From assembly GCA_963775315.1 (NCBI GenBank), contig CAVZIN010000010.1:101268-165267 (forward strand): 64,000 nucleotides of DNA, read 5' to 3'. Numbering within the stretch: the first letter of the stretch is position 1; every line of letters starts with the position of its first letter. The notes below the pieces were generated by a model. That model worked only from the letters and a program-made list of their open reading frames with translations, was not told the origin of the DNA and searched no databases. Source of the stretch: an uncultured Alphaproteobacteria bacterium. GTDB taxonomy: Bacteria > Pseudomonadota > Alphaproteobacteria > MPNO01 > DASWLB01. Both the position numbers and the translations under genes were made by a program. Positions 1 through 64,000 of this stretch are shown here, piece by piece.

Positions 1-133
1 GACCATGCGCATCGCGACCGCGGCGGCCGAGATCGACCCGCTCGATCCCTCGACCTGGGGCAAGGTCGGGCGCAACTCTCCCTGCCCCTGCGGCTCGGGC
101 AAGAAGTACAAGCAGTGCCACGGCCGGCTGTAG
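1..133 (+). CDS. secA: Protein translocase subunit SecA, C-terminal fragment (partial)
   Basis: Frame 2 reads ...[32 protein letters not shown], the SEC-C zinc motif with the alphaproteobacterial DPSTWGKV prefix. Confidence 0.9.
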
Positions 134-153
134 CCGGTCCGTCCTCTCCGCAC

Positions 154-186
154 CTGTAGGGGCGGGGCCTCGACCCGCCCCTACAG
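154..186. repeat. Perfect 13-bp inverted repeat, GTAG-type REP-like palindrome or terminator
   Basis: CTGTAGGGGCGGG-N7-CCCGCCCCTACAG directly after the secA stop. Confidence 0.6.
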
Positions 187-261
187 CGCCCTTTCCGGCC
201 CGCCCTTTCCCCCCTTCGCCACCGCGGATAAGATCGGCCGGGGACCAGTGGGACCGCGGCG

Positions 262-1302
262 ATGAAATTCGGCATCTTCGATCACCTCGACCGACGCGAC
301 GGCGCGCTCGCCGGGTTCTACGAGGACCGGCTGAAGCTGATCGAGGCGGCCGACCGCGCCGGGATCGCCGGCTACCACCTGGCCGAGCACCATTGGAACC
401 CGGTCGGCATGGCGCCCCTGCCCGGCGTGTTTCTCGGTGCCGCCGCGATGCGCACGCGGAACATCCGGCTCGGCCCGCTCGCCTACGCCCTCGCCTTCCA
501 CAACCCGCTGATCCTCGCCGAGGAGGTCGCGATGCTCGACCAGATGTCGGGCGGGCGGTTCGATTTCGGCGTCGGACGGGGCATTTCGCCGTGGGAGCTC
601 GCCATGTTCGGCGTCGCGCTGCCCGAGACGCGCGACATGTTCCGCGAGGCGATGGATTTGATGCTCGCCTACTTCACCTCGGACGTGCTGACCTTCCGGG
701 GCAAGTACTGGAGCTATTACGAGGTGCCGGTCGAGCTGAAGCCGGTGCAGCAGCCATTCCCGCCGATCTGGTACGGCTCGTCCTCGGGCAAGACGCGCGA
801 CTACCTGGCGAGCCTGGGCGGGGCGATGGTCGGCGGCTGGGCGCCGAGCGCACGGATCAGGCAGGCGGGCGACGCCTATCGCGAGGCGTGGGACAAGGCG
901 ACGGAGTCGCCCTGGCGCGCCGGCCGGCCGGCCGACCCGACCGTCGGCGCGGTCCGGATGACGGTCGTCGCCGAGACCGCGGCCGAGGCCGAGAAGCTGG
1001 CCGGCCCCGCCTATGACCGCTGGCACGCGAGCCTGGAGAAGCAGGCGAACGATTTCGGCTTCCGCACGCTGTTCCTGCCGCCCGACGCCGCGGCGGCGCG
1101 GAAGCTCGGCGTCCTGATCTGCGGCACGCCTGCGACGGTGAAGGAGGAGATCGCGCGCCACGTCGCCGAGTCGGGCGTCAACTACGTCTGCCTGCAGCTC
1201 GCCTTCGGCAACCTTGCCCACGCCGACGAGATGCGCACGCTGGAGCTGTTCGCGGGCGAGGTCCTGCCGGACTACGCAGCGTCGCCGGCGGCGGCGCGCT
1301 GA
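262..1302 (+). CDS. LLM-class flavin-dependent oxidoreductase (luciferase-like)
   Basis: MKFGIFD start, AEHH motif, LAEEVAMLDQMSGGRFDFGVGRG, PVQQPFPPIW. Confidence 0.9.
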   Translation: MKFGIFDHLDRRDGALAGFYEDRLKLIEAADRAGIAGYHLAEHHWNPVGMAPLPGVFLGAAAMRTRNIRLGPLAYALAFHNPLILAEEVAMLDQMSGGRFDFGVGRGISPWELAMFGVALPETRDMFREAMDLMLAYFTSDVLTFRGKYWSYYEVPVELKPVQQPFPPIWYGSSSGKTRDYLASLGGAMVGGWAPSARIRQAGDAYREAWDKATESPWRAGRPADPTVGAVRMTVVAETAAEAEKLAGPAYDRWHASLEKQANDFGFRTLFLPPDAAAARKLGVLICGTPATVKEEIARHVAESGVNYVCLQLAFGNLAHADEMRTLELFAGEVLPDYAASPAAAR

Positions 1303-1315
1303 GCCGGGAGGTCCT

Positions 1316-3397
1316 GTGCCCCGCGATGTCGCCTATTCCGCCTGTCCGCACGACTGCGCCTCGACCTGCGCGCTGGAGATCGAGCGCATCGACGGGGTGC
1401 GGATCGGCGCCGTCCGCGGCGCCGAGGCCAACCCCTACACGGCGGGGGTCGTCTGCGCCAAGGTCGCGCGCTATGCCGAGCGGACGCACCATCCCGACCG
1501 CCTGACCGTGCCGCTCCGCCGCGTCGGGCCGAAGGGCTCGGGGTCGTTCGAGCCGGTTTCATGGGATGCGGCGCTCGACGCGGTCGCCGGCGCTTTCAAG
1601 GCGGCCGCCGGGCGCCACGGCACCGAGGCGATCTGGCCCTACAACTACGCCGGCACGATGGGGCTGGTGCAGCGCGACGGGCTGCAGCGGCTGCGCCACG
1701 TGATGCGCACCTCGCGCCAGCACTCGACCATCTGCGCGACCCTGTCGGCGGCCGGCTGGCGCGCCGGCACCGGCATCCAGCGCGGCATCGACCCGCGCGA
1801 GGTGCCGGAGTCCGACCTAGTCGTGCTGTGGGGCTGCAACCCGGCGACGACGCAGGTCAATCTGATGCACCACGTCGCCCGCGCCCGGAAGGAGCGCGGC
1901 GCCAAGCTCGCGGTCATCGACCCGTACCGCACCCGCACCGCCGCGATCGCCGACATCCATCTCGACCCGCGTCCCGGCACCGACGGCGCGCTCGCCTGCG
2001 CCATTATGCATGTGATCCTGCGCGACGGGCTCGCCGACCGCGACTACCTGGCCGCCTACACCGATTTCTCGCCCGAAATGGAGGCGCATTTCGCCACCCG
2101 CACGCCGGAATGGGCGGCGGCGATCACCGGGCTCGCGCCGGCGCGCATCGAGGCGTTCGCCGCGCTCTACGGCGCGACCAAGCGGAGCTGGCTCAAGATC
2201 GGCTACGGGTTTTCGCGCTCGCGCAACGGCTCGGCCAACGTGCACGCGGCGAGCTGCCTGCCCGCCGTCACCGGGGCATGGCGCCACCGTGGCGGCGGGG
2301 CGGCCGCCTCGCTGTCGGCAAGCTTCGTCATCGACACCACGCTGATCGAGGGGCTCGACGCGCTCGACCCGGCGACGCGCCTCCTCGACATGTCGCGCAT
2401 CGGCGCCATCCTGAACGGCGCGGAGGCCGACCTCGCGGGCGGCCCGCCGGTCACCGCGATGCTGATCCAGAACACCAACCCCTGCGCGGTGGCGCCCGAT
2501 TCCGGCCTCGTGCGGCGCGGATTCGCCCGCGAAGACCTGTTCGTCTGCGTCCACGAGCAGTTCATGACCGACACGGCGCGGATGGCCGACATCGTCCTGC
2601 CGGCGACCACCTTCGTCGAGCATGACGACATCTATACCGCCTACGGCCACACCTTCCTGCAGATGGGCCCGCGCGTCATCCCGCCGGTCGGCGAGGCGCG
2701 CCCCAACCACGACGTCATCTCGGCGCTGGCGGCACGGCTCGGCCTCTCGCACGAGGGGTTCCGCCTCTCCGCCTGGGAGGTCATCGACCGCACGCTCCGC
2801 GCCTCCAGCCTCGGAACGGCGGACGAGCTTCGCGAGAAGCGCTGGATCGACTGCGCGCCGTCGTTCGAGAGCGCGCACTTTCTGAACGGGTTCGCGACGC
2901 CCGACCGGCGCTTCCACTTCGCGCCCGACTGGTCGCGTGTCGGGCGCGACCACGCCGTCATGCCGCGCCTGCCCGACCACATGCCGGCGATCGACGCGGC
3001 CTCGGATCGGCACCCCTTCCGCATGGTGACAGGCCCGTCGCGCAGCTTCCTCAACTCCACCTTCACCGAGACGCCAAGCTCACGAAAGCAGGCCGGCCGG
3101 CCGGCCGTCCGCATCGCGCGGGCCGATTGCGACCGGCTGGGCGTCGCCGCCGGCGACCGCGTGCGGCTCGGCAACGACCGGGGAAGCCTGGTGATTCACG
3201 CCGAGCCGTTCGACGGGCTGCCGCAAGGCGTGATCGTCGTGGAAAGCGTGTGGCCGAACGACGCCTTCGAGGAGGGGATCGGCATCAACCTCTTGACCAG
3301 CGCCGACCCGGGCCCGCCGCTGGGCGGGGCGATATTCCACGATACGGCGGTGTGGGTGAGGCCCGAGCCGCCTCATCCTTCGACACGCCCGGGATAA
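1316..3397 (+). CDS. Molybdopterin-dependent oxidoreductase with N-terminal 4Fe-4S site
   Basis: GTG start after GGAG; ACPHDCASTC...C Fe-S motif; TDTARMADIVLPATT; C-terminal molybdopterin-binding domain. Confidence 0.88.
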   Translation: MPRDVAYSACPHDCASTCALEIERIDGVRIGAVRGAEANPYTAGVVCAKVARYAERTHHPDRLTVPLRRVGPKGSGSFEPVSWDAALDAVAGAFKAAAGRHGTEAIWPYNYAGTMGLVQRDGLQRLRHVMRTSRQHSTICATLSAAGWRAGTGIQRGIDPREVPESDLVVLWGCNPATTQVNLMHHVARARKERGAKLAVIDPYRTRTAAIADIHLDPRPGTDGALACAIMHVILRDGLADRDYLAAYTDFSPEMEAHFATRTPEWAAAITGLAPARIEAFAALYGATKRSWLKIGYGFSRSRNGSANVHAASCLPAVTGAWRHRGGGAAASLSASFVIDTTLIEGLDALDPATRLLDMSRIGAILNGAEADLAGGPPVTAMLIQNTNPCAVAPDSGLVRRGFAREDLFVCVHEQFMTDTARMADIVLPATTFVEHDDIYTAYGHTFLQMGPRVIPPVGEARPNHDVISALAARLGLSHEGFRLSAWEVIDRTLRASSLGTADELREKRWIDCAPSFESAHFLNGFATPDRRFHFAPDWSRVGRDHAVMPRLPDHMPAIDAASDRHPFRMVTGPSRSFLNSTFTETPSSRKQAGRPAVRIARADCDRLGVAAGDRVRLGNDRGSLVIHAEPFDGLPQGVIVVESVWPNDAFEEGIGINLLTSADPGPPLGGAIFHDTAVWVRPEPPHPSTRPG

Positions 3398-3456
3398 GGT
3401 TCCAAACGCAATTCCTCGTGCCGAGCCAGTTGAAGCACGAGCGACGGGAGGACGCC

Positions 3457-4620
3457 ATGAAGCTCTCGACCGACCGGATTCTCACCACCCATGTCGGCTC
3501 GCTGCCGCGGCCGGACGATCTGATGGCGCTGCTGAAGGCGCAGGATTTCGGCGAGCCGCTGGACGAGGCGGCGCTGGAGCGGCGAACCGCAGAGGCGGTG
3601 CGCGACGTGGTGCGCCGCCAGGTCGAGGCCGGCATCGACGTGGTCAGCGACGGCGAGTTCGGCAAGCACTCCTACACCCACTATGTGAAGCATCGCCTCG
3701 CGGGCATCGAGAACGTGGCGCGCGAGAGCCTGGGCGCACCGATGGTCTCGCTGGACGAGCGCGAGTTCCCGGACTGGGGCGAGGAACGGCGCCGGCGCAA
3801 TTATGGCCCGGCGGTGATGGCGCCCGCCTGCTGCACCGGGGACGTCGCCTATGCGCGCCGCGACCCGGTCGACCGCGACATCGCCCGGTTCAAGGCGGCG
3901 GTCGCCGCGGCGAAGCCGGTCGACGCCTTCATGAACGCCGCCTCGCCGGGCGTCCTGATCAACTTCATCCCGGATCGCCACTACAAGCGCGAGGAGGCCT
4001 ATCTGGCCGCGCTGGCGGACGCCATGGCGCCGGAGTACGAGGCGATCCACAAGGCCGGCTTCGTTCTGCAGATCGACGCGCCGGACTTGGCGATGACACG
4101 GAATCTCCTCCATTCCGACAAGACCGAGGGCGAGTTCCTGAAGATCGCCGCACGCAACATGGAGGCGCTGAACCACGCGACGCGCAACATTCCGGGCGAG
4201 GCGATGCGGCTGCATCTCTGCTGGGGCAATTATGCGGGGCCGCACAAGAACGACGTCGAGCTCGGCAAGATCCTGCCCATCGTCGCCGCAACCCGCGCCC
4301 AGGCGATCTCGTTCGAAGGGGCGAACCCGCGCCACGAGCACGAGTGGGAGGATTGGCGCGCCGCAAATCTGCCATCCGACAAGGTGCTGATCCCCGGCGT
4401 GATCGACAGCGCCTGCAACTTCGTGGAACACCCGCGCCTCGTGGCGCAGCGCATCGCCAACTACGCGGGCGTCGTCGGGCGCGAGCGGGTGATCGCCGGG
4501 GCCGATTGCGGCTTCGGCACGTTCGGCAAGTCGACCTCTGTCTACGAAACGGTGGTATGGGCGAAGTTCGCCGCCTTGGTCGAGGGGGCGCGCCTCGCCT
4601 CATCCGCGCTCTGGAAATAG
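3457..4620 (+). CDS. Cobalamin-independent methionine synthase II family protein
   Basis: TTHVGSLPRP, SDGEF, HLCWGN, PGVID and AGADCGF motifs; GGGAGG RBS. Confidence 0.9.
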   Translation: MKLSTDRILTTHVGSLPRPDDLMALLKAQDFGEPLDEAALERRTAEAVRDVVRRQVEAGIDVVSDGEFGKHSYTHYVKHRLAGIENVARESLGAPMVSLDEREFPDWGEERRRRNYGPAVMAPACCTGDVAYARRDPVDRDIARFKAAVAAAKPVDAFMNAASPGVLINFIPDRHYKREEAYLAALADAMAPEYEAIHKAGFVLQIDAPDLAMTRNLLHSDKTEGEFLKIAARNMEALNHATRNIPGEAMRLHLCWGNYAGPHKNDVELGKILPIVAATRAQAISFEGANPRHEHEWEDWRAANLPSDKVLIPGVIDSACNFVEHPRLVAQRIANYAGVVGRERVIAGADCGFGTFGKSTSVYETVVWAKFAALVEGARLASSALWK

Positions 4621-4733
4621 CGCGCCGCCACACGCGTTTCCCTTGAGCCGCTGCCGGGCTTGTGGGAGCATCGTTGCCGGGCCCGGCCGCGATCCTATCT
4701 TTCCTTGGGGAAGGATCGGGGCGGAGAGGCGCA

Positions 4734-5441
4734 ATGACGAGCGATAGCGACAAGCTGCCCGCCAAATCGTCCTCGGCGGAGGTTGCCGATTTCCTCGACC
4801 GGTTGTCGCGCCAGCCGACGGTGCGCCCGGCCGGTGGCCGCGGGCGGCTGATCTTCGCCATGGACGCGACCGCCAGCCGCGAACCCACCTGGGACCGCGC
4901 CTGCCACATCCAGGGTCAGATGTTCACCGAGACCGAGGCGCTGGGCGGGCTCGAAATCCAGCTTGTGTTCTATCGCGGGTTCGGCCAGTGCCGTGCGAGC
5001 CCGTGGCTCGATTCCTCGGCCGAGCTGGTCCGGCGCATGCTGGCCGTCCGCTGCCTCGGCGGCCAGACCCAGATCGCGCGTGTCCTGAAGCACGCGCTGG
5101 CCGAAACGCGGCGGCGCAAGGTCAACGCACTGGTGTTCGTCGGCGATTGCATGGAGGAAGGCGTCGACGAGCTTTCCCGCCATGCGGGCGAACTCGGCGT
5201 GCTGGGCGTGCCCTGCTTCATGTTCCAGGAAGGCGACGATCCGGTCGCCGCCCGGGCCTTCCGCCAGATCGCCAAGCTGTCGGGCGGCGCCTACTGCCCG
5301 TTCGATTCCGCCTCCGCCTCGCACCTCCGCGACCTCCTGAGCGCCGTCGCGGTCTATGCCGCGGGCGGGCGCGCCGCGCTCGCCGATTTCGGCAAGCGGA
5401 CAGGCGGGCCGGCGGGGCTCTTGACCAGCCAGCTCAAATAG
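4734..5441 (+). CDS. VWA domain-containing protein
   Basis: LIFAMDATASR (MIDAS-like), GGQTQI, ALVFVGDCMEE. Confidence 0.8.
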   Translation: MTSDSDKLPAKSSSAEVADFLDRLSRQPTVRPAGGRGRLIFAMDATASREPTWDRACHIQGQMFTETEALGGLEIQLVFYRGFGQCRASPWLDSSAELVRRMLAVRCLGGQTQIARVLKHALAETRRRKVNALVFVGDCMEEGVDELSRHAGELGVLGVPCFMFQEGDDPVAARAFRQIAKLSGGAYCPFDSASASHLRDLLSAVAVYAAGGRAALADFGKRTGGPAGLLTSQLK

Positions 5442-5454
5442 GCGGCGGCCGGAC

Positions 5455-6180
5455 ATGCCCTATCTGATCCTCGCCATCGCGGTCCTGGTCGGGCTCGGCC
5501 TGGTCGCGCACGGCCTTTCGGGCATCGACCTGCGGGCGCTCGCCCGCACCCTCAAATGGTCGGGGATGGCGATGACCGGCGGTCTCGTCGGGTATCTTCT
5601 GGCCACTCGCCAGTTCGAGTGGGCGATCTCGGCCGCCGCGGTCGCGCTGCCACTGATCCTGCGCTGGGGCAAATGGTCGCGGCCGAGCCCCGGCGGTCGA
5701 ACCCGCACCGCCGGCGGCGGGCGGCGCCGCAGCTCGAACGTCGAGACCGCCTTCCTGCGGATGAGCCTCGACCACGCGAGCGGCACGCTGGATGGGATGG
5801 TGATCGCCGGCAGCTTCGCGGGGCGCAAGCTGTCGGAGCTGGACGAGGCCGAACTGATGGCACTGCTCCGCGAGTGCCGCGTCGGCGACGACCAGTCGGC
5901 GAGCGTGCTGGAAGCCTATCTCGACCGCACGCGCGGCCCGGATTGGCGCAGCGCCTCGGCCGGCGAGGCGGGCGGCGGGGGCGGAGGCGCGGCGCGCGCC
6001 TCCTCCGCCATGAGCCGCGAGGAGGCCTACCAGGTGCTCGGACTCGAGCCCGGCGCGTCGCCCGAGGCGGTGAAGGCGGCGCACCACCGGCTGATGCGCC
6101 ACTGCCATCCCGACATGGGCGGGTCGGATTATCTCGCGGCACGTCTCAATGAGGCGAAGGACGTTCTGCTCCGCGGCTGA
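5455..6180 (+). CDS. Membrane-anchored J-domain protein (Pam18/Tim14-like C-terminal J domain)
   Basis: N-terminal hydrophobic segments; C-terminal MSREEAYQVLGL...HHRLMRHCHPDMGGSDYLAARLNEAKDVL with HPD. Confidence 0.85.
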   Translation: MPYLILAIAVLVGLGLVAHGLSGIDLRALARTLKWSGMAMTGGLVGYLLATRQFEWAISAAAVALPLILRWGKWSRPSPGGRTRTAGGGRRRSSNVETAFLRMSLDHASGTLDGMVIAGSFAGRKLSELDEAELMALLRECRVGDDQSASVLEAYLDRTRGPDWRSASAGEAGGGGGGAARASSAMSREEAYQVLGLEPGASPEAVKAAHHRLMRHCHPDMGGSDYLAARLNEAKDVLLRG

Positions 6181-6279
6181 CGTGGGGCCCGGCCCGCGTT
6201 AACGCGCCCCTAACCAAGACGTGATGCCGCCGTGAGCTTGAATTCCCATCCAGGCTCCCCACCCTCTAGGCACGCCTCT

Positions 6280-6305
6280 GGAACGCTCCGTTTCCAGCCG
6301 GCGTT
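6280..6305 (+). promoter_or_regulatory. EcfG/SigT-type general-stress promoter upstream of degP
   Basis: GGAAC-N17-CGTT. Confidence 0.6.
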
Positions 6306-6375
6306 TCACTTCGACTCACCATTTTCATTGCGGGCCCTCGCCCGCACCGAAACAAGCTTTGAGAGGTGTCGCATC

Positions 6376-7785
6376 ATGATGGGCTTTACCCGACAGACGG
6401 GCCGGCTCCTCGGGGCCGCGTTGATCGCGGCCTCGACGCTGACTTTCACACTGCCCGCCGGCGCGGCCGAGGTGCCGCAGGCGCCGGTCGCCAGCGGGCG
6501 GATCGGCACGCCGACCCTCGCGCCGCTGATCGAGAAGGTCGCGCCAGCCGTCGTCAACATCGCAGTCGTATCGAAGGTTCCCGCACAGGAGAACCCGCTC
6601 TTCCAGGATCCGTTCTTCCGCCACTTCTTCAACGCGCCGGAGCAGATGCCGGAGCGGAAGCAGATGGCGGCCGGCTCGGGCGTGATCGTCAACGCCGAGA
6701 AGGGCTACATCATCACCAACAACCACGTGGTGAAGGGCGCGACGGACATCACCGTCACGCTGAAGGACCAGCGCTCGTTCAAGGCGAAGCTGGTGGGGAC
6801 CGATCCCGGCACCGACGTCGCGCTGCTGCAGATCAAGGCGGACCATCTTTCCCAGCTTCCCATGGGCGATTCCGACAAGCTGAAGGTCGGCGACTACGTC
6901 ATCGCCATCGGCAACCCGTTCGGGCTCGGCCAGACGGTAACGTCGGGCATCATCTCGGCCCTGGGGCGCACCGGCCTCAATATCGAGGGCTACGAGGACT
7001 TCATTCAGACCGACGCCTCGATCAACCCGGGCAATTCGGGCGGCGCGCTGATCACCTATGACGGCAAGCTGGTCGGCATGAACACCGCGATCATCGGCCC
7101 GGCCGGCGGCAACGTCGGCATCGGCTTCGCGGTGCCGGTCAACATGGTCAAGGCCGTGATGGACCAGCTCATCAAGTACGGCGCGGTCAAGCGGGGCCGT
7201 ATCGGCGTCGCCATCCAGGACGTCACGCCTGACGTCGCCAAGGCCATGTCGCTCGATGTGACCCACGGCGCCGTCGTCCAGGCCGTCCAGCCCAGCTCGC
7301 CGGCATCGAAGGCGGGACTGAAGCCGGGCGACGTGATCGTCAGCGTCAACGGCACGCCGGTCCAGAGCGCCTCCGACCTGCGTAACCGGGTCGGGCTGAT
7401 GCGGGTCGGCACCCATGTGGCCCTGGGGGTCATCCGCAACGAGCAGCAGATGACCATCAATACCGAGGTGGGCGAGGCGACCGAGCAGACCGCTGCCGCC
7501 AAGGTCGAGGGCCAGGGCGCGGCCCAGCACCTGGAGGGGGCGACCTTCAAGGACGTTCCCTCCTCCTCGGGCCCTAGCAATGGCCAGGGCGTGATGGTGG
7601 CCGATGTCGAACAGGGCAGCCCGGCGGGGCAGTACGGGCTGCGCAAGGGCGACATCATCACCGAGGTGAACCGGCAGCCCATCCACAACTTCCGCGATTT
7701 CAAGAAGATCGTGGATTCCGGCGGGCCGGTGCTGGCGCTGAACGTGCATCGCGGCGATTCGACGCTGTTCATCGTCGTCCGCTAG
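6376..7785 (+). CDS. degP: Do/DegP family periplasmic serine endoprotease with two PDZ domains
   Basis: Signal peptide; ITNNHVV, TDVALL and INPGNSGGAL catalytic triad motifs; two PDZ domains. Confidence 0.92.
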   Translation: MMGFTRQTGRLLGAALIAASTLTFTLPAGAAEVPQAPVASGRIGTPTLAPLIEKVAPAVVNIAVVSKVPAQENPLFQDPFFRHFFNAPEQMPERKQMAAGSGVIVNAEKGYIITNNHVVKGATDITVTLKDQRSFKAKLVGTDPGTDVALLQIKADHLSQLPMGDSDKLKVGDYVIAIGNPFGLGQTVTSGIISALGRTGLNIEGYEDFIQTDASINPGNSGGALITYDGKLVGMNTAIIGPAGGNVGIGFAVPVNMVKAVMDQLIKYGAVKRGRIGVAIQDVTPDVAKAMSLDVTHGAVVQAVQPSSPASKAGLKPGDVIVSVNGTPVQSASDLRNRVGLMRVGTHVALGVIRNEQQMTINTEVGEATEQTAAAKVEGQGAAQHLEGATFKDVPSSSGPSNGQGVMVADVEQGSPAGQYGLRKGDIITEVNRQPIHNFRDFKKIVDSGGPVLALNVHRGDSTLFIVVR

Positions 7786-7813
7786 AACCGGCGCGCCCCC
7801 AGCGCGTTGGACG

Positions 7814-7852
7814 AAGGCGCCCGTCCTGCCCCACGGCGGGGCGGGCGCTTTT
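7814..7852 (+). terminator. Intrinsic terminator after degP
   Basis: GCGCCCGTCCTGCC-ccac-GGCGGGGCGGGCGC stem followed by TTTT. Confidence 0.6.
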
Positions 7853-7980
7853 CGCCTCCGGAGGGCGCATGTTGCGCCCAAAGGGGGCGCTGTGGCACAA
7901 ACAGCCGCACTGATCCGCCGGCCGCGCCCCGCGTCCACCGGTCCGGAGGCGCGGCGGGATCGGGAAAGGCAGGCGAGCGC

Positions 7981-8853
7981 ATGGCGGCAGCGATCCGGAA
8001 GGCGGTCTTTCCCGTGGGCGGGCTCGGTACCCGCTTCCTGCCGGCCACAAAGGCGCTTCCCAAGGAGATGCTCCCGGTCGTCGACAAGCCGCTGATCCAG
8101 TACGCGGTGGAAGAGGCGCGGGCCGCGGGTATCACCCAGTTCATCTTCGTCACCGGCCGCAACAAGAGCGCGATCGAGGACCATTTCGACTTCTCCTACG
8201 AGCTCGAGAGCAAGCTGGAGGAGCGCCGGAAGACCAGCGAGCTCGACTCCGTCCGCAGCTTCCTCGCCCAGCCCGGCCAGATCGCCTACACCCGTCAGCT
8301 CGAGCCGCTGGGCCTCGGCCACGCCGTCTGGTGCGCCCGCAACCTTGTGGGGCGCGAGCCGTTCGCCGTGCTGCTGGCCGACGATCTGGTGCTGGCTGAC
8401 ACGCCTTGCCTCCGCCAGCTCGTCGACGTGCACGAAAAGCATGGCGGCAACGTGGTCGCGGTCATGGACGTGCCGCGCGCCCACACCAACCGCTACGGCA
8501 TCCTGAAGACGGGCGCCGACGACGGCCGGCTCGCCGAGGTCAAGGGTCTGGTCGAGAAGCCGGCCCCGGACAAGGCCCCGTCGACCCTTTCCATCATCGG
8601 CCGCTACGTGCTGCAGCCGGAGGTGTTCGACCACCTGGAAAGGGGCGAGAAAGGCGCCGGTGGCGAGATCCAACTTACCGACGCCATGGCCCGTATGATC
8701 GGCGAGGTCCCGTTCCACGGGCTGCGCTTCGAGGGGCGCCGTTTCGACTGCGGCGATAAGGCGGGCTTCCTCGAGGCCAACATCGCCTTCGCGCTGGCCC
8801 GGTCGGACATGCGGGACGACGTGAGCCGCATCCTGCGCCAGTTCACCGTCTGA
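7981..8853 (+). CDS. galU: UTP--glucose-1-phosphate uridylyltransferase
   Basis: KAVFPVGGLGTRFLPATKALPKEMLPVVDKP, VEKP, GEIQLTDA. Confidence 0.96.
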   Translation: MAAAIRKAVFPVGGLGTRFLPATKALPKEMLPVVDKPLIQYAVEEARAAGITQFIFVTGRNKSAIEDHFDFSYELESKLEERRKTSELDSVRSFLAQPGQIAYTRQLEPLGLGHAVWCARNLVGREPFAVLLADDLVLADTPCLRQLVDVHEKHGGNVVAVMDVPRAHTNRYGILKTGADDGRLAEVKGLVEKPAPDKAPSTLSIIGRYVLQPEVFDHLERGEKGAGGEIQLTDAMARMIGEVPFHGLRFEGRRFDCGDKAGFLEANIAFALARSDMRDDVSRILRQFTV

Positions 8854-8884
8854 CACCGCGCGACATCGAGAAGAAGGGACCCAG

Positions 8885-10231
8885 ATGCGCATCGCAATGA
8901 TCGGAACCGGCTATGTCGGGCTGGTGTCCGGCGCCTGCTTTTCGGAGTTCGGCGTCGAAGTCACCTGCGTCGACAAGGACGCCGCCAAGATCGACCGCCT
9001 GCTGAAGGGCGAGATGCCGATTTACGAGCCCGGCCTCGACGCGCTGGTCGAGGCGAACGTGAAGGCGGGCCGCCTCTCCTTTTCCACTGATCTCAAGTCC
9101 GCCGTCGCCGGCGCCGACGCCGTGTTCGTCGCGGTCGGAACGCCGTCGCGCCGCGGCGACGGCTACGCCGACCTCTCCTACGTCTATGCCGCCGCCGAGG
9201 AGGTGGCCGCGGCGCTCACCGGCTATACGGTGGTGGTGGTGAAGTCGACGGTGCCGGTCGGCACCTGCCGAGAGGTGCACCGGATCATCGCCGAGGCACG
9301 GCCGGGCGCGGATTTCGACGTCGCCTCCAATCCCGAATTCTTGCGCGAAGGCTCCGCGATCAACGATTTCATGCGTCCGGACCGGGTAGTGATCGGCGCC
9401 GAGAGCGAGCGTTCGGCCGAACTGATGCGCGCGCTCTACCGGCCGCTGTTCCTGCTCGAAACGCCGATCATCTTCACGACGCTGGAGACGGCGGAGCTCA
9501 CCAAATACGCGGCCAACACCTTCCTCGCCACCAAGATCACCTTCATCAACGAGATCGCCGACCTCTGCGAACGGGTGGGCGCCGACGTCCAGGACGTGGC
9601 GCGCGGCATCGGGCTCGACGGGCGGATCGGCCGCAAGTTCCTGCACGCCGGGCCGGGCTATGGCGGGTCGTGCTTCCCGAAGGACACGCTGGCGCTGGTG
9701 CGGACCGCGCGCGACCGCGGGGCGCCGCTTCGCATCGTCGAGACGGTGGTCGAGGTCAACGACGCCCGCAAACGCCAGATGGCGGAGCGCATCGTCGATG
9801 CATGCGGCGGCTCGGCGGCGGGCAAGACGATCGCCGTCCTCGGCCTCACCTTCAAGCCCAACACCGACGACATGCGGGATTCGCCGGCGCTCGACATCGT
9901 GCCGGCGCTGCAGAAGGCGGGCGCCAAGGTGCGCGCCTTCGACCCGCAAGGCATGCACGAGGCGCAGAAGCTGCTCTCGGAACTTTACTGGGCGCAGGAC
10001 GTCTACGACGCGATGACGGGCGCCGACGCACTCGCCATCGTGACCGAGTGGAACGAGTTCCGCGCGCTCGATCTGGAGCGCGCGAAGACCCTGATGAAGG
10101 CGCCGGTCATGGTCGATCTGCGAAATATCTATACGCCCGCCGAGCTGGCCGCGGCCGGCTTCCGCTATTTGTCGATCGGCCGGCGGCCGGCCGAGCCGTC
10201 GGGCGCCGCCCACGCGAAGTCGGCGGTCTGA
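8885..10231 (+). CDS. ugd: UDP-glucose 6-dehydrogenase
   Basis: [35 protein letters not shown]. Confidence 0.95.
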
Positions 10232-10232
10232 C

Positions 10233-11627
10233 ATGGCCGGCGACCGCAGCGGACCGCGCCGGCTCGATCCGACGATCCTGCGCGAGTACGACATCCGCGG
10301 CGTCATCGGCAAGACGCTGAACGCCGACGACGCCTTCGCCATCGGCCGCGCCTTCGCCACCATGGTCGCCGCGGACGGCGGGAAGCGCGTCGCGGTCGGG
10401 CGCGACGGGCGCGTCTCCTCGCCCGAGATCGAGGGCGCCGTCGCCGAGGGGATTGTCGCGGCCGGGCTCGACGCGCTCCGCATCGGGCTTGGCCCGACAC
10501 CGATGCTGTATTTCGCCGTCCACCATCTCGGCGCCGACGCCGGGCTCTGCGTCTCGGGCTCGCACAACCCGCCCGATTACAACGGCTTCAAGATGATGAT
10601 GGGAAAGGCGCCGTTCTACGGCGCCGACATCCAGAAGCTGGGCAAGATCTGCGCCGACGGCGCGTTCGCGAGCGGCCAGGGCCGCGCCAGCGAGAACCCG
10701 GTGTTCGACGATTACGTTGCGCGCCTGCTCGCCGACTACCGGCCCGGCCGGGCGCTCAAGATCGCGTGGGACGCGGGCAACGGCGCGGCCGGCGAGGCGA
10801 TGGTCAAGGTCGCCGCGAAGATTGCCGGCGAGAGCATCCTGCTCAACGAGGTGATCGACGGCACCTTCCCGGTGCATCATCCCGACCCGACCGTGCCCGA
10901 GAACCTCGAGCAGCTGCGCGCGACGGTGACCGAGGAGGATTGCGACTTCGGGATCGCCTTCGACGGCGATGGCGACCGGATCGGCGTGGTCGACGGCAGG
11001 GGCCGCATCCTTTGGGGCGACCAGTTCATGGTGCTGCTCGCACAGGACGTTCTGAAGGACCGGCCCGGAGCGACGATCATCGCCGACGTGAAGGCAAGCC
11101 AGACCCTGTTCGACCGCATCGGCGAGATGGGCGGGAAACCGCTGATGTGGCGCACCGGCCATTCGCTGATCAAGGCCAAGATGGCCGAAACCGGCGCGCC
11201 GCTTGCCGGCGAGATGTCCGGCCACATCTTCTTCGCCGACCGCTATTACGGCTATGACGACGCGCTCTACGCCGCCGTGCGGCTGATCAACCTGCTGGGC
11301 CATTCCGATCGCACGCTGACCCAGTTCCGCGACTCCCTGCCGCCGGTGGTGAACACGCCCGAGCTGCGCTTTCCCTGTTCGGAGGAGCGCAAGTTCGTCG
11401 TGGTCGACGAGGTGAAGTCGCGCCTTGCCGCCGCCGGCGCCGAAGTGAACGACACGGACGGCGTGCGGGTGAAGTCGGCCGAGGGATGGTGGCTGCTGCG
11501 CGCCTCGAACACCCAGGACGTGCTGGTTGCGCGCTGCGAGGCCCGCGACGCCCACGGTCTCGAACGGCTCAAGGCGACGCTCACCGACCAGCTCGGGCAG
11601 AGCGGCATCGCCCCGCCGGAATTCTGA
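10233..11627 (+). CDS. Phosphomannomutase/phosphoglucomutase
   Basis: REYDIRG, SGSHNP, FDGDGDR, GEMSGH, RASNT. Confidence 0.93.
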
Positions 11628-11653
11628 GCGCGCGCGGCCGGCGCCGTCCGGGC

Positions 11654-12052
11654 ATGCGCTTCTTCTTCTACGGCACGCTGCGCGACGCCGACGTGCGCCG
11701 CAAGGTGATCGGCCCGGCGGTCGCACGGCTCGCTATCGAGCCGGCCACCCTCCCGGGCTACGCCTGCGTCTTTATGCGGGGCCGCCCCTATCCGGTTCTG
11801 CGCGCCAGAGAGGGCGCGGCGGCCGAGGGCGTCCTCACCGCGCCGCTTGCCGCGGTCGAAGCGGCGCGGATCGACCGTTTCGAGACGGACGAATATCGCG
11901 CCGGCCCCGCAACCGTCCTCACCGAAGCGGGGGAGCCCGTCACGGCGCGCGTCTATTTCGCCGCGCGGTCGGGCCTCGCCTCCGAGGTGCCGTGGTCGCT
12001 CGCCGACTGGCAGCGCCGCCACAAGAAGACGCTGCTGCGCACCTGGTTTTGA
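11654..12052 (+). CDS. Gamma-glutamylcyclotransferase family protein
   Basis: MRFFFYGTLRD N-terminus, YP motif, IDRFE...Y. Confidence 0.8.
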   Translation: MRFFFYGTLRDADVRRKVIGPAVARLAIEPATLPGYACVFMRGRPYPVLRAREGAAAEGVLTAPLAAVEAARIDRFETDEYRAGPATVLTEAGEPVTARVYFAARSGLASEVPWSLADWQRRHKKTLLRTWF

Positions 12053-12068
12053 GGCCGGGGCCGCTGCT

Positions 12069-12857
12069 CTACAGCTCGGCCTCGCCCTCGGCGGCGAGGC
12101 GGCAGCGCCCGCCGATCGCGACGCGCTCGCCCTTGTCCTCGCAGAAGAGTTCGCCGCCGCGCTCCGACACCTGCCGCGCGTGGAGCTTCGCCTTGCCCAG
12201 CCGCTCCGCCCAATACGGCACGAGCGTGCAGTGCGTCGAGCCCGTGACCGGGTCCTCGGGAATGCCGAAGCTCGGCCCGAAATAGCGCGAGACGAAGTCG
12301 CACCCGTCTTCCGCCCCGCCCGGCGCGGTCGCGATCACCCCGTAGGGGTGGAGCCGCTTCAGCACCTCGAAATCGGGTGCAAGGGTGCGCACTGCATCCG
12401 CCTCGTCGAAAACGGCAAGGATGTTGGCGGCCCGCCATGTCTCGGCCGGCACGGCGCCGAGCCCTTCCTCGAGGATCGGGGGCGCCTCGATCGGCACCGG
12501 CGGAAGGGACGGGAAATCCATCACCAGCAGGTCACGGGCGCGCGAAACGCCAAGCGCGCCGGACCGCGTAGCAAACGAGATTTTGCGCCGGGCGGGCGCC
12601 AGCCGGTCGAACACGACGAAGGCCGACGCGAGCGTCGCGTGGCCGCAAAGCGCGACCTCCACGGTGGGCGAGAACCAGCGGAGCGCATAGCCTCGCCCTG
12701 TGGGCACCAGGAAGGCGGTCTCGGAAAGCGCGTTCCGCGCGGCCAGTGCCTGCATGGCCGAATCTTCCGGCCAATCCGCCAGCGGGCAGACGGCAGCCGA
12801 GTTGCCGCGGCATGTGTCGGAGACGAAGGCGTCGACGATCAGGTTGGGTACGCGCAT
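12069..12857 (-). CDS. PhzF family isomerase/epimerase
   Basis: VDAF...GNSAAV, SETAF, EVALCGHATLA, EDPVTGS. Confidence 0.9.
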   Translation of the reverse strand: MRVPNLIVDAFVSDTCRGNSAAVCPLADWPEDSAMQALAARNALSETAFLVPTGRGYALRWFSPTVEVALCGHATLASAFVVFDRLAPARRKISFATRSGALGVSRARDLLVMDFPSLPPVPIEAPPILEEGLGAVPAETWRAANILAVFDEADAVRTLAPDFEVLKRLHPYGVIATAPGGAEDGCDFVSRYFGPSFGIPEDPVTGSTHCTLVPYWAERLGKAKLHARQVSERGGELFCEDKGERVAIGGRCRLAAEGEAEL

Positions 12858-12887
12858 GGCGGCGGGAGAATGGGGGCGCGGGCCGGT

Positions 12888-13694
12888 TCAGTCGAGTCCG
12901 AAATCCCGCACCGTGTGCGAATGGCCGAGCGGGCCGTGCCCTTTGCCGTAGCCGGGGGCGGCGCGAATCGCCGCCTGCAGGTAGGCATGGGCGCGCGCGA
13001 CCGCAGCCTCCAGCGCCATGCCGCGCGCGATGCCGGCGGCGATCGCCGAGGCGAGCGTGCAGCCGGTGCCATGGGTGTGCCGGGTTTCAATTCGCGCCGC
13101 CTCGAACACGCGCGCGCCCGCGTCGCTGACCAGGAGGTCGCGGACGACCGGGCCCTCGCCGTGCCCGCCCTTGAGCAGCACGGCGGCGGCGCCCATCGCG
13201 CGCAGCCTGTCGGCGGCGCGCCGCATGTCGGCGAGCGTGCCGATGGCGAGGCCCACGAGCGCCTCGGCCTCGGGCAGATTGGGGGTGAGCACGGCGGCAC
13301 GCGGCACCGCGACGCTGCGAAGCGTGTCGAGCGCCTGCGCCTCCAGGAGGTCCGCGCCGCCCTTCGCCACCAGCACCGGATCGACCACCACCGGCACGCC
13401 CGGCAGCGTCTCGTCGAGCGTGGCGAAGACCGCCTCGATCACCTCCACCGAATGCAGCATGCCGGTCTTGACGCAATCGGCGCCGATATCCTCGGCCACC
13501 AGGCGGATCTGGTCGCGCACGAAACCGGGTGCGACCGGCACGACGCCGAAGACGCCGAGCGTGTTCTGGGCAGTCAGCGCGGTGATCGCGGTCGCGGCGT
13601 AGGAATCGAGCGCGGTGATCGCCTTGATGTCGGCCTGGATGCCCGCCCCCCCGCCGGAATCGGAGCCGGCGACGACCAGCACGCGGCCGATCAT
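12888..13694 (-). CDS. thiD: Hydroxymethylpyrimidine/phosphomethylpyrimidine kinase
   Basis: AGSDSGGGAGIQADIK, TPNLPEA, HGTGCTLASA. Confidence 0.95.
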   Translation of the reverse strand: MIGRVLVVAGSDSGGGAGIQADIKAITALDSYAATAITALTAQNTLGVFGVVPVAPGFVRDQIRLVAEDIGADCVKTGMLHSVEVIEAVFATLDETLPGVPVVVDPVLVAKGGADLLEAQALDTLRSVAVPRAAVLTPNLPEAEALVGLAIGTLADMRRAADRLRAMGAAAVLLKGGHGEGPVVRDLLVSDAGARVFEAARIETRHTHGTGCTLASAIAAGIARGMALEAAVARAHAYLQAAIRAAPGYGKGHGPLGHSHTVRDFGLD

Positions 13695-13719
13695 CTCGCC
13701 CGCCCGGCGGGACGTTGCA

Positions 13720-15105
13720 CTAGCTTGCCCGCTTCACGCCGACGCGCGCCGCGCCGGACCCGCAGGCAAGCTCGATGGCGCCGACGATCTCGGCCACGAC
13801 GTTGCCGATCAGTACCTCGTCCTCGCCCTCGGCCATCACGCGGATGACCGGCTCCGTGCCCGACTTGCGGATCAGGATGCGGCCGCTGGCGCCCAGCCGG
13901 CTCTCGCCCGCTTTCACCGCCTTCTGGACCGAGATTTCCTCGAGCGGCGTGGCGCCGTTGCCGAACCGCACGTTGCGCAGGAGCTGGGGCAGCGGGGTGA
14001 ACATGCGCCCCACCTCCGAAGCCTGCTTCCCGGCGCGTACCACGCAGGCCAGGACCTCGAGCGCCGCGATCAGCCCGTCGCCGGTGGTGTTGTAGTCGCC
14101 GAGGATGATGTGGCCGGACTGCTCGCCGCCCACGTTGAAGCCACCGGCGCGCATCTTCTCGACGACATAGCGGTCGCCGACCTGCGTGCGCACCAGCGCG
14201 AGGCCGAGGCTCCCGAGGTAGCGTTCGAGCCCCAGGTTGGACATGACGGTCGCGACGAGCCCGCCGCCCTTGAGCCGCCCCTCGCGCTGCCAGTTGCTGG
14301 CGACCATGGCCATGAGCTGGTCGCCGTCGAGCAATTCTCCATGCTCGTCGGCGACGAGCACGCGATCGGCGTCGCCGTCGAGGGCGATGCCGAGGTCGGC
14401 GCCGTGCTGCCGGACGGCCGCCTGCATGGCCGCCGTATCCGTCGAGCCGCAGCCGTCATTGATGTTGAAGCCGCTTGGCTCGACGCCGATCGGAACCACC
14501 TCGGCGCCCAGCTCCCACAGCGCGAGCGGAGCGACCTTGTAGGCGGCACCATGCGCGCAATCGATGACGATCTTGAGCCCGTCGAGCCGGTAGCCGCGCG
14601 GGAACGTGTTCTTGGCAAACTCGATATAGCGGCCCTCGACGTCGTCCAGGCGGCGGGCGCGGCCGAGCCGGGCCGGCGTCGCGAGGGCCTCCGCGAGCCC
14701 ATTGTCCATCAGCCGCTCGATCTCGGCCTCGGCCTCGTCCGACAGCTTATAGCCGTCCGGGCCGAACAGCTTGATCCCGTTGTCCTCGTAGGGGTTGTGC
14801 GACGCCGAGATCATCACCCCGAGATCGGCGCGGAGCGAGCGGGTCAGCATGGCGACGGCGGGCGTCGGCATCGGGCCGGCGAAGGTGACGTCCATCCCCA
14901 TCGAGATGAAGCCGGCGGCGAGCGCCGGCTCGAGCATGTAGCCCGACAGCCGGGTGTCCTTGCCGATCACCACGGTGTGGCGATGGTCGCCGCGCGTGAA
15001 CAGCTTGCCCGCCGCCATCCCGACACGGAGCGCCACCTCCGCCGTCATCGCGCCGGCATTGGCCGTGCCGCGAATCCCGTCGGTTCCGAACAGCTTGCGC
15101 GTCAT
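13720..15105 (-). CDS. glmM: Phosphoglucosamine mutase
   Basis: [34 protein letters not shown]; folP-glmM synteny. Confidence 0.96.
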
Positions 15106-15210
15106 GAAGCCCCCAACCCGTCCAGGGCAGTCGCCCCCGCCGCGAGCGTGCCTATCATACCACCAATTTACGATTAACGCTCTCGGCCCCCGCCCATCGC
15201 GTGACTGCCG

Positions 15211-16185
15211 TCACAATCCCAGCGCGTCGCGCGTGGCGGCGACGTCATGTACCCGAACGATCTGCGCCCCCTGGGCGGCGGCGGCCCGCGCGGCCGCGAG
15301 CGATGCCTCGGCCCCGCCGGGCAGCTTCCCTGAGATGCCCACCAGCAAGGCGCAGCCGAGCCCGTGGAAGATCGAGAGAGCGTCGAGCACCTGGTACTTG
15401 TGGGCGAAGCTCATCCCGAAGCCGAAGCCGGGATCGACCGCGAGACGCGCCCGCGGGATTCCTGCCTCCTCGCACGCCGCGATGCGGGCCTCGAGGAAGC
15501 GGAAAATCTCATAGGGTGCGTGTTCGTAATGCGGGTCGAGGTTCATCGTGGCCGGCTCGCCCTTCTTGTGCATCAGGACGGCCGAAGCCCCCGCAAGCGC
15601 CACCAGGCTGAGCGCGCCGAACGCCTGGAGAGCGTTGACGTCATTGACGATGGAAGCGCCGGAATCGATCGCCGGTCCCATGATTCCGGGCTTATAGGTA
15701 TCGATCGAGACGGGCACCGGCGCGCCGGAAAGCGCCTTCAGCACCGGCAGGACGCGGGCGAACTCCTCGGCCTCGGAAATCGGCTGGGCGCCCGGACGCG
15801 TCGACTCGCCGCCGATATCGACGATGTCGGCCCCCGCCGCGGTCTGGGCATGGGCGTGGGCAATGGCCGCTTCGGCTCCGGGATGGCGGACATGGAACGA
15901 GTTCGGCGTCGCGTTGACGATGCCCATGATGCGCGGGCGGTCGAGCGGGACCCCGGCGAAGGGCGGGCGCGGCGCCGTGATCCGGGCGAGCAGCGTGCGG
16001 GCGCGGACGCCGAGCGGGCCTGGAAGCGCCACCAGCGCGCGTCGCTCGACCATGGCGCTCTCGATCCGCCTGTCGCGGAGGTAGAGCGCCTCGCAGGCCT
16101 CGAACGCATCGCGGTCGCCGTTCGCGATGTCGAGCGGCCGCAGCGCCATAGATATCGGATCGTCGGTCGGGATGAGGGAGGGCAT
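15211..16185 (-). CDS. folP: Dihydropteroate synthase (divergent motifs)
   Basis: MGIVNATPNSF, DIGGESTRPG, DPGFGFG, RVHDV; lies between ftsH and glmM. Confidence 0.85.
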   Translation of the reverse strand: MPSLIPTDDPISMALRPLDIANGDRDAFEACEALYLRDRRIESAMVERRALVALPGPLGVRARTLLARITAPRPPFAGVPLDRPRIMGIVNATPNSFHVRHPGAEAAIAHAHAQTAAGADIVDIGGESTRPGAQPISEAEEFARVLPVLKALSGAPVPVSIDTYKPGIMGPAIDSGASIVNDVNALQAFGALSLVALAGASAVLMHKKGEPATMNLDPHYEHAPYEIFRFLEARIAACEEAGIPRARLAVDPGFGFGMSFAHKYQVLDALSIFHGLGCALLVGISGKLPGGAEASLAAARAAAAQGAQIVRVHDVAATRDALGL

Positions 16186-16275
16186 GCGGAATGGCGCATC
16201 AGGCTGAAAGCGAAGGGGCCCCCATCCGTCGACGCGCTCGGGATGAGGGCCCCATTGATCGCAAAGGGGACGGGC

Positions 16276-18213
16276 CTAGGTCCCCGGCTGGGGCTCGGGC
16301 TCCAGACCGCCGGGACTGTCCTTCGGCCGATCGCGGCTGCCCGATTGGGGCACCGAGGATTTCGGCTTCTGGTCCTTCACCGGCGGCTCCGAATCCTCCG
16401 GCCGCAGGATCGGCTCGCCACGGAGCAGCGCCGCCACCTCCTCGCCCGACAGCGACTCGTACTCCAGCAGGGCACGGGCGACCTTCTCCAGGTCGTCGCG
16501 GTGCTCGGTCAGGATGCGCCGCGCAGTCGTCTCGGCCTCGTCGATCAGGCGACGGATCTCCTCGTCGATCATCTTGGCCGTGGCGTCGGACACGTTCTTG
16601 CGCTGGGTCACCGAGTGGCCGAGGAACACCTCCTCCTCGTTGTCGGAGTAGCGCAGCGGTCCCAGCTTCGCGGAGAAGCCGAACTCGGTCACCATGCGCC
16701 GGGCATAGCCGGTGGCCACCTGGATGTCGTTGCCGGCGCCGGTCGTCACGTTTTCCGAGCCGAACACCAGCTCCTCCGCCACGCGCCCGCCGAACAGCGA
16801 GGCGAGCTTGGAGGTGAGCTCCACCCGGGAGTGCGCATAGCGGTCGCGCTCGGGCAGCGACATGGTGACGCCCAGCGCCCGGCCGCGCGGGATGATGGTG
16901 ACCTTGTGCAGCGGGTCGTGCTTCGGCACGTGCAGCCCGACCAGCGCGTGGCCGGCCTCGTGGTAGGCCGTGAGGGTTTTTTCCTCCTCGGTCATCACCA
17001 TCGAGCGGCGCTCGGCGCCCATCAGCACCTTATCCTTCGCCTCCTCGAACTCCATCATGGTGACGAGGCGCTTGTTCTTGCGCGCGGCAAGAAGCGCGGC
17101 CTCGTTCACCAAATTGGCGAGGTCGGCGCCGGAAAAGCCGGGCGTGCCGCGGGCGATGACGCGCGGATCGACGTCGGGCCCCACGGGCAGTTTCCGCATG
17201 TGGACCTTGAGGATCTTCTCGCGGCCCAGAATGTCGGGGTTCGGCACCACGACCTGGCGGTCGAACCGGCCGGGGCGCAGCAGGGCGGGGTCGAGCACGT
17301 CGGGCCGGTTGGTTGCCGCGATCAGGATGACGCCTTCGTTCGCCTCGAACCCGTCCATCTCGACCAGGAGCTGGTTCAGCGTCTGCTCGCGCTCGTCGTT
17401 GCCGCCGCCGAGCCCGGCGCCGCGATGACGCCCGACCGCGTCGATTTCGTCGATGAAGATGATGCAAGGCGCATTCTTCTTGCCCTGGTCGAACATGTCG
17501 CGCACGCGCGACGCGCCGACGCCGACGAACATCTCGACGAAATCCGAGCCGGAGATGGTGAAGAACGGCACGTTCGCCTCGCCGGCGATGGCGCGCGCGA
17601 GCAGCGTCTTGCCGGTGCCGGGCGGGCCGACCAACAGCACGCCCTTCGGGATCTTGCCGCCGAGGCGCTGGAACTTCTGCGGGTCGCGCAGGAACTCGAC
17701 GACCTCCTCCAGCTCCTGCTTCGCCTCGTCGATGCCCGCGACGTCATCGAACGTCACGCGGCCGGTACGCTCGGTCAGCAACCGCGCACGCGATTTCCCG
17801 AATCCCATCGCCTTGCCTCCACCCGACTGCATCTGGCGCATGAAGAAAATCCATACGCCGATGAGGAGCAGCATCGGGAACCACGAGATCAGGATCTGGA
17901 ACAGCGACGGCGAGCCGTCATCGGCCGGCACGGCGCGGATCACGACGCCGCGCTTGTGCAGCCGCTCGACGAGCTGGGGATCGTTGGGCGCGTAGGTGCG
18001 GAACGAGCGGCCGTCGGTGTAGTAGCCCGAGATGCCGTCGCCCTTGATGGTCACTTCGCGCACCTGGCCGTTCTCGACCTCGCTCAGGAAGTCGGAGAAG
18101 GGGATGCCGACGGAATTCGTATGCGACGAGGGGGCCTGGAACAGCTGGAACAGCGCGAACAGCAACAGGACGATGATGGTCCACAACGCGATGTTCTTGC
18201 CGAAATTGTTCAC
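16276..18213 (-). CDS. ftsH: ATP-dependent zinc metalloprotease FtsH
   Basis: Two TM segments, [18 protein letters not shown]. Confidence 0.97.
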
Positions 18214-18322
18214 GCGCCTACCCTCGATTTCCGATTCAGCTGCGGGCCCGGTCCGTAACCGGCGGCCACGCTGGGTTTATGCGTCGATATCCGCCAGAAG
18301 ATAAGATAATGCCGTTCGACCG

Positions 18323-19375
18323 TTAAACAACACCAAATCGTGGCGGGGCAAGCGGTTGGGCCGCCCCCGCCCGGCCAAGCGGCGTCCGCCCGGCTACCCG
18401 TCGCGACCCCTCGCGCGTCACCCGAAGTCGCCCGCACGCCACAGCAAACCGGCAGCCGCCAAGCGTCCGCGCCCGGTCGAGCGTCCCGGCCCGCAGGGAT
18501 GCGTGCAGCGCCGCAAGCCGCTCGCTCCGGGGCGGATAGGCCCCGCCGCCCACCGCGAGGACCAGCCGGGCCAGCGCGCGACGGCCGATCTCGACATCGG
18601 CCGCGGCGAGGGCGGCGGCGTCGACGACGATGCCGCCGGACCGATCGGGCGCGGCGGCGCGGGCAAGGAGGTTGGCCACATCCTTTTCACGCGCGGCGCG
18701 GCCGATTCCGGCGGTGCGCGCGGCACGGGCGAGGCGGGCGGCGTCCGCGCCCGAGGCGGTGCCGGCGAGGCGGAGCCGGGCGCGGGCGAAGGTGGGGTCC
18801 CGGTTCATCGGGTCCTCGATCCAGCCCTGCCGCTCCTGGTCGAGGGTCGCGCGGAGCCGATCGCGCCCGACCGGCAGCAGCGGGCGCAGTAGCCGGAGTT
18901 CCTCCCGCTCGCCGATGGCGGCCATGCCTGCGCGGCCATCCGGCCCGCTCAATCGCGCCGCGCGCAGCGCCACCGTCTCCGCCTGATCCTCGCGATGGTG
19001 GGCGGTGAGCAGATGCAGCACGCCCTTGCCGGCGCACCATTCGGCGAGCAGGGGATAGCGCGCGCCGCGCGCCGCCGCCTCGATCCCCGTCGCGGGCTTT
19101 CTGCCCGTCCAGCGCAGGGTCACGTGCACAATGCCGCGGCCCTGGAGCCATTTGGCCACCTGCCGCGCCTCGGCGGACGCATCCGCGCGGAGCCCGTGGT
19201 CGACGGTCAGTGCCGTGATCCTGCCGTGGCGGGTCCGCGCCCACCGGTCGGCGAGCAGGGCGAGCGCCATCGAGTCCGCGCCGCCCGACACCGCGACCGC
19301 GAGGTGCGGCCGGTCCTCGAACGGCGCGAAGGGCGCCATCATCCGGTCGAATTCCGCTTCGGTCAGCCCTTGCAC
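18323..19375 (-). CDS. tilS: tRNA(Ile)-lysidine synthase
   Basis: AVSGGADS PP-loop, DHGLR, AHHREDQAET, RPLL; cpoB-tilS-ftsH synteny. Confidence 0.92.
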   Translation of the reverse strand: MQGLTEAEFDRMMAPFAPFEDRPHLAVAVSGGADSMALALLADRWARTRHGRITALTVDHGLRADASAEARQVAKWLQGRGIVHVTLRWTGRKPATGIEAAARGARYPLLAEWCAGKGVLHLLTAHHREDQAETVALRAARLSGPDGRAGMAAIGEREELRLLRPLLPVGRDRLRATLDQERQGWIEDPMNRDPTFARARLRLAGTASGADAARLARAARTAGIGRAAREKDVANLLARAAAPDRSGGIVVDAAALAAADVEIGRRALARLVLAVGGGAYPPRSERLAALHASLRAGTLDRARTLGGCRFAVACGRLRVTREGSRRVAGRTPLGRAGAAQPLAPPRFGVV

Positions 19376-20292
19376 TTCAGGCGCTGCTGCTCGCTGGCGG
19401 CGCGGTGCTTCACGGTCTCACTCGCCTTCGGGAAGCTTTCCTTGAGGCGGGAGAAGGCGGTGCAGGCCTGCTGGGTCCGGTCGAGCCGGGCGAGCGACAT
19501 GCCGAGCTTGAGCAGCGAATCCGGGGCTTTTGGGCCCTTGGCGTACTTCTCGATCCCCTCGGCGAAGGCGAAGGCCGCTTTCTGGTAGTCGTGGCGGACG
19601 TAATAGGTCTCGCCCAGCCAATACTGTGCGTTGCCGGCGAGCTTGTCCTTCGGGTGGTCCGCGATGAACGCCTTGAACGCCGTCTCCGCCTTGGCGAAAT
19701 CCTGCTGCTTCAGGAGAAGGTTGATCGCATAGTCATATTGCTGCGCCGGCGTGCCGGGTGGCAGCGCGGCGGTCTGCGCCGGCTGGGGCGGCGGCGCCCC
19801 CTGCGGCACCGCCCCCGGGGGCAACGTGCCCAGCGGACGAGGCGGCGCGCCGGGGCCGGGATGGGCGATGCCCTCCGCCCCCTCGCCCCCCGTGCCGCCG
19901 ACAGGCGGCGCGGCCGAGGCCTGCGGCGCGGGAGTACCACCCGACGGCGGGGCTGCGCCCTGCGCGCCGGGCTGCGGTGCAGCACCCTGGCTGTGCTCGA
20001 GCTCGGCCTGAAGCTTGTCGACGCGCTGGCGAAGCTCGTCGACCGCGTGGGACAGCTCCTCGTTCCGCCCGGTCACGGCGGCGATCTGGTTCTCGAGCTG
20101 GCCGAGCCGCACCTCGAGGTCGGCCCGGTACCTGGCGCTCTCGGACAGGCCGCCGGTCTGCGGCGGCCCGCCGGGATACACCTGCTCCTGAGCGCGGGCC
20201 GCGCCGGGCGGCAGGGCGAGCGCCGCCGCCGCCACGAGGGCGGCAGCGGCGAGGACGTACCGAGGATGCGCTGCGCGATACGCCGCCATCAC
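19363..20292 (-). CDS. cpoB: Tol-Pal system protein CpoB/YbgF
   Basis: Signal peptide, coiled coil, TPR motifs NAQYWLGE and KAPDSLLKLG. Confidence 0.92.
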   Translation of the reverse strand: MMAAYRAAHPRYVLAAAALVAAAALALPPGAARAQEQVYPGGPPQTGGLSESARYRADLEVRLGQLENQIAAVTGRNEELSHAVDELRQRVDKLQAELEHSQGAAPQPGAQGAAPPSGGTPAPQASAAPPVGGTGGEGAEGIAHPGPGAPPRPLGTLPPGAVPQGAPPPQPAQTAALPPGTPAQQYDYAINLLLKQQDFAKAETAFKAFIADHPKDKLAGNAQYWLGETYYVRHDYQKAAFAFAEGIEKYAKGPKAPDSLLKLGMSLARLDRTQQACTAFSRLKESFPKASETVKHRAASEQQRLKCKG

Positions 20293-20326
20293 GCCCGTCC
20301 CGTTCCCGCGGCCCGCGGCTCGCCTC

Positions 20327-20881
20327 CTAGCGGCTGACCACCGAGGGGCCGCCGGTCACGACGGTCACGGCGCGGCGGTTCTTGGCCCAGGCTTCCTCCG
20401 TCGAGCCGAGGGCGACCGGACGCTCCTTGCCGTAGGAGATCGTCTTGATCCGGCTGGTATCGACGCCGAGCGCGACCAGGTAGTCGCGCACCGAGTTGGC
20501 GCGCCGCTCGCCGAGCGCCAGGTTGTATTCGCGCGTGCCGCGCTCGTCGGTGTGGCCCTCGACGGTGACGGTGACGCTGGGATAGCGCCGCAGCCACACC
20601 GCCTGCTTCTGCAGGGTGGCGCGGGCCTCGGGCGAGAGGTCGTACTTGTCGAACGCGAAGTAGACCCGGTCGCCGACATTGACCGCCAGATCCTCCTGGG
20701 TGCCGGGCTTCGGCCCCGCCATCTCGCTCGACGAGACGCCGGAGTTCGCGCCGGACTGCGGCGCGGTCGCGGCCATTCCGCCGGTCTTCATGCTGGCGCT
20801 CTCGTCGCCGGTCGAGTCGCAACCCGCGACCACCACCAGAAGAACGCCCAGTATGGGCAGCAACTTCAAACCAGTGCGCAT
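20327..20881 (-). CDS. pal: Peptidoglycan-associated lipoprotein Pal
   Basis: Lipobox VAGC; EGHTDERGTREYNLALGERRA. Confidence 0.95.
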   Translation of the reverse strand: MRTGLKLLPILGVLLVVVAGCDSTGDESASMKTGGMAATAPQSGANSGVSSSEMAGPKPGTQEDLAVNVGDRVYFAFDKYDLSPEARATLQKQAVWLRRYPSVTVTVEGHTDERGTREYNLALGERRANSVRDYLVALGVDTSRIKTISYGKERPVALGSTEEAWAKNRRAVTVVTGGPSVVSR

Positions 20882-21020
20882 CGAGATTCCCCCAAACAAG
20901 CGGCACGGCCGACCCAGCCGCCGCGCCACGGTTGTAGCCGATGACCGCCCGTACTGAGAAGTGGCTGGGGGACGGCCATCCACAGAAACCCCGCGCCACA
21001 CCGTAAATTGTGCACCCGAT

Positions 21021-22415
21021 TCACCGCTTCAAGGGCGACCACGCCGGATCGGACCCGTCCTGCGGCGTCACCACCTCGCGATCGTTGTAGCCGGTGAGAT
21101 CGATCGTATAGAGCCGCGACGTCGCTCCGCGCCCGTTGCGGTCGGACGGCGTCTGCCGGAAGTACATCAGCACGCGGCCGTTGGGCGCCCACGTCGGACC
21201 CTCGACATCGAATCCATCGGTGAGGATGCGCTCGCCCGACCCGTCGGGACGCATGACGCCGATCTGAAACTGGCCGCCCAGGATCTTGGTGAAGGCGATC
21301 AGGTCGCCGCGCGGCGACCACACCGGCGTCGCGTAGCGCCCGTTGCCGAAGCTGATGCGGCGCGCGTCCGAGCCGTCGGCGTTCATCACGTAGAGCTGCT
21401 GCGATCCGCCGCGATCGGAGTTGAACACGATGTGGCGGTCGTCCGGCGAATAGGAGGGCGAGGTATCGATCGCCGGGTTGGTGGTCAACCGCTCCTTGTG
21501 CCTGGTGCGGAGGTCCATCGTGTAGATGTCGGTGTTGCCGTTGTAGGCCTCGGACATGATCACCTTGTTGCCGTCGGCCGAGAAGCGCGGCGCGAAGGTC
21601 ATGCCAGGGAAGTCGCCGATCACCTCCTGCTGGCCGGTGTCGATGTTCAGCAGGAACACGCGCGGCGTCCCTTGGGTATAGGAGAGGTAGGTGATTTCCT
21701 GCGCCGTCGGCGAGAAGCGCGGTGTCAGCACCAGCGCGCGCCCATTGGTCAGGTAGCGGTGGTTGGCGCCGTCCTGGTCCATGATGGCCAGCCGCTTGAT
21801 ACGATGATCGGCCGGGCCGGATTCGGAGACGTAGACGATCTGGCTGTCGAAATAGCCTTCCTCGCCGGTGATGCGCTTGTAGATCGCGTCCGCGATGATG
21901 TGGGCGACCCGGCGCCAGTTGTTCGGCTCGGTGCCATAGGCGAACCCGGCCATCTGGGTCGCCCCGAAGACGTCCCACAGCCGGAACGAGACGCGGAGCC
22001 GGCCGTCCTGGCCCTGCTCCACCGCGCCGGTGACGAGCGCCTGGGCGTTGATCGCGCGCCAGTCGGCGAAGCGCGGCTGCACGCCCTGAGCGGCGGCGCG
22101 CACCTGGTTGGCGGCGTCGAGGAACGCCTGCTTGGCGATGGGCTTGAACAGGCCCGACCGCTCGAGGTCGGCGGAGACGACGGAGGCGATTTCCTGGCCG
22201 TGGGTCTGGGTGTCGGGGGTCGCGCCGTAGAAGTCGGGGATGGCGATCGGCAGTGGCTCGAGATGGCCGCGCGTGATGTCCACCTGCAAGGTCGCGCTTG
22301 CCGGCGCCGGCGCCCCGGCCAGGGCGGCCAGGGCGGCGACAGCGCAGAGCGCGGCACCCACGATGGTTGCGGTCAGGGACCGGCGGCCCCGCGTTCGGTC
22401 GCTCTTCTTCTTCAT
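21021..22415 (-). CDS. tolB: Tol-Pal beta-propeller protein TolB
   Basis: PIAIPDF, PD40 repeats (PRFSP, PSYSPD, PVWSPRG), DPAWSP C-terminus. Confidence 0.95.
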
Positions 22416-23353
22416 GGTCCCGCCAACTCCTTGGGATTGAACGCTATGATCATGTCGCTCCATTCCGAGTACCGGTCAGCCGGCAGGCGCAGCGGACTGC
22501 ACCGCGGGTCCTGAATGGCGCGGAGCGCGCTTTCGGCAAAGGCGCGGAAGATCGGGTCGCTGCGCATGCGGGCCTGGTCCTCGATAGACGGCATGCCGCG
22601 CAGCGTGCCGTCCGGATTGAGCGCAATGCGGATGTCGATGCGCATGTCGCGCGCGTCCTTCGCCCCGATCGGGACCGACCAGCAGGGCGATATCTGGTTT
22701 CTCACCATCCCGACGAGCTGCGACGCCTGGAATTTCGAGAGCGCGCTCTGCGCCGGGGCCGGGGAGTGCTGCGCCTGCGGCTTCGGCTCGAGCCCGGCCA
22801 GCAGGTCCTTCGCCAGATCCTTTGGCTTTTCGGGACTCGGCTTCTTCTTTTGGTCCGGGGGCGCGGATTTCAGGTCCTTGCGCACGTCCTTCAGAAGGCT
22901 CGCCAGCGTCTGTTGCGGCGGCGCCGGCGGCTTCGGCTTGTGCTTGGGACGGGGCGGCGCCTTCGCCTCCTCGACCGGTTTGGGCTTGGGCGCAGGCTCC
23001 GGCTTCGGCTGCACCACCGGCTTGGGCTTGGGCTTGGGCGCGGGGGTCGGCTCCGGAATCTTCACGGCTTCCGGTTCCGGCGGTGGTGGTGGCGGCGGCG
23101 CGGCCTTTTCGGGCGGCGGCGGTGGCGTCTTGGGCGCGGGCGGGGTCTTGCGCGCGGGCGGGGTCGGCGCCGGCTTGGCGGCGGGCGCCGGCGGCGGAGC
23201 CGGCGCCTTGTCCGGCAAGGTGACCACCTCGACCGAGACCGGCCCCGAATCCTCGATCGGCTTCGGGTGGAACAGCGACGGCAGCCCGAAATAGACGAGC
23301 GCGATCACCGCCAAGTGTAGACAGCCCGATGCGATAAGCGCGTCCCGGCGCAC
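22412..23353 (-). CDS. tolA: TolA-like cell envelope integrity protein
   Basis: N-terminal TM with SxxLH, Pro/Lys-rich linker, C-terminal CW...C domain; lies between tolR and tolB. Confidence 0.85.
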
Positions 23354-23356
23354 GGA

Positions 23357-23827
23357 TCACCTCTTCCCGCGCCCCGGCTTGGCGGATTCGCCCGGGATCT
23401 CCGCGACCAGAGACACCTTGGCGAACCCCGCCTGGTTCACCGCGCCCATCACCTCCATGATCTTTCCGTAGGCAATGGACTTGTCGCCCCGGACGAAGAT
23501 GCGCGCGTCCTTGCGGTTCTGGGTGATGGCGGCGAGGCGCGGGCCGAGCTGGCCGAGGTCGATCGGATGATCCTGCAGAAAGATCGCGCCCGTTTTGTCG
23601 ATGGAGACAACCAGCGGCTCGTCCTGGCCGGTGAGCTGGGCCGCCTGGGTCTTCGGCAAATCGACCGGCACGCCGGCCGTCAGCAGCGGCGCCGTCACCA
23701 TGAACACGACCAGCAGCACCAGCATCACGTCGACCATGGGCGTGACGTTGATGTCGCTCATCGCGCGGTAGCCGCGCCGGGCACCCGCGCCGACGCCGCG
23801 GCCGTTGCCCATCGTGCCCATCGCCAT
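23357..23827 (-). CDS. tolR: Tol-Pal protein TolR
   Basis: INVTPMVDVMLVLLVVFMVTAP; RGD motif. Confidence 0.93.
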   Translation of the reverse strand: MAMGTMGNGRGVGAGARRGYRAMSDINVTPMVDVMLVLLVVFMVTAPLLTAGVPVDLPKTQAAQLTGQDEPLVVSIDKTGAIFLQDHPIDLGQLGPRLAAITQNRKDARIFVRGDKSIAYGKIMEVMGAVNQAGFAKVSLVAEIPGESAKPGRGKR

Positions 23828-23828
23828 C

Positions 23829-24554
23829 TCAGACGGCCTCCTCGAAGCGGCGGGACAGGATGGCGCCGAACTCACCGGCGAACGATTCCAGCCGGGCGGC
23901 ATAGCGGCCGAGATCGTTGGAGATCTTGTTGTAGGCGATGACCGCTGGGATCGCCGCGATCAGCCCGAGAGCGGTCGCGAACAGCGCCTCGGCGATGCCG
24001 GGCGCCACGACCGCCAGCGACGTGTTCTTGCTGAGCGCGATCGCCTGGAACGAGTGCATGATGCCCCACACCGTGCCGAACAGCCCGACGAACGGCGCCG
24101 TCGAGCCGACCGAGGCGAGGAACGGCAAATAACGCTCCAGATGCTCCATTTCGCGACCCAGCGTGATGTGCATCACCCGTTCGATGCGCTCGGCGAGGCT
24201 TTCGCGCGAGTGCTCGCCCTTGAGGCCGCGGGCGGCGGAGCGGCGCCATTCGCGCATGGCCGAGATGAAGATCGCCGACATCGGGTCCTCGGGACGCTGG
24301 CCCAACCGGTCGTACAGGTCGTCGAGCGAGCCGCCCGACCAGAACGACTCCTCGAACGAGGTGGCCTGGGCGCGCAGCCGGCGCAGGCGGATCATTTTCT
24401 CGAAGATGATGGACCAGCACCAAAACGAAGCCAGAACGAGAATCAGCATGACGATCTTCACCAGAAGGTCGGCGTGCTGGAACAACGCCCAGACCGAAAG
24501 GTCTGTGCCCACCGACCCGGCCAGTGCGACCGAATTGACCGCCGTAGTTTCCAT
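23829..24554 (-). CDS. tolQ: Tol-Pal protein TolQ
   Basis: [30 protein letters not shown]. Confidence 0.95.
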
Positions 24555-24557
24555 GTC

Positions 24558-24986
24558 CTAAACGCGCTCCTTCCCCGAATCATTCCGTGCAATCGTGTCG
24601 AGCGCGTGGCGCAATCGCGGCGGCCACGGGACCGGCCGCCCGTTGCCCGCCACGCAGGCGATCCGCACTCGGAGCCGGGCGAGCTCGTCCGCGCCGCGGC
24701 GCACCGTCTGCACCAGCCAGAGGCTCGCCGCCCGGAGATCGACGATCTCCGAGGTCACCTCCAGGAGATCGTCGAGCCGTGCCGGCGCCAGATAGTCCGC
24801 CTCGCAGCGCCGTACCGCGAACACGACGTCGTGGTCGCGCTTCAGCGCCGAATGCTCGGCGCCCGCCTCGCGCATCAGCTCGGTTCGCGCCCGCTCGGCG
24901 AATTTCAGGTAGTTGGCATAATAGACGATGCCCCCCGCGTCGGTGTCTTCGTAATAGACGCGGACGGGAAACGCGCGAGCGGTCAC
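24558..24986 (-). CDS. ybgC: Tol-Pal-associated acyl-CoA thioesterase
   Basis: [27 protein letters not shown]. Confidence 0.92.
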
Positions 24987-26026
24987 GGCGTCTCCTCCCC
25001 GTCGCCGGAGAGCAGGTCGAGCTGGGCGCCGGCAGGCGGAGCGAGGCCGAGATGGCGCCACGCCGCCTCGGTCAGCACCCGGCCGCGCGGTGTGCGGGCG
25101 AGAAGCCCGCGCTGCATCAGGAACGGCTCGATCACGTCCTCGAGCGCGTCGCGCTGCTCGGCGAGCGAAGCGGCGATGGTCTCCACCCCCACCGGCCCGC
25201 CACCGAACGTCTGGCCGATGCAGCCGAGGTAGCGCCGGTCCAGCGCATCGAGCCCGAGCGCATCGACCTGCAGCCGGCGGAGCGCGGCGTCGGCCGCCGC
25301 CCGATCGATGATGGCGTGTCCGTCGACCGCCGCGAAGTCGCGCACGCGCTTGAGCAGCCGGCCGGCGACGCGCGGCGTGCCGCGGGCGCGGCGGGCGATC
25401 TCGAGCGCGCCGTCGGGCGTCAGATCGAGGTCGAGCAGCCCGGCGGCGCGGCGGACGATGCGCTCCAGCTCGTCGTCGCGATAGAACTCGAGCCGGATCG
25501 GGATGCCGAACCGGTCGCGCAACGCGGTGGTGAGGAGGCCGGTGCGCGTCGTCGCGCCGACCAAGGTGAAGGGCTTGAGCTGGATGCGCACCGAGCGCGC
25601 CGCCGGCCCCTCGCCGATCATCAGATCGAGGCGGAAATCCTCCAACGCGGGATAGAGGATTTCCTCGACGATCGGCGACAGGCGGTGAATCTCGTCGATG
25701 AACAGCACGTCGCGCGGTTCGAGGTTGGTGAGCAGCGCGGCAAGGTCGCCGGGCCGCGCGATCACGGGGCCCGAGGTCGTGCGCAGATTGACGCCGAGCT
25801 CGCGCGCGACAATCTGGGCGAGCGTGGTCTTGCCGAGGCCTGGCGGGCCGGACAGCAGCACGTGGTCGAGCGCGTCGCCGCGCGCCCGTGCCGCGTCGAT
25901 GAACACGCGCAGATTGGCCCGCGCCTCGGCTTGGCCGACGAAGGCATCGAGCGAGTTGGGGCGGAGCGACGGCTCGCCCGCATCGTTCTCGGATCGGTCG
26001 GCGGCGACGAGACGCGGCTCGGTCAC
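24983..26026 (-). CDS. ruvB: Holliday junction branch migration helicase RuvB
   Basis: [24 protein letters not shown]; GTG start overlapping the ruvA stop. Confidence 0.96.
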
Positions 26027-26640
26027 GCCGAAAGCTCCTTGAGGCCGGCGGTAATCAGGGCTTCGACCGGCGCGTCGGCACCCAGCTGCTGCGCCGCATG
26101 GCTGACGGCGCCAAGCGCCTCGCCGCGGCGATAGCCGAGATTGACCAGCGCCGAGACGGCGTCGCCGAGCGGGCCGGCGAGCCCCATGGCCGCGCTGGCG
26201 GTCACCGCCGCGAGGCCGGGCGAGGCCGCCACCACCGCGTCCGCGACCTTGTCCTTCAGCTCGGCCAGGATGCGGGCGGCGAGCTTGGGCCCGACCCCGG
26301 CGGCGCGGGTAAACGCGGCACGGTCGCCGGCGAGGATCGCGTCGACCAGCGCCTCGGGCTCGGTGACGGACAGCACCGAAAGGGCGTGGCGCGCGCCGAC
26401 GCCCTGCACGGTGGTCAGCAGCCGGAACCAGTCGCGCTCCGCCGCGTCGGCGAAGCCGTAAAGATGGATATGGTCCTCTCGCACATGGGTCTCGACCGCG
26501 ACCGAGGCCTGCCCGCCCGCCGCCGGCAGGCGGCGCAGCGTGCGCGCCGAGCAGAACACCAGGTAACCGACGCCGCCGACGTCGATCACCGCCCATTCCT
26601 CACCCGTCGAATCGACGATCCCTGTGAGGCGGGCGATCAC
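26023..26640 (-). CDS. ruvA: Holliday junction branch migration protein RuvA
   Basis: IARLTG, GVGY, VRED...LYGF, HhH motif GVGPK, ALVNLGY. Confidence 0.95.
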
Positions 26641-27161
26641 GCCACCACCCCCGCTGCGCCCCAGGCGCGGCTGGTCGCGGCGTGATGGGCGTGGCAGATG
26701 GCGACGGCCAGCGCGTCGGCCGCATCCTCCGTCTCGCACGCCGCGCCGGGCAGCAGCATGCGGACCATGGCACCGATCTGCACCTTGGCAGCGTGGCCTG
26801 CGCCGACCACCGACTTCTTCACCGTGTTGGCGGAATATTCGGTGACCGCGACACCGGCGAGCGCCGGGGCGAGCAGCACCACACCGCGCGCCTGGCCGAG
26901 CAGCAGGGCCGAGCCCGCATTGCGCGCCACGAACGTCTCCTCGACCGCCGCCGCATCGGGCGCGTAGCGCGCGATCACCTGGGCGAGTCCCACGTGCAGC
27001 GCGGCGAGGCGCTCGCCCATCGGGCGCTTGACGTCGGGCCGGACCGCACCGTCGGCGACGTGGCGCAGCACGGTGCCCTCGGCCTCCACGACGCCCCACC
27101 CGGTGACCCGGAGGCCCGGGTCGAGCCCGAGAAATCGCATGGGCGGCGCTCCTTTCGCCAT
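26637..27161 (-). CDS. ruvC: Crossover junction endodeoxyribonuclease RuvC (alternative start 27140)
   Basis: [30 protein letters not shown]. Confidence 0.95.
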
Positions 27162-27184
27162 CTGGGATCCCGCCGCGCCCGGAA

Positions 27185-27934
27185 TCAGGCGCTCAGGCGG
27201 GCCATCAGCGCGTCGTCGATCTCGTAGTTGGCGGCGACCGTCTGCACGTCGTCATTGTCCTCCAGCACATCGAGGAGGCGCAGCAGGGTCTCCGCATTGT
27301 CTTCCCCGACCGGCACGGTCACCTGCGGGCGCCACGCCAGGGCGGCGCGCTCGGCCTCGCCGAACCGCGCTTCCAGCGCCTCGCGAACCGCGTTGAGGTC
27401 GTCGGGCGCGCAGATCACCTCGTGTCCGTCGGGTCCCGACTGCACGTCGGACGCGCCCGCTTCGAGCGCCGCCTCGAACATTTCCTCTGGCTTCGCCTTG
27501 TCGGCCGGGTAGTTCACGACGCCGACGCGGCTGAACTGGAAGGCCACCGAGTTTGTCTCGCCGAGCGTGCCGCCATGCTTGTCGAAGGCGACGCGCACGT
27601 CGCCGGCGGTGCGGTTGCGGTTGTCGGTCAGCGCCTCGACGATGATGGCGACGCCGCCCGGCCCGTAGCCCTCGTAGCGCATCTCGACGTAGTTGTCGTT
27701 CTCGCCGGCGGACTGGCCGCGCTTGATCGCGCGCTCCATCGTATCCTTGGGCATGTTCGCGTTGCGCGCCGCGACGATCGCCGCGCGTAGCCTGGGGTTG
27801 GCCGACGGGTCGGCCTGGCCGGTCTTGGCTGCCACCGTCAGCTCGCGGATCAGCTTGGTGAACTGCTTGGCGCGCTTCGCGTCCTGCGCGCCCTTGCGAT
27901 ACATGATGTTCTTGAACTGGGAATGTCCGGCCAT
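27185..27934 (-). CDS. yebC: YebC/PmpR family protein
   Basis: [26 protein letters not shown]. Confidence 0.95.
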
Positions 27935-28098
27935 AGGCCGCGCGTCCTCTTGTGCGGAAAGTGAGGGTCTATACCATATGTAGGCGAAAAGCGCACCGGC
28001 CCCACAATCGGCGCGGCGCTATTCACCATTCTGCCCGGTAACAATCGAATATGGCGAGATTGCGGCCGGCGCCCGTGGCTTGGCCAGGGCGGGCCCGC

Positions 28099-28911
28099 CT
28101 ACCTCGGCCAGTGGGGGGCGAGCATGCCGCCCGTCCGGACCGGCGCGACGCGGGTGGCGAGGCCGGTGCGATCGTCGGTCTCGCAGAACACGGCGCACAG
28201 CGTCGCCTCGCCGTCGGCGGGCTCGAGCCGGCCGGTCGGCATCTTGGTGACGAAGCGCTCGACCGCCTCGTGCGCGCGCATGCCGATCACCGAATCGTAG
28301 TCGCCGCACATGCCGGCGTCGGTCTGGTAGGCGGTGCCGCCGCCGAAGATGCGGGCGTCGGCGGTCGGGACGTGGCTGTGGGTGCCCACCACCAATGAGG
28401 CACGCCCGTCGCAGAAATGGCCCATCGCCGTCTTCTCGCTGGTCGCCTCGCCGTGGAAGTCGAGGATCACGGCATCGACCGTCTCGCCCAGCCGGTGCGC
28501 CTCGAGCGCACGGTCGGCCTCGGCGAACGGGTCGTCCAGCGGGTCCATGAACAGCCGCGCCATCAGATGCAGCACGAACACCTTGCGGCCGCCCGGCGCA
28601 TCGAAAATGCGCGCGCCCGCGCCCGGCGTGCCGGCCGGAAAGTTCTGCGGGCGCATCAGCCGCGGCTCGCGGTCGAAATGGCCGATGATCTCGCGCCGGT
28701 CCCAGACATGGTTGCCGGTGGTGATGACATCGGCGCCGGCGTCGAACAGCTCGTCGCAGATCTGGGCGGTGATGCCGAAGCCGTGCGCGGCGTTCTCGCC
28801 GTTGACCACGACGAAATCGAGCTCGAGGTCGCGCCGGAGCCGCGGCAGGTTGCCCACCACGGCCCGCCGGCCGGCCGAGCCCACCACGTCGCCGCAAAGA
28901 AGCAGTCTCAT
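28099..28911 (-). CDS. YmdB/TIGR00282 family metallophosphoesterase
   Basis: GDVVG, NGENAAHG, TGNH, DFHGEATSEK, GTHSHVPTAD. Confidence 0.92.
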   Translation of the reverse strand: MRLLLCGDVVGSAGRRAVVGNLPRLRRDLELDFVVVNGENAAHGFGITAQICDELFDAGADVITTGNHVWDRREIIGHFDREPRLMRPQNFPAGTPGAGARIFDAPGGRKVFVLHLMARLFMDPLDDPFAEADRALEAHRLGETVDAVILDFHGEATSEKTAMGHFCDGRASLVVGTHSHVPTADARIFGGGTAYQTDAGMCGDYDSVIGMRAHEAVERFVTKMPTGRLEPADGEATLCAVFCETDDRTGLATRVAPVRTGGMLAPHWPR

Positions 28912-29522
28912 GAGCCGGTCCCCGGGGCGAACCGAAGCGCGCGGGTCTCGGTGACAACCCAGTCGAGCTTCTGGTCGGCACCGGTGGTCGGCACGCGGTC
29001 CACCTCCTGCGCGTCGTAGGCGACGCCGGCGGCCAGGACCGGACCGACCCGGCGCAGCTTGGCGAGCGTGCGGTCGTAGTACCCGCCGCCATAGCCGAGC
29101 CGGCGGCCGGCCGCATCGAAGGCGAGCAGCGGCGCGATCACCAGCGCCGGCGTCACCTCTTCGTCCGAGGCGGGGTGCGAGGTGCCGAACACGCCGGCTA
29201 CCATCGCGGCGCCCGGCGCCCAGGCCCGAAAAATCAGCGGCGTGCCCCTGGCCGTCACGATCGGAAGCCCGATCGCACAGCCGAGCCCATGGATGCGCGC
29301 AAGCAAGGGGCGCAGGTCGAGTTCGTCCACCATCGGCCAGTAGCCGGCGACGAGCGGGCGCGCCGCGAGCGCATCGGCAAGCGCGGCGACGAAGTTCGCG
29401 GCGACGCGCTCGGCGGCCGCGGCACCCGACGTGCGGTGAACATTGCGCCGTGCGGCCATCATCGACTTGCGCAGCGCGGCCTTTTCGGCGCGCACCGCGT
29501 CGGGTGAGGCCGCCTCGGGCAA
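28908..29522 (-). CDS. 5-formyltetrahydrofolate cyclo-ligase (start approximate, TTG)
   Basis: KAALR N-terminus, PLLAFD, RLGYGGGYYDRTL, D..LDWVVTE. Confidence 0.9.
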   Translation of the reverse strand: MPEAASPDAVRAEKAALRKSMMAARRNVHRTSGAAAAERVAANFVAALADALAARPLVAGYWPMVDELDLRPLLARIHGLGCAIGLPIVTARGTPLIFRAWAPGAAMVAGVFGTSHPASDEEVTPALVIAPLLAFDAAGRRLGYGGGYYDRTLAKLRRVGPVLAAGVAYDAQEVDRVPTTGADQKLDWVVTETRALRFAPGTGS

Positions 29523-29524
29523 GC

Positions 29525-29761
29525 TCAGAACGCGGTGAAGGTAAGGGTGGTCAGCGACCGCACGATATTGGGGATGTCGAGCACCCGGTCGTTGAGGAAC
29601 TTGCCGATGTCGGCGTCCTCGGGAAGGTAGAGCTTCATCAGGAGATCGTATTCGCCGCTGGTGGAGTAGAGCTCCGACGCGATCTCGCGGCGATAGATCG
29701 CGTCGGCCACCTCGTAGGTCTTGCCGGGGGTGCAGCGGAGCTGAACGAAAACGGGCTTCAT
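29525..29761 (-). CDS. Stand-alone Lrp/AsnC ligand-binding domain protein
   Basis: 78 aa; ELYSTSGEYDLLMK RAM-domain motif; no HTH. Confidence 0.8.
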   Translation of the reverse strand: MKPVFVQLRCTPGKTYEVADAIYRREIASELYSTSGEYDLLMKLYLPEDADIGKFLNDRVLDIPNIVRSLTTLTFTAF

Positions 29762-29788
29762 CGCATCCCTCCGGGGCGTCGTTCGAGT

Positions 29789-29949
29789 AGGCGGAGCCGC
29801 TTCGGCCGTCCGGCACTGAAATCCTCTGTGGCCTGCTGATGCAGGTGGGCGCCATGTGCCGAGACCACGGCCTCGGCAGGGACAGCTCCCAAGAGGATAC
29901 CATTGGCCCCAGGGATTTGCGGCCGGTTCGCACCGCGCAGCCCCGCCTG
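29789..29949 (-). ncRNA. ssrS: 6S RNA
   Basis: Lies between zapA and the cyclo-ligase; closing stem GGCGGGGCTGC/GCGGCTCCGCC; alphaproteobacterial core CCCTGGGGCC...GGGAGCTGTCCCT...GGCGCCCACCT; upstream promoter TTGCCG-N17-TAGATT (29984-29956). Confidence 0.88.
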
Positions 29950-29958
29950 CCTCCGAAT

Positions 29959-30309
29959 CTAGGCAGCTTCGAGCCTCGCGGCAATCCCTTCGATCCGCTC
30001 GGCCAGCGCCTCGATGGCGGCGGCGGCGCGGCCCTCGACCTCGCGCGCGGCGGTGCGCGCCGCGATGGCCTCGTCGGCGCCGGACTTCGAGGTGTCGTCG
30101 AGCTCCGCATAGGCTTCGGCCAGCTCGTCCGAGATCAGCAGCGCCGCCATCACAAGGAGACGCGCATCCCCGACCTGGCCCACCGCGGCCACCAGCTCCT
30201 CCACCTTGCCGTCCAGGAAGGTGCCGAGCTGGCGAAGGTGATCCTCCTGCCCGTCGTCGCAGGCGATCTGGTAGTTGCGCTTGTTGATGGTGATGTCGAC
30301 CTGGGCCAT
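29959..30309 (-). CDS. zapA: Cell division protein ZapA
   Basis: MAQVDITINKRNYQIACDDGQEDHL, RLLVMAALLISDEL. Confidence 0.93.
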   Translation of the reverse strand: MAQVDITINKRNYQIACDDGQEDHLRQLGTFLDGKVEELVAAVGQVGDARLLVMAALLISDELAEAYAELDDTSKSGADEAIAARTAAREVEGRAAAAIEALAERIEGIAARLEAA

Positions 30310-30316
30310 CGCCGCC

Positions 30317-30529
30317 TCAGCCCGCGAGCGCGGTGCGCAGCCGCGCGATCGCCGCGTCGAGCCGCTCGGCGACCTCGGAATTGCGCGCCTCCAGCGTCTC
30401 GCAGCGGCTGCGCAGCGACGTGATCTCGGCCTCGGCGTCGTCGGTAGCGGGCAGCGCCTCGCCCGCCGCGCGCTCGAGCCGGGCGACCGCCTTGGCGAGC
30501 CGGTCGTGGGCCTCGGAGAGGTTGCTCAT
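30317..30529 (-). CDS. Small coiled-coil protein upstream of zapA (DUF4164-like)
   Basis: 70 aa heptad pattern ending AERLDAAIARLRTAL; conserved position before zapA. Confidence 0.7.
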   Translation of the reverse strand: MSNLSEAHDRLAKAVARLERAAGEALPATDDAEAEITSLRSRCETLEARNSEVAERLDAAIARLRTALAG

Positions 30530-30632
30530 GGAATGCCCGCGGGTTGTCGGTTCCCGGCGAGGATACGCACCGTCCGATTCGAACGCAACCGACGCCGGCG
30601 CGCGCGAAGCGGATCCTCGCGCGCGATCACAG

Positions 30633-30908
30633 TCACCCTTCGTCGAATCCGTCGGTGACGAGGCGGGCGAGCGCGTCGGCGGCCGGCTCGGCGTCGGCGC
30701 CCTCGCAGTGGATGACGAGCGGCGTGCCCGGCCCGGCGGCGAGCAGCATCAGCCCCATGATCGAATGCCCGGAGACGGTCTGGCCCTTCGCCTGCACCGT
30801 GATGCGCGCGTCGTACCCCCCGGCGAGGCGCACGAAGGCAGCCGCCGCCCGCGCGTGCAGCCCCTTTCGGTTGACGATCGTCACCGAGCGCTGGACGCCT
30901 TCGTTCAT
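30633..30908 (-). CDS. ptsH: HPr/NPr family phosphocarrier protein
   Basis: NRKGLHARAAA, SIMGLMLL. Confidence 0.92.
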   Translation of the reverse strand: MNEGVQRSVTIVNRKGLHARAAAAFVRLAGGYDARITVQAKGQTVSGHSIMGLMLLAAGPGTPLVIHCEGADAEPAADALARLVTDGFDEG

Positions 30909-31312
30909 CCGGCCTGGTCGGCGAGCAGGCGCGAGGCGACGTTGATGTACTTGCGGCCGGCCTCCTGCGCCTCGGCGACCGCGTCGGCGAGCGCATGGCT
31001 TCCCCGGACGCTGGCGAGCTTGACCAGCATCGGCAGGTTGACCCCGGCAATCACCTCGACCTTCGCCTGCTCCATCACGCTGATCGCGAGGTTGGACGGC
31101 GTGCCGCCGAACATGTCGGTGAGAATCACTGCGCCCTGCCCCTCGTTGACGCGCGCGACGTCGTCGAGGATCTCCTTGCGGCGCACCTCCATGTCGTCCT
31201 CGGGCCCGATGCAGACGGTGGCGATGCCGGTCTGCGGCCCGACCACGTGCTCGAGTGCCGCCACCAGCTCGTCGGCGAGGCGGCCGTGGGTGACCAGTAC
31301 GATGCCGATCAT
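30905..31312 (-). CDS. manX: PTS mannose-type EIIA component
   Basis: MIGIVLVTHG, LTDMFGGTPSN, GVNLPML. Confidence 0.92.
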   Translation of the reverse strand: MIGIVLVTHGRLADELVAALEHVVGPQTGIATVCIGPEDDMEVRRKEILDDVARVNEGQGAVILTDMFGGTPSNLAISVMEQAKVEVIAGVNLPMLVKLASVRGSHALADAVAEAQEAGRKYINVASRLLADQAG

Positions 31313-31340
31313 GGCGTAACCTGCTTTCTGGCGGGGCACG

Positions 31341-32267
31341 TCACGGCGCCGCCCCGCTGTCGATATCGCGATGGAACACGGTGGCGCTCTGCCCCTCGGC
31401 GGCGAGCCATGCCCCCAGCCGCTCGGCGAGATAAACCGAGCGATGCTTGCCGCCGGTGCAGCCGACGGCGATGGTGAGGTAGCTCTTCCCCTCCTGGCGG
31501 AAGCGCGGCAGGAGGGGGCCGAGGAGCCGGGTGAGCGCGTCGAAAAAGCCGGCGAAGTCGGGATCGCGCTCGATGAAGGCGCCGACCGCCTCGTCCCGCC
31601 CGGTGAAGCCGCGCAACGCGTCGACATAGTGCGGGTTGGCGAGGAAGCGGACGTCGAACACCAGATCCGCCTCGCGCGGCACGCCCAGCCTGTAGGAGAA
31701 CGAGGTAACGAACACCACGAGCCCCGGCGCCTCGTCCAGCGTGAAATGGCCGCGCAGCTCGCGCTGCAGCGCGCCGAGCGTCAGGTCGGTGGTGTCGAGC
31801 GTCACGTCCGCCCGGTCGCGGAGCGCGCCGATCATCTCGCGCTCGCGCAGGATGCCGTCGGTGACCGGCCGGTCCGGCGCCAGCGGGTGGCGGCGGCGCG
31901 TCTCGGTGTAGCGTCGGCGCAGCACCTCGTCCTGGCAGTCGAGGAACAGCACCCGCACGTCGAGCGCCGGCATGGCGACCAGCGCGTCAAGCTCGTGAAC
32001 GAACGTGCCGACGCCGAAATCGCGCGTGCGCACGTCGACGCCGATGGCGAGCGGGCGGCCGGCGCCCTTCGCGCCCGTGATCAGGCTGGTGAGGAGCGAG
32101 ATCGGCAGATTGTCCACAGCTTCGTAGCCGATGTCCTCGAGGGCCTTCAGCGCGTTGCTCTTGCCGGCGCCGGACATGCCGGTCACCAGCACGACCCGCA
32201 GCCTGCGCGGCGGCGCGGCAAGGGCGGCACCGTCGTTCGACGGCAACGCATGGTCTCGCTGGGTCAT
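31341..32267 (-). CDS. rapZ: RNase adapter RapZ
   Basis: GMSGAGKS, VDNLP, TRRRHP, DVRFLANP, GCTGGKHRSV. Confidence 0.94.
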   Translation of the reverse strand: MTQRDHALPSNDGAALAAPPRRLRVVLVTGMSGAGKSNALKALEDIGYEAVDNLPISLLTSLITGAKGAGRPLAIGVDVRTRDFGVGTFVHELDALVAMPALDVRVLFLDCQDEVLRRRYTETRRRHPLAPDRPVTDGILREREMIGALRDRADVTLDTTDLTLGALQRELRGHFTLDEAPGLVVFVTSFSYRLGVPREADLVFDVRFLANPHYVDALRGFTGRDEAVGAFIERDPDFAGFFDALTRLLGPLLPRFRQEGKSYLTIAVGCTGGKHRSVYLAERLGAWLAAEGQSATVFHRDIDSGAAP

Positions 32268-32718
32268 GGCCGGGCCGTACTATCCCGCTTGGCGAGGGCG
32301 ACGGCAAGGCGAACCTTGGCCGGCGCCGAGGCCTCGAACGGCGCCAGCCGGACCCTGCGGATCGCCACGCCCAGAAGGGTGCAACGCGCGAGCGCGGGCA
32401 TCCGTTCGACCGATTCGGGTGCCACGAGGTCCACCACCAGGGCGAGCGGCACGCGGGCCCGCCAGGGGACCGCGACGATGCCGATCCCGCGTGCCTCGAT
32501 CCGGCCGCGAAGACGTTCCGGCGCCCGCATCTCGACCCGATCGCCCGCGCGGGCCAGGGTCACCAGGTCGTCGGCCACCAGCCGCGCCCCCTCCTCGATC
32601 AGTCGGAGCGCGAGGTCGGACTTCCCCGCCCCCGCCGGCCCCCGCAGCAGCACGCCGGCCGCCCCGATGGCGACCCCCGTCGCGTGGACGGCGCGCGGGC
32701 CAGGCGCGCGCGTCGCCG

Positions 32719-32722
<4 letters not shown>
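32264..32722 (-). CDS. hprK: HPr kinase/phosphorylase, short alphaproteobacterial form (start uncertain)
   Basis: [33 protein letters not shown]. Confidence 0.85.
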
Positions 32723-33624
<902 letters not shown>

Positions 33625-33753
33625 ATCGACCTCCCATGCATGGAAATCCGAAAGGCGAAGTTTTAGGGTCCGCCTCGCCCCGAGTTCGAGTCCCGCCGAA
33701 GCCGCTTGATTCGCCCGTGGGTCGGCCTATCGTCGGGCGCGCGGGAGGGTGCT

Positions 33754-34542
33754 ATGGGCGATGCGCTGGGATGGCGGCGGAAGTTCGGGGTGGTGGCGCC
33801 GTCCACCAACACCTCGGTCCAGCCGGAATTCGACGACATGCGCCCGGCGGGCGTGACCAACCATCACGTGCGCATCTGGATTCCCGACGATCCGGTGGAA
33901 TCGGACGACGATTTCAACCGGCTGATGGACAACATCCGGGGCGCGTTCGACAATTCGCTCGACCGGGTGATGACCTGCCGGCCGGACTACATCGTCATGG
34001 GCATGTCGGCCGAGACGTTCTGGGACGGGCTTGCCGAGAGCCGGCGCATGCGCGACCGGGTGATGGAGCGCACCGGGCTCGGCGTCGCAATGGGATCGGA
34101 TTCGTGCCGCGCGGCGCTCGCTGCCTATGGCGGAGCCAAGCGCATCGCCGTCCTGACGCCCTACTGGCCGGTCGGCGACAAGAACGTGCGGCGCTTCTTC
34201 GAGCAGTGCGGGCTGGAGGTCGTGCGCATCGAGGGGCTGAAATGCCGGAGCCCGATGCTGATCGCCCACGTCGGCGAGGACGAACTGCGCGGCGCGCTCC
34301 GCCGGCTCGACGGCGACGACGTCGACGCCATCGTTCAGGTCGGCACCAACCTCGCCATGGCGAAGCTCGCCGACGAGGCGGAGCGCTGGCTCGCCAAGCC
34401 GGTGATCGCGATCAATGCCGCGACCTACTGGTACGCGCTGCGCGACAACAACATTCCGGACCGCGTGCGCGGCTACGGGCACCTGCTGGCGGAGGTTCCG
34501 ACCTTGCCGGACGGGTTCGGCACGGCGCGGCAGGCGTCATAA
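33754..34542 (+). CDS. Maleate cis-trans isomerase / arylmalonate decarboxylase (Asp/Glu racemase superfamily) protein
   Basis: GVVAPSTNT, AVLTPY, QVGTNL, KPVIAIN. Confidence 0.8.
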   Translation: MGDALGWRRKFGVVAPSTNTSVQPEFDDMRPAGVTNHHVRIWIPDDPVESDDDFNRLMDNIRGAFDNSLDRVMTCRPDYIVMGMSAETFWDGLAESRRMRDRVMERTGLGVAMGSDSCRAALAAYGGAKRIAVLTPYWPVGDKNVRRFFEQCGLEVVRIEGLKCRSPMLIAHVGEDELRGALRRLDGDDVDAIVQVGTNLAMAKLADEAERWLAKPVIAINAATYWYALRDNNIPDRVRGYGHLLAEVPTLPDGFGTARQAS

Positions 34543-34560
34543 GGACCGGCGGTCCGCCCC

Positions 34561-35662
34561 CTACCGCTTCGGCACGCCGAGCTGTTCGGCCATCCAGTCG
34601 GCGCACTGGGTGCGCCACAGATGACCGCGATTGTGGCCGACATGGATGCCGCCCTCGAGCAGCAGGAACACGCACGGCCCCTTCACCTCCTTCGAAACCC
34701 GCTCAGCATCCTGCCAGCGGGTGATGGTGTCGTTCTCGCCGGCGATGATGAAAATCGGGCAGGTGACGCGGCTCGCCACCCCTTCGAGGTTGAACGGGCG
34801 GGTCTTCTCGCGTGCCTCCTCGACGCTGCGGGAGTGGGTACGGAGCTTGTAGGCGTCCTTCAGCGTCTGCGGCCGCTGGTCGAAATTCTCGATGACGCTG
34901 TAGGCGCCGCCGTTGGCGATGGCGGCCCTGATGCGCTTCTCGAACGCGGCCGCGCGCGGGGCGTAGTAGCCGCCCATCGACGAGCCGGAGATGCCGAGCC
35001 GGGAGGCGTCGAGGTCGGCGCGCTTCTCCACCCAGTCGATGACCGCCGAAACCGGCTCCTCGAACGTGTGGCGGATCGGCCAGTCATACTCGCCCTCGCC
35101 CTGGCCGGGCCCGTCGAAGGACAGTGTGGCGATGCCGCGCTCGAGGAAGAGCTGCTCGTAATTATGCTGCTCCTCCTTGGTCGAATCCATGCCGGACACG
35201 ACCAGGATGACCGGCTGGGGCCCGGTGGCGCCCAGCGGCTTCCGCAGATAGCCGTAAAGATGCTTCCCCTCGAACGGGATCGCGACGCGCTCGCCCGGCG
35301 GCGAGAGGTGCGGGAGCGCGAGCGAGCGGCACTCGACCGCCTTCCTGTGGGCCGCGCGCATCTGGTCCACGTCGTGGGTGAACAGGAACTTGGCGAAATG
35401 ATACTCGACCGCGGCGGTGGTGAGGTGCATCGCCGCCGCGAGGTTCGAGCTGTTGGCGAGGCAGGCGCGGCCGGTCGCCTCGTGCATAGCGGCGCGCGCC
35501 GACCACGCGGCGCACCAGCCGTCCCACGAGTTCGATCGAATGGGTGACCTCGATAAAGTCCGTCACCGGCACGCCGGCGGCGGTGAAGCGGATCATCCAG
35601 TGCTCGCGCGCCGCGCGGATCTTCGCGTCCGGCTCCGACTTCCCTTTGACCTGGGTCGCCAT
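34561..35662 (-). CDS. Alpha/beta hydrolase, 2,6-dihydroxypseudooxynicotine hydrolase-like; +1 frameshift near 35531 in this sequence
   Basis: GMDSTKEE, DGPGQGE, GSSMGG nucleophile; the N-terminus (HWMIRF...) joins the downstream frame (SWDGWCAAWS) if one base is removed. Confidence 0.82.
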
Positions 35663-35752
35663 GACGTTTCCTCCCTGTGCTCTTCAAGATCATTGCGAGG
35701 AGCGGAGCTGCGCTCCCAATGGGGCGTTGGCTCTGTTCGCGCCAGGCCGCCG

Positions 35753-36292
35753 TCACGCCGCGACGGTGCCGAACTCCTTCACCTCGTTCCGCTCCGGCGC
35801 GAAGCGCTCGCGCGGGATCGCATCGAGGTCGCAGCCGGTGACCCGCACCACCCAGGCGCCCTCGGGCATGTAGGTGTTGTGGATCTGACGCGGCCGGTAG
35901 GGCACGGCCATGCCGGGGGCGAGGCGGTAGGTCCGCTCCTTCTCGATCTTCGCATGGCCCGGGTTTCGGCCGTCGTCGGTCCGGCGCCACTCGGTCATCT
36001 CGGTGAAGCCGCGCGCGACTCCATAGATCGCCCAGGACGCGCCGTGGTTATGGGGCGATCCCGGACCCTTCTGCGGCCGATGGTGGTGGATCAGCACGTT
36101 GAAGCCGAGCGGGTCGCGATAGACGACCTCGGACGACTGTCCCTTGGCGGGATCGAAATGGGCGGCGACGAAGTCGGGGTCGACCAGCAGCGCCTCGAGC
36201 TTCTTCGCCACCTTGGCGCGCGCGTCGTCGGTTTCGCCGCCCTTCAGGATTTCGTGGGCATCGGCGCAGAACGCTGCGAGCGTGTAGGACAT
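35753..36292 (-). CDS. Cupin / cysteine dioxygenase-like protein
   Basis: PHNHGASWAIYG and IH metal-ligand pattern. Confidence 0.7.
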   Translation of the reverse strand: MSYTLAAFCADAHEILKGGETDDARAKVAKKLEALLVDPDFVAAHFDPAKGQSSEVVYRDPLGFNVLIHHHRPQKGPGSPHNHGASWAIYGVARGFTEMTEWRRTDDGRNPGHAKIEKERTYRLAPGMAVPYRPRQIHNTYMPEGAWVVRVTGCDLDAIPRERFAPERNEVKEFGTVAA

Positions 36293-36457
36293 GGCAAGTC
36301 TCCCGCGAGCCGCCCGGATCGGGCGGAAGGAAGACTAGACCCGAGCGGGAACGGCCGGCAAGCCGCGCTTCGTGAGGCGCCGGAGAGCGATCCGCCTGGA
36401 ACGACATTCGGGGCGCCGCCGGGGTCCGGCAGCGCCCGAACGCCTTGTACGTCGGAC

Positions 36458-38758
<2,301 letters not shown>

Positions 38759-38815
38759 TCAAATGTCGGCTATCCAACCCGGCGGTCTTGTATCGGAACA
38801 GCGGATCGGATGGTC

Positions 38816-40063
38816 ATGGACATCGCCATCATCGGGGGCGGGATCGGCGGGCTGACGCTCGCCCTCGACCTTCACCAGCGCGGCGTTGCGTGCCGCGTCT
38901 ACGAAAGCGCGCCCGAGGTGAAGGAGCTGGGCGTCGGCATCACCTTGCTGCCGCACGCAATGCGCGAGTTCACGGCGCTCGGACTCGGCGACGAGCTGCT
39001 CGCCCAGGGGATCGAGAACCGCGAGAGCTGCTTCTACAACCGGTTCGGCCAGCTCATCTATTCCGAGCCGCGCGGCAAGTTCGCGGGCTACAAGGTGCCC
39101 GAGGTCGGCATCCATCGCGCCCGGCTGCATTTGACCCTGCTCGCCGCCGCGCGCGAGCGGCTGGGCGCCGACCGGGTGCTGACCGACCATCAACTGCTGG
39201 GACTCGACCAGTCGGATGGCAAGGTCACGCTGCGCTTCAAGTCGAGCGCGACCGGACAGGCCCGCCCGCCCGTCACGGCCGACATCGCGATCGGCTGCGA
39301 CGGCGTGAACTCGACCGTGCGCCGCGGCTTCTATCCCGACGAGGAGCTCCGCTTCATCGGCATCAACACCTGGCGCGGGGTCAGCCGGATCAAGCCGTTC
39401 CTGACCGGCCGGTCCTATGTGCGGGTGGGCTCGATCAAGACGGGCAAGATCGTGATCTACCCGATCGTCGACGACGTGGACGGGAAAGGCAACCAGCTCG
39501 TCAACTGGACGACCGAGTTGCTGCAGGATTCCTACGAGCGGAACGACTGGAACAAGCCAGGCAATTTGGACGACTTCATCGGCATCTACGAGAGCTGGGC
39601 ATTCGACTGGCTGAACGTGCCCGAGATGATCCGCCGCTCGGACGTGATCTTCGAGTACCCGATGGTGGACAAGGATCCGATCGACCGGTGGACTTTCGGC
39701 CGCGTCACCCTGCTGGGCGACGCCGCGCACCCGATGTACCCGCGCGGTTCCAACGGCTCGGCCCAGGCGGTGCTCGACGCACGGGCGCTTTCGGACCTGC
39801 TCGCGAAGGGCGGCGATCCCGAGGCCACGCTCCAGGCTTACCAGGCGCAGCGCACCGGCCCGACCGCGCGCGTGGTGCGCACCAACCGCGAGACCCCGCC
39901 CGACTTCATCATCATCAAGGTCGAGGAGCTGGTCGGCGACCGCCCGTTCGACGATCTGGACAAGTTCATCACCCAGCCCGAGCTCAAGCGGCTTTCCGAC
40001 GACTACAAGCGGGTCGCCGGCTTCTCCCTCGAAGACGTGGCGCAGCCGGCCGCGGGCCTGTAA
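38816..40063 (+). CDS. FAD-dependent monooxygenase (salicylate hydroxylase-like), copy 1
   Basis: GGGIGG, GCDGVNS, LLGDAAHPMYP; alternative start at 38810. Confidence 0.88.
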   Translation: MDIAIIGGGIGGLTLALDLHQRGVACRVYESAPEVKELGVGITLLPHAMREFTALGLGDELLAQGIENRESCFYNRFGQLIYSEPRGKFAGYKVPEVGIHRARLHLTLLAAARERLGADRVLTDHQLLGLDQSDGKVTLRFKSSATGQARPPVTADIAIGCDGVNSTVRRGFYPDEELRFIGINTWRGVSRIKPFLTGRSYVRVGSIKTGKIVIYPIVDDVDGKGNQLVNWTTELLQDSYERNDWNKPGNLDDFIGIYESWAFDWLNVPEMIRRSDVIFEYPMVDKDPIDRWTFGRVTLLGDAAHPMYPRGSNGSAQAVLDARALSDLLAKGGDPEATLQAYQAQRTGPTARVVRTNRETPPDFIIIKVEELVGDRPFDDLDKFITQPELKRLSDDYKRVAGFSLEDVAQPAAGL

Positions 40064-40112
40064 CGTTCGTCCCGGCCGCCGCGGCGCGGCCGGACACGAA
40101 CGGGAGGGCCGC

Positions 40113-41339
40113 ATGGAGATCGCAATCGTCGGCGGCGGGATCGGCGGGTTGACGCTCGCGCTCGCGCTGCACCAGCGGGGCATTGCCGCCCGCGTCTACG
40201 AGGGCGTGGCGGAGGTGAGGGAGCTGGGGGTGGGCATCACCCTGCTGCCTCATGCGATGCGGGAGTACGCCGCGCTCGGGCTCGAGGCGGCGCTGGTCGC
40301 CCAGGGGGTCGAGACCCGCGAGTCCAGCCATTTCAACCGGTTCGGACAGCTCATCCATACCGAGCCGCGCGGCCGCTACGCCGGCTACGCAGTGCCCGAG
40401 GTGATGATCCACCGCGCCAGGCTGCACCTTACCTTGTGGAACGCGGCGATCGAGCGGTTGGGCGCCGACCGCGTGTTGACCGACCACCAGTGCGTCGGGT
40501 TCGACCAGGACGCGGACGGGGTGACGCTACGCTTCACCTCCGCTTCGGGGGCCGTGCGCCCGCCGGTGAAGGCCGAATACGTGGTCGCCTGCGACGGGGT
40601 CAACTCCACCATCCGGCGCCAGTTCTACCCCGACGAGACGCTGGCGTTCGGCGGCATCAACACCTGGCGCGGCGTGACGCGCGGCAAGCCTTTCCTCAGC
40701 GGCCAGACCTATGTCCGCGCCGGCGCGATGGGCACGGGCAACATCGTCATCTATCCGATCGAGAACGACATCGACGGCGAGGGGAACCAGCTCATCAACT
40801 GGACGACCCAGGTCTACCAGCCCGGGTTCCAGGCGAACGACTGGAACAGGAAGGGCCGGATCGAGGACTTCATCCACATCTACGAGAGCTGGACGTTCGA
40901 CTGGCTCGACGTGCCGGACATGATCCGGCGCTCGGACGTGCTGCTCGAATACCCGATGATCGACAAGGACCCGGTCGACCGCTGGACCTTCGGCCGCGTG
41001 ACGCTGCTGGGCGACGCCGCCCACCCGATGTACCAGCGGGGCTCCAACGGCTCCGCCCAGGCGGTGATCGATTCCCGCACGCTGGCCGACGCGCTGGCCA
41101 AGGGCGGCGACCCGCGCGCCGCCTTCGCCGCCTACGAGGCGGCCCGGCGCGAGACGACGGCGCGCATCGTGCGCACCAACCGCACCACCCCGCCCGACTA
41201 CATGATCATCCGGGTCGAGGAGCTGGTGGGCGACCGGCCGTTCGACGACCTCGACAAGTACATCTCGCGCGCCGAGCTCGACGCGATGATCGAGGATTAT
41301 AAGCGCGTCACCGGCTACGCCCGCGCCGACGTGGCTTAG
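40113..41339 (+). CDS. FAD-dependent monooxygenase (salicylate hydroxylase-like), copy 2
   Basis: Same motifs and colinear with the upstream paralog. Confidence 0.88.
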   Translation: MEIAIVGGGIGGLTLALALHQRGIAARVYEGVAEVRELGVGITLLPHAMREYAALGLEAALVAQGVETRESSHFNRFGQLIHTEPRGRYAGYAVPEVMIHRARLHLTLWNAAIERLGADRVLTDHQCVGFDQDADGVTLRFTSASGAVRPPVKAEYVVACDGVNSTIRRQFYPDETLAFGGINTWRGVTRGKPFLSGQTYVRAGAMGTGNIVIYPIENDIDGEGNQLINWTTQVYQPGFQANDWNRKGRIEDFIHIYESWTFDWLDVPDMIRRSDVLLEYPMIDKDPVDRWTFGRVTLLGDAAHPMYQRGSNGSAQAVIDSRTLADALAKGGDPRAAFAAYEAARRETTARIVRTNRTTPPDYMIIRVEELVGDRPFDDLDKYISRAELDAMIEDYKRVTGYARADVA

Positions 41340-41359
41340 GCCGGGGCGTCACGCGCACC

Positions 41360-42271
41360 TCAGTGGCCGCGATAGACGGGCGCGGGCTGGGCGAAGAACG
41401 ACGCCAGGATGTGATAGACCAGCGCGTAGTTCTTCTGCTGGAACGACGCATGGGCGATGCCCGGCATCACTGCGAACTGCTTGTCCGGGTTGGGCAGGCG
41501 GGCGAAGAACGCCATCAGGTCCTCGGTCGACGCGATGCCGTCGTACTCACCCCGCATGACGATGGTCGCGGCGGCGATCTTCGCCGGATCGACCAGCGGC
41601 AGCTTCGAGCACATGTCGACATAGGTGCCGGTCGGCACGGAATCGTCGAGGGCGAGGATCGCGTCCGCGAAGGCCTCGACCGTCGCGTCGTCGGCGGTGC
41701 CGGGGTGGTCGCGCGTGAAGATCGAGCGCACGAAGGCGCGGTCGATCGGGCGCCGGTTGGCCGCAAGATATTCAGGCAGGCGCTTCTTGCGGTCGGCGAG
41801 GGTGGGACTGCCTTCGCCCGTCCACACCATCGCGTCGAGGGCGAGGCGGGCCACGCGGTCGGGCCGGTTCTGCGCAAATAGTGCCGCGCGCAGCGCGCCC
41901 GACGAGATACCGTAGACCAGGAGCGACGCGTTTCCGTCCACCGACGCGATATGGTCGGCGGCAACGGACAGATCTGCCGCGCCGTTGGCGATGTCGCAGT
42001 TGATCGGGCGTGTCTTGTCGGACCGGCCGTAGCCTTCCATGTCCACGCACCAGGTGAGGTAGCCGCGGCGCGCGAACCAGTCCATCACCGAGGCGTCGGC
42101 GCGCCCCGGGACGGTGAGGTCGAAGGTCGGCTGCGATGCCATCGACGAGCCGTGCACGAACAGGATGATCCCGCGCGGCGGCGCGGGTGGCGCCGCGAGC
42201 GCCTTGCGCCACAAAAAAAGCCGGACGTCGCCCTTCTTCGTCCAGTGTGCGGCGCCCGTCACCTCGTCCAT
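41360..42271 (-). CDS. Alpha/beta fold hydrolase
   Basis: FVHGSS, DMEGYGRS, GISSGA nucleophile elbow. Confidence 0.82.
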   Translation of the reverse strand: MDEVTGAAHWTKKGDVRLFLWRKALAAPPAPPRGIILFVHGSSMASQPTFDLTVPGRADASVMDWFARRGYLTWCVDMEGYGRSDKTRPINCDIANGAADLSVAADHIASVDGNASLLVYGISSGALRAALFAQNRPDRVARLALDAMVWTGEGSPTLADRKKRLPEYLAANRRPIDRAFVRSIFTRDHPGTADDATVEAFADAILALDDSVPTGTYVDMCSKLPLVDPAKIAAATIVMRGEYDGIASTEDLMAFFARLPNPDKQFAVMPGIAHASFQQKNYALVYHILASFFAQPAPVYRGH

Positions 42272-42575
42272 GCGACCCTCCGTCGTTGCCGGCGGAATGT
42301 GGCCGCCGCCGGCGGGTGGGGCAACGGAAATCCGGCGCCGATCATTGCCCGCCCGGCACCACATTGTCTCCATTTCGCGAACAAATAGTCACCGAGGCTG
42401 CCCCCGATCGCCTGCGTCAGACCACGGTATTCCGTGACCATACGGTGGCACCCAGGCCGGGGCGGTCGCTCCACCCCCTTGAAAACGCAAGGCCTGACCC
42501 GCAATTATGCTCATTGACGGACCCTGGACCGCAAGCGTAGATAGCGGCGGGTCAGCAAGGTTGACTCTTTTTTGC

Positions 42576-42600
42576 GGAACCCAACGAGCACCATTACGTT
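42576..42600 (+). promoter_or_regulatory. EcfG/SigT-type promoter upstream of the galE operon
   Basis: GGAAC-N16-CGTT. Confidence 0.62.
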
Positions 42601-42904
42601 TCCGCCGCGTGCACGATGCCGCAGCTGGGCGGGATCGACGGAAGCTGTGGCTCTGGTCCGTGAACAAGTGCAACCGCACCGCCCGCGCTGTTTCGCCCTC
42701 ACAGGAAGCGCAAAGGGCGGACGAGGGTCGCAACGATGGAAGAAGGATCCCGTGTCGAACTGATGACCGGGCCGGGAAGCCGGCCCCTGCGGCGTGCCGC
42801 CGATAATGGCCACGCCAACGCACGCGCCCCGCGGTCGACAACCCGCACCTGACAAGGCGCCCGCAGCGTTTCCACCTCCCCCCATTCAGCGAAAGAAAAC
42901 GATC

Positions 42905-44050
42905 ATGGTCGGCGCTCGCCGTCGGCAACGGGGCAAGACAAGCCCGCGCGCGGTGCTGGTCACCGGCGGGGCCGGCTACGTTGGAAGTCACACCTGCAAG
43001 GCGCTGTTCGGCGCCGGCTTTACGCCCATCACCTTCGACAACCTGTCGCGCGGCCATGCCGACGCGGTGCGCTGGGGCCCGCTGGTCAAGGGCGACGTCG
43101 CCGACCGCGCCCTTCTCGTGCGCACCATCCAGGACTATGGCGTCGACGCGGTGGTCCATTTCGCGGGGTTCGCCTATGTCGGCGAGTCGATGACCGCACC
43201 CGAAATCTACTTCCGCAACAATTTCGCCGATCCGTTGGCCCTTCTGCAGGCGATGATCGAGACCGGCGTGCGCGACATCGTGTTTTCGTCGACCTGCGCG
43301 ACCTATGGCATTCCGCAGGCGGTGCCGATCGCCGAGGACCATCCTCAGGCGCCGATCAACCCTTACGGTGAATCCAAGCTGATGTTCGAGCGCGCCGTAC
43401 GCTGGTACGGCGAAATCCGCGGGCTGCGCTGGGTGTCGCTGCGCTACTTCAACGCCGCCGGCGCCGATCCCGACGGTGAGCTGGTCGAGAACCACGACCC
43501 CGAGACGCATTTGATCCCGCTCGCCATCCGCGCCGCCCTCGGCCGCGAGCGCGAGCTGGTGCTGAACGGCACCGACTACCCGACGCCCGACGGCACCGCC
43601 GTGCGCGACTTCATCCATGTCTCCGACCTCGCCGACGCCCACGTGAAGGCACTCACCTACCTCGAGGCCGACTGCCCGAGCGCCGCGTTCAATCTCGGCA
43701 CCGGCAACGGCCACTCGGTGCGCGAGGTGATCGCCGCCGTCGAGCGCGTCACCGGCCGCCGCGTGCCGGTCCGCGCCGCGCCGCGCCGGCCGGGCGACCC
43801 CGCGGTGCTGGTGGCCGACGCGGTGCGCATGCGCGCCGCCACCGGCTGGAAGCCGCGCCGCTCGTCCCTCGACACGATCGTCGAGACCGCGGCGATCGGT
43901 CAGGACACGCTGGTGCACGCGCATGGCCACGGCGAGATCCCGGTCCTTGCCCCAATCCCGGCGGCGGCCGCAGCAGCCGCGGCCGGGCCGGGCCCGGCGG
44001 GGGCGATCGATACCGCGGCGCCCGGCGTCCGCCTCGCCCCGATCGACTGA
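42905..44050 (+). CDS. galE: UDP-glucose 4-epimerase (start uncertain)
   Basis: TGGAGYVGSH, FSSTCATYG, YGESK, LRYFNAAG, DGTAVRDFIHV. Confidence 0.9.
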   Translation: MVGARRRQRGKTSPRAVLVTGGAGYVGSHTCKALFGAGFTPITFDNLSRGHADAVRWGPLVKGDVADRALLVRTIQDYGVDAVVHFAGFAYVGESMTAPEIYFRNNFADPLALLQAMIETGVRDIVFSSTCATYGIPQAVPIAEDHPQAPINPYGESKLMFERAVRWYGEIRGLRWVSLRYFNAAGADPDGELVENHDPETHLIPLAIRAALGRERELVLNGTDYPTPDGTAVRDFIHVSDLADAHVKALTYLEADCPSAAFNLGTGNGHSVREVIAAVERVTGRRVPVRAAPRRPGDPAVLVADAVRMRAATGWKPRRSSLDTIVETAAIGQDTLVHAHGHGEIPVLAPIPAAAAAAAAGPGPAGAIDTAAPGVRLAPID

Positions 44051-44062
44051 CCGGCCGCTCCG

Positions 44063-46606
44063 ATGTCACATCCGGCCCGAGACGGCCTCGCCACGCCCCG
44101 CGGCACCGACGCGTCGGCGCCCGGCGCCGCACCCGCGCGGCTTCGCGCCCACGGCAAGTTCTTCTTCGACGGCGCCGAGAAGGTCATGCTCAAGGGCGTG
44201 ACCTACGGCCCGTTCCGTCCCGACGCGGCGGGCGAGCTCTATGGCGCACGTGAAACGGCGGCACACGACCTCGCGCGCATGGCGGAGAACGGCTTCAACG
44301 CGGTGCGCACCTACACCGTGCCGCCGCGCTGGCTGCTCGATTCCGCCGCCGCTCAAGGGCTCCGCCTCATGGTCGGGGTGCCGTGGGAGCAGCATGTCGC
44401 CTTCCTCGACAGCCGCACCACCCGGCGGCGGATCCTTCGCAATGTCGGCGAGGCGGCGCGCGGCCTCGCCTTCCACCCGGGCGTGCTCGGGCTCGCCGTC
44501 GGCAACGAGATTCCGGCGCCGATCGTGCGCCTGTACGGCGCGACCCGGGTCGAGCGCTTCCTCGCCGAACTCGCCGACGCGGCCAAGCAGGCCGACCCGG
44601 ACGGGCTGGTGACCTACGTGAACTACCCGACGACCGAGTATCTCGAGTTGCCGTTCCTGGATTTCATGGCGTTCAACGTCTATCTGGAACGCGAGGCCGA
44701 CTACCGCGCCTATCTGCGCCGGCTGCAGAACCTGGCGGGCGAGCGGCCGCTGGTTCTCGGCGAGCTCGGGCTCGACAGCCGACGGAACGGGCTCGACAAG
44801 CAGGCCGAGACACTGGACTGGCAGCTTCGCGCGACCTTCGCCGCCGGCGCGGCCGGCGCCTTCGTCTATGGCTGGACCGACGAGTGGCATCGCGGCGGAC
44901 ACGAGATCGAGGATTGGGATTTCGGCCTGACCACCCGGGAGCGCGAGCCGAAGCCTGCGCTCGAAGCGGTGCGCCACGCCTTCGCCGAGACGCCGTTCCG
45001 CCGCGGGCTGGAATGGCCGCGCATTTCGGTCGTGGTGTGCAGCTACAACGGCGCGCGCACCATCCGCGACACGCTCGACCACTTGGCGAAGATCGACTAC
45101 CCCGACTACGAGATGATCGTGGTCAATGACGGCTCGCGCGACGAAACCCCGCGCATTGCCGAATCCTATCCCGGCGTGCGGGTGATCTCGACCGAGAACC
45201 GCGGCCTGTCGGCGGCGCGCAACACGGGGCTGGAAGCCGCGACCGGCGAGATCGTCGCCTACACCGACGACGATGCCTATCCCGACCGCGACTGGCTGCG
45301 CTTCGTCGCGGCCGGCTTCCGCGAGTCGCGCCATGTCGGCATCGGCGGGCCGAACATCGCGCCCTACGACGACGGATTCATCGGCGGATGTGTGGCTGCC
45401 TCGCCCGGCGGGCCGCTGCACGTGCTGGTCGACGACGAGACGGCCGAGCACATTCCCGGGTGCAACATGTCATTCCGCGCCGCGGCGCTGCGCGCCATCG
45501 GCGGGTTCGACGTGCGCTACCGCACGGCGGGCGACGACGTCGATGTGTGCTGGCGCCTGCAGGATGCGGGCGGCACCATCGGGTTCCACCCGGGCGCGGT
45601 GGTGTGGCACCACCGGCGCAATTCGGCGCGCGCGTTCTGGCGCCAGCAGATCGGCTACGGCCGCGCCGAGGCGCTGCTCGAGGACAAGTGGCCGGAGCGC
45701 TACAACGCCGTCGGCCACCTGTTCTGGCGCGGGCGCATTTATGGGCCCGGCCTGACGCGCCCGCTCCTGATGGCCGAGCGCGTCTATCACGGCCCCTGGG
45801 GCTCGGCCCCGTTCCAAGGCCTCTACCGCTCCGGCCCGACGGCGCTCACCGCCCTGCCGCTGATGCCGGAATGGTACCTGCTGATCGCGGCGCTGGCCGT
45901 TGCGGGACTCCTCGGCCTCTCCTGGCCGCCGCTCCTGTGGGCCGCGCTCGCGGTGCCCGTCTGCCTCGCCATCTCGGCCGTGCAGTCGGTCGCCAGCGCA
46001 CGCATCGCGCTCGACATGCGCAAGCGCCACGGCTCGCGCGACCTGCGCGCCCTGGCGCTCACCGCCGCGTTCCACATGATGCAGCCGATCGCGCGGCTGC
46101 GCGGCCGCATCCGCTTCGGTCTCACCCCGTGGCGGCGTCGGGCGTCGGGGGAGTTCACCGCGCCAGTTCCCGCGACCGTCGCGATCTGGGCCGAGCATTG
46201 GCGCGCGCCGGAGGCCCGCCTCGCCGCCTTGCAGGCGCGGCTTCACGCTGACAAGGGCTGCGTCGCCGCGGGCGGGCCGTTCGACCGCTGGGACCTGGAG
46301 CTGCGCTCGGGCCTCCTTGGCGGCGCGCGCGTGCTGATGGCGCCGGAGGAGCACGGCGCGGGCCGCCAGAACCTCGTGTTCCGTATCCGCCCGTTCGCCA
46401 CAGACGCGGTCAAGATCGCCGTCTGCGGCCTCGTCCTCCTCGCCGCACTCGCGGCGGGCGACGGCGCCTGGGTCGCGGCGGCGGGGCTCGCCCTCGCCGC
46501 GGTCGGCGTCGGGGTGCTTACGGCCCGTGCCGCCGGCGTCGCCATCGGCACGATGCGCGCCGCGCTCGACCGGCTCGGCGACGAGATCGTCCGCGAGACG
46601 CCATGA
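44063..46606 (+). CDS. Fusion of a clan-A glycoside-hydrolase-like TIM barrel, a GT2 glycosyltransferase and membrane helices
   Basis: N-terminal GFNAVRTY / VGNE / LGELG; central VVCSYN, VNDGS, YTDDD, GDDVD; C-terminal TM segments. Confidence 0.82.
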   Translation: MSHPARDGLATPRGTDASAPGAAPARLRAHGKFFFDGAEKVMLKGVTYGPFRPDAAGELYGARETAAHDLARMAENGFNAVRTYTVPPRWLLDSAAAQGLRLMVGVPWEQHVAFLDSRTTRRRILRNVGEAARGLAFHPGVLGLAVGNEIPAPIVRLYGATRVERFLAELADAAKQADPDGLVTYVNYPTTEYLELPFLDFMAFNVYLEREADYRAYLRRLQNLAGERPLVLGELGLDSRRNGLDKQAETLDWQLRATFAAGAAGAFVYGWTDEWHRGGHEIEDWDFGLTTREREPKPALEAVRHAFAETPFRRGLEWPRISVVVCSYNGARTIRDTLDHLAKIDYPDYEMIVVNDGSRDETPRIAESYPGVRVISTENRGLSAARNTGLEAATGEIVAYTDDDAYPDRDWLRFVAAGFRESRHVGIGGPNIAPYDDGFIGGCVAASPGGPLHVLVDDETAEHIPGCNMSFRAAALRAIGGFDVRYRTAGDDVDVCWRLQDAGGTIGFHPGAVVWHHRRNSARAFWRQQIGYGRAEALLEDKWPERYNAVGHLFWRGRIYGPGLTRPLLMAERVYHGPWGSAPFQGLYRSGPTALTALPLMPEWYLLIAALAVAGLLGLSWPPLLWAALAVPVCLAISAVQSVASARIALDMRKRHGSRDLRALALTAAFHMMQPIARLRGRIRFGLTPWRRRASGEFTAPVPATVAIWAEHWRAPEARLAALQARLHADKGCVAAGGPFDRWDLELRSGLLGGARVLMAPEEHGAGRQNLVFRIRPFATDAVKIAVCGLVLLAALAAGDGAWVAAAGLALAAVGVGVLTARAAGVAIGTMRAALDRLGDEIVRETP

Positions 46607-48376
46607 CCGCGGCGCCCCACCCGCGCGCGATCGCGACGTACCTCCGCCTTCTGCGCGAGGCGAAGGGATTCCGCCGTCACATCGCGGCGATCCTGGCGCT
46701 GAACCTGCTGGCCGCGCCGCTGGCGTTGCTCAACCCGGTGCCGATCAAGATCGCAGTCGAACTCGGTGATCGGCCACCGGGCGCTGCCGGACTTTCTTGC
46801 TTGGATGATGCCCAACGGGCTCACGACCTCGAAGCCGGCCATGCTCGGCCTCGCGGCGGCGCTGCTGCTCGCCGTCGTGCTCGCCACCTACCTGCAGGGA
46901 TTCGGCATCTGGCTCGCCCAGACCTGGACCGGCGAGAACCTGGTGCTGCGCTTCCGCACGCGCCTGTTCGAGCACCTGCAGCTCATGTCGCTGTCCTATC
47001 ACGACCGCAAGGGCACCTCGGACTCGGTCTACCGCGTGCAGTACGACGCGATGTCGCCACAGGCCGCGGTGCTGAACGGGCTGATCCCGCTGATTTCGAG
47101 CTTCGTGACGGTCGCCGCGATGCTCTTCGTCACCGCCGAGATCGACTGGGTGCTCGCGACGATCGCGCTCGCCATCTGCCCGGCCCTGTTCGGCCTCACC
47201 ATCGCGTTCGGCGAGCCGCTGCGCCGCACCTGGCTGAAGGTGAAGGCCGAGGAAAGCCAGGCCATGGGCGTGATGCAGGAGGTGCTGGGCGCGATCCGCG
47301 TGGTCAAGGCGTTCGGCCAGGAGCGGACGGAGAGCCAGCGCTTCGTGCGCCATCTCGGCCTCGCGGTGCGCGAGTACATGAAGCTCGCCCGAATGCACGG
47401 CGCGTTCGACCTGTCGGTCGGGCTGGTGATCGGGATCGGCACGGCGGCGATCCTCGTGCTCGGCGTGCAGAAGGTCCAGTCCGGCGCGCTCACCCTCGGC
47501 GAGCTGTTGATCGTAATGGGCTACATCGCCCAGCTCTACCGGCCGCTCGAAACCATCTCGAAGAAGATCACCGAGCTGCAATCGGCGCTGGCGAGCGCGG
47601 AGCGCGCGTTCGCCTTGTTCGACGAGGCGCCGGCGGTGATCGAGCGCGAGGATGCGCGGCCGCTGGAGCGCGCGCGCGGCGCGGTGACGTTCGACCACGT
47701 CTCTTTCTCATACGGAAGGGCGCCGGTTCTGGACAACGTCTCGCTCGACGTGCCGGCCGGCGCACGGGTCGGCATCTTCGGCGCCTCGGGCGCCGGAAAA
47801 TCGACGCTGGTCTCGCTGCTCACCCGGTTCTACGACCCGTCCTCGGGCGCGATCCGCCTCGACGGTCTCGATTTGCGCGAGTTGCGCCTCGCCGACCTCC
47901 GCCGCCAGTTCGCCATCGTGCTGCAGGAGCCGGTGCTGTTCTCGACCACCATCGCCGAGAACATCGCCTATGGCCGGCCGGGCGCGACCGAGGAGGAGAT
48001 CGTCGCCGCCGCGCGCGCGGCCAATGCCGACGACTTCATTCGCACCCTGCCTGACGGATACGCGACCGCGGTCGGCGAGCGCGGCGTGATGATGTCGGGC
48101 GGCCAGCGCCAGCGCGTCGCGATCGCCCGCGCGTTCCTCAAGGAGGCGCCGGTCCTGATCCTCGACGAGCCGACCTCGAGCGTCGACGTGGTGGCCGAAC
48201 AGCAGATCAAGCAGGCGATGCAACGGCTGATGGAAGGCCGCACCACCTTCGTCATCGCCCATCGCGAGACGATGCTCGCCGGCTGCGACATGTGGGTGCA
48301 GCTCTCGGGCGGGCGCGTCGTCGCGACCGGAAAGGGAATCGCTCCCATCGCCCACGGGCTCCAGGCCCTGGGATGA
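46603..48376 (+). CDS. ABC exporter, fused permease/ATPase; +1 frameshift near 46760 in this sequence
   Basis: TM domain, GASGAGKS, SGGQRQR, LDEPTS; the N-terminal 53 codons join the main frame (IAVDSVIG) if one A is removed. Confidence 0.85.
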
Positions 48377-49530
48377 GCTCCGGCCCGCGCGTGATCGTCA
48401 GCGGGCTGATCGCGCAGTACCCGATGGGCGGGGTGGTGTGGGATTACGTGCAGTACGCGGCGGGGCTCGCCGCGCTCGGTTGCGACGTCTACTACCTCGA
48501 GGATACGGGGACCTGGCCCTACAATCCGGTCGAGGGCGGGGTCAGCAAGAGCTGCGACTACAACCTCGCCGTGCTCAAGCACGCGCTCGACCATTTCGGG
48601 CTCGGCGAGCGCTGGGCCTATTTCTTCCCCGAGACCCGCACCTGGCACGGGCTTTCCGACGCGAAGCGCCGCGAGGTTCTGGCGACCGCCGACCTCCTGA
48701 TCAACGTATCCGGCACGCTCGCCCGCCCGCAGGACTATCGCAGCGTTCGCCGCCTCGCCTACATCGATTCCGATCCCGTCTTCACGCAGGTGAAGCTCGC
48801 CCGCGGGGAGACGCAGCTCGCCCGGCTGATCGAGCAGCACGACGTGCTGTTCAGCTTCGGCGAGACGCTGCCGGGCGCCGCCCCGGCAACGCCCTACCGC
48901 TGGCACGCAACGCGCCAGCCCATCGTGCTGGAGGCGTGGGCCGGCGCCGCGGAGCACCGCGACACGTTCACCACCGTGATGAACTGGACCATCGGCAAGC
49001 CGCTGATCCACGATGGAAGGAGCTACGGCCACAAGGATTTCGAGTTCGCCCGCTTCATGGACCTGCCCGAGCGAATCCGCCCGATCGAGATCGAGCTCGC
49101 GGTCAATGTCGGCAAGGGACGGCACACGCCTTACGATTTGTTGCGTCGCAAGGGCTGGCGTCTCGCCGACCCGGACGTCGTCTGCCCCGGCCTGGAAAGC
49201 TATCGCCGCTACGTGCAAGGGTCGAAGGCGGAGTGGAGCGTCGCCAAGCACGGCTATGTCGCCGGGCGCGCCGGCTGGTTCTCCTGCCGGTCCGCCTGCT
49301 ACCTCGCCGCCGGGCGGCCGGTGGTGGTCGAGGACACGGGCTTCGGCGCCGTGATCCCGACAGGCCGTGGCATCCTCGCCTTCCGCGATCCCGACGAGGC
49401 GGTCGAGGCGATCTTCGCGGTCGACGCCGACTACGCCACGCAAGCGCGCGCCGCGCGCGAGATCGCCGCCGAATATTTCGACGCGGGCAAGGTGCTCGGG
49501 CGGCTGCTGGACCAGGCGCTGGCTGCGTAG
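48373..49530 (+). CDS. Putative GT-B fold glycosyltransferase-like protein
   Basis: GG..W..QY..GL..LG.DV N-terminus; SCRSACYLAAGRPVV C-terminal donor-binding-like region; operon context. Confidence 0.6.
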   Translation: MSSGPRVIVSGLIAQYPMGGVVWDYVQYAAGLAALGCDVYYLEDTGTWPYNPVEGGVSKSCDYNLAVLKHALDHFGLGERWAYFFPETRTWHGLSDAKRREVLATADLLINVSGTLARPQDYRSVRRLAYIDSDPVFTQVKLARGETQLARLIEQHDVLFSFGETLPGAAPATPYRWHATRQPIVLEAWAGAAEHRDTFTTVMNWTIGKPLIHDGRSYGHKDFEFARFMDLPERIRPIEIELAVNVGKGRHTPYDLLRRKGWRLADPDVVCPGLESYRRYVQGSKAEWSVAKHGYVAGRAGWFSCRSACYLAAGRPVVVEDTGFGAVIPTGRGILAFRDPDEAVEAIFAVDADYATQARAAREIAAEYFDAGKVLGRLLDQALAA

Positions 49531-49542
49531 CAGGCGCCGCCC

Positions 49543-50301
49543 CTACTTGCGGATGCGCGCCTTCATCGCGGCGAGGAACTCGCCGAAGGCAGGCTGGCCC
49601 ATCGACCAGACCTGCGCGACGAACTCGTGGCCAGCCGCGGCGCTGCGGTCCTGCGTCGCCGCCGACAAGGCGAGCGTCGCCTTCGTCGTCACGACCAAGT
49701 CGCGCGGCACCTGGGCGCAGCCCTTGGCGAACGTCATTGCAGTCTCGACCAGCGCGTCATCCGCGACGCAGCGCAGCGCGAGACCGGCCTTCTCGGCCGC
49801 GGCGCCATCGAGAATCTCGCCGAACACCAGCATCGCCATCGCCTTCTGCCACCCGACGGCACGGTTCAGCATCCAGCTGTGCCCGCCGCCCGGATGCAGC
49901 GCCAGATTAAGGAAGCGGCAGTCGAATCTCGCCGACGCTCCGGCTATACGAATGTCACAGGCGAGCGCGAGGTTGATGCCCGCGCCGACCGCCGGCCCGT
50001 TCACCGCGGCGATCGTCGGCAGCTTGCAGGCCGCGACGCGCAGGAATCCCCGGTAGATCGCTTCGAGCGTCGCGGTGTCGCCGCCGCGCGCAGCCTCGAG
50101 GTCAGCGAGGTCGCCGCCGGCCGAAAAGGCGGGCGGCGCGCCGGTGAGCACCACCGCCTTCACCGCCGGATCGGCCTCGAACCCGTCGATCAGCGCCGCA
50201 AGCTCGGCCGAGAGGCCGGTCGAGATGATGTTCCTGCGCTTCGGGTCGTCCAGCGTGACCAGGGCGATACCGGACTCGATGGTGGTCTTGACCAGGGACA
50301 T
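49543..50301 (-). CDS. Enoyl-CoA hydratase/isomerase family protein
   Basis: FSAGGDL, PTIAAVNGPAVGAG..LALACDIR. Confidence 0.9.
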   Translation of the reverse strand: MSLVKTTIESGIALVTLDDPKRRNIISTGLSAELAALIDGFEADPAVKAVVLTGAPPAFSAGGDLADLEAARGGDTATLEAIYRGFLRVAACKLPTIAAVNGPAVGAGINLALACDIRIAGASARFDCRFLNLALHPGGGHSWMLNRAVGWQKAMAMLVFGEILDGAAAEKAGLALRCVADDALVETAMTFAKGCAQVPRDLVVTTKATLALSAATQDRSAAAGHEFVAQVWSMGQPAFGEFLAAMKARIRK

Positions 50302-50371
50302 AAGACACTCCGCTTGTTTTCGGGCCCGGCAGTATAGCGGGCGCGCGGGGGATGAACGCATTCCTTGCGTG

Positions 50372-50396
50372 GGAACCCCCCCTCCCCCGAGGCGTT
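50372..50396 (+). promoter_or_regulatory. EcfG/SigT-type promoter upstream of the OmpA-family lipoprotein
   Basis: GGAAC-N16-CGTT. Confidence 0.62.
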
Positions 50397-50592
50397 GAAC
50401 CCGGGCAAGTCGCTGCGTGTGATTGCTAGCGAACAGACGGAGGGGAATGTCCGTCGAGCCGCACCTGAGCAAGGCTTTCGAGCCGGCCCCCGCCTCCTTC
50501 ACCGCGGGCGGCGCGGCCGGCCTGCGGACGGGGCGGAAAGGCGGGCGCCGGCTTCGGCACGTGGCCGACCGTATTCACGACTGGAGGATCCC

Positions 50593-51480
50593 ATGCGCTA
50601 TGTCTCGCAGATTGGCCGCATCGCAGCGGTAGCGTTGCCGGCGTGCCTGTTGATGGCATGCTCCGATCAGGCCGTGCCGCAGTTCGAGCATACGGCGGTG
50701 ACCCAACCCAGCTTCAACGGTGAATTGGCCCGCAATTACAAGGCGTTCACCGAGTTCGAGGCCAATCAGATGTACGATTACTCGAGCGCGGTTCACTTCG
50801 CCAAGAAGGGCATGAAGGTCGCCCAGGGCGAAGAGGTCGCACCCGAGGACCCGGCCCATTGGGGCATCGACGATCCCACCAAGCTGAACGAGCTCCAGTC
50901 GGCCCGCGCCCGGCTGATGCGCGACCTCCAGTCCGACGCCCGCACCCGCGCTCCGGCCGCCCTCGCCAAGGCGCAGGAGCAGTACGATTGCTGGGTCGAA
51001 GAGCAGTCGGAGGAATGGCAGTCGGCCTATATCGATGCGTGCCGCGAGGGATTCCTTGCCGCCATCTCGCAGGCCGAAGGCACGCACGTGGTGGTGCAGC
51101 GTGAGCAGCGTGTCCAGCGACCGCAGCAGCCGCGTCAGTACCTGGTGTTCTTCGCATGGGACAAGAGCAACCTGAACCCCGACGCCCGCCGGGTTCTCGG
51201 TTCGATCGTCGCGCAGCTCCGCAGCGAGAAATATCGCGGCGTCCGCATCACCGGCTATGCCGACCGGTCCGGCTCGGTCCCCTACAACATCCGGCTGTCG
51301 CAGCGGCGAGCGAACTCGGTCGAGGCCTTTTTGGCCAGCCAGGGCGTCCCGCGCGACCGCATGACGACCGTGGCCCGCGGCGAGAGCGACCCGCTGGTCC
51401 CGACGGCGGACGGCGTGCGTGAGCCGCAGAACCGGCGCGCCGCGATCCTGATCCAGCTGGTGGGCGCCGGCACAAGCTGA
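50593..51480 (+). CDS. OmpA family lipoprotein
   Basis: Lipobox LMAC; AQ..YDCW..EQ domain; C-terminal GYADRSG..YN..LS.RRA and REPQNRR. Confidence 0.88.
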   Translation: MRYVSQIGRIAAVALPACLLMACSDQAVPQFEHTAVTQPSFNGELARNYKAFTEFEANQMYDYSSAVHFAKKGMKVAQGEEVAPEDPAHWGIDDPTKLNELQSARARLMRDLQSDARTRAPAALAKAQEQYDCWVEEQSEEWQSAYIDACREGFLAAISQAEGTHVVVQREQRVQRPQQPRQYLVFFAWDKSNLNPDARRVLGSIVAQLRSEKYRGVRITGYADRSGSVPYNIRLSQRRANSVEAFLASQGVPRDRMTTVARGESDPLVPTADGVREPQNRRAAILIQLVGAGTS

Positions 51481-51505
51481 GGATCGTTCCAAGAAACGGT
51501 GGAAG

Positions 51506-51529
51506 AGGGCGCCTTCGGGCGCCCTTTTT
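51506..51529 (+). terminator. Intrinsic terminator
   Basis: AGGGCGCC-TTCG-GGCGCCCT followed by TTTT. Confidence 0.8.
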
Positions 51530-51632
51530 CGTCACAGCCCGTCCAACGCTCGTCACAGCACGCTCACCCCAATGTCTACCGCGTGGTCTCACCTTCAAGG
51601 CATCGCAATCATGCGACGAAACGGAGGTCTTC

Positions 51633-52184
51633 ATGACGAGCCGCACGACGACAGGGCCGGCGAACGAGGACTCGGTCTGCACGCAGGCCGCGATCGCTCG
51701 GGCGCTGCCCACGCTTCGGCGCTTTGCCCGCTCGCTTGCCAAGGACACCGCCTCCGCCGATGACCTGGTGCACGACTGCGTGGTGAAGGCGTTGGAGAAT
51801 ATGGACAAGTTCCAGCCCGGGACGAACCTGCGGGCCTGGCTGTTCACGATCCTGCGCAACTGCTTCATCTCCGGCCTGCGCCGCGATCGGCGCCGGTTCG
51901 AGGACTGCGACGGGCCCGACTGGGCGATCCGGGGCGCAACCCCGCCGGACCAGGAGAGCCGCATCCTTCTGCAGCGCGTCGGCGAGGAGATCGCCGAGCT
52001 GCCCGCGGACCAGCGCGCCGTGCTGCGCCTGGTGGTGCTGGAGAGCCGCAGCTATGACGAGACCGCCCGCGCGCTGCACGTGCCGGTGGGCACCGTGCGC
52101 TCGCGCCTGTCGCGCGCGCGCCAGGCCCTGCGCGTGGCGACCGACGGGCGTGGCGAGGTGCACGACCACCGCGCCGCAGCCTGA
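51633..52184 (+). CDS. ECF sigma factor, EcfG (ECF15)-like
   Basis: LRRFARSL, ADDLV, FQPGTNLRAWLFTILRN, GTVRSRLSRAR. Confidence 0.88.
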   Translation: MTSRTTTGPANEDSVCTQAAIARALPTLRRFARSLAKDTASADDLVHDCVVKALENMDKFQPGTNLRAWLFTILRNCFISGLRRDRRRFEDCDGPDWAIRGATPPDQESRILLQRVGEEIAELPADQRAVLRLVVLESRSYDETARALHVPVGTVRSRLSRARQALRVATDGRGEVHDHRAAA

Positions 52185-52197
52185 TCCCGTCGTCTCT

Positions 52198-52239
52198 AAA
52201 AGCCGCGCGCTCCCGAAAGGGGGCGCGCGGTTTTTCTTT
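52198..52239 (+). terminator. Intrinsic terminator
   Basis: CCGCGCGCTCCC-GAAA-GGGGGCGCGCGG followed by TTTTTCTTT. Confidence 0.8.
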
Positions 52240-52280
52240 GCCAGCTTGCCGGTGGCCGGCGCGCCAGATAGCGTGCGCGC

Positions 52281-53309
52281 ATGCGGGTGGGAACAAGGCG
52301 GAGGCTCACGATCGCCGGTCGGGTCGTCGCCGTTTCGGCGGCCATCGGCGCGGCGTACGGCGCCGCGCTGACGCCAGCGCTGGTGCCCGGTCTCGCGCGC
52401 GGCGCGCTGACCGGCCTTTTGATCGCATCGGCGCTGAGCGCGTTCGAGCTGTTTGTCGTCAGGGGACCCGCCGGCGCGCCCTTGCGCAGGCTGAGCTTCA
52501 CGCCCCTGATCGCGACCACGACCGCGATCTACCTCGTCCTGATCATGGCCGGCCAGGAGCTGGCGGCGCTGGCGGTACCGGCCGCCGGCGGCGGCCTGAG
52601 GCTCGACGCGAACCTCGCCTGGTCGACCGGCTTCTCGCTGCTGTTCGCCGCGCTTGTGACATTTGTGATCCAGATCGACCTGATGCTGGGCCAGGGTGAG
52701 CTGGCGCGCTTCCTGCGCGGGCGCTACCACCGCCCGCGCGCCGAAGCGCGCGTCTTCCTGTTCCTCGATCTGGTGGGCTCGACCGCGCTCGCCGAGCGGC
52801 TGGGCGGTGAGCGCTTCCTCGCGCTGCTCAACGAAGCGTATGACGACATCGCCGAACCGATCCTGGAGCATGCGGGCGAGATCCACAAATATGTCGGCGA
52901 CGAGGTGATCGTCACCTGGTTGCCGGCGCGCGGTCTTGCCGAGGCGCGCTGCGTCGCCTGCGTGTTCGCCATCGAGGACGCGCTCGCCGGCCGCGCCGCC
53001 CGCTACCAGGAGCGCTACGGCGCGGTGCCGTCCTTCCGCTACGCGCTGCATCTGGGCGAGGTGGTGTCGGGCGAGCTGGGCCGCTTCAAGCGCGAGATCG
53101 CCTATATCGGCGACGGGATGAACACGGCGGCGCGGATCGTCGACGCCTGTCGTGCCAAGGGCCGCCCGCGCATCGCCTCGGCAAAGCTGATCGAGCGGCT
53201 GTCGCTGCCGCTCGGGGTAGTCGCGACCGACCTCGGCCCCGTCGAATTGCGCGGAAAGGAGGCGCCGATCGGCCTCATCGCCCTCGACCCTGCCGGTGCG
53301 AGCGGCTAG
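52281..53309 (+). CDS. Membrane-bound class III adenylate/guanylate cyclase
   Basis: About four TM helices; FLDLVGST, KYVGDE, GDGMNTAARI. Confidence 0.87.
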   Translation: MRVGTRRRLTIAGRVVAVSAAIGAAYGAALTPALVPGLARGALTGLLIASALSAFELFVVRGPAGAPLRRLSFTPLIATTTAIYLVLIMAGQELAALAVPAAGGGLRLDANLAWSTGFSLLFAALVTFVIQIDLMLGQGELARFLRGRYHRPRAEARVFLFLDLVGSTALAERLGGERFLALLNEAYDDIAEPILEHAGEIHKYVGDEVIVTWLPARGLAEARCVACVFAIEDALAGRAARYQERYGAVPSFRYALHLGEVVSGELGRFKREIAYIGDGMNTAARIVDACRAKGRPRIASAKLIERLSLPLGVVATDLGPVELRGKEAPIGLIALDPAGASG

Positions 53310-53344
53310 CATCGCGCCCTCACGACACAGAGCGGGGAGACGCC

Positions 53345-54211
53345 ATGAACGTCGCGGCATCACGTCTGCGCGAGCTGATCGCCGGACCGGACCTTCTGGT
53401 CTGCCCGGTCATTCATGACGGGCTGACAGCGAAGCTGGCCAAGGAGGCGGGCTTTCCCTGCGGGCTAATGGGCGGGTTCGGCGTCGCCGGCACGGTATTC
53501 GGCCTGCCGGACGTCGGGCTGATCGGGTTCCACGAGATGGCCGAGCAGCTCCGCCGCCTGACCGCCGCCGTGCCCGGCTTCCCGGTCATCGCCGACGGCG
53601 ACACGGGCTACGGCAACGCGATGAACGTGCGCCACACGGTGTTCGAGTACGCCCGCGCCGGCGCCGCCTGCGTGCTGATCGAGGACCAGCAGTGGCCGAA
53701 GAAATGCGGCCATATCGGCGGACCGCGCCAAGTGATCCCGCGCGACGAGGCGCGCATGAAGATCCGCGCCGCGGTCGAGGCCGCGCGCGAGGCCGACATT
53801 CTGGTGCTGGCACGCACCGACGCGCGCGGCGGGCTGGGGCTGGACGAGGCGCTGGCGCGCGGACGCGATTTCGCGGCCGAGGGCGCCGACATCGTGTTCC
53901 TCGAGGCGCTGCAGGGCAAGGACGAGTTGCAAGCCTATGCCGATGCGCTGAAGGATCACGCGCCTTGGGCCAACATGATGCCCAAGACGCCGCTCGTTTC
54001 GCGCGACGAGCTGAAGCGCATGGGGTTCAAGTTCGTCACGTACAATGTCGCGCTGGCCACCATGATCCAGGCGTTGCAGGACGCGTTCGCCGCGCTCGCC
54101 CGCGACGACATGGCGCACGCGCCGGCGATGGCCCCGTTCGACGAACTGCAGCGCGTGGTCGGGCTGCCGAACTACAACGCGCTCGAAGTGCGCTACGCGA
54201 CGGGGAAGTGA
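53345..54211 (+). CDS. Isocitrate lyase / PEP mutase family protein
   Basis: DGDTGYG, IEDQQWPKKCGH, ARTDA. Confidence 0.9.
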   Translation: MNVAASRLRELIAGPDLLVCPVIHDGLTAKLAKEAGFPCGLMGGFGVAGTVFGLPDVGLIGFHEMAEQLRRLTAAVPGFPVIADGDTGYGNAMNVRHTVFEYARAGAACVLIEDQQWPKKCGHIGGPRQVIPRDEARMKIRAAVEAAREADILVLARTDARGGLGLDEALARGRDFAAEGADIVFLEALQGKDELQAYADALKDHAPWANMMPKTPLVSRDELKRMGFKFVTYNVALATMIQALQDAFAALARDDMAHAPAMAPFDELQRVVGLPNYNALEVRYATGK

Positions 54212-54213
54212 GC

Positions 54214-55329
54214 ATGACCGATTCCCATCGTCTCGCGACGATCACCGAGGCGCTGGCGGGCCAGGGACTCGACGCGCTGGTCGCCGTGACCACCAGCTTC
54301 CATTCCTTCCTGGAGCCGGATTCGGTGCTGCTGCTCACCGGTTTCAAGCCGATGGGCGAAAGCGCCGTCTGCGTCCACCGCGACGGCCGCATGGCGCTGG
54401 TCGTGACGCCGGATTGGGACAACGATCGGGCGCGCGAGCGGTCGGGGCTGGAGACTGTCGTCGCGGCCGACGAGCTAGCGACGCCGATCGCCGGGCTGAT
54501 GGCGGAATGGGGCGTGAAGCCCGGAAGGATTGGCGCGTCGGGGCACGATTCCGTGCCGGTTGCGCTTGCCGACCGCATCGAGACGGCGATCGGCAAGACC
54601 GCACTGCTCGACGACCTCGTCCTCAACCTCGCCCGGCGCAAGACGGCGACCGAGATCGAATGGGCCCGGACGGCGGCCGCCGTGGCCGAAAAGGGCTATG
54701 CCAAGATGCTGGAGCTTGCGAAGCCCGGCATGCACGAATACGAGCTGGCGGCGGAACTCTATTGCTACATGAAGTCGCTGGGTTCCGACGACAACTTCCT
54801 GCTGGTGAGCGCGTCGCAGCACAACCCGGCGGTGCGCGCGCCGAGCCGGCGCATCCTCGACAAGGGCGACATCATCCTGGCCGAGATCACCCCATCCTGG
54901 CGCGGCCAGTTCGCCCAGATCTGCCGCTCGGTCTCCGTCGGCAAGCCGTCGGCGGCGCTGGAGGAGAAGTACGACCTGCTCTGCCGCGTGATGCGCGTCG
55001 GGATGAAGGCGGCGCGGCCGGGCGTGACGGTCGCGGACGTGGCGCGCGCGATGGACGGGGTGCTGGCCCAGGCGGGCTACGGCGATTATTGCCGCCCGCC
55101 CTTCATGCGGGTGCGCGGGCACGGGCTGGGGCGGCTCTCCAGCCTGCCGGGCGACATCACGGTCGACAACCAGACAGTGCTGGAGGAGGACATGGTCTTC
55201 GTCATGCACCCGAACCAGTATCTGCCGGAGACCGGCTACCTCCTGTGCGGCGAGCCGGTGCGCATCACGCCGGATGGGGCCGAGGCGTTGTCCGGCGAGA
55301 TGGCGACGCTCGCCAGCGTTGCGGCGTAG
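54214..55329 (+). CDS. M24 (creatinase/prolidase fold) family protein
   Basis: RRKT..EI, HGLG, pita-bread fold pattern with altered metal ligands. Confidence 0.75.
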   Translation: MTDSHRLATITEALAGQGLDALVAVTTSFHSFLEPDSVLLLTGFKPMGESAVCVHRDGRMALVVTPDWDNDRARERSGLETVVAADELATPIAGLMAEWGVKPGRIGASGHDSVPVALADRIETAIGKTALLDDLVLNLARRKTATEIEWARTAAAVAEKGYAKMLELAKPGMHEYELAAELYCYMKSLGSDDNFLLVSASQHNPAVRAPSRRILDKGDIILAEITPSWRGQFAQICRSVSVGKPSAALEEKYDLLCRVMRVGMKAARPGVTVADVARAMDGVLAQAGYGDYCRPPFMRVRGHGLGRLSSLPGDITVDNQTVLEEDMVFVMHPNQYLPETGYLLCGEPVRITPDGAEALSGEMATLASVAA

Positions 55330-55339
55330 GAGGCGAGCC

Positions 55340-56461
55340 ATGCGCACCATGCATCCCGTTGTCGGACTCGGCTCCTACCGCTGGGACGAGGAGTGGCTGC
55401 CGATCGACGAGTTCGAGGAACGGCTGCGCGCCGTGCGCCGCGTGATGGCGACACAGGGCTGGTCGGGCCTCATCGTGCACGGGGACTCGCAGGATTCCGC
55501 GGCGCTCACCTACCTCACCAACTTCTTCCCGCGCAACCGCTGGGCCGTGGCGTTGTTCGGCGCCGAGGGGCCGGGCACGCTGATGGTCGCGACTTCGGCC
55601 CGCGACCTTCCGATCGCCGCGACCCTGACCTGGATGCGCGACGTCGCCCCGTTCGCCGACGCGCGCAAGATCGTGCCCGGCTGGGTCGAAACGCAGGCGA
55701 ACGGCCGGAAGCCGGTCGTCGCCGTCGCCGGCGGCGATTTCATGCGCCGGCCGGTGCGCGAGGCGGCGGTGGCGAGCGCGGCGGCGAAGGGGGCCGAGAT
55801 CGTCTCGGCCGATGCGGCGCTCGGCGCGGTGATGCGCCTCAAGCGGCCGCGCGAGCTCACGATGATCCGGAAATCCTGCGCCATTCTCGATGAGTCGGTC
55901 GCGGCACTCGACAGCGCCCGTCGCGGGGGCGCCAGCGTCATCGACGCCACCATCGCCGCGGAGCGGGCCGCCCGCCTCGCCGGCGCCCAGGACATCCGCA
56001 TCCTGTTCAGCCTGGATGGCGGGCGCACGCTGCGCCCGTTCGAGGAATGCTCCGACGCGCGCACCGACCCGCTGGTCGCCTATCTCGCCGTTCGCTATCT
56101 CGGCTACTGGTCCGAGGGGATGGTGACGCTGGGCGGTAAGGCGGGGGCGGCACGCGACGCCTGCGCCCGCGCGCTCGACCGGGCGGTCGCGGCGACGCGG
56201 CCCGGCGCGATCGGTGCCGCCCTGGCCCGCGCCGCGGGCGAGCTGGAGACGCCGCACGCGGTGCTGGGCGGGCGCATCGGGCACGCCATCGGCCTGGCAC
56301 TCGACGAGGCGCCGATCGAGAGGGATTGCGTGCTGTCGCCGGGCGAGGTGGTGTCGCTGCATGTCGGCACCGCCGGCGCGGGCGGCTGCGCCCTCCTTTC
56401 CGCCATGGTGGCGATCGGCGAGGACGGGGCCGAACTGTTGTGGCAGGGCCACCGCGGCTAG
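55340..56461 (+). CDS. Degenerate M24 (creatinase/prolidase fold) family protein
   Basis: EFEERL, YLTN, MRLKRPREL, GHAIGL..DE.P. Confidence 0.68.
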   Translation: MRTMHPVVGLGSYRWDEEWLPIDEFEERLRAVRRVMATQGWSGLIVHGDSQDSAALTYLTNFFPRNRWAVALFGAEGPGTLMVATSARDLPIAATLTWMRDVAPFADARKIVPGWVETQANGRKPVVAVAGGDFMRRPVREAAVASAAAKGAEIVSADAALGAVMRLKRPRELTMIRKSCAILDESVAALDSARRGGASVIDATIAAERAARLAGAQDIRILFSLDGGRTLRPFEECSDARTDPLVAYLAVRYLGYWSEGMVTLGGKAGAARDACARALDRAVAATRPGAIGAALARAAGELETPHAVLGGRIGHAIGLALDEAPIERDCVLSPGEVVSLHVGTAGAGGCALLSAMVAIGEDGAELLWQGHRG

Positions 56462-56507
56462 GCTATTCCTTCGTCAGCCCAACCGGATTCAGCTTGAGGA
56501 GCGTCAG

Positions 56508-57491
56508 ATGATCGTCGATTTCCAGCATCACTTCACGCCGCGCGAGATGGTCAAAGAGGACGTGAGCGGCGGCAAGCTGATCCTCAAGTACGACAAGTGG
56601 GGCGCGCCGAGCTACACGGTCCACGCGATGCTCTACGACCTGGACGAGCATATCCGCATGATGGACCGCGCGGGCATCGACGCGGCCATGCTGTCCTGTG
56701 CCGCCACCATGTGCGCCGACCTCGAGCCCTCGAAGTTCGTCAACGACAAGGCGAAGAAGGCCGAGCGCGACTATCCCGGCCGGTTCATCGGCACCGCCCA
56801 CGCCCACCCGCTGGGCGGCAAGGACGCGTTCAAGGAGCTGGCGCGCTGCAAGCACGAGCTGGGCTTCCCTGGTGTCGTGATCCAGTCCGAGGTGAACGGG
56901 CTGCAGCTCGACGCGCCCGAGCTCAACCCGTTCTGGGAGGAGTGCCAGAAGCTCGGCCTGTTCGTGTTCGTCCATCCGGCGCTGGCGCTCGTCAACGGCC
57001 AGTTCTATGACGCCGACGACCTGGCTCGCTCGGTCGGGCGCGAGTTCTCGCTGATCGTCGCGACCATCCGCCTGATCAATGGCGGCGTGCTCGACCGCTT
57101 TCCGGGCCTCAAGGTGCAGATGGCGCATCTTTCGGGCGGCGTCGCCTCGATGCTCGCCCGCGTGCGCAGCTACCAGGACAAGGAGTTCTGGGGCACCAAG
57201 GGCAACGAAAAGCACGGCCGGAAGCCGGAGAAGGAGTTCGACCACTACATCGACGAGCGGCTGGTGTTCGACACCGCCGGGTTCTGCGGCGCGATCAGCT
57301 CGGTCAAGAGCTCGCTGGTCGAGCTGCCGGCCAAGCGGATCGTATTCGGCTCGGACTATCCGCAGGAGATCCGCGACCCGGAAGCGGTGAAGGGCTTCGT
57401 CGACGAGATCCGCAAGCTCGGCGGCGACGGGGCGGCCATCCTCGAGGGCAATATCGGCCACTTGCTGCCGGCGCCGGCCCGCGCCGCCTGA
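56508..57491 (+). CDS. Amidohydrolase-2 family protein (ACMSD-like)
   Basis: DFQHH, FVHP, AHLSG, FGSDYP. Confidence 0.85.
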   Translation: MIVDFQHHFTPREMVKEDVSGGKLILKYDKWGAPSYTVHAMLYDLDEHIRMMDRAGIDAAMLSCAATMCADLEPSKFVNDKAKKAERDYPGRFIGTAHAHPLGGKDAFKELARCKHELGFPGVVIQSEVNGLQLDAPELNPFWEECQKLGLFVFVHPALALVNGQFYDADDLARSVGREFSLIVATIRLINGGVLDRFPGLKVQMAHLSGGVASMLARVRSYQDKEFWGTKGNEKHGRKPEKEFDHYIDERLVFDTAGFCGAISSVKSSLVELPAKRIVFGSDYPQEIRDPEAVKGFVDEIRKLGGDGAAILEGNIGHLLPAPARAA

Positions 57492-57510
57492 CGGCGGCGC
57501 TTGCGACGGT

Positions 57511-57539
57511 TTGACGCAGGACGCCCGTCGTCCTAGTCT
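57511..57539 (+). promoter_or_regulatory. Sigma70-type promoter
   Basis: TTGACG-N17-TAGTCT upstream of the CBS gene. Confidence 0.55.
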
Positions 57540-57625
57540 TTCCGGGAAGCGCGCGCGGACGCGCCATGGTGCGGAGGGGGTCGACCGACGGCGATTTGCC
57601 GGACGGTCCCCTGCGGGAGAATGCC

Positions 57626-58057
57626 ATGAGCGTCGAAGCCATCCTGAAGGACAAGGGCGCCCGGGTCGTCACCATCACGCCCGGGGAAAGCGTAGCCCAA
57701 GCGGTTCGCGTGCTCGCCGACGAGAATATCGGCGCGCTGGTCGTGAGCGCGGACGGAAAGCAGGTCGACGGCATCCTGTCCGAGCGCGACGTGCTGCACG
57801 GGCTCGCCCGGCACGGCGCCTCCCTGCTCGATCAGACCGTCTCGGCGGTGATGAGCCGGGAGGTCTACACCTCTTCCCCAGGCGAGCCGCTCGACCGGCT
57901 GATGGCGAAGATGACCGACCGGCGCATTCGGCACCTGCCGGTGATCGTCGGCGGCGAACTGTCCGGCATCGTCAGCATCGGCGACGTGGTGAAGCGCCGG
58001 CTGGGCGATATCGAGCACGAGACGGAGGCGCTGCGCGAATACATCGTGCAGGCATGA
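57626..58057 (+). CDS. CBS domain pair protein
   Basis: IGALVV, GILSERD, RIRHLPV, GIVSIGDVVK. Confidence 0.9.
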   Translation: MSVEAILKDKGARVVTITPGESVAQAVRVLADENIGALVVSADGKQVDGILSERDVLHGLARHGASLLDQTVSAVMSREVYTSSPGEPLDRLMAKMTDRRIRHLPVIVGGELSGIVSIGDVVKRRLGDIEHETEALREYIVQA

Positions 58058-58066
58058 GACATCCCG

Positions 58067-59365
58067 TCAGAACCTGAGGCCGGCGTTCAGCATCACCGTG
58101 CCGTCGAGCTGACGGCCCGCGTCGGGGTCGGGCGCGAGCGGATCGCCGCGCCCGACGCTGGCGCTCAAGGTGAGGCGCGTCGCCTTGCCCGGCGCCTTGG
58201 GCATCAGCGGGCTGAAATCGAGCGAGGTGGTGAGGCGCCAGTCGCTGCCTCCGCCCGCCGGCTCGAGATGCATGGCGAAATGGGCGACGTCGATCCCGGC
58301 CGACACTTCCGGGAAGTCGGCCGACCGGTAGGTGAACCCGAGCCCGCCGCCCATGATGTCCGCAGCCCAGGCCGGTGCCGCGCGTGGCGCATCGCGCGAC
58401 CCGTAGCCCAGCCGGAATCGGGCTTTCCAGCGATCCCGCGACAGCTCCTCGCCGAGCGTGAAGGTGCGGCCGCCGCCGGCCGAGCCGTCGGTGTCTTCGG
58501 TCTCGGCGCGGGCGTAGCCGAGCCGCGTCGTCACGGGGCCCCAGCGCCAGTCGAGGGAATAATTGTCGTCGAGTTCGCCGAGGCGCGAGGCGACGCTGCC
58601 GTCGCCGGAATCGACGCTGACGGAGCGCCGGTCGGTGCGGCCATAGGTGATGCTGGCCGGCAGCAGCCGGCGCGCGAGCGGATCCGGCGGCCGCAGCGCG
58701 GCGAGCGACAGCTCGACCTTCAGTTGGTCGCTGTGGTCGTCGACGACGGGCGCCCCGTTGCGGCCGTCGGCGTTCGTTTCCGAACGGTCGTAGCCATAGC
58801 GCAGCGACAGAGCGTCGAACGCGGCCACCACGCCGTAGCCGACGGAATCCTGGTCGGGGCCGAGCCCATCTTTGTCGAGCCGGAAGCGCTGTCCCGCCGA
58901 TCGGTGCCGGCCATAGGCCGAAAGATGCGCCGCGCCGTCCTTGAGCACGTCGACCTCGACGCGCTGGCGGCTCGCCCCGTCCTCGATGCCGGCGCTCTCC
59001 TCCGCGGTGGGATCGATCTGCCAGGGCTCGACGGCGGCGCCCGGCCCGTCCGGCACCGCGGGGCCTGCCGTCGCCCCGTCAAAGCCGGAGATCACGCGGA
59101 CCCGGTCGTCGAACGCAGCGAACCGAATCTCGCCCCCATAAACCTTGTCACCCGCGGCATCGGGGACCGTGTCGGGATCCCGCTGCACATTGCCCGCGAT
59201 CTTGACGGAAAGGAGATCGGCGCCGATCAGGTCGCCTTGCACGGCGACCGGGCCATCGGCCTGGGCCATAGCGGCCGTGAGCCAGACCGTCGTCCCGATG
59301 CAGAACGGCACAACGGCGGACCAAACGAACCCGGTCCTGCGCCAAACGACGCGAATGGCGGTCAC
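58067..59365 (-). CDS. Hypothetical exported protein, possible outer-membrane beta-barrel
   Basis: Signal-peptide-like N-terminus (AMA-Q), amphipathic beta-strand patterns, terminal Phe (LNAGLRF). Confidence 0.55.
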   Translation of the reverse strand: MTAIRVVWRRTGFVWSAVVPFCIGTTVWLTAAMAQADGPVAVQGDLIGADLLSVKIAGNVQRDPDTVPDAAGDKVYGGEIRFAAFDDRVRVISGFDGATAGPAVPDGPGAAVEPWQIDPTAEESAGIEDGASRQRVEVDVLKDGAAHLSAYGRHRSAGQRFRLDKDGLGPDQDSVGYGVVAAFDALSLRYGYDRSETNADGRNGAPVVDDHSDQLKVELSLAALRPPDPLARRLLPASITYGRTDRRSVSVDSGDGSVASRLGELDDNYSLDWRWGPVTTRLGYARAETEDTDGSAGGGRTFTLGEELSRDRWKARFRLGYGSRDAPRAAPAWAADIMGGGLGFTYRSADFPEVSAGIDVAHFAMHLEPAGGGSDWRLTTSLDFSPLMPKAPGKATRLTLSASVGRGDPLAPDPDAGRQLDGTVMLNAGLRF

Positions 59366-59464
59366 CCCTGGCCGCGCGCCTTGGCGCGGCTTCCCTCGAT
59401 CCCTAGCGCATTCTTGTTGCCGACAGGTGATACCTGCCGACCCCGCGATTGTCGACGAACGTGG

Positions 59465-59767
59465 TTAACGGCCGGTAAGCGTCGACACGCCGCGGTCGAG
59501 CGCAGCCAGCACCGCGCGATGACGCGCGAGCGCCCGAAGAAAGGCCGATTTGTTGCGCCGGTGGCGGTCGTTCAGCCGCTCGATACGCGCCAGGTTCTCG
59601 GCAACCGCCCGGTCGCTTTCGCGAATCAGCCGCTCGATCGCGCCGACCGTCGCCTCGAGCCGTTCGGCCGCCAGGGCCGACCGGCGCCAGGCCCAGGGCG
59701 GCAACACATCATAGCGGCGCTCGAGCGCGTCCATCCGCGCGAGCCGCGCAATTGGTTCGGGACGCAT
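59465..59767 (-). CDS. Small Arg-rich helical hypothetical protein under the PL-like promoter
   Basis: GGAGG RBS; strong promoter with operators directly upstream. Confidence 0.6.
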   Translation of the reverse strand: MRPEPIARLARMDALERRYDVLPPWAWRRSALAAERLEATVGAIERLIRESDRAVAENLARIERLNDRHRRNKSAFLRALARHRAVLAALDRGVSTLTGR

Positions 59768-59796
59768 GGCGCCTCCCCCTCCGATTCACAACGACA

Positions 59797-59847
59797 ATTA
59801 TTACGCTTTTCGCAATCTTTGTCAAGGAAAATTGCGAATGACGTAAC
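59797..59847 (-). promoter_or_regulatory. PL-like promoter with two repressor operators
   Basis: Minus-strand TTGACA(59825-20)-N17-AATAAT; operators ATTACG-N5-CGCAAT (59800-16) and ATTGCG-N5-CGTAAC (59831-47). Confidence 0.75.
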
Positions 59848-59867
59848 ATCCGGACGTATGCGACGGG

Positions 59868-60491
59868 CTAGCCGCGGAGCCGATGCCACATCACCGGGGC
59901 GATCCACTCCAGCTCGACGTCGTGCTCGATCGGCACCGCCGCATTGATCGAGACGAGGGTGAAGACGCCGGGCCGCGAGCCGCGCTCGAGCAGCTTCACC
60001 AGCTTGCGCCCGTCGACGGTCTGGACCACGCATTCCGTCCCGTAGCAGCGCTCGGGGTTCAACCCGCGCTCGCGCGAATAGCCGATCAGCTCGCCGTCCT
60101 TGAAGCGCGGCGCCATCGAGTTGCCCCGCACCTTGACGGCGAACCCGCCGTCGCCTTCGTCCGGTGGCGGCTCGATCTCGTCCATTCCCGCGCCTTGCGA
60201 ATGGTCGTCCAGAGCGAAGATCGTTTCGCCCGCGCCGACATAGCCGACGACCGGAATCCGCCGGCGGACCTGGACGGCCGCCTTGCCGAGCCGGGCCACC
60301 ACCTCGTCGAGCCCCGTCTCCAGGAACTCGGCGATGTCGACCGCCTCATCGTAGGACACGCGCCGGCGCTTGTTGAGAATCTCGGTGACGCGCGCGGCAT
60401 CGAGCCCGAGATGGGCGGCAAGTCCGCGCTGGGACTTGCCGAGCGTTCTCAGCCGATCCTGGAACCACTGCTTGTCGGGCGCGCCGGTCAT
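59868..60491 (-). CDS. CI/LexA-like repressor (HTH plus S24 peptidase)
   Basis: HTH SQRGLAAHLGLDAARVTEIL; VGAG cleavage site; GNSM serine and VK lysine. Confidence 0.9.
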   Translation of the reverse strand: MTGAPDKQWFQDRLRTLGKSQRGLAAHLGLDAARVTEILNKRRRVSYDEAVDIAEFLETGLDEVVARLGKAAVQVRRRIPVVGYVGAGETIFALDDHSQGAGMDEIEPPPDEGDGGFAVKVRGNSMAPRFKDGELIGYSRERGLNPERCYGTECVVQTVDGRKLVKLLERGSRPGVFTLVSINAAVPIEHDVELEWIAPVMWHRLRG

Positions 60492-60497
60492 GAAACC

Positions 60498-60585
60498 AGT
60501 ATGCCGGCGCAATGTGACCTGCGCAACGAAAAATTGCGTATAGCGCAATATTGGCTTGACATGAAATTGCGAATACCGTAATGAT
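60498..60585. promoter_or_regulatory. Divergent PRM/PR-like promoters with three operators
   Basis: Minus: TTGCGC-N17-CATACT, 6 nt before the cI ATG. Plus: TTGACA(60556)-N18-AATGAT. Operators at 60511-27 (degenerate), 60533-49 (perfect ATTGCG-N5-CGCAAT) and 60566-82. Confidence 0.78.
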
Positions 60586-60591
60586 GTCACC

Positions 60592-60891
60592 ATGACGAGC
60601 ATGGTCCCCGGCCGCATCGCGGCCCATGCGGAGAAGGTCCCGACGGACCTTCCCCGCCTCGCCCCATCCTCCGGTCCCGACCAGGCGCCCGACGAGGGCG
60701 GGTGCCGCTTCATTGCTGCCGATGTCGACTGGCGCCGGTGGTCCTATTGCGGGCGGCCCGTGGCGCGCGGCGCCTGGTGTCCCGCGCACGACGCGGCGGT
60801 CCACCGCTGGCGCGGCCTGATGGAACGCCAGCGGCTGGGCGAAGAGATCATCCGCCGCATGGCCGAGGGAGAGACCGATGAGCAGCCCTGA
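60592..60891 (+). CDS. GcrA C-terminal-domain-like small protein
   Basis: CRF...YCG...WCPAH pattern resembling GcrA CRWP...FCG...YC..H; no N-terminal HTH. Confidence 0.6.
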   Translation: MTSMVPGRIAAHAEKVPTDLPRLAPSSGPDQAPDEGGCRFIAADVDWRRWSYCGRPVARGAWCPAHDAAVHRWRGLMERQRLGEEIIRRMAEGETDEQP

Positions 60892-61414
60892 CGCAGCCGG
60901 CCGCACGCCTGCCAAGGACCGGCCCTGGGCCATCGAGAACCTGCCGATCCCGGGCGGGCGCATCGCCGACCTGGTCAGCGAGGGGGACCCGGATTGCCGG
61001 CCGGTCGCCCATCACCGCGTGGTCGACACGATCGGCCTTCTGGAGCGCAACGGCACCATTACGCCGGACATGGCGATGGCCGCCGAGGCGTTCGCCCGCG
61101 ACTTCCGCACCGCCCACCTCGCCGGGATCCGAACCGCCTCGCTGATCCGCGTCGATTCCTCGCGACGTCCCGAGCGTCCGCACGGCAACGAGGGCGCGCG
61201 GCGGCGCGTGCTGCGCGACATGGAAGCGCTCGGCGGCCTCGGCGCACCGGGGGCCCAGGCGGTGTGGCACGTGGTGGGGCTCGAAGAGTCGCTGCGTGAG
61301 TGGTCCCACAGCGACGCGTGGCAGGGAAAGCCGATCCGGTACTATGCGGCGCAAGGCGTTTTGGTCGCCGCGCTGGGGGTCTTGGCTCGGGTACGCAGCG
61401 CCGCGAAGTTCTAG
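60878..61414 (+). CDS. DUF6456 family protein (GafZ/GafA-C-like putative antiterminator)
   Basis: IT..M..A...F..DF, ARRRV...ALGG, VWHVVG...SLREW, QGVLVAALGVLA. Confidence 0.7.
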   Translation: MSSPDAAGRTPAKDRPWAIENLPIPGGRIADLVSEGDPDCRPVAHHRVVDTIGLLERNGTITPDMAMAAEAFARDFRTAHLAGIRTASLIRVDSSRRPERPHGNEGARRRVLRDMEALGGLGAPGAQAVWHVVGLEESLREWSHSDAWQGKPIRYYAAQGVLVAALGVLARVRSAAKF

Positions 61415-61425
61415 GAATAAACAGC

Positions 61426-61454
61426 TTGACAAGTGCTGCGCCATAGTCTAAAAG
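61426..61454 (+). promoter_or_regulatory. Late-type sigma70 promoter P1
   Basis: TTGACA-AGTGCTGCGCCATAGTC-TAAAAG. Confidence 0.6.
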
Positions 61455-61471
61455 GGGCCCTACACTGTGAC

Positions 61472-61511
61472 AAAGGGCCCGCTGAAACTCAGGCTGAGCG
61501 GGCCTTTTTTT
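61472..61511 (+). terminator. Intrinsic terminator T1 directly after P1
   Basis: GGCCCGCT...AGCGGGCC stem followed by T7. Confidence 0.8.
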
Positions 61512-61551
61512 GTTTCCCCACAGGAGCGTGGCGTCGTTAGGATTTTTATCC

Positions 61552-61580
61552 TTGACAAGCGCTGCACCATAGTGTATAAC
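61552..61580 (+). promoter_or_regulatory. Late-type sigma70 promoter P2 (duplicate of P1)
   Basis: TTGACA-AGCGCTGCACCATAGTG-TATAAC. Confidence 0.72.
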
Positions 61581-61654
61581 CCGCGTCACGGTCGAGACGA
61601 GGGCCCCGCGGCGAAACTCTTGCCGGAGCAGCCACCGGGTCCCCTATCCGCCGC

Positions 61655-61703
61655 GGGAGAGATCCCCTAGCCTGGGTAGGCGCGGGTCTCTCCCTTTTCT
61701 TTT
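61655..61703 (+). terminator. Intrinsic terminator T2 in the terminase leader
   Basis: GGGAGAGATCC...GGGTCTCTCCC followed by TTTTCTTTT. Confidence 0.7.
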
Positions 61704-61712
61704 CGGCCATTT

Positions 61713-61744
61713 ACGGCGCCCCTTGCGGGCGCCGTTTTCTTTTT
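61713..61744 (+). terminator. Intrinsic terminator T3 in the terminase leader
   Basis: ACGGCGCCC-CTTGC-GGGCGCCGT followed by TTTCTTTTT. Confidence 0.8.
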
Positions 61745-61765
61745 CCAGCCACAGGACCGGAGCCA

Positions 61766-62029
61766 ATGTCGGACAGGACCGCCCGAGCCGGAGAGACTCG
61801 CGCCGCGCCGCCAAGCCCGCTCGACGTGCAGCTCGCGACCATGCGGGCGCTCTTCGCCGCCGCGAAGAAGAGAGGGAAGATCGTCGACATCGAACTGGCG
61901 CGCCAGGCATGCGACATCGCCAAACTCGCCGCGCCCTACGTACACGCCCGCCTCGGCACCACGGAGCCGGCGCCCGAAGCGCGGGTGCGTCACGAGGACG
62001 TGCTCGACCAGCTCGATGGCCCGTCGTGA
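61766..62029 (+). CDS. Putative terminase small subunit
   Basis: 87 aa with SPLD..L..MR and AAPYVH.RL; GTGA-coupled to the large subunit; GGAG RBS. Confidence 0.6.
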   Translation: MSDRTARAGETRAAPPSPLDVQLATMRALFAAAKKRGKIVDIELARQACDIAKLAAPYVHARLGTTEPAPEARVRHEDVLDQLDGPS

Positions 62030-63576
62030 ACGAGCTGAAAATCCCGCAGCGCCGCCGGCTGAAGGGGGACTTCCCGCTCTACGCGGAGAAGTGCCTGCGC
62101 ATTCGGCCGAAATCGGGCGGGCTGGTGACGTTCGCGCTCAACCCGGTCCAGCGACGCTTGCACCAAGCCGCCGAGGCGCAGCGCGCGCAGACCGGGCGCG
62201 TGCGGGCGATCGTGCTGAAGGCGCGCCAGCCGGGCGTTTCAACCTATGTCGAGGGACGGTTCTACTGGAAGGTGACCCACCTGAAGGGCGTGCGCGCCTA
62301 TATCCTCACCCATCGCGACCAGGCGACCAACAACCTGTTTGCCATCGCCAAGCGGTTCCATGACAACTGCCCCGTCTCGGTGCGGCCGGAGTTGCGCGCG
62401 TCGAACGCCGAGGAGCTGGAGTTCGGCGCGCTCGATTCCGGCTATCGGGTCGGCACGGCCAAGGCAGCGGGTGTCGGCCGGTCGGACACGATCCAGTTCT
62501 TCCACGGGTCGGAGGTGGCGCAATGGCCGCGCGCCGACGAACACGCCGCGGGCGTGCTGCAGGCCGTCGCTGAGGCGCCGGACACGGAGGTCTGGCTGGA
62601 ATCGACGGCGCGCGGCGCGGGCGGGCTGTTCCACAACCTGTGGCGCGCGGCCGAGGCGGGCGAGAGCGGCTATCTCGCCCTGTTCGTGCCGTGGTTCGAG
62701 CACGCCGACTACCGCGTTACGCCGCCGCCCGGCTGGGCCGCGCCGCCGTCTTTCGCCGAGTACGGCGCGCTGCACCGGCTTGCGCCCGACCAGCTTCACT
62801 GGGCATGGGCGAAGAACGCGGAGATCGCGGGCGCGGCCGGGCTCGGCACCGACGAGCCGTGCTGGCGCTTCCGCCAGGAATACCCCGCCGACGCGGGCGA
62901 GGCCTTCCGCGCGAGCCGCACCGACGGGTTCATCGCCCCGCATCTGGTGCTCCGCGCGCGTGACTTCGTGCCGCCACCGCAGGACCACGCGGCGCTGGTG
63001 ATCGGTTGCGACTTCGCCCGCGGCGTACGCGACTGGAACTGGTTCGTCGACCGCCAGGGTCGCACGGCCGGCACCAAGGTGAACGAGCGGTTCCATTCGG
63101 ACGATATCGAGGACATCGCGGGCCGGCTCGCCCGCATCGTCGACCGCACAGGCCCCGCCATGTGCTTTCTGGACTCGGGCGGCGGCGGCGCGGCGGTGCA
63201 CGACATATTGCGCGCACGCGGCTACGGCCGCCGGCTCGCCCTGGTCAATTTCGGCGGCGCGCCGCGCGACGTGCGCCGCTGGGCGAACAAGCGGGCCGAA
63301 ATGTGGGGCGAGCTGCGCGACTGGCTGGCCGATCCCGGCGGCGCGTCGTTGCCGGACGACGACGTGCTGGACGCCGAGCTGACCGCGCCCGGCTTCCGCT
63401 ACAACGCGAACCAGCAGGTCGTGCTGGAGGACAAGGAATCGATCCGGGCCCGGCTGGGCAGCTCGACGGATGGCGGCGACGCCCTCGCTCTGACCTTCGC
63501 CGCCCCGCTCGGTCCGCCAACCTTGCGTCGCACCGCGCCGCGGAGTGAGGGCGGCTACGCCGTCCACGGCTGGTAG
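62026..63576 (+). CDS. Terminase large subunit
   Basis: Q motif LNPVQ, Walker A LKARQPGVST, Walker B FHGSEVA, ESTA coupling motif, nuclease IGCD / LDSGG / STDGGDALALTFA. Confidence 0.9.
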   Translation: MNELKIPQRRRLKGDFPLYAEKCLRIRPKSGGLVTFALNPVQRRLHQAAEAQRAQTGRVRAIVLKARQPGVSTYVEGRFYWKVTHLKGVRAYILTHRDQATNNLFAIAKRFHDNCPVSVRPELRASNAEELEFGALDSGYRVGTAKAAGVGRSDTIQFFHGSEVAQWPRADEHAAGVLQAVAEAPDTEVWLESTARGAGGLFHNLWRAAEAGESGYLALFVPWFEHADYRVTPPPGWAAPPSFAEYGALHRLAPDQLHWAWAKNAEIAGAAGLGTDEPCWRFRQEYPADAGEAFRASRTDGFIAPHLVLRARDFVPPPQDHAALVIGCDFARGVRDWNWFVDRQGRTAGTKVNERFHSDDIEDIAGRLARIVDRTGPAMCFLDSGGGGAAVHDILRARGYGRRLALVNFGGAPRDVRRWANKRAEMWGELRDWLADPGGASLPDDDVLDAELTAPGFRYNANQQVVLEDKESIRARLGSSTDGGDALALTFAAPLGPPTLRRTAPRSEGGYAVHGW

Positions 63577-63584
63577 TCGCGTCC

Positions 63585-63938
63585 ATGCGCGCCATCGCCG
63601 TGTTCCACGACCACGGCGGCGGCCGGCTGCGTCCGTTCCTGCGGCCGGGCTTCCGCCATGTCTTCTGCGCCGTCCGGAGCGGCGCCTACTGGATCGTCGT
63701 CGACGGCCGAAACGGCCTGCCGGAGATCGAGGTGGCGGCGGGCGCCGAGATCGACCTCGCCGCGTTCTATCGCGGTCTCGGCTACAGCGTGGCCGAGATC
63801 GCCGCCCTGCCGCGCCCGCCTCGCCAGCCCGTCGCGCTCGTCACTTGCGTCGGCGCGGCGAAGCGCGTGCTGGGCGTGCGTGCGCCCTTCGCCCTTACGC
63901 CCTACCGGCTCTGGAAACGCCTATCCCACCCAGAATAG
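63585..63938 (+). CDS. Hypothetical phage-associated protein
   Basis: LRPGFRHVF...W...TCV...KR.LG...TPY.LW; directly follows the terminase. Confidence 0.6.
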   Translation: MRAIAVFHDHGGGRLRPFLRPGFRHVFCAVRSGAYWIVVDGRNGLPEIEVAAGAEIDLAAFYRGLGYSVAEIAALPRPPRQPVALVTCVGAAKRVLGVRAPFALTPYRLWKRLSHPE

Positions 63939-63947
63939 GAGGCCTTC

Positions 63948-64000
63948 ATGTCGTCTCTGTTCAGCCCGCCCTCGCCGCCCATGCCACCGCCGCCAGCGCC
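63948..64000 (+). CDS. Pro-rich small virion-associated protein, partial
   Basis: AGGAGG RBS; MSSLFSPPSPPMPPPPAP..., runs off the window. Confidence 0.5.
   Translation, partial: MSSLFSPPSPPMPPPPA

What the first reader, a model, noticed from the sequence alone, without database searches (positions are those of the whole stretch)
59465..64000. Candidate GTA-like or domesticated phage system: a lambda-type switch wired straight to a GafZ-like antiterminator and DNA-packaging genes
Seen in sequence: the order is [small ORF]<-PL, cI<-PRM | PR->[GcrA-C-like]-[DUF6456-like], then P1/T1, P2/T2/T3, then terS-terL and further small ORFs. Only about 1.3 kb separates the repressor from the terminase. 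There is no replication, recombination or integrase gene in the window, and the left flank runs into ordinary host-like genes. Established knowledge: lambdoid prophages carry replication genes between cI/cro and the late genes. In Caulobacter, GTA production is repressed by the LexA-like RogA and needs the antiterminator GafZ; Rhodobacter GafA carries a related C-terminal domain. Inference: this is a non-replicating packaging element with its whole regulatory cascade at one locus. The KARQxGxST-type terminase and the MSSLFS-Pro-rich ORF suggest a podovirus-like head module rather than the RcGTA type.
Basis: partly seen in the sequence, partly recalled or inferred. Interest (0 to 1): 0.92.

Follow-up and report, generated by a model that had tools for sequence, protein, structure and literature searches.

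The report
Inherited phage-derived DNA-packaging gene cluster
A 16-kb remnant of a short-tailed phage, which keeps its repressor switch, a GTA-type late-gene regulator and its head, tail and lysis genes but has no integrase or replication genes, has been passed down and kept intact in a family of uncultured soil bacteria, so it is a good candidate for a new kind of gene transfer agent.

Summary
At 59465-64000 there is a lambda-style immunity region: orf100 <- PL, an HTH+S24 repressor, four 17-bp operators, then PR -> orf99 and a DUF6456 (GafA/GafZ-family) gene. A 350-nt leader follows, with two copies of one promoter and three terminators, then terS-terL.

Reading 13 kb past the window shows a complete podovirus module: T7-type portal, scaffold, capsid, tubular proteins A and B, fibre and lysis genes. 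It ends at tRNA-Pro. The element is about 16.4 kb and has no integrase, att repeat or replication gene.

The same element lies at the same locus in all 4 other species-level genomes of the family. Six of 6 close metagenome contigs show the same compact switch-to-terminase order.

Synonymous divergence of the element matches the host flanks (0.50-0.65 against 0.47-0.57). The trees agree, and dN/dS is 0.15-0.17 (0.04-0.07 for the repressor). The element is therefore old, vertically inherited and under purifying selection.

GTA activity itself is untested. In this genome the fibre gene is cut by a perfect 599-nt inverted duplication, and no endolysin was found. I class it as a new variant of a known kind.

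The parts
58067..59365 (-). 432-aa outer-membrane-like protein (signal peptide, C-terminal Phe). It lies directly downstream of orf100 on the same strand. Whether it belongs to the element is uncertain.
   Evidence: No Pfam hit. Found only in the 4 genomes of this genus among 41 searched. It evolves fast, 44-51% aa identity and dN/dS 0.46-0.63. It is absent between CBS and orf100 in metagenome contig L230.
59465..59767 (-). orf100, a small Arg-rich ORF in the position of lambda N (leftward early gene). Function unknown.
   Evidence: Real by GC3 of 0.81. Conserved in G001-G004 and in 2 metagenome contigs at 53-68% identity. No family hit.
59797..59825 (-). PL-like sigma-70 promoter (TTGACA, 17 nt, AATAAT)
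   Evidence: 11 of 12 matches.
59800..59847 (.). Two left operators: ATTACGCTTTTCGCAAT (59800-59816) and ATTGCGAATGACGTAAC (59831-59847)
59868..60491 (-). cI/LexA-type repressor, 207 aa, with an HTH_3 domain and an S24 peptidase domain
   Evidence: It is 92-94% identical in G001-G003 with dN/dS 0.04-0.07. A87-G88, S125 and K166 are invariant in 4 of 4; assigning them to the cleavage site and catalytic dyad is from recalled motifs.
60533..60582 (.). Two right operators: ATTGCGTATAGCGCAAT (60533-60549) and ATTGCGAATACCGTAAT (60566-60582)
   Evidence: The half-sites and the -35 hexamer are conserved in 4 of 4 species.
60556..60585 (+). PR-like promoter (TTGACA, 18 nt, AATGAT)
   Evidence: 10 of 12 matches.
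60592..60891 (+). orf99, in the cro position. It has a conserved C..CG..C..H core that may resemble the GcrA C-terminal domain.
   Evidence: Pfam gives no hit.
60878..61414 (+). DUF6456 (GafA C-terminal / GafZ family) protein, the presumed late-gene activator or antiterminator
   Evidence: The link between this family and GafA or GafZ comes from passages of PMC9638019 and PMC11150451.
61425..61453 (+). P1, the first copy of the late promoter motif CTTGACAAGYGCTGCRCCATAGTSTAWAA
61472..61515 (+). T1, a hairpin followed by a run of seven T
   Evidence: Conserved in G003 and G004.
61551..61579 (+). P2, the second copy of the late promoter motif (-35 TTGACA, 17-nt spacer with GCTGCAC, -10 TATAAC)
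61655..61703 (+). T2, a long hairpin followed by TTTTCTTTT
   Evidence: Conserved.
61713..61745 (+). T3, a 9-bp GC hairpin followed by TTTTCTTTTT
61766..62029 (+). 87-aa ORF, a small-terminase candidate by position only
   Evidence: It overlaps the terL start. Homologues sit upstream of terL in L040, L042, L055, L081 and L119. No family hit.
62026..63576 (+). Large terminase, 516 aa
   Evidence: phrog_2 at 2.9e-23. 83% identity in G001-G003. Best isolated phage match is 42.5%.
63585..63938 (+). orf117, a conserved ORF of unknown function that follows terL
63948..64000 (+). Start of the 73-aa 'MSSLFS' Pro-rich ORF, which runs to 64169 beyond the window. The rest of the element lies outside the window at L008:5170-16955 (L008 coordinate + 59000 = window coordinate).

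Best explanation
This is a non-autonomous, vertically inherited element derived from a podovirus. It is about 16.4 kb here and about 17 kb in congeners, and it lies between a CBS-domain gene and tRNA-Pro. It keeps only three things: (i) a lambda-style immunity switch, (ii) a late-gene control unit, and (iii) one roughly 14-kb rightward block of genes holding terS-terL, portal, scaffold, capsid, tubular proteins A and B, fibre and lysis genes.

Proposed mechanism; every step is inferred and none was tested experimentally. The HTH+S24 repressor binds four 17-bp operators and shuts PR and PL. When it is inactivated, probably by RecA-stimulated self-cleavage, PR expresses orf99 and the DUF6456 (GafZ-family) protein. 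The DUF6456 protein engages RNA polymerase at the duplicated late promoters P1 and P2 through the conserved GCTGCRC element in their spacers. It then lets polymerase read through T1, T2 and T3 into the packaging, structural and lysis genes.

The locus can neither excise nor replicate. It is also less than half the size of related phage genomes (33-43 kb). Any filled heads would therefore have to carry host DNA, either random fragments as in a GTA, or headfuls running from a pac site into the neighbouring chromosome. Selection at the level of the host has kept the genes intact since before the five known species of the family diverged.
For: Anatomy.

No integrase, att or replication genes:
- PF00589 gives 23 matches in the genome, none within 37 kb of the element.
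- No tRNA-derived repeat was found at the left end.
- Every ORF of the element was scanned against Pfam and/or PHROGs, and none is a replication or recombination gene.

Same locus and same content:
- Found in 3 of 3 congeneric species at 81-84% nt identity.
- In the 1 other genus of the family, orf100-cI-orf99-DUF6456-terS-terL lie on one contig, and the portal (78% identity) is on another.
- Six of 6 close metagenome contigs show the same compact order. One of them has the CBS gene directly next to orf100.

Co-divergence:
- Eight element genes (2230 codons) give dS 0.50-0.65. Fourteen flanking host genes (4312 codons) give dS 0.47-0.57. The closest pair is the same in both sets.
- The two ML trees have the same topology, with 92% and 100% bootstrap.

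Purifying selection: dN/dS is 0.15-0.17 for the concatenate. By gene it is 0.04-0.07 for cI, 0.06-0.11 for the capsid, 0.17-0.19 for terL, 0.16-0.18 for the portal and 0.15-0.16 for the nozzle.

Conserved regulatory DNA:
- Operators.
- P1/T1/P2/T2/T3, conserved even in the other genus.
- The late promoter motif occurs only twice in the genome.

Family link:
- PF20057 matches 5 of 5 orthologues.
- GafA homologues are annotated as DUF6456 (PMC9638019, passage read).
- GafZ is homologous to the GafA C-terminus, acts as an antiterminator, and has its binding element between -35 and -10 (PMC11150451, passages read).

Size argument: related phages and viral contigs are 32-43 kb.
Against: - There is no experimental or read-level evidence that particles are made or what they package. 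No sequencing run could be listed.
- In this genome the fibre gene has lost about 270 N-terminal residues, and two small virion-protein genes are replaced by a 100%-identical 599-nt inverted copy of part of the nozzle gene.
- No homologue of the congeners' lysozyme is present in this genome, apart from a stretch that overlaps the tRNA.
- G003 has frame breaks in portal and capsid, and G002 in the scaffold gene. Host genes in those long-read MAGs are broken too, so these may be sequencing errors, but I cannot tell.
- The right-end lysis genes differ between species, which is phage-like mosaicism.
- DUF6456 regulators, cI-type repressors with intact catalytic residues, and a site next to a tRNA are all ordinary prophage features.
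- The sample is small: 5 genomes, all MAGs, plus 6 short contigs.
- The DUF6456 match of the window's own protein is 1.1 bits below Pfam's cut-off.
Confidence: 0.6

Rival explanations
1. It is an ordinary cryptic prophage remnant. A temperate podovirus integrated at tRNA-Pro in an ancestor, lost its integrase and early genes, and is simply decaying slowly. Only the repressor (immunity), or nothing at all, is useful to the host.
For: It sits next to a tRNA. The copy in this genome is damaged: fibre truncated, no lysozyme found, and a 0.9-kb insertion between scaffold and capsid. There are frame breaks in G002 and G003. The right end is mosaic.
Against: Thirteen or more structural genes remain open and collinear after dS of about 0.5-0.65, with dN/dS of 0.06-0.3. 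That is lower than the flanking host genes at 0.23-0.26. The regulatory DNA is conserved across genera. A function-less remnant should drift towards dN/dS of 1 and be deleted.
Confidence: 0.2
2. It is a still-mobile element, either a minimal temperate phage or a helper-dependent satellite. It entered each species separately at the same tRNA-Pro site, using integrase and replication functions supplied in trans.
For: Site-specific integration at a tRNA would give the same locus in different hosts. The tail fibre (37-57% identity) and the lysis genes vary, as they do in circulating phages.
Against: There is no att repeat. Both boundaries are identical in all four species. Element dS tracks host dS pair by pair and the topologies agree. 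The closest relative in IMG/VR has only 68% terL identity, and the closest isolated phage 42.5%. No close free-phage form was found.
Confidence: 0.07
3. It is a domesticated particle with a role other than gene transfer, for example SOS-triggered altruistic lysis with release of cell contents, or a killing particle aimed at competitors.
For: The conserved lysis cassette and fast-evolving receptor-binding fibre (dN/dS 0.58-0.70) would both fit an antagonistic role. The S24 repressor suggests damage-induced firing.
Against: Terminase, portal and capsid are as strongly conserved as the tail. A pure killing or lysis device would not need them.
Confidence: 0.1

Closest known systems
Caulobacter crescentus GTA control circuit, in which RogA represses gafYZ and GafYZ switches on the GTA cluster (PMC9632790 and PMC11150451, passages read)
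   Same: An HTH+S24-fold repressor controls a DUF6456-family (GafZ-like) regulator. That regulator acts at a promoter whose spacer carries its binding element, and it reads through terminators into a long particle-gene operon. Here a conserved GCTGCRC motif sits in the spacers of P1 and P2, followed by three terminators.
   Different: In Caulobacter the repressor, the activators and the cluster are at separate loci, RogA lacks the catalytic residues, and the particle is of the RcGTA (siphovirus) type. Here everything is at one locus. The repressor keeps residues that look like Ser/Lys and Ala-Gly. No GafY-like gene was recognised; orf99 is a different small protein. The particle genes are of podovirus type.
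RcGTA and its activator GafA (PMC9638019, passage read)
   Same: DUF6456-family activator, a particle cluster of about 15 kb, no replication or integration genes, vertical inheritance.
   Different: The structural genes are not homologous. No GTA_TIM (PF13547) was found in this genome. The portal is PF12236 and the capsid PF19821. The regulator is a short stand-alone protein, not a fused GafA.
[quoted passage not shown]
   Same: A GTA-like element built on a short-tailed chassis.
   Different: FpGTA is in a Firmicute, is split over two loci, and has packaging shown experimentally. I made no sequence comparison with it. It has no reported cI and GafZ-type cascade.
Phage lambda immunity region and late control by Q, PR' and tR' (recalled textbook knowledge)
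   Same: The gene order is [N-position gene] <- PL/OL, cI, OR/PR -> [cro-position gene]. There is a strong late promoter followed by terminators that need a promoter-loaded antiterminator.
   Different: There are no O/P replication genes, no int or xis, and no cII or cIII. The antiterminator family is DUF6456 rather than Q. The late promoter is duplicated.
Podoviruses with T7-type portals, such as the Pelagibacter podophages and BPP-1-like phages
   Same: Portal PF12236 (1.5e-118), a Bbp19-like protein, capsid PF19821, tubular proteins A and B (phrog_394, phrog_376), and a T7-fibre-like N-terminus in congeners.
   Different: Portal identity to the best isolated phages, which are 33-36 kb, is only 37-38%. 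The element is half that size and has no polymerase, primase or integrase.

Membership tests
Gene transfer agent (functional class) | Phage-like structural, packaging and lysis genes encoded in the host chromosome | tested here: met
Gene transfer agent (functional class) | No means of self-replication, excision or integration | tested here: met
   No PF00589 match within 37 kb. No att repeat. No replication or recombination family in any ORF scanned. Serine recombinases were not searched as a family.
Gene transfer agent (functional class) | Vertical inheritance with conserved synteny across species | tested here: met
   Found in 4 of 4 other family genomes. The same locus is shown in 3 of 3 congeners. 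dS and tree topology match the host flanks.
Gene transfer agent (functional class) | Purifying selection on structural genes | tested here: met
   dN/dS 0.06-0.3 per gene and 0.15-0.17 for the concatenate
Gene transfer agent (functional class) | Particles package host DNA without preference for their own genes and deliver it to other cells | not testable with these tools
   No run was listed. The organism is known only from MAGs.
RcGTA-type GTA | RcGTA head-tail genes, for example the g15 GTA_TIM domain PF13547 | tested here: not met
   PF13547 gives 0 matches in a 98.7%-complete genome, while the Caulobacter control is positive. Portal and capsid belong to other families.
DUF6456 (GafA C-terminal domain / GafZ) | Match to PF20057 | tested here: inconclusive
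   The window's protein scores 25.2 bits against a cut-off of 26.3. Five of 5 orthologues match at E<=2e-5, best 2.3e-6. A profile search finds 1378 proteins, most of those listed carrying PF20057.
DUF6456 (GafA C-terminal domain / GafZ) | Antitermination activity and a binding element between -35 and -10 of the target promoter | not testable with these tools
   Only the position is seen: a conserved GCTGCRC in the spacers of P1 and P2, with terminators downstream. The fold search found no solved relative.
LexA / lambda cI S24 repressors | N-terminal HTH plus a C-terminal S24 peptidase domain | tested here: met
   HTH_3 at 28.9 bits and Peptidase_S24 at 44 bits, both over their cut-offs
LexA / lambda cI S24 repressors | Ser/Lys dyad and Ala-Gly cleavage site | tested here: inconclusive
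   G-N/S-S125-M, K166 and A87-G88 are invariant in 4 of 4. The assignment rests on recalled motifs. No usable alignment to a solved LexA or cI was obtained.
Intact lambdoid temperate prophage | Integrase, att sites and a replication module between the switch and the late genes | tested here: not met
   Only orf99 and the DUF6456 gene lie between cI and terS. In two full-size viral contigs the DUF6456 gene follows helicase and primase genes.
GcrA (for orf99) | Match to PF07750 | tested here: not met
   No hit at E<=1. The whole-genome PF07750 search finds 3 other places but not orf99. There are only weak leads.

The most novel reading that the evidence does not exclude
This is a second, independent lineage of alphaproteobacterial gene transfer agents, built on a T7/BPP-1-like podovirus chassis rather than the RcGTA siphovirus chassis. 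It still carries its repressor -> GafZ-type antiterminator -> late operon cascade in cis. That would make it a living intermediate, showing that the dispersed RogA-GafYZ/GafA circuits of Caulobacter and Rhodobacter GTAs descend from a lambdoid immunity and late-control switch. SOS-induced firing would then package and spread host DNA in a family of uncultured soil bacteria.
Probability: 0.3. Interest if true: 0.85.

Novelty: new variant of a known kind. Interest (0 to 1): 0.68.

Why it matters
Few GTA lineages are known. According to the 2026 FpGTA paper (PMC12946183, passages read), a GTA-like element of podovirus morphology had not been described before that one. My two searches for podovirus-type GTAs listed no alphaproteobacterial example.

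This locus would be such a case, and it is unusually easy to read. Repressor, operators, GafZ-family regulator, target promoters, terminators and the whole particle operon sit within 17 kb, and their conservation can be followed across species.

It links a GTA-type regulator family to its phage origin. DUF6456 genes lie after the replication genes in the two full-size viral contigs I annotated, and one of them is followed by a small-terminase gene.

It also gives concrete, testable parts. These are a reporter made of P2, T2 and T3; the 17-bp operators; and a self-cleaving repressor.

Finally, it offers a way to look for host-DNA mobilisation in soil viromes for a bacterial family known only from MAGs.

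Tried and rejected
- Binding of orf99 to the DUF6456 protein (complex prediction): no verdict, score 0.01. I use it neither for nor against.
- AlphaFold model of the DUF6456 protein (mean pLDDT 73.6) searched against the PDB with Foldseek: no match at E<=0.001, so nothing learned.
- Sequence searches of the PDB with the DUF6456 protein, orf99 and the repressor: no useful relative. Lambda repressor appears only at E=0.22.
- Rfam over the element: only the tRNA. The leader matches no known RNA family.
- Language-model search with orf100: no usable hit.
- The look-up of sequencing runs on the inverted-repeat region: none was listed, and no RNA holder was listed. The 599-nt inverted repeat could therefore not be checked against reads, and read laying was not used.
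- Search for a tRNA-derived att repeat at the left end: only chance-level matches of 9-14 nt.
- Search for extra copies of the late promoter elsewhere in the genome, as a sign of accessory loci: none at up to 3 mismatches.
- terL matches in other families of the order (G011, G017, G026): these are not the same element. They match only the N-terminal terL region or show a rearranged gene order.
- ComEC is present, but it is also present in 10 of 14 control genomes, so it is uninformative.
- Capsid-forming satellite (PICI-like) reading: rejected, because there is no integrase or primase and tail genes are present.
- Supplements of the papers could not be seen. The GafA/GafYZ alignment and the homologue tables of PMC9638019 and PMC11150451 may bear on the DUF6456 assignment.

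Full report
**What is in the window.** The window is G000:C10:101268-165267, from a 4.49-Mb genome of about 69% G+C in 12 contigs. I called genes by third-position G+C because every frame is open at this composition.

The stretch 59465-64000 holds these genes:
- orf100, 59465-59767 (-).
- A 207-aa repressor, 59868-60491 (-): HTH_3 at 28.9 bits, Peptidase_S24 at 44 bits, phrog_4 'transcriptional repressor' at 3.6e-21.
- orf99, 60592-60891 (+).
- A 178-aa protein, 60878-61414 (+), that matches DUF6456 at 25.2 bits against a cut-off of 26.3.
- A 350-nt non-coding leader.
- An 87-aa ORF, 61766-62029.
- terL, 62026-63576: phrog_2 at 2.9e-23, no Pfam hit.
- orf117.
- The start of a 73-aa 'MSSLFS' ORF.

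**The switch.** Both divergent promoters are near-consensus. PL is TTGACA-17-AATAAT on the minus strand, between cI and orf100. PR is TTGACA-18-AATGAT. The scan found 3 promoter-like sites against 0.2 expected.

Four 17-bp palindromic sites of the form ATTRCG-N5-CGYAAT flank or overlap these promoters. Three are exact hits in 64 kb against 0.01 expected, and a fourth has one mismatch. The layout is that of the lambda immunity region (recalled). The half-sites and the -35 hexamer are conserved in all four species of the genus.

**The late-control leader.** The 29-nt motif CTTGACAAGYGCTGCRCCATAGTSTAWAA occurs twice, as P1 at 61425 and P2 at 61551. It occurs nowhere else in the genome at up to 3 mismatches.

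P1 is followed by a hairpin with a run of seven T (T1). P2 is followed, after about 75 nt, by two hairpins with T-runs (T2 and T3). The fold of the T2+T3 region has z = -3.4. The terminator scan alone is not enriched, with 4 found against 1.8 expected.

The whole arrangement, including the spacer element GCTGCRC, is conserved in G003 and in G004, which is a different genus. In Caulobacter the GafZ-binding element also lies between -35 and -10, and GafZ reads through terminators (PMC11150451, passages read).

**Beyond the window.** Continuing on the contig (L008 = C10:160268-180267), the genes are:
- portal, PF12236 at 1.5e-118;
- a Bbp19-like protein;
- a scaffold or protease-like protein;
- capsid, PF19821 at 1.2e-62;
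- two small ORFs;
- tubular protein A, phrog_394 at 3.5e-55;
- tubular protein B (nozzle), phrog_376 at 1.7e-200;
- the C-terminal part of a fibre gene;
- small membrane proteins;
- an Rz-like spanin, phrog_1275.

A strong hairpin follows, then tRNA-Pro(CGG) on the minus strand at L008:16879-16955. After that come ispB, a DUF2007 gene, a methyltransferase, glyS and ppdK.

The left flank is host metabolism and regulation. The element is therefore about 16.4 kb.

No ORF matches a replication, recombination or integration family. Of 23 PF00589 matches in the genome, the nearest is 37 kb away. No repeat of the tRNA end is found at the left boundary. G+C and GC3 are like those of the host.

**Relatives.** terL is found in 4 of 4 other genomes of the family: 3 of the same genus at 83% identity and 1 of another genus at 73-77%. 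In the other four families of the order it gives only weak or partial matches in 8 of 36 genomes. The three of those I looked at are not this element.

In G001-G003 the whole element lies between the same flanking genes. Nucleotide identity is 81-84% in the structural block. On the right, homology resumes at the tRNA.

In G004 one contig carries orf100-cI(82%)-orf99-DUF6456-terS-terL, and another carries the portal at 78%.

Six of 6 metagenome contigs with a DUF6456 protein 65-72% identical show the same compact order. One of them has the CBS gene directly beside orf100.

The named relatives are uncultured Alphaproteobacteria or Rhodospirillales MAGs.

**Inheritance and selection.** Codon alignments of this genome against G001-G003 give per-gene dS of 0.24-1.5 in the element, and about 0.35-0.7 for the large structural genes. 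Flanking host genes give 0.32-0.88.

For genes with clean orthologues in all four species I concatenated two sets. I left out the fibre gene, and genes broken or partial in any genome dropped out.

| Set | Codons | dS | dN/dS |
|---|---|---|---|
| 8 element genes | 2230 | 0.50-0.65 | 0.15-0.17 |
| 14 host flank genes | 4312 | 0.47-0.57 | 0.23-0.26 |

G002-G003 is the closest pair in both sets. ML trees of the two sets share the topology ((G000,G001),(G002,G003)), with 92% and 100% bootstrap.

The repressor is the most constrained gene, at dN/dS 0.04-0.07 and 92-94% identity. The C-terminal part of the fibre is the least constrained, at 0.58-0.70.

This is what vertical descent under purifying selection predicts. 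It is hard to reconcile with repeated independent integration or with a function-less remnant.

**The regulator.** PF20057 matches 5 of 5 orthologues. A profile search finds 1378 proteins at E<=0.001 among the 8000 candidates scored.

GafA homologues are annotated as DUF6456 (PMC9638019, passage read). GafZ corresponds to the GafA C-terminus (PMC11150451, PMC9632790, passages read). This is the only DUF6456 gene in the genome, and no RcGTA marker PF13547 is found.

The family is not GTA-specific: 242 IMG/VR stretches encode a relative. I annotated two full-size contigs, L149 and L152. In both, the gene lies just after the helicase and primase genes. In L149 a small-terminase gene and a tail-lysozyme-like gene follow it, and in L152 ParB-methyltransferase genes follow. 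That is the position where a late regulator would sit.

The element thus looks like such a phage with the whole early and replication region missing between the cro position and the late regulator.

**orf99.** It has a conserved C-x14-CG-x8-C-x2-H core. Pfam GcrA does not match. BLASTP against a host 86-aa GcrA-C-like ORF gives E=0.001, and the nearest language-model clusters are small, often viral, GcrA-domain proteins scoring 0.89. I treat this as a lead only.

**Against a working element in this genome.** A 599-nt, 100%-complementary inverted copy of an internal part of the nozzle gene lies just after that gene (L008:12174-12772 against 13957-14555). In G001-G003 this position holds two small virion-protein genes (phrog_4177/308 and phrog_418) and the first 270 or so codons of a 552-aa fibre gene with a T7-fibre-like N-terminus.

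The congeners also carry a holin, a 177-aa protein and a lysozyme (PF00959, 7.8e-29) next to the tRNA. This genome instead has unrelated small ORFs and spanin-like genes, and no lysozyme homologue. It also has a 0.9-kb insertion holding a 204-aa minus-strand ORF between scaffold and capsid.

I could not tell whether the inverted repeat is real or an assembly artefact. Frame breaks in G003 (portal, capsid) and G002 (scaffold) are matched by breaks in host genes of the same MAGs.

**Size argument.** The nearest phages and viral contigs with related terL or portal genes are 32-43 kb. The closest isolated phage has 42.5% terL identity and 37-38% portal identity. The element is less than half that size and cannot excise. 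A full head would therefore have to contain host DNA. This is inference.

**Comparison with what is known, and verdict.** In regulation it works like the Caulobacter RogA-GafYZ-GTA circuit. In layout it works like lambda's immunity and Q-type late control. In structure it is a podovirus.

It is not a member of the RcGTA type. GTA membership in the functional sense cannot be tested here. The 2026 FpGTA paper calls its Firmicute element the first podovirus-like GTA-like element (PMC12946183, passages read). My two literature searches listed no alphaproteobacterial one.

I rate it a new variant of a known kind, with interest 0.68. My odds are:
- about 0.6 that it is a host-maintained, non-autonomous particle locus working as described;
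- about 0.3 that it is a true GTA lineage.

Noticed in passing
L008:12174-12772 and L008:13957-14555 (window-equivalent 71174-71772 and 72957-73555, beyond the window): A perfect 599-nt inverted repeat. An internal piece of the nozzle gene is copied in reverse just after that gene. It replaces two small virion-protein genes and the N-terminal half of the tail-fibre gene that G001-G003 have there. It is either a very recent rearrangement or an assembly artefact.
   Followed up: partly
L008:7989-8603 (-): A 204-aa minus-strand ORF (phrog_9155, unknown function) sits in a 0.9-kb insertion between the scaffold and capsid genes. It is absent from G001-G003.
   Followed up: partly
window 58067-59365 (-): A 432-aa outer-membrane-like protein lies directly downstream of orf100 on the same strand. 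It is found only in the four genomes of this genus among 41 searched, and it evolves fast (44-51% identity, dN/dS 0.46-0.63). It is missing between CBS and orf100 in metagenome contig L230. It may be a moron of the leftward operon.
   Followed up: partly
L008:10210-10809 and L008:7123-7947: The 199-aa ORF after the capsid gene is a paralogue of the C-terminal half of the 274-aa scaffold-like protein. Cross-hits are 36-40% in all three congeners, and both match phrog_3742.
   Followed up: no
G000:C9, L052:1564-1824 (+): A stand-alone 86-aa ORF matches only the C-terminal part of the GcrA family (PF07750 positions 67-152). It is separate from the full-length GcrA on C7.
   Followed up: no
L041:1149-3933 (G004 contig C268): In the other genus, terL, orf117 and the MSSLF ORF are followed by five or so unrelated ORFs instead of the portal, which is on another contig. 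This is either a different gene order or an insertion.
   Followed up: no
L036 (G026:C32:25000-40776): A genome of another family has portal, Bbp19-like and scaffold genes followed by terL (54-57% identity) at a contig end. The order is permuted relative to this element.
   Followed up: no
L149, L152 (IMG/VR contigs): In these two full-size viral contigs the DUF6456 (GafZ-family) gene lies just after helicase and primase genes. In L149 a small-terminase gene and a tail-lysozyme-like gene follow it, and in L152 ParB-methyltransferase genes follow. In all, 242 IMG/VR stretches encode a relative, so the family may be a general late regulator of temperate phages.
   Followed up: partly

Follow-up and report, generated by a model that had tools for sequence, protein, structure and literature searches.

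The DNA between the gene for a DUF6456 protein and the large terminase gene, within a 64-kb window (the whole stretch of DNA analysed), is probably the late-gene switch of a lambda-like circuit built around an antiterminator of the GafZ family. Two near-identical promoters, P1 and P2, lie 126 bp apart downstream of the DUF6456 gene, with predicted starts at about 61461 and 61587, and three intrinsic terminators (T1 to T3) are found downstream of the promoters, 5' of orf87 and the large terminase (Table 1). At the level of sequence elements, the locus thus has the architecture of a Q-type switch: a regulator gene, a promoter, a -10-like element at +1 to +6, a terminator and the late genes. A preliminary description of this DNA had offered a lambda-Q-like reading, which homology and comparison largely support.

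Table 1. Features of the proposed late-gene switch and its surroundings (positions in the window).
Feature	Position	Strand	Details
CI/LexA-like repressor (HTH + S24 peptidase)	59868..60713	-	Pfam Peptidase_S24 E 4e-11, HTH_3 E 2.5e-6
Two 19-nt operator-like repeats AAATTGCGNATANCGNAAT	60531..60582	.	overlap rightward early promoter-like site
Rightward early promoter-like site TTGACA-18-AATGAT	60556-60585	+	overlapped by operator-like repeats
orf99, stand-alone GcrA sigma-interacting-domain-like protein	60592..60891	+	motif C-x14-C-x9-C-x2-H
DUF6456 (GafZ / GafA-C family) protein, 178 aa, predicted antiterminator	60878..61414	+	PF20057
P1 upstream TAGGA element	61415..61424	+	motif 61412-61424, takes in DUF6456 stop codon
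P1	61426..61454	+	-35 TTGACA 61426-61431, 17-nt spacer AGTGCTGCGCCATAGTC, -10 TAAAAG 61449-61454
-10-like element TACACT (NANNNT) of P1	61461..61466	+	predicted +1..+6
Terminator T1	61475..61511	+	-18.8 kcal/mol, then 7 U
TAGGA counterpart of P2	61538-61550	+	matches P1 upstream element
P2	61552..61580	+	-35 TTGACA 61552-61557, 17-nt spacer AGCGCTGCACCATAGTG, -10 TATAAC 61575-61580
-10-like element CACGGT of P2	61587..61592	+	predicted +1..+6
Structured 5' leader of RNA2	61593..61654	+	two nested helices, one hairpin, invariant CCGGAGCAGC
Terminator T2	61655..61704	+	-26.9 kcal/mol, then UUUUCUUUU
Terminator T3	61713..61745	+	-19.1 kcal/mol, z -4.2, then UUUUCUUUUU
orf87, first late-operon gene	61766..62029	+	in small-terminase position
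Large terminase	62026..63576	+	tblastn against phage large terminases: 42% identity, 97% query coverage

P1 and P2 were confirmed as a 29-nt direct repeat (61425-61453 and 61551-61579; 86% identity, offset 126 nt), and the -10-like hexamers that had been reported after each -10 are present where they had been placed. The shared string GGGCCC..GC..GAAACTC, also pointed out before, occurs in both leaders, and the two units are colinear over ~100 nt. A simple sigma-70 scan did not list either promoter because it demanded T at the final -10 position, a base missing from both the P1 (TAAAAG) and the P2 (TATAAC) hexamer. A degenerate pattern made of the -35, the spacer and the start of the -10 matched twice in the 64-kb window and never in 100 shuffles, and a scan for the spacer motif at other loci throughout the 4.49-Mb genome found the pattern exact only at P1 and P2. 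A third genomic site (C11, 3 mismatches) was rejected as a chance match because it falls within a coding sequence and lacks a -10. On the minus strand, a promoter-like match (TTGTCA-17-TAGACT, 61473-61445) reaches into the P1 leader; outside the genus, its TGTGACA is not conserved.

The preliminary description had also assigned T1 to P1, and T2 and T3 to P2, and all three stems fold stably (Table 1). T1 is conserved between genomes with a U-A to C-G swap, T2 shows compensatory changes at five pairs among seven sequences, and the T3 fold was equalled by none of 200 shuffles. A simple scan listed T1 (inner stem) and T3 and missed T2. Within the cluster, no other strong coding-strand terminator was listed. 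The predicted RNAs measure ~50 nt from P1 to T1 (RNA1), and ~117 nt and ~159 nt from P2 to T2 and T3 (RNA2); the lengths proposed earlier were ~50 and 115-155 nt. DNA matches of 31-33 nt in G081, G093 and G100 (E ~1e-4) fell on terminator-like segments and were discarded as chance.

The order P1-T1-P2-leader-T2-T3 was found in all three other genomes of the genus, in one genome of another genus and in a metagenome locus (L198). Comparison of 13 promoter copies from 7 orthologous loci gave mean column identities of 0.99 for the -35, 0.87 for the spacer and 0.86 for the -10, versus 0.59 for the 6-nt gap and 0.58-0.59 for the flanks. The normally variable spacer, already called conserved in the preliminary description, is conserved to the same degree as the -10. 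The -35 was TTGACA in 12 of these copies and TTGACT in P1 of L198; in the hexamer, A at +2 and T at +6 were present in 13/13 copies and the remaining positions varied. Upstream, tAGGA.t was kept at -14 to -10 from the -35 across the 13 copies. The preliminary description had suggested that P1 may be a decoy or threshold device; one orthologous locus (L197) has P2 only and no P1, so the switch can do without P1.

The protein encoded directly upstream matched PF20057 with an E value of 2e-5 and 25.2 bits, slightly below the curated 26.3-bit cut-off; PF20057 is also the precomputed Pfam assignment of the window protein and of many among its 239 homologues, and the model also found a match in the Caulobacter control genome. 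Its C-terminal domain is a sigma-region-4-like HTH. Foldseek placed Q21 chains at ranks 3-6, not significantly; a Pfam scan with E up to 0.01 returned only DUF6456 and no lambdoid Q family, and a PDB sequence search with profile A2 returned no Q protein and nothing meaningful. There is no second DUF6456 or GafA-like gene in the genome. Among cultured phages, gp20 of AcaML1 is a DUF6456 homologue with 36% identity; no similar promoter cassette was seen in the one intergenic stretch of AcaML1 examined.

DUF6456 is the annotation given to homologues of GafA and GafZ in PMC9638019 and in Table 1 of PMC9765227. GafZ, from the gene transfer agent (GTA) of Caulobacter crescentus, is described as a processive antiterminator with a binding element between -35 and -10, a single genomic target, co-immunoprecipitation with RNAP and NusA, NusG and NusE, and read-through of terGTA and rrnB T1 (PMC11150451). 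By that account, the window protein resembles it in family annotation (DUF6456/GafA-C) and in its sigma-factor-like HTH, and the locus resembles its target in having a conserved -35/-10 element at one promoter heading a head-tail cluster, terminators to bypass, and a single target locus per genome, judged here from motif sites. The parallel is partial, because the -35 is consensus here and no GafY-like gene was found, whereas in Caulobacter GafZ has GafY and IHF as partners at a promoter with a weak -35 (PMC11150451). In addition, the terminators here precede the first gene and there follow it; the spacer is not an evident palindrome, unlike the Caulobacter ZBE; the gene for the regulator is immediately 5' in cis; promoter and terminator are duplicated as a tandem unit; and a GcrA-like partner gene and podovirus-like structural genes accompany it. 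GafA of the Rhodobacter capsulatus RcGTA, whose homologues are likewise annotated DUF6456 (PMC9638019), carries, in one fused protein, a DnaA-like domain at its N-terminus and a central region that binds omega, unlike the stand-alone C-terminal type found in the window. The C-terminal domain of GafA is reported to bind RcGTA promoter DNA that spans the -10, the -35 and the TSS (cited in PMC11150451).

The BrrG/PbgtA-K/TbgtA-K system of the Bartonella GTA (bioRxiv 10.1101/2024.11.20.624540) has a constitutive TTGACA-N17 promoter with a downstream terminator, similar to what is predicted here, and, a few bp 3' of the -10, a -10-like NANNNT element that BrrG needs; the preprint describes its antiterminator as having a sigma-R4/Q21-like fold. 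The Bartonella regulator differs in being encoded at another locus, its leader is ~860 bp long, and there is no tandem duplication. The lambdoid Q/PR'/tR' switches (Q-lambda, Q21 and Q82) share with the locus, as predicted from its sequence, the order of regulator, constitutive promoter, binding element in or near the spacer, sigma-dependent pause element at +1 to +6, terminator and late genes. A short constitutive RNA would also be made here, in the manner of the lambda 6S RNA.

How GafZ and GafA act is still debated, the choice being between a sigma-like activator and an antiterminator. P1 and P2 already carry a consensus -35, a 17-nt spacer and a near-consensus -10, and according to Tran and Le a consensus -35 makes PgtaT independent of its activator (PMC11150451). 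This makes it quite unlikely that the DUF6456 protein acts at P1 and P2 as a sigma-like factor or an activator of initiation, with terminators that only insulate or attenuate, even if its C-terminal domain is sigma-region-4-like, a site within the core promoter would suit initiation too, and GafA has been proposed as an alternative sigma or transcription factor (PMC9638019). Moreover, pure activation would leave the three conserved terminators, and the NANNNT conserved at +1 to +6, without a role.

The family-wide comparison was based on 116 non-redundant DUF6456 loci, derived from 149 usable loci among the 160 fetched. Coding-strand TTGAC occurred within 60 nt 3' of the stop codon in 24/116 loci, versus 0-12/116 in 19 other 60-nt bins. 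Terminator-like hairpins were present at 22-23/116 per 100-nt bin from 0 to +300 of the stop, compared with 0-4/116 from -600 to -100, 9/116 between -100 and the stop, and 9-12 at positions farther downstream. A terminator lay 60-260 nt 3' of TTGAC in 21 of 36 clusters, versus 21 of the 80 clusters without TTGAC. Among 31 promoters, NANNNT stood at gap 5 (14/31) or gap 6 (13/31) from the -10, together 26/31, or 18/23 with the close clade left out; at eight other gaps it was found in 0-2/31, the background rate being 3.9% per position. The spacers of these promoters gave the consensus CAWRRTG at -19 to -13 (C 24/31, A 23/31, A/T 30/31, R, R, T 23/31, G 26/31). CACGGT, the P2 hexamer, also occurs 3' of unrelated promoters in the L145, L148, L149 and L159 clusters. 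Downstream ORFs at other loci included ParB-methyltransferase fusions (12 of the 33 scanned), small terminase (2) and Neck1 (4), and we read the genes downstream of DUF6456 cassettes as late or packaging genes. On the same evidence the promoter cassette is far from universal behind DUF6456 genes: 80/116 clusters have no TTGAC within -12 to +120 of the stop, and under a strict promoter rule only 11/149 loci score, four of them from the close clade.

These data bear on the earlier proposal that the DUF6456 protein loads at the spacer sequence AGYGCTGCRCCATAG. Homology to GafZ and the conservation of spacer, NANNNT and terminators favour a loading site in the spacer, but the element is not simply the whole of AGYGCTGCRCCATAG, because the family-wide part is CAWRRTG and GCTGC is specific to the clade.

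The P2 transcript is also conserved as an RNA. In the RNA2 fold 92.6% of cells were paired, versus 47-55% with slid partners, and double changes occurred at eight pairs, five of them inside T2. In the predicted fold, the invariant helix 1 pairs ACGG from the pause-like hexamer with a CCG farther downstream, so that conservation of the P2 hexamer could be partly RNA-level. HK022 put is a cis-acting, protein-independent antitermination RNA, and this conserved, structured and covarying leader, right after a promoter and ahead of terminators, could be thought to act likewise. We give that reading an extremely slight chance: P2 has no repressor operator, and a self-sufficient antiterminator RNA would therefore make the late genes constitutive; P1 has no such leader, yet it has the same promoter, spacer and NANNNT; most of the covarying pairs (5/8) sit in T2 itself; and other DUF6456 cassettes have no such element, CCGGAGCAGC being located in a leader in the close clade only.

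Both units also look like typical sRNA genes, each with a strong promoter, a short transcript and an intrinsic terminator, and the conserved RNA2 fold with its invariant CCGGAGCAGC would suit a functional RNA. That P1 and P2 are genes of two small regulatory RNAs (~50 and ~117 nt) acting in trans or on immunity, with the late operon reached otherwise, is nevertheless very improbable. No other late-operon promoter was seen between T3 and orf87, and the promoter-terminator arrangement is seen again after other DUF6456 genes, where the leaders are unrelated in sequence. Neither RNA belongs to an Rfam family: an Rfam 15 scan of 60400-62200 with E up to 10 gave six weak, chance-level matches, all far below gathering scores, the best having E values of 0.085-7. 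The single-stranded 5' part of RNA1, moreover, is not conserved in more distant orthologues.

A second regulator candidate, orf99, was overlooked in the preliminary description. It is predicted to be the sole gene co-transcribed with the DUF6456 gene, whose start its end overlaps by 14 nt, and it resembles the GcrA sigma-interacting domain (SID). Pfam GcrA was found in 24 of the 29 distant matches scanned from its profile search, and in hhalign its motif lined up with host GcrA at E 0.011 and with a short GcrA-like ORF at E 8e-4. Its best Foldseek PDB match was the GcrA chain 7ye2_G (E 0.79, weak), with an Atlas lead at 0.89. The Pfam GcrA model itself gave no match to orf99, and a PDB sequence search with profile A4 gave weak HiPIP matches only (E 0.24-0.31) and no GcrA. 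[quoted passage not shown] It lacks a GcrA DNA-binding domain, the N-terminal portion of PF07750 gave no match, and its residues 1-35 are low-confidence and not conserved. Pfam detected no GcrA-like partner among 72 upstream ORFs of other DUF6456 loci. In the 1 kb upstream of 160 DUF6456 loci, the A5 HMM matched L037-L040 only, and a regular expression for the cysteine motif matched the same four loci plus two unrelated strings (L092, L187); the partner is specific to this clade, since it was found only in L037-L040.

It is possible, if doubtful, that the locus is a two-protein device in which orf99 clamps sigma region 2 on NANNNT to create or prolong a GafZ-type loading pause, the whole controlling a podovirus-type, integrase-less, vertically inherited head-tail cluster, which would be a new kind of GTA-like element under an SOS-type repressor, with tandem P1/P2 setting a threshold for an all-or-none lethal decision. 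The phage-like cluster has podovirus-like structural genes and no integrase or replication genes, and it looks vertically inherited and may be domesticated. Its large terminase matches phrog_2 (E 2.9e-23); no family match was found for orf87. The divergent repressor matches the phrog_4 transcriptional repressor (E 6.5e-21), and its true start is probably internal, near 60491, judging from the translation. Four operator-like sites were found in the window, against 0.08 expected, the other two at 59800-59818 and 59829-59847. The search of the window for such repeats found none at P1 or P2, and direct repressor control of the late promoters was rejected for this reason.

Under the GafZ-type antitermination that we prefer, what we infer from sequence about binding, pausing, read-through and timing would run as follows. 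A CI/LexA-type repressor on two operators would hold the early rightward promoter, and its loss would allow orf99 and the DUF6456 protein to be made from one transcript. P1 and P2, as strong housekeeping-sigma promoters free of repressor operators, would always be firing, and without the DUF6456 protein their transcripts would end at T1 or at T2/T3. When present, the protein would bind with its sigma-region-4-like HTH to the -10-proximal spacer CATAGTG/C (the family CAWRRTG), and the clade-specific GCTGC may add to the binding. Sigma region 2 on NANNNT would briefly hold RNA polymerase, and during this hold the DUF6456 protein would move to the polymerase and make it terminator-resistant. The modified enzyme would then pass T1, T2 and T3 into orf87, the terminase, portal, head and tail genes. 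With the unit present twice in tandem, there would be two loading sites and three terminators, making the switch tightly shut when off and strongly active when on.

To our knowledge, the regulation of gene transfer agents is the only role known for GafZ and GafA, and a full-text search of limited coverage found no paper describing DUF6456/GafZ homologues as phage late-gene antiterminators. The tandem duplication, the GcrA-SID-like orf99 and the vertically inherited-looking cluster are new. This locus and dozens of related phage loci show the GafZ/GafA family in what looks like its ancestral setting, where the DUF6456 gene is immediately followed by all four parts of a lambda-Q-type cassette: a presumably constitutive promoter, a conserved element in its spacer, a predicted pause element of the NANNNT type, and terminators. 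In less than 400 bp and one or two small genes, they offer a compact, testable model for the loading of GafZ-family proteins onto RNA polymerase, and the model predicts which DNA positions would count: -19 to -13, +2 and +6.

The region between the gene for the DUF6456 protein, a predicted antiterminator of the GafZ/GafA C-terminal family, and orf87 with the large terminase gene contains a direct repeat of 29 nt. Its copies, at 61425-61453 and 61551-61579, are 86% identical, lie 126 nt apart and each hold a promoter-like site (P1 and P2). Each site is followed by a -10-like hexamer, NANNNT, at the predicted positions +1 to +6, and three intrinsic terminators (T1-T3) lie behind them; the sequence here reads as the preliminary description stated. 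Neither site was called in a simple sigma-70 scan, because neither -10 has the final T. A degenerate pattern that runs from the -35 through the spacer into the first bases of the -10 had just two matches in the window and none in 100 shuffles, and the genome scan proposed earlier for the spacer motif returned P1 and P2 only in the whole 4.49-Mb genome. A further genomic site with three mismatches was rejected, being inside coding DNA and without a -10. Antisense to the P1 leader there is a promoter-like TTGTCA-17-TAGACT (61473-61445, minus strand), with a TGTGACA whose conservation is confined to the genus.

Features of the locus (window positions)
Feature	Position	Strand	Details
Head-tail cluster	59868 to ~76000, past window end		G000:C10:161.1-177.1 kb; L004
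CI/LexA-like repressor	59868-60713	minus	Peptidase_S24 + HTH (Pfam); phrog_4
Early rightward promoter-like site	60556-60585		overlapped by two 19-nt operator-like repeats
orf99	60592-60891		14-nt overlap with DUF6456 gene start
DUF6456 gene	60878-61414		directly after orf99
P1	first copy of 29-nt repeat		TTGACA, 17 nt, TAAAAG
NANNNT after P1	61461		TACACT, 6 nt past -10
T1	61475-61511		hairpin + U-tract, -18.8 kcal/mol
P2	second copy of 29-nt repeat		TTGACA, 17 nt, TATAAC
NANNNT after P2	61587		CACGGT, 6 nt past -10
T2	61655-61704		hairpin + U-tract, -26.9 kcal/mol
T3	61713-61745		hairpin + U-tract, -19.1 kcal/mol
orf87, then large terminase	downstream of P1-T3		terminase: 42% identity to phage terminases; phrog_2 E 2.9e-23
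Portal	beyond window		phrog_332 E 3e-119
Protease-like protein	beyond window		
Major head protein	beyond window		phrog_3437 E 2e-60
Tail protein	beyond window		phrog_376 E 2e-200

The P1 and P2 units are colinear over ~100 nt (upstream TAGGA, promoter, NANNNT, GGGCC..GC..GAAACTC), and a second repeat (D3) is shared by the tail of T1 and by that of T3 together with the ribosome-binding region; on this basis unit 1 appears to be an incomplete copy of unit 2. All three remaining genomes of the genus carry the intergenic region at 81-85% identity; it is also present in more diverged form in one genome of another genus, and in two metagenome contigs, L198 with both promoters and L197 with P2 alone, which indicates that P1 is not essential. 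Among 13 promoter copies from 7 orthologous loci, mean column identity was 0.99 for the -35, 0.87 for the spacer against 0.86 for the -10, 0.59 for the 6-nt gap, 0.74 for the hexamer and 0.58-0.59 for the flanks. A+2 and T+6 of the hexamer are found in 13/13 copies, its P1 variants being TACACT, TATACT, CAGCCT, TACGCT and CATGAT. Moreover, T1 pairing is retained despite a U-A to C-G swap between genomes.

RNAalifold predicted a structure of 27 pairs for RNA2, the short transcript expected from P2, with 92.6% of alignment cells paired versus 47-55% when the partners were slid. Eight pairs changed on both sides (five in T2, two in helix 2 and one in helix 3), a number reached by 1 of 500 shuffles. 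The leader (61593-61654) has a conserved fold with an invariant single-stranded CCGGAGCAGC, as a leader element confined to this clade, and matched no known RNA family. Two less likely readings concern such transcripts: the two units could be small-RNA genes, or the RNA2 leader could be a put-like RNA that acts on its own. In helix 1, ACGG of the P2 hexamer pairs with a downstream CCG; helix 1 is invariant in the sequences compared and so argues neither way, and the hexamer may be under constraint at the RNA level. A role at the DNA level is nevertheless favoured for CACGGT, because the same hexamer occurs in the clusters of L145, L148, L149 and L159, whose leaders are otherwise unrelated.

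For a family-wide comparison, 160 loci around DUF6456 homologues were used, namely the best 80 of 135 confirmed relatives from genomes and the best 80 of 111 from IMG/VR viral contigs; the 149 with 350 nt or more of downstream sequence were collapsed to 116 clusters. A strict promoter rule was satisfied by 11/149 loci, four of them from the close clade, and all 11 have a terminator behind the promoter. Coding-strand TTGAC occurs in 24/116 clusters within the first 60 nt past the stop codon and in 0-12/116 in each of 19 other bins. Terminator-like hairpins were found in 22-23/116 clusters in each 100-nt bin between 0 and +300, compared with 0-4/116 at -600 to -100, 9/116 in the 100 nt just upstream of the stop and 9-12 beyond +300. 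A terminator lies 60-260 nt past TTGAC in 21/36 clusters with TTGAC at -12 to +120, and 21/80 clusters without TTGAC have one. By these position profiles, the cassette is recurrent, yet only a minority of loci have a detected one.

In the 31 promoters for which a -10 could be assigned, NANNNT follows at a gap of 5 nt in 14 and of 6 nt in 13, one promoter having both (26/31 in total; 18/23 without the close clade), compared with 0-2/31 at gaps 2-4 and 7-11 and a background of 3.9% per position. The last seven spacer bases give the consensus CAWRRTG (C in 24, A in 23, A/T in 30, T in 23 and G in 26 of the 31), with which the window's CATAGTC and CATAGTG agree. One large group of loci has an inverted repeat, CATCTTGTG...CACAAGATG, straddling the -35. 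Many divergent loci (L084, L143, L146, L147, L177, L194) share a conserved stretch, GGTCCTTCCTGG...GTATGCGGGGGG, ~100-170 nt past the DUF6456 stop, and the k-mer TCCTTCC is found downstream in 17/116 clusters and in none in the control region. Scanning 33 downstream ORFs gave 12 ParB-methyltransferase fusions, two small terminases and four Neck1 proteins, the rest being unassigned or other. These loci are located where the early genes of phages meet the late ones.

The 178-aa product, encoded by the only DUF6456 gene of the genome, matches Pfam DUF6456 slightly below the cut-off (E 2e-5, 25.2 bits; cut-off 26.3); the protein collection contains 239 homologues of comparable length. Foldseek placed Q21 chains at ranks 3-6 with non-significant E values, and the likeness of the modelled protein to Q21 is taken as a lead only. 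GafA homologues carry the annotation DUF6456 (PMC9638019; PMC9765227, Table 1), and Tran and Le showed that Caulobacter GafZ, the homologue of the GafA C-terminal domain, has a sigma-like HTH, binds one promoter via an element between -35 and -10 and enables RNAP to pass terGTA and rrnB T1; these authors themselves likened it to lambda Q and AlpA (PMC11150451). A Q-like role had initially been proposed for the DUF6456 protein from lambda Q alone, and agrees with what is published for GafZ, of the same family (PMC11150451). We consider it probable that the locus is a GafZ-type, lambda-Q-style antitermination switch. The protein could instead, less probably, be a pure initiation activator; under this reading, as under the small-RNA and put-like ones, one or more of the conserved elements would have no role, or the late genes would be expressed constitutively. 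Under antitermination, the tandem promoter copy would most simply supply a second loading site and make the off state tighter; P1 may, as proposed initially, serve as a decoy.

A word-index search with orf99 returned close homologues only, and its profile gave 36 matches (E of at most 1e-3) among 1.84 billion representatives. Of 31 scanned, two were of low complexity and 24 of the other 29 carry Pfam GcrA, in the C-terminal part. The motif C-x14-C-x9-C-x2-H is invariant and was in register in hhalign comparisons with host GcrA (E 0.011) and a short GcrA-like ORF (E 8e-4). Among only five Foldseek PDB matches the best, a weak one, was the GcrA chain of 7ye2 (E 0.79), and an atlas search also points to GcrA (0.89, a lead only). 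The matching part is the sigma-interacting domain (SID), reviewed as binding sigma region 2 (PMC7403470); the GcrA DNA-binding domain is absent from orf99. The predicted product is a stand-alone GcrA-SID-like protein, translationally coupled to the DUF6456 gene. In the 160 loci its search profile (A5) matched L037-L040 alone, a cysteine-motif scan found these plus two unrelated strings, and tblastn added metagenome loci L197-L199; since it is found in the close clade alone, orf99 is not a general partner of the family. A second GcrA C-terminal-like ORF (86 aa) lies elsewhere in the genome (G000:C9:134316-134603; L217:1564-1824).

A search of the window for the operator motif found four occurrences, none of them at P1 or P2. 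A second operator-like pair (59800-59818 and 59829-59847, region 59797-59847) adjoins a strong leftward promoter-like site (TTGACA-17-AATAAT, 11/12), behind which lies an ORF of 100 aa (59465-59767, minus strand); pair and promoter would give the circuit a PL-like arm. No other strong coding-strand terminators are listed inside the head-tail cluster. All four genomes of the genus carry this ~16-kb cluster at an equivalent chromosomal position. It is 81-84% identical among them, a divergence similar to that of the host flanks, which are collinear at 70-90%, and neither an integrase nor a replication gene was observed in it; on these grounds it looks vertically inherited and is possibly domesticated. 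At G000:C10:174213-174822 the sequence is inverted relative to the relatives' matching stretch, and ~1.8 kb present in the other three genomes is missing there.

Switches of this kind are already known (GafZ, BrrG, Q), and a limited full-text literature search found no description of DUF6456/GafZ homologues as phage late-gene antiterminators. What is new is the duplication of the promoter unit in tandem, with three terminators, the statistics on NANNNT and CAWRRTG over the family, the putative GcrA-SID-like partner and the cluster that appears to be inherited, which may be a GTA-like element that has been domesticated and whose structural genes are of podovirus type.
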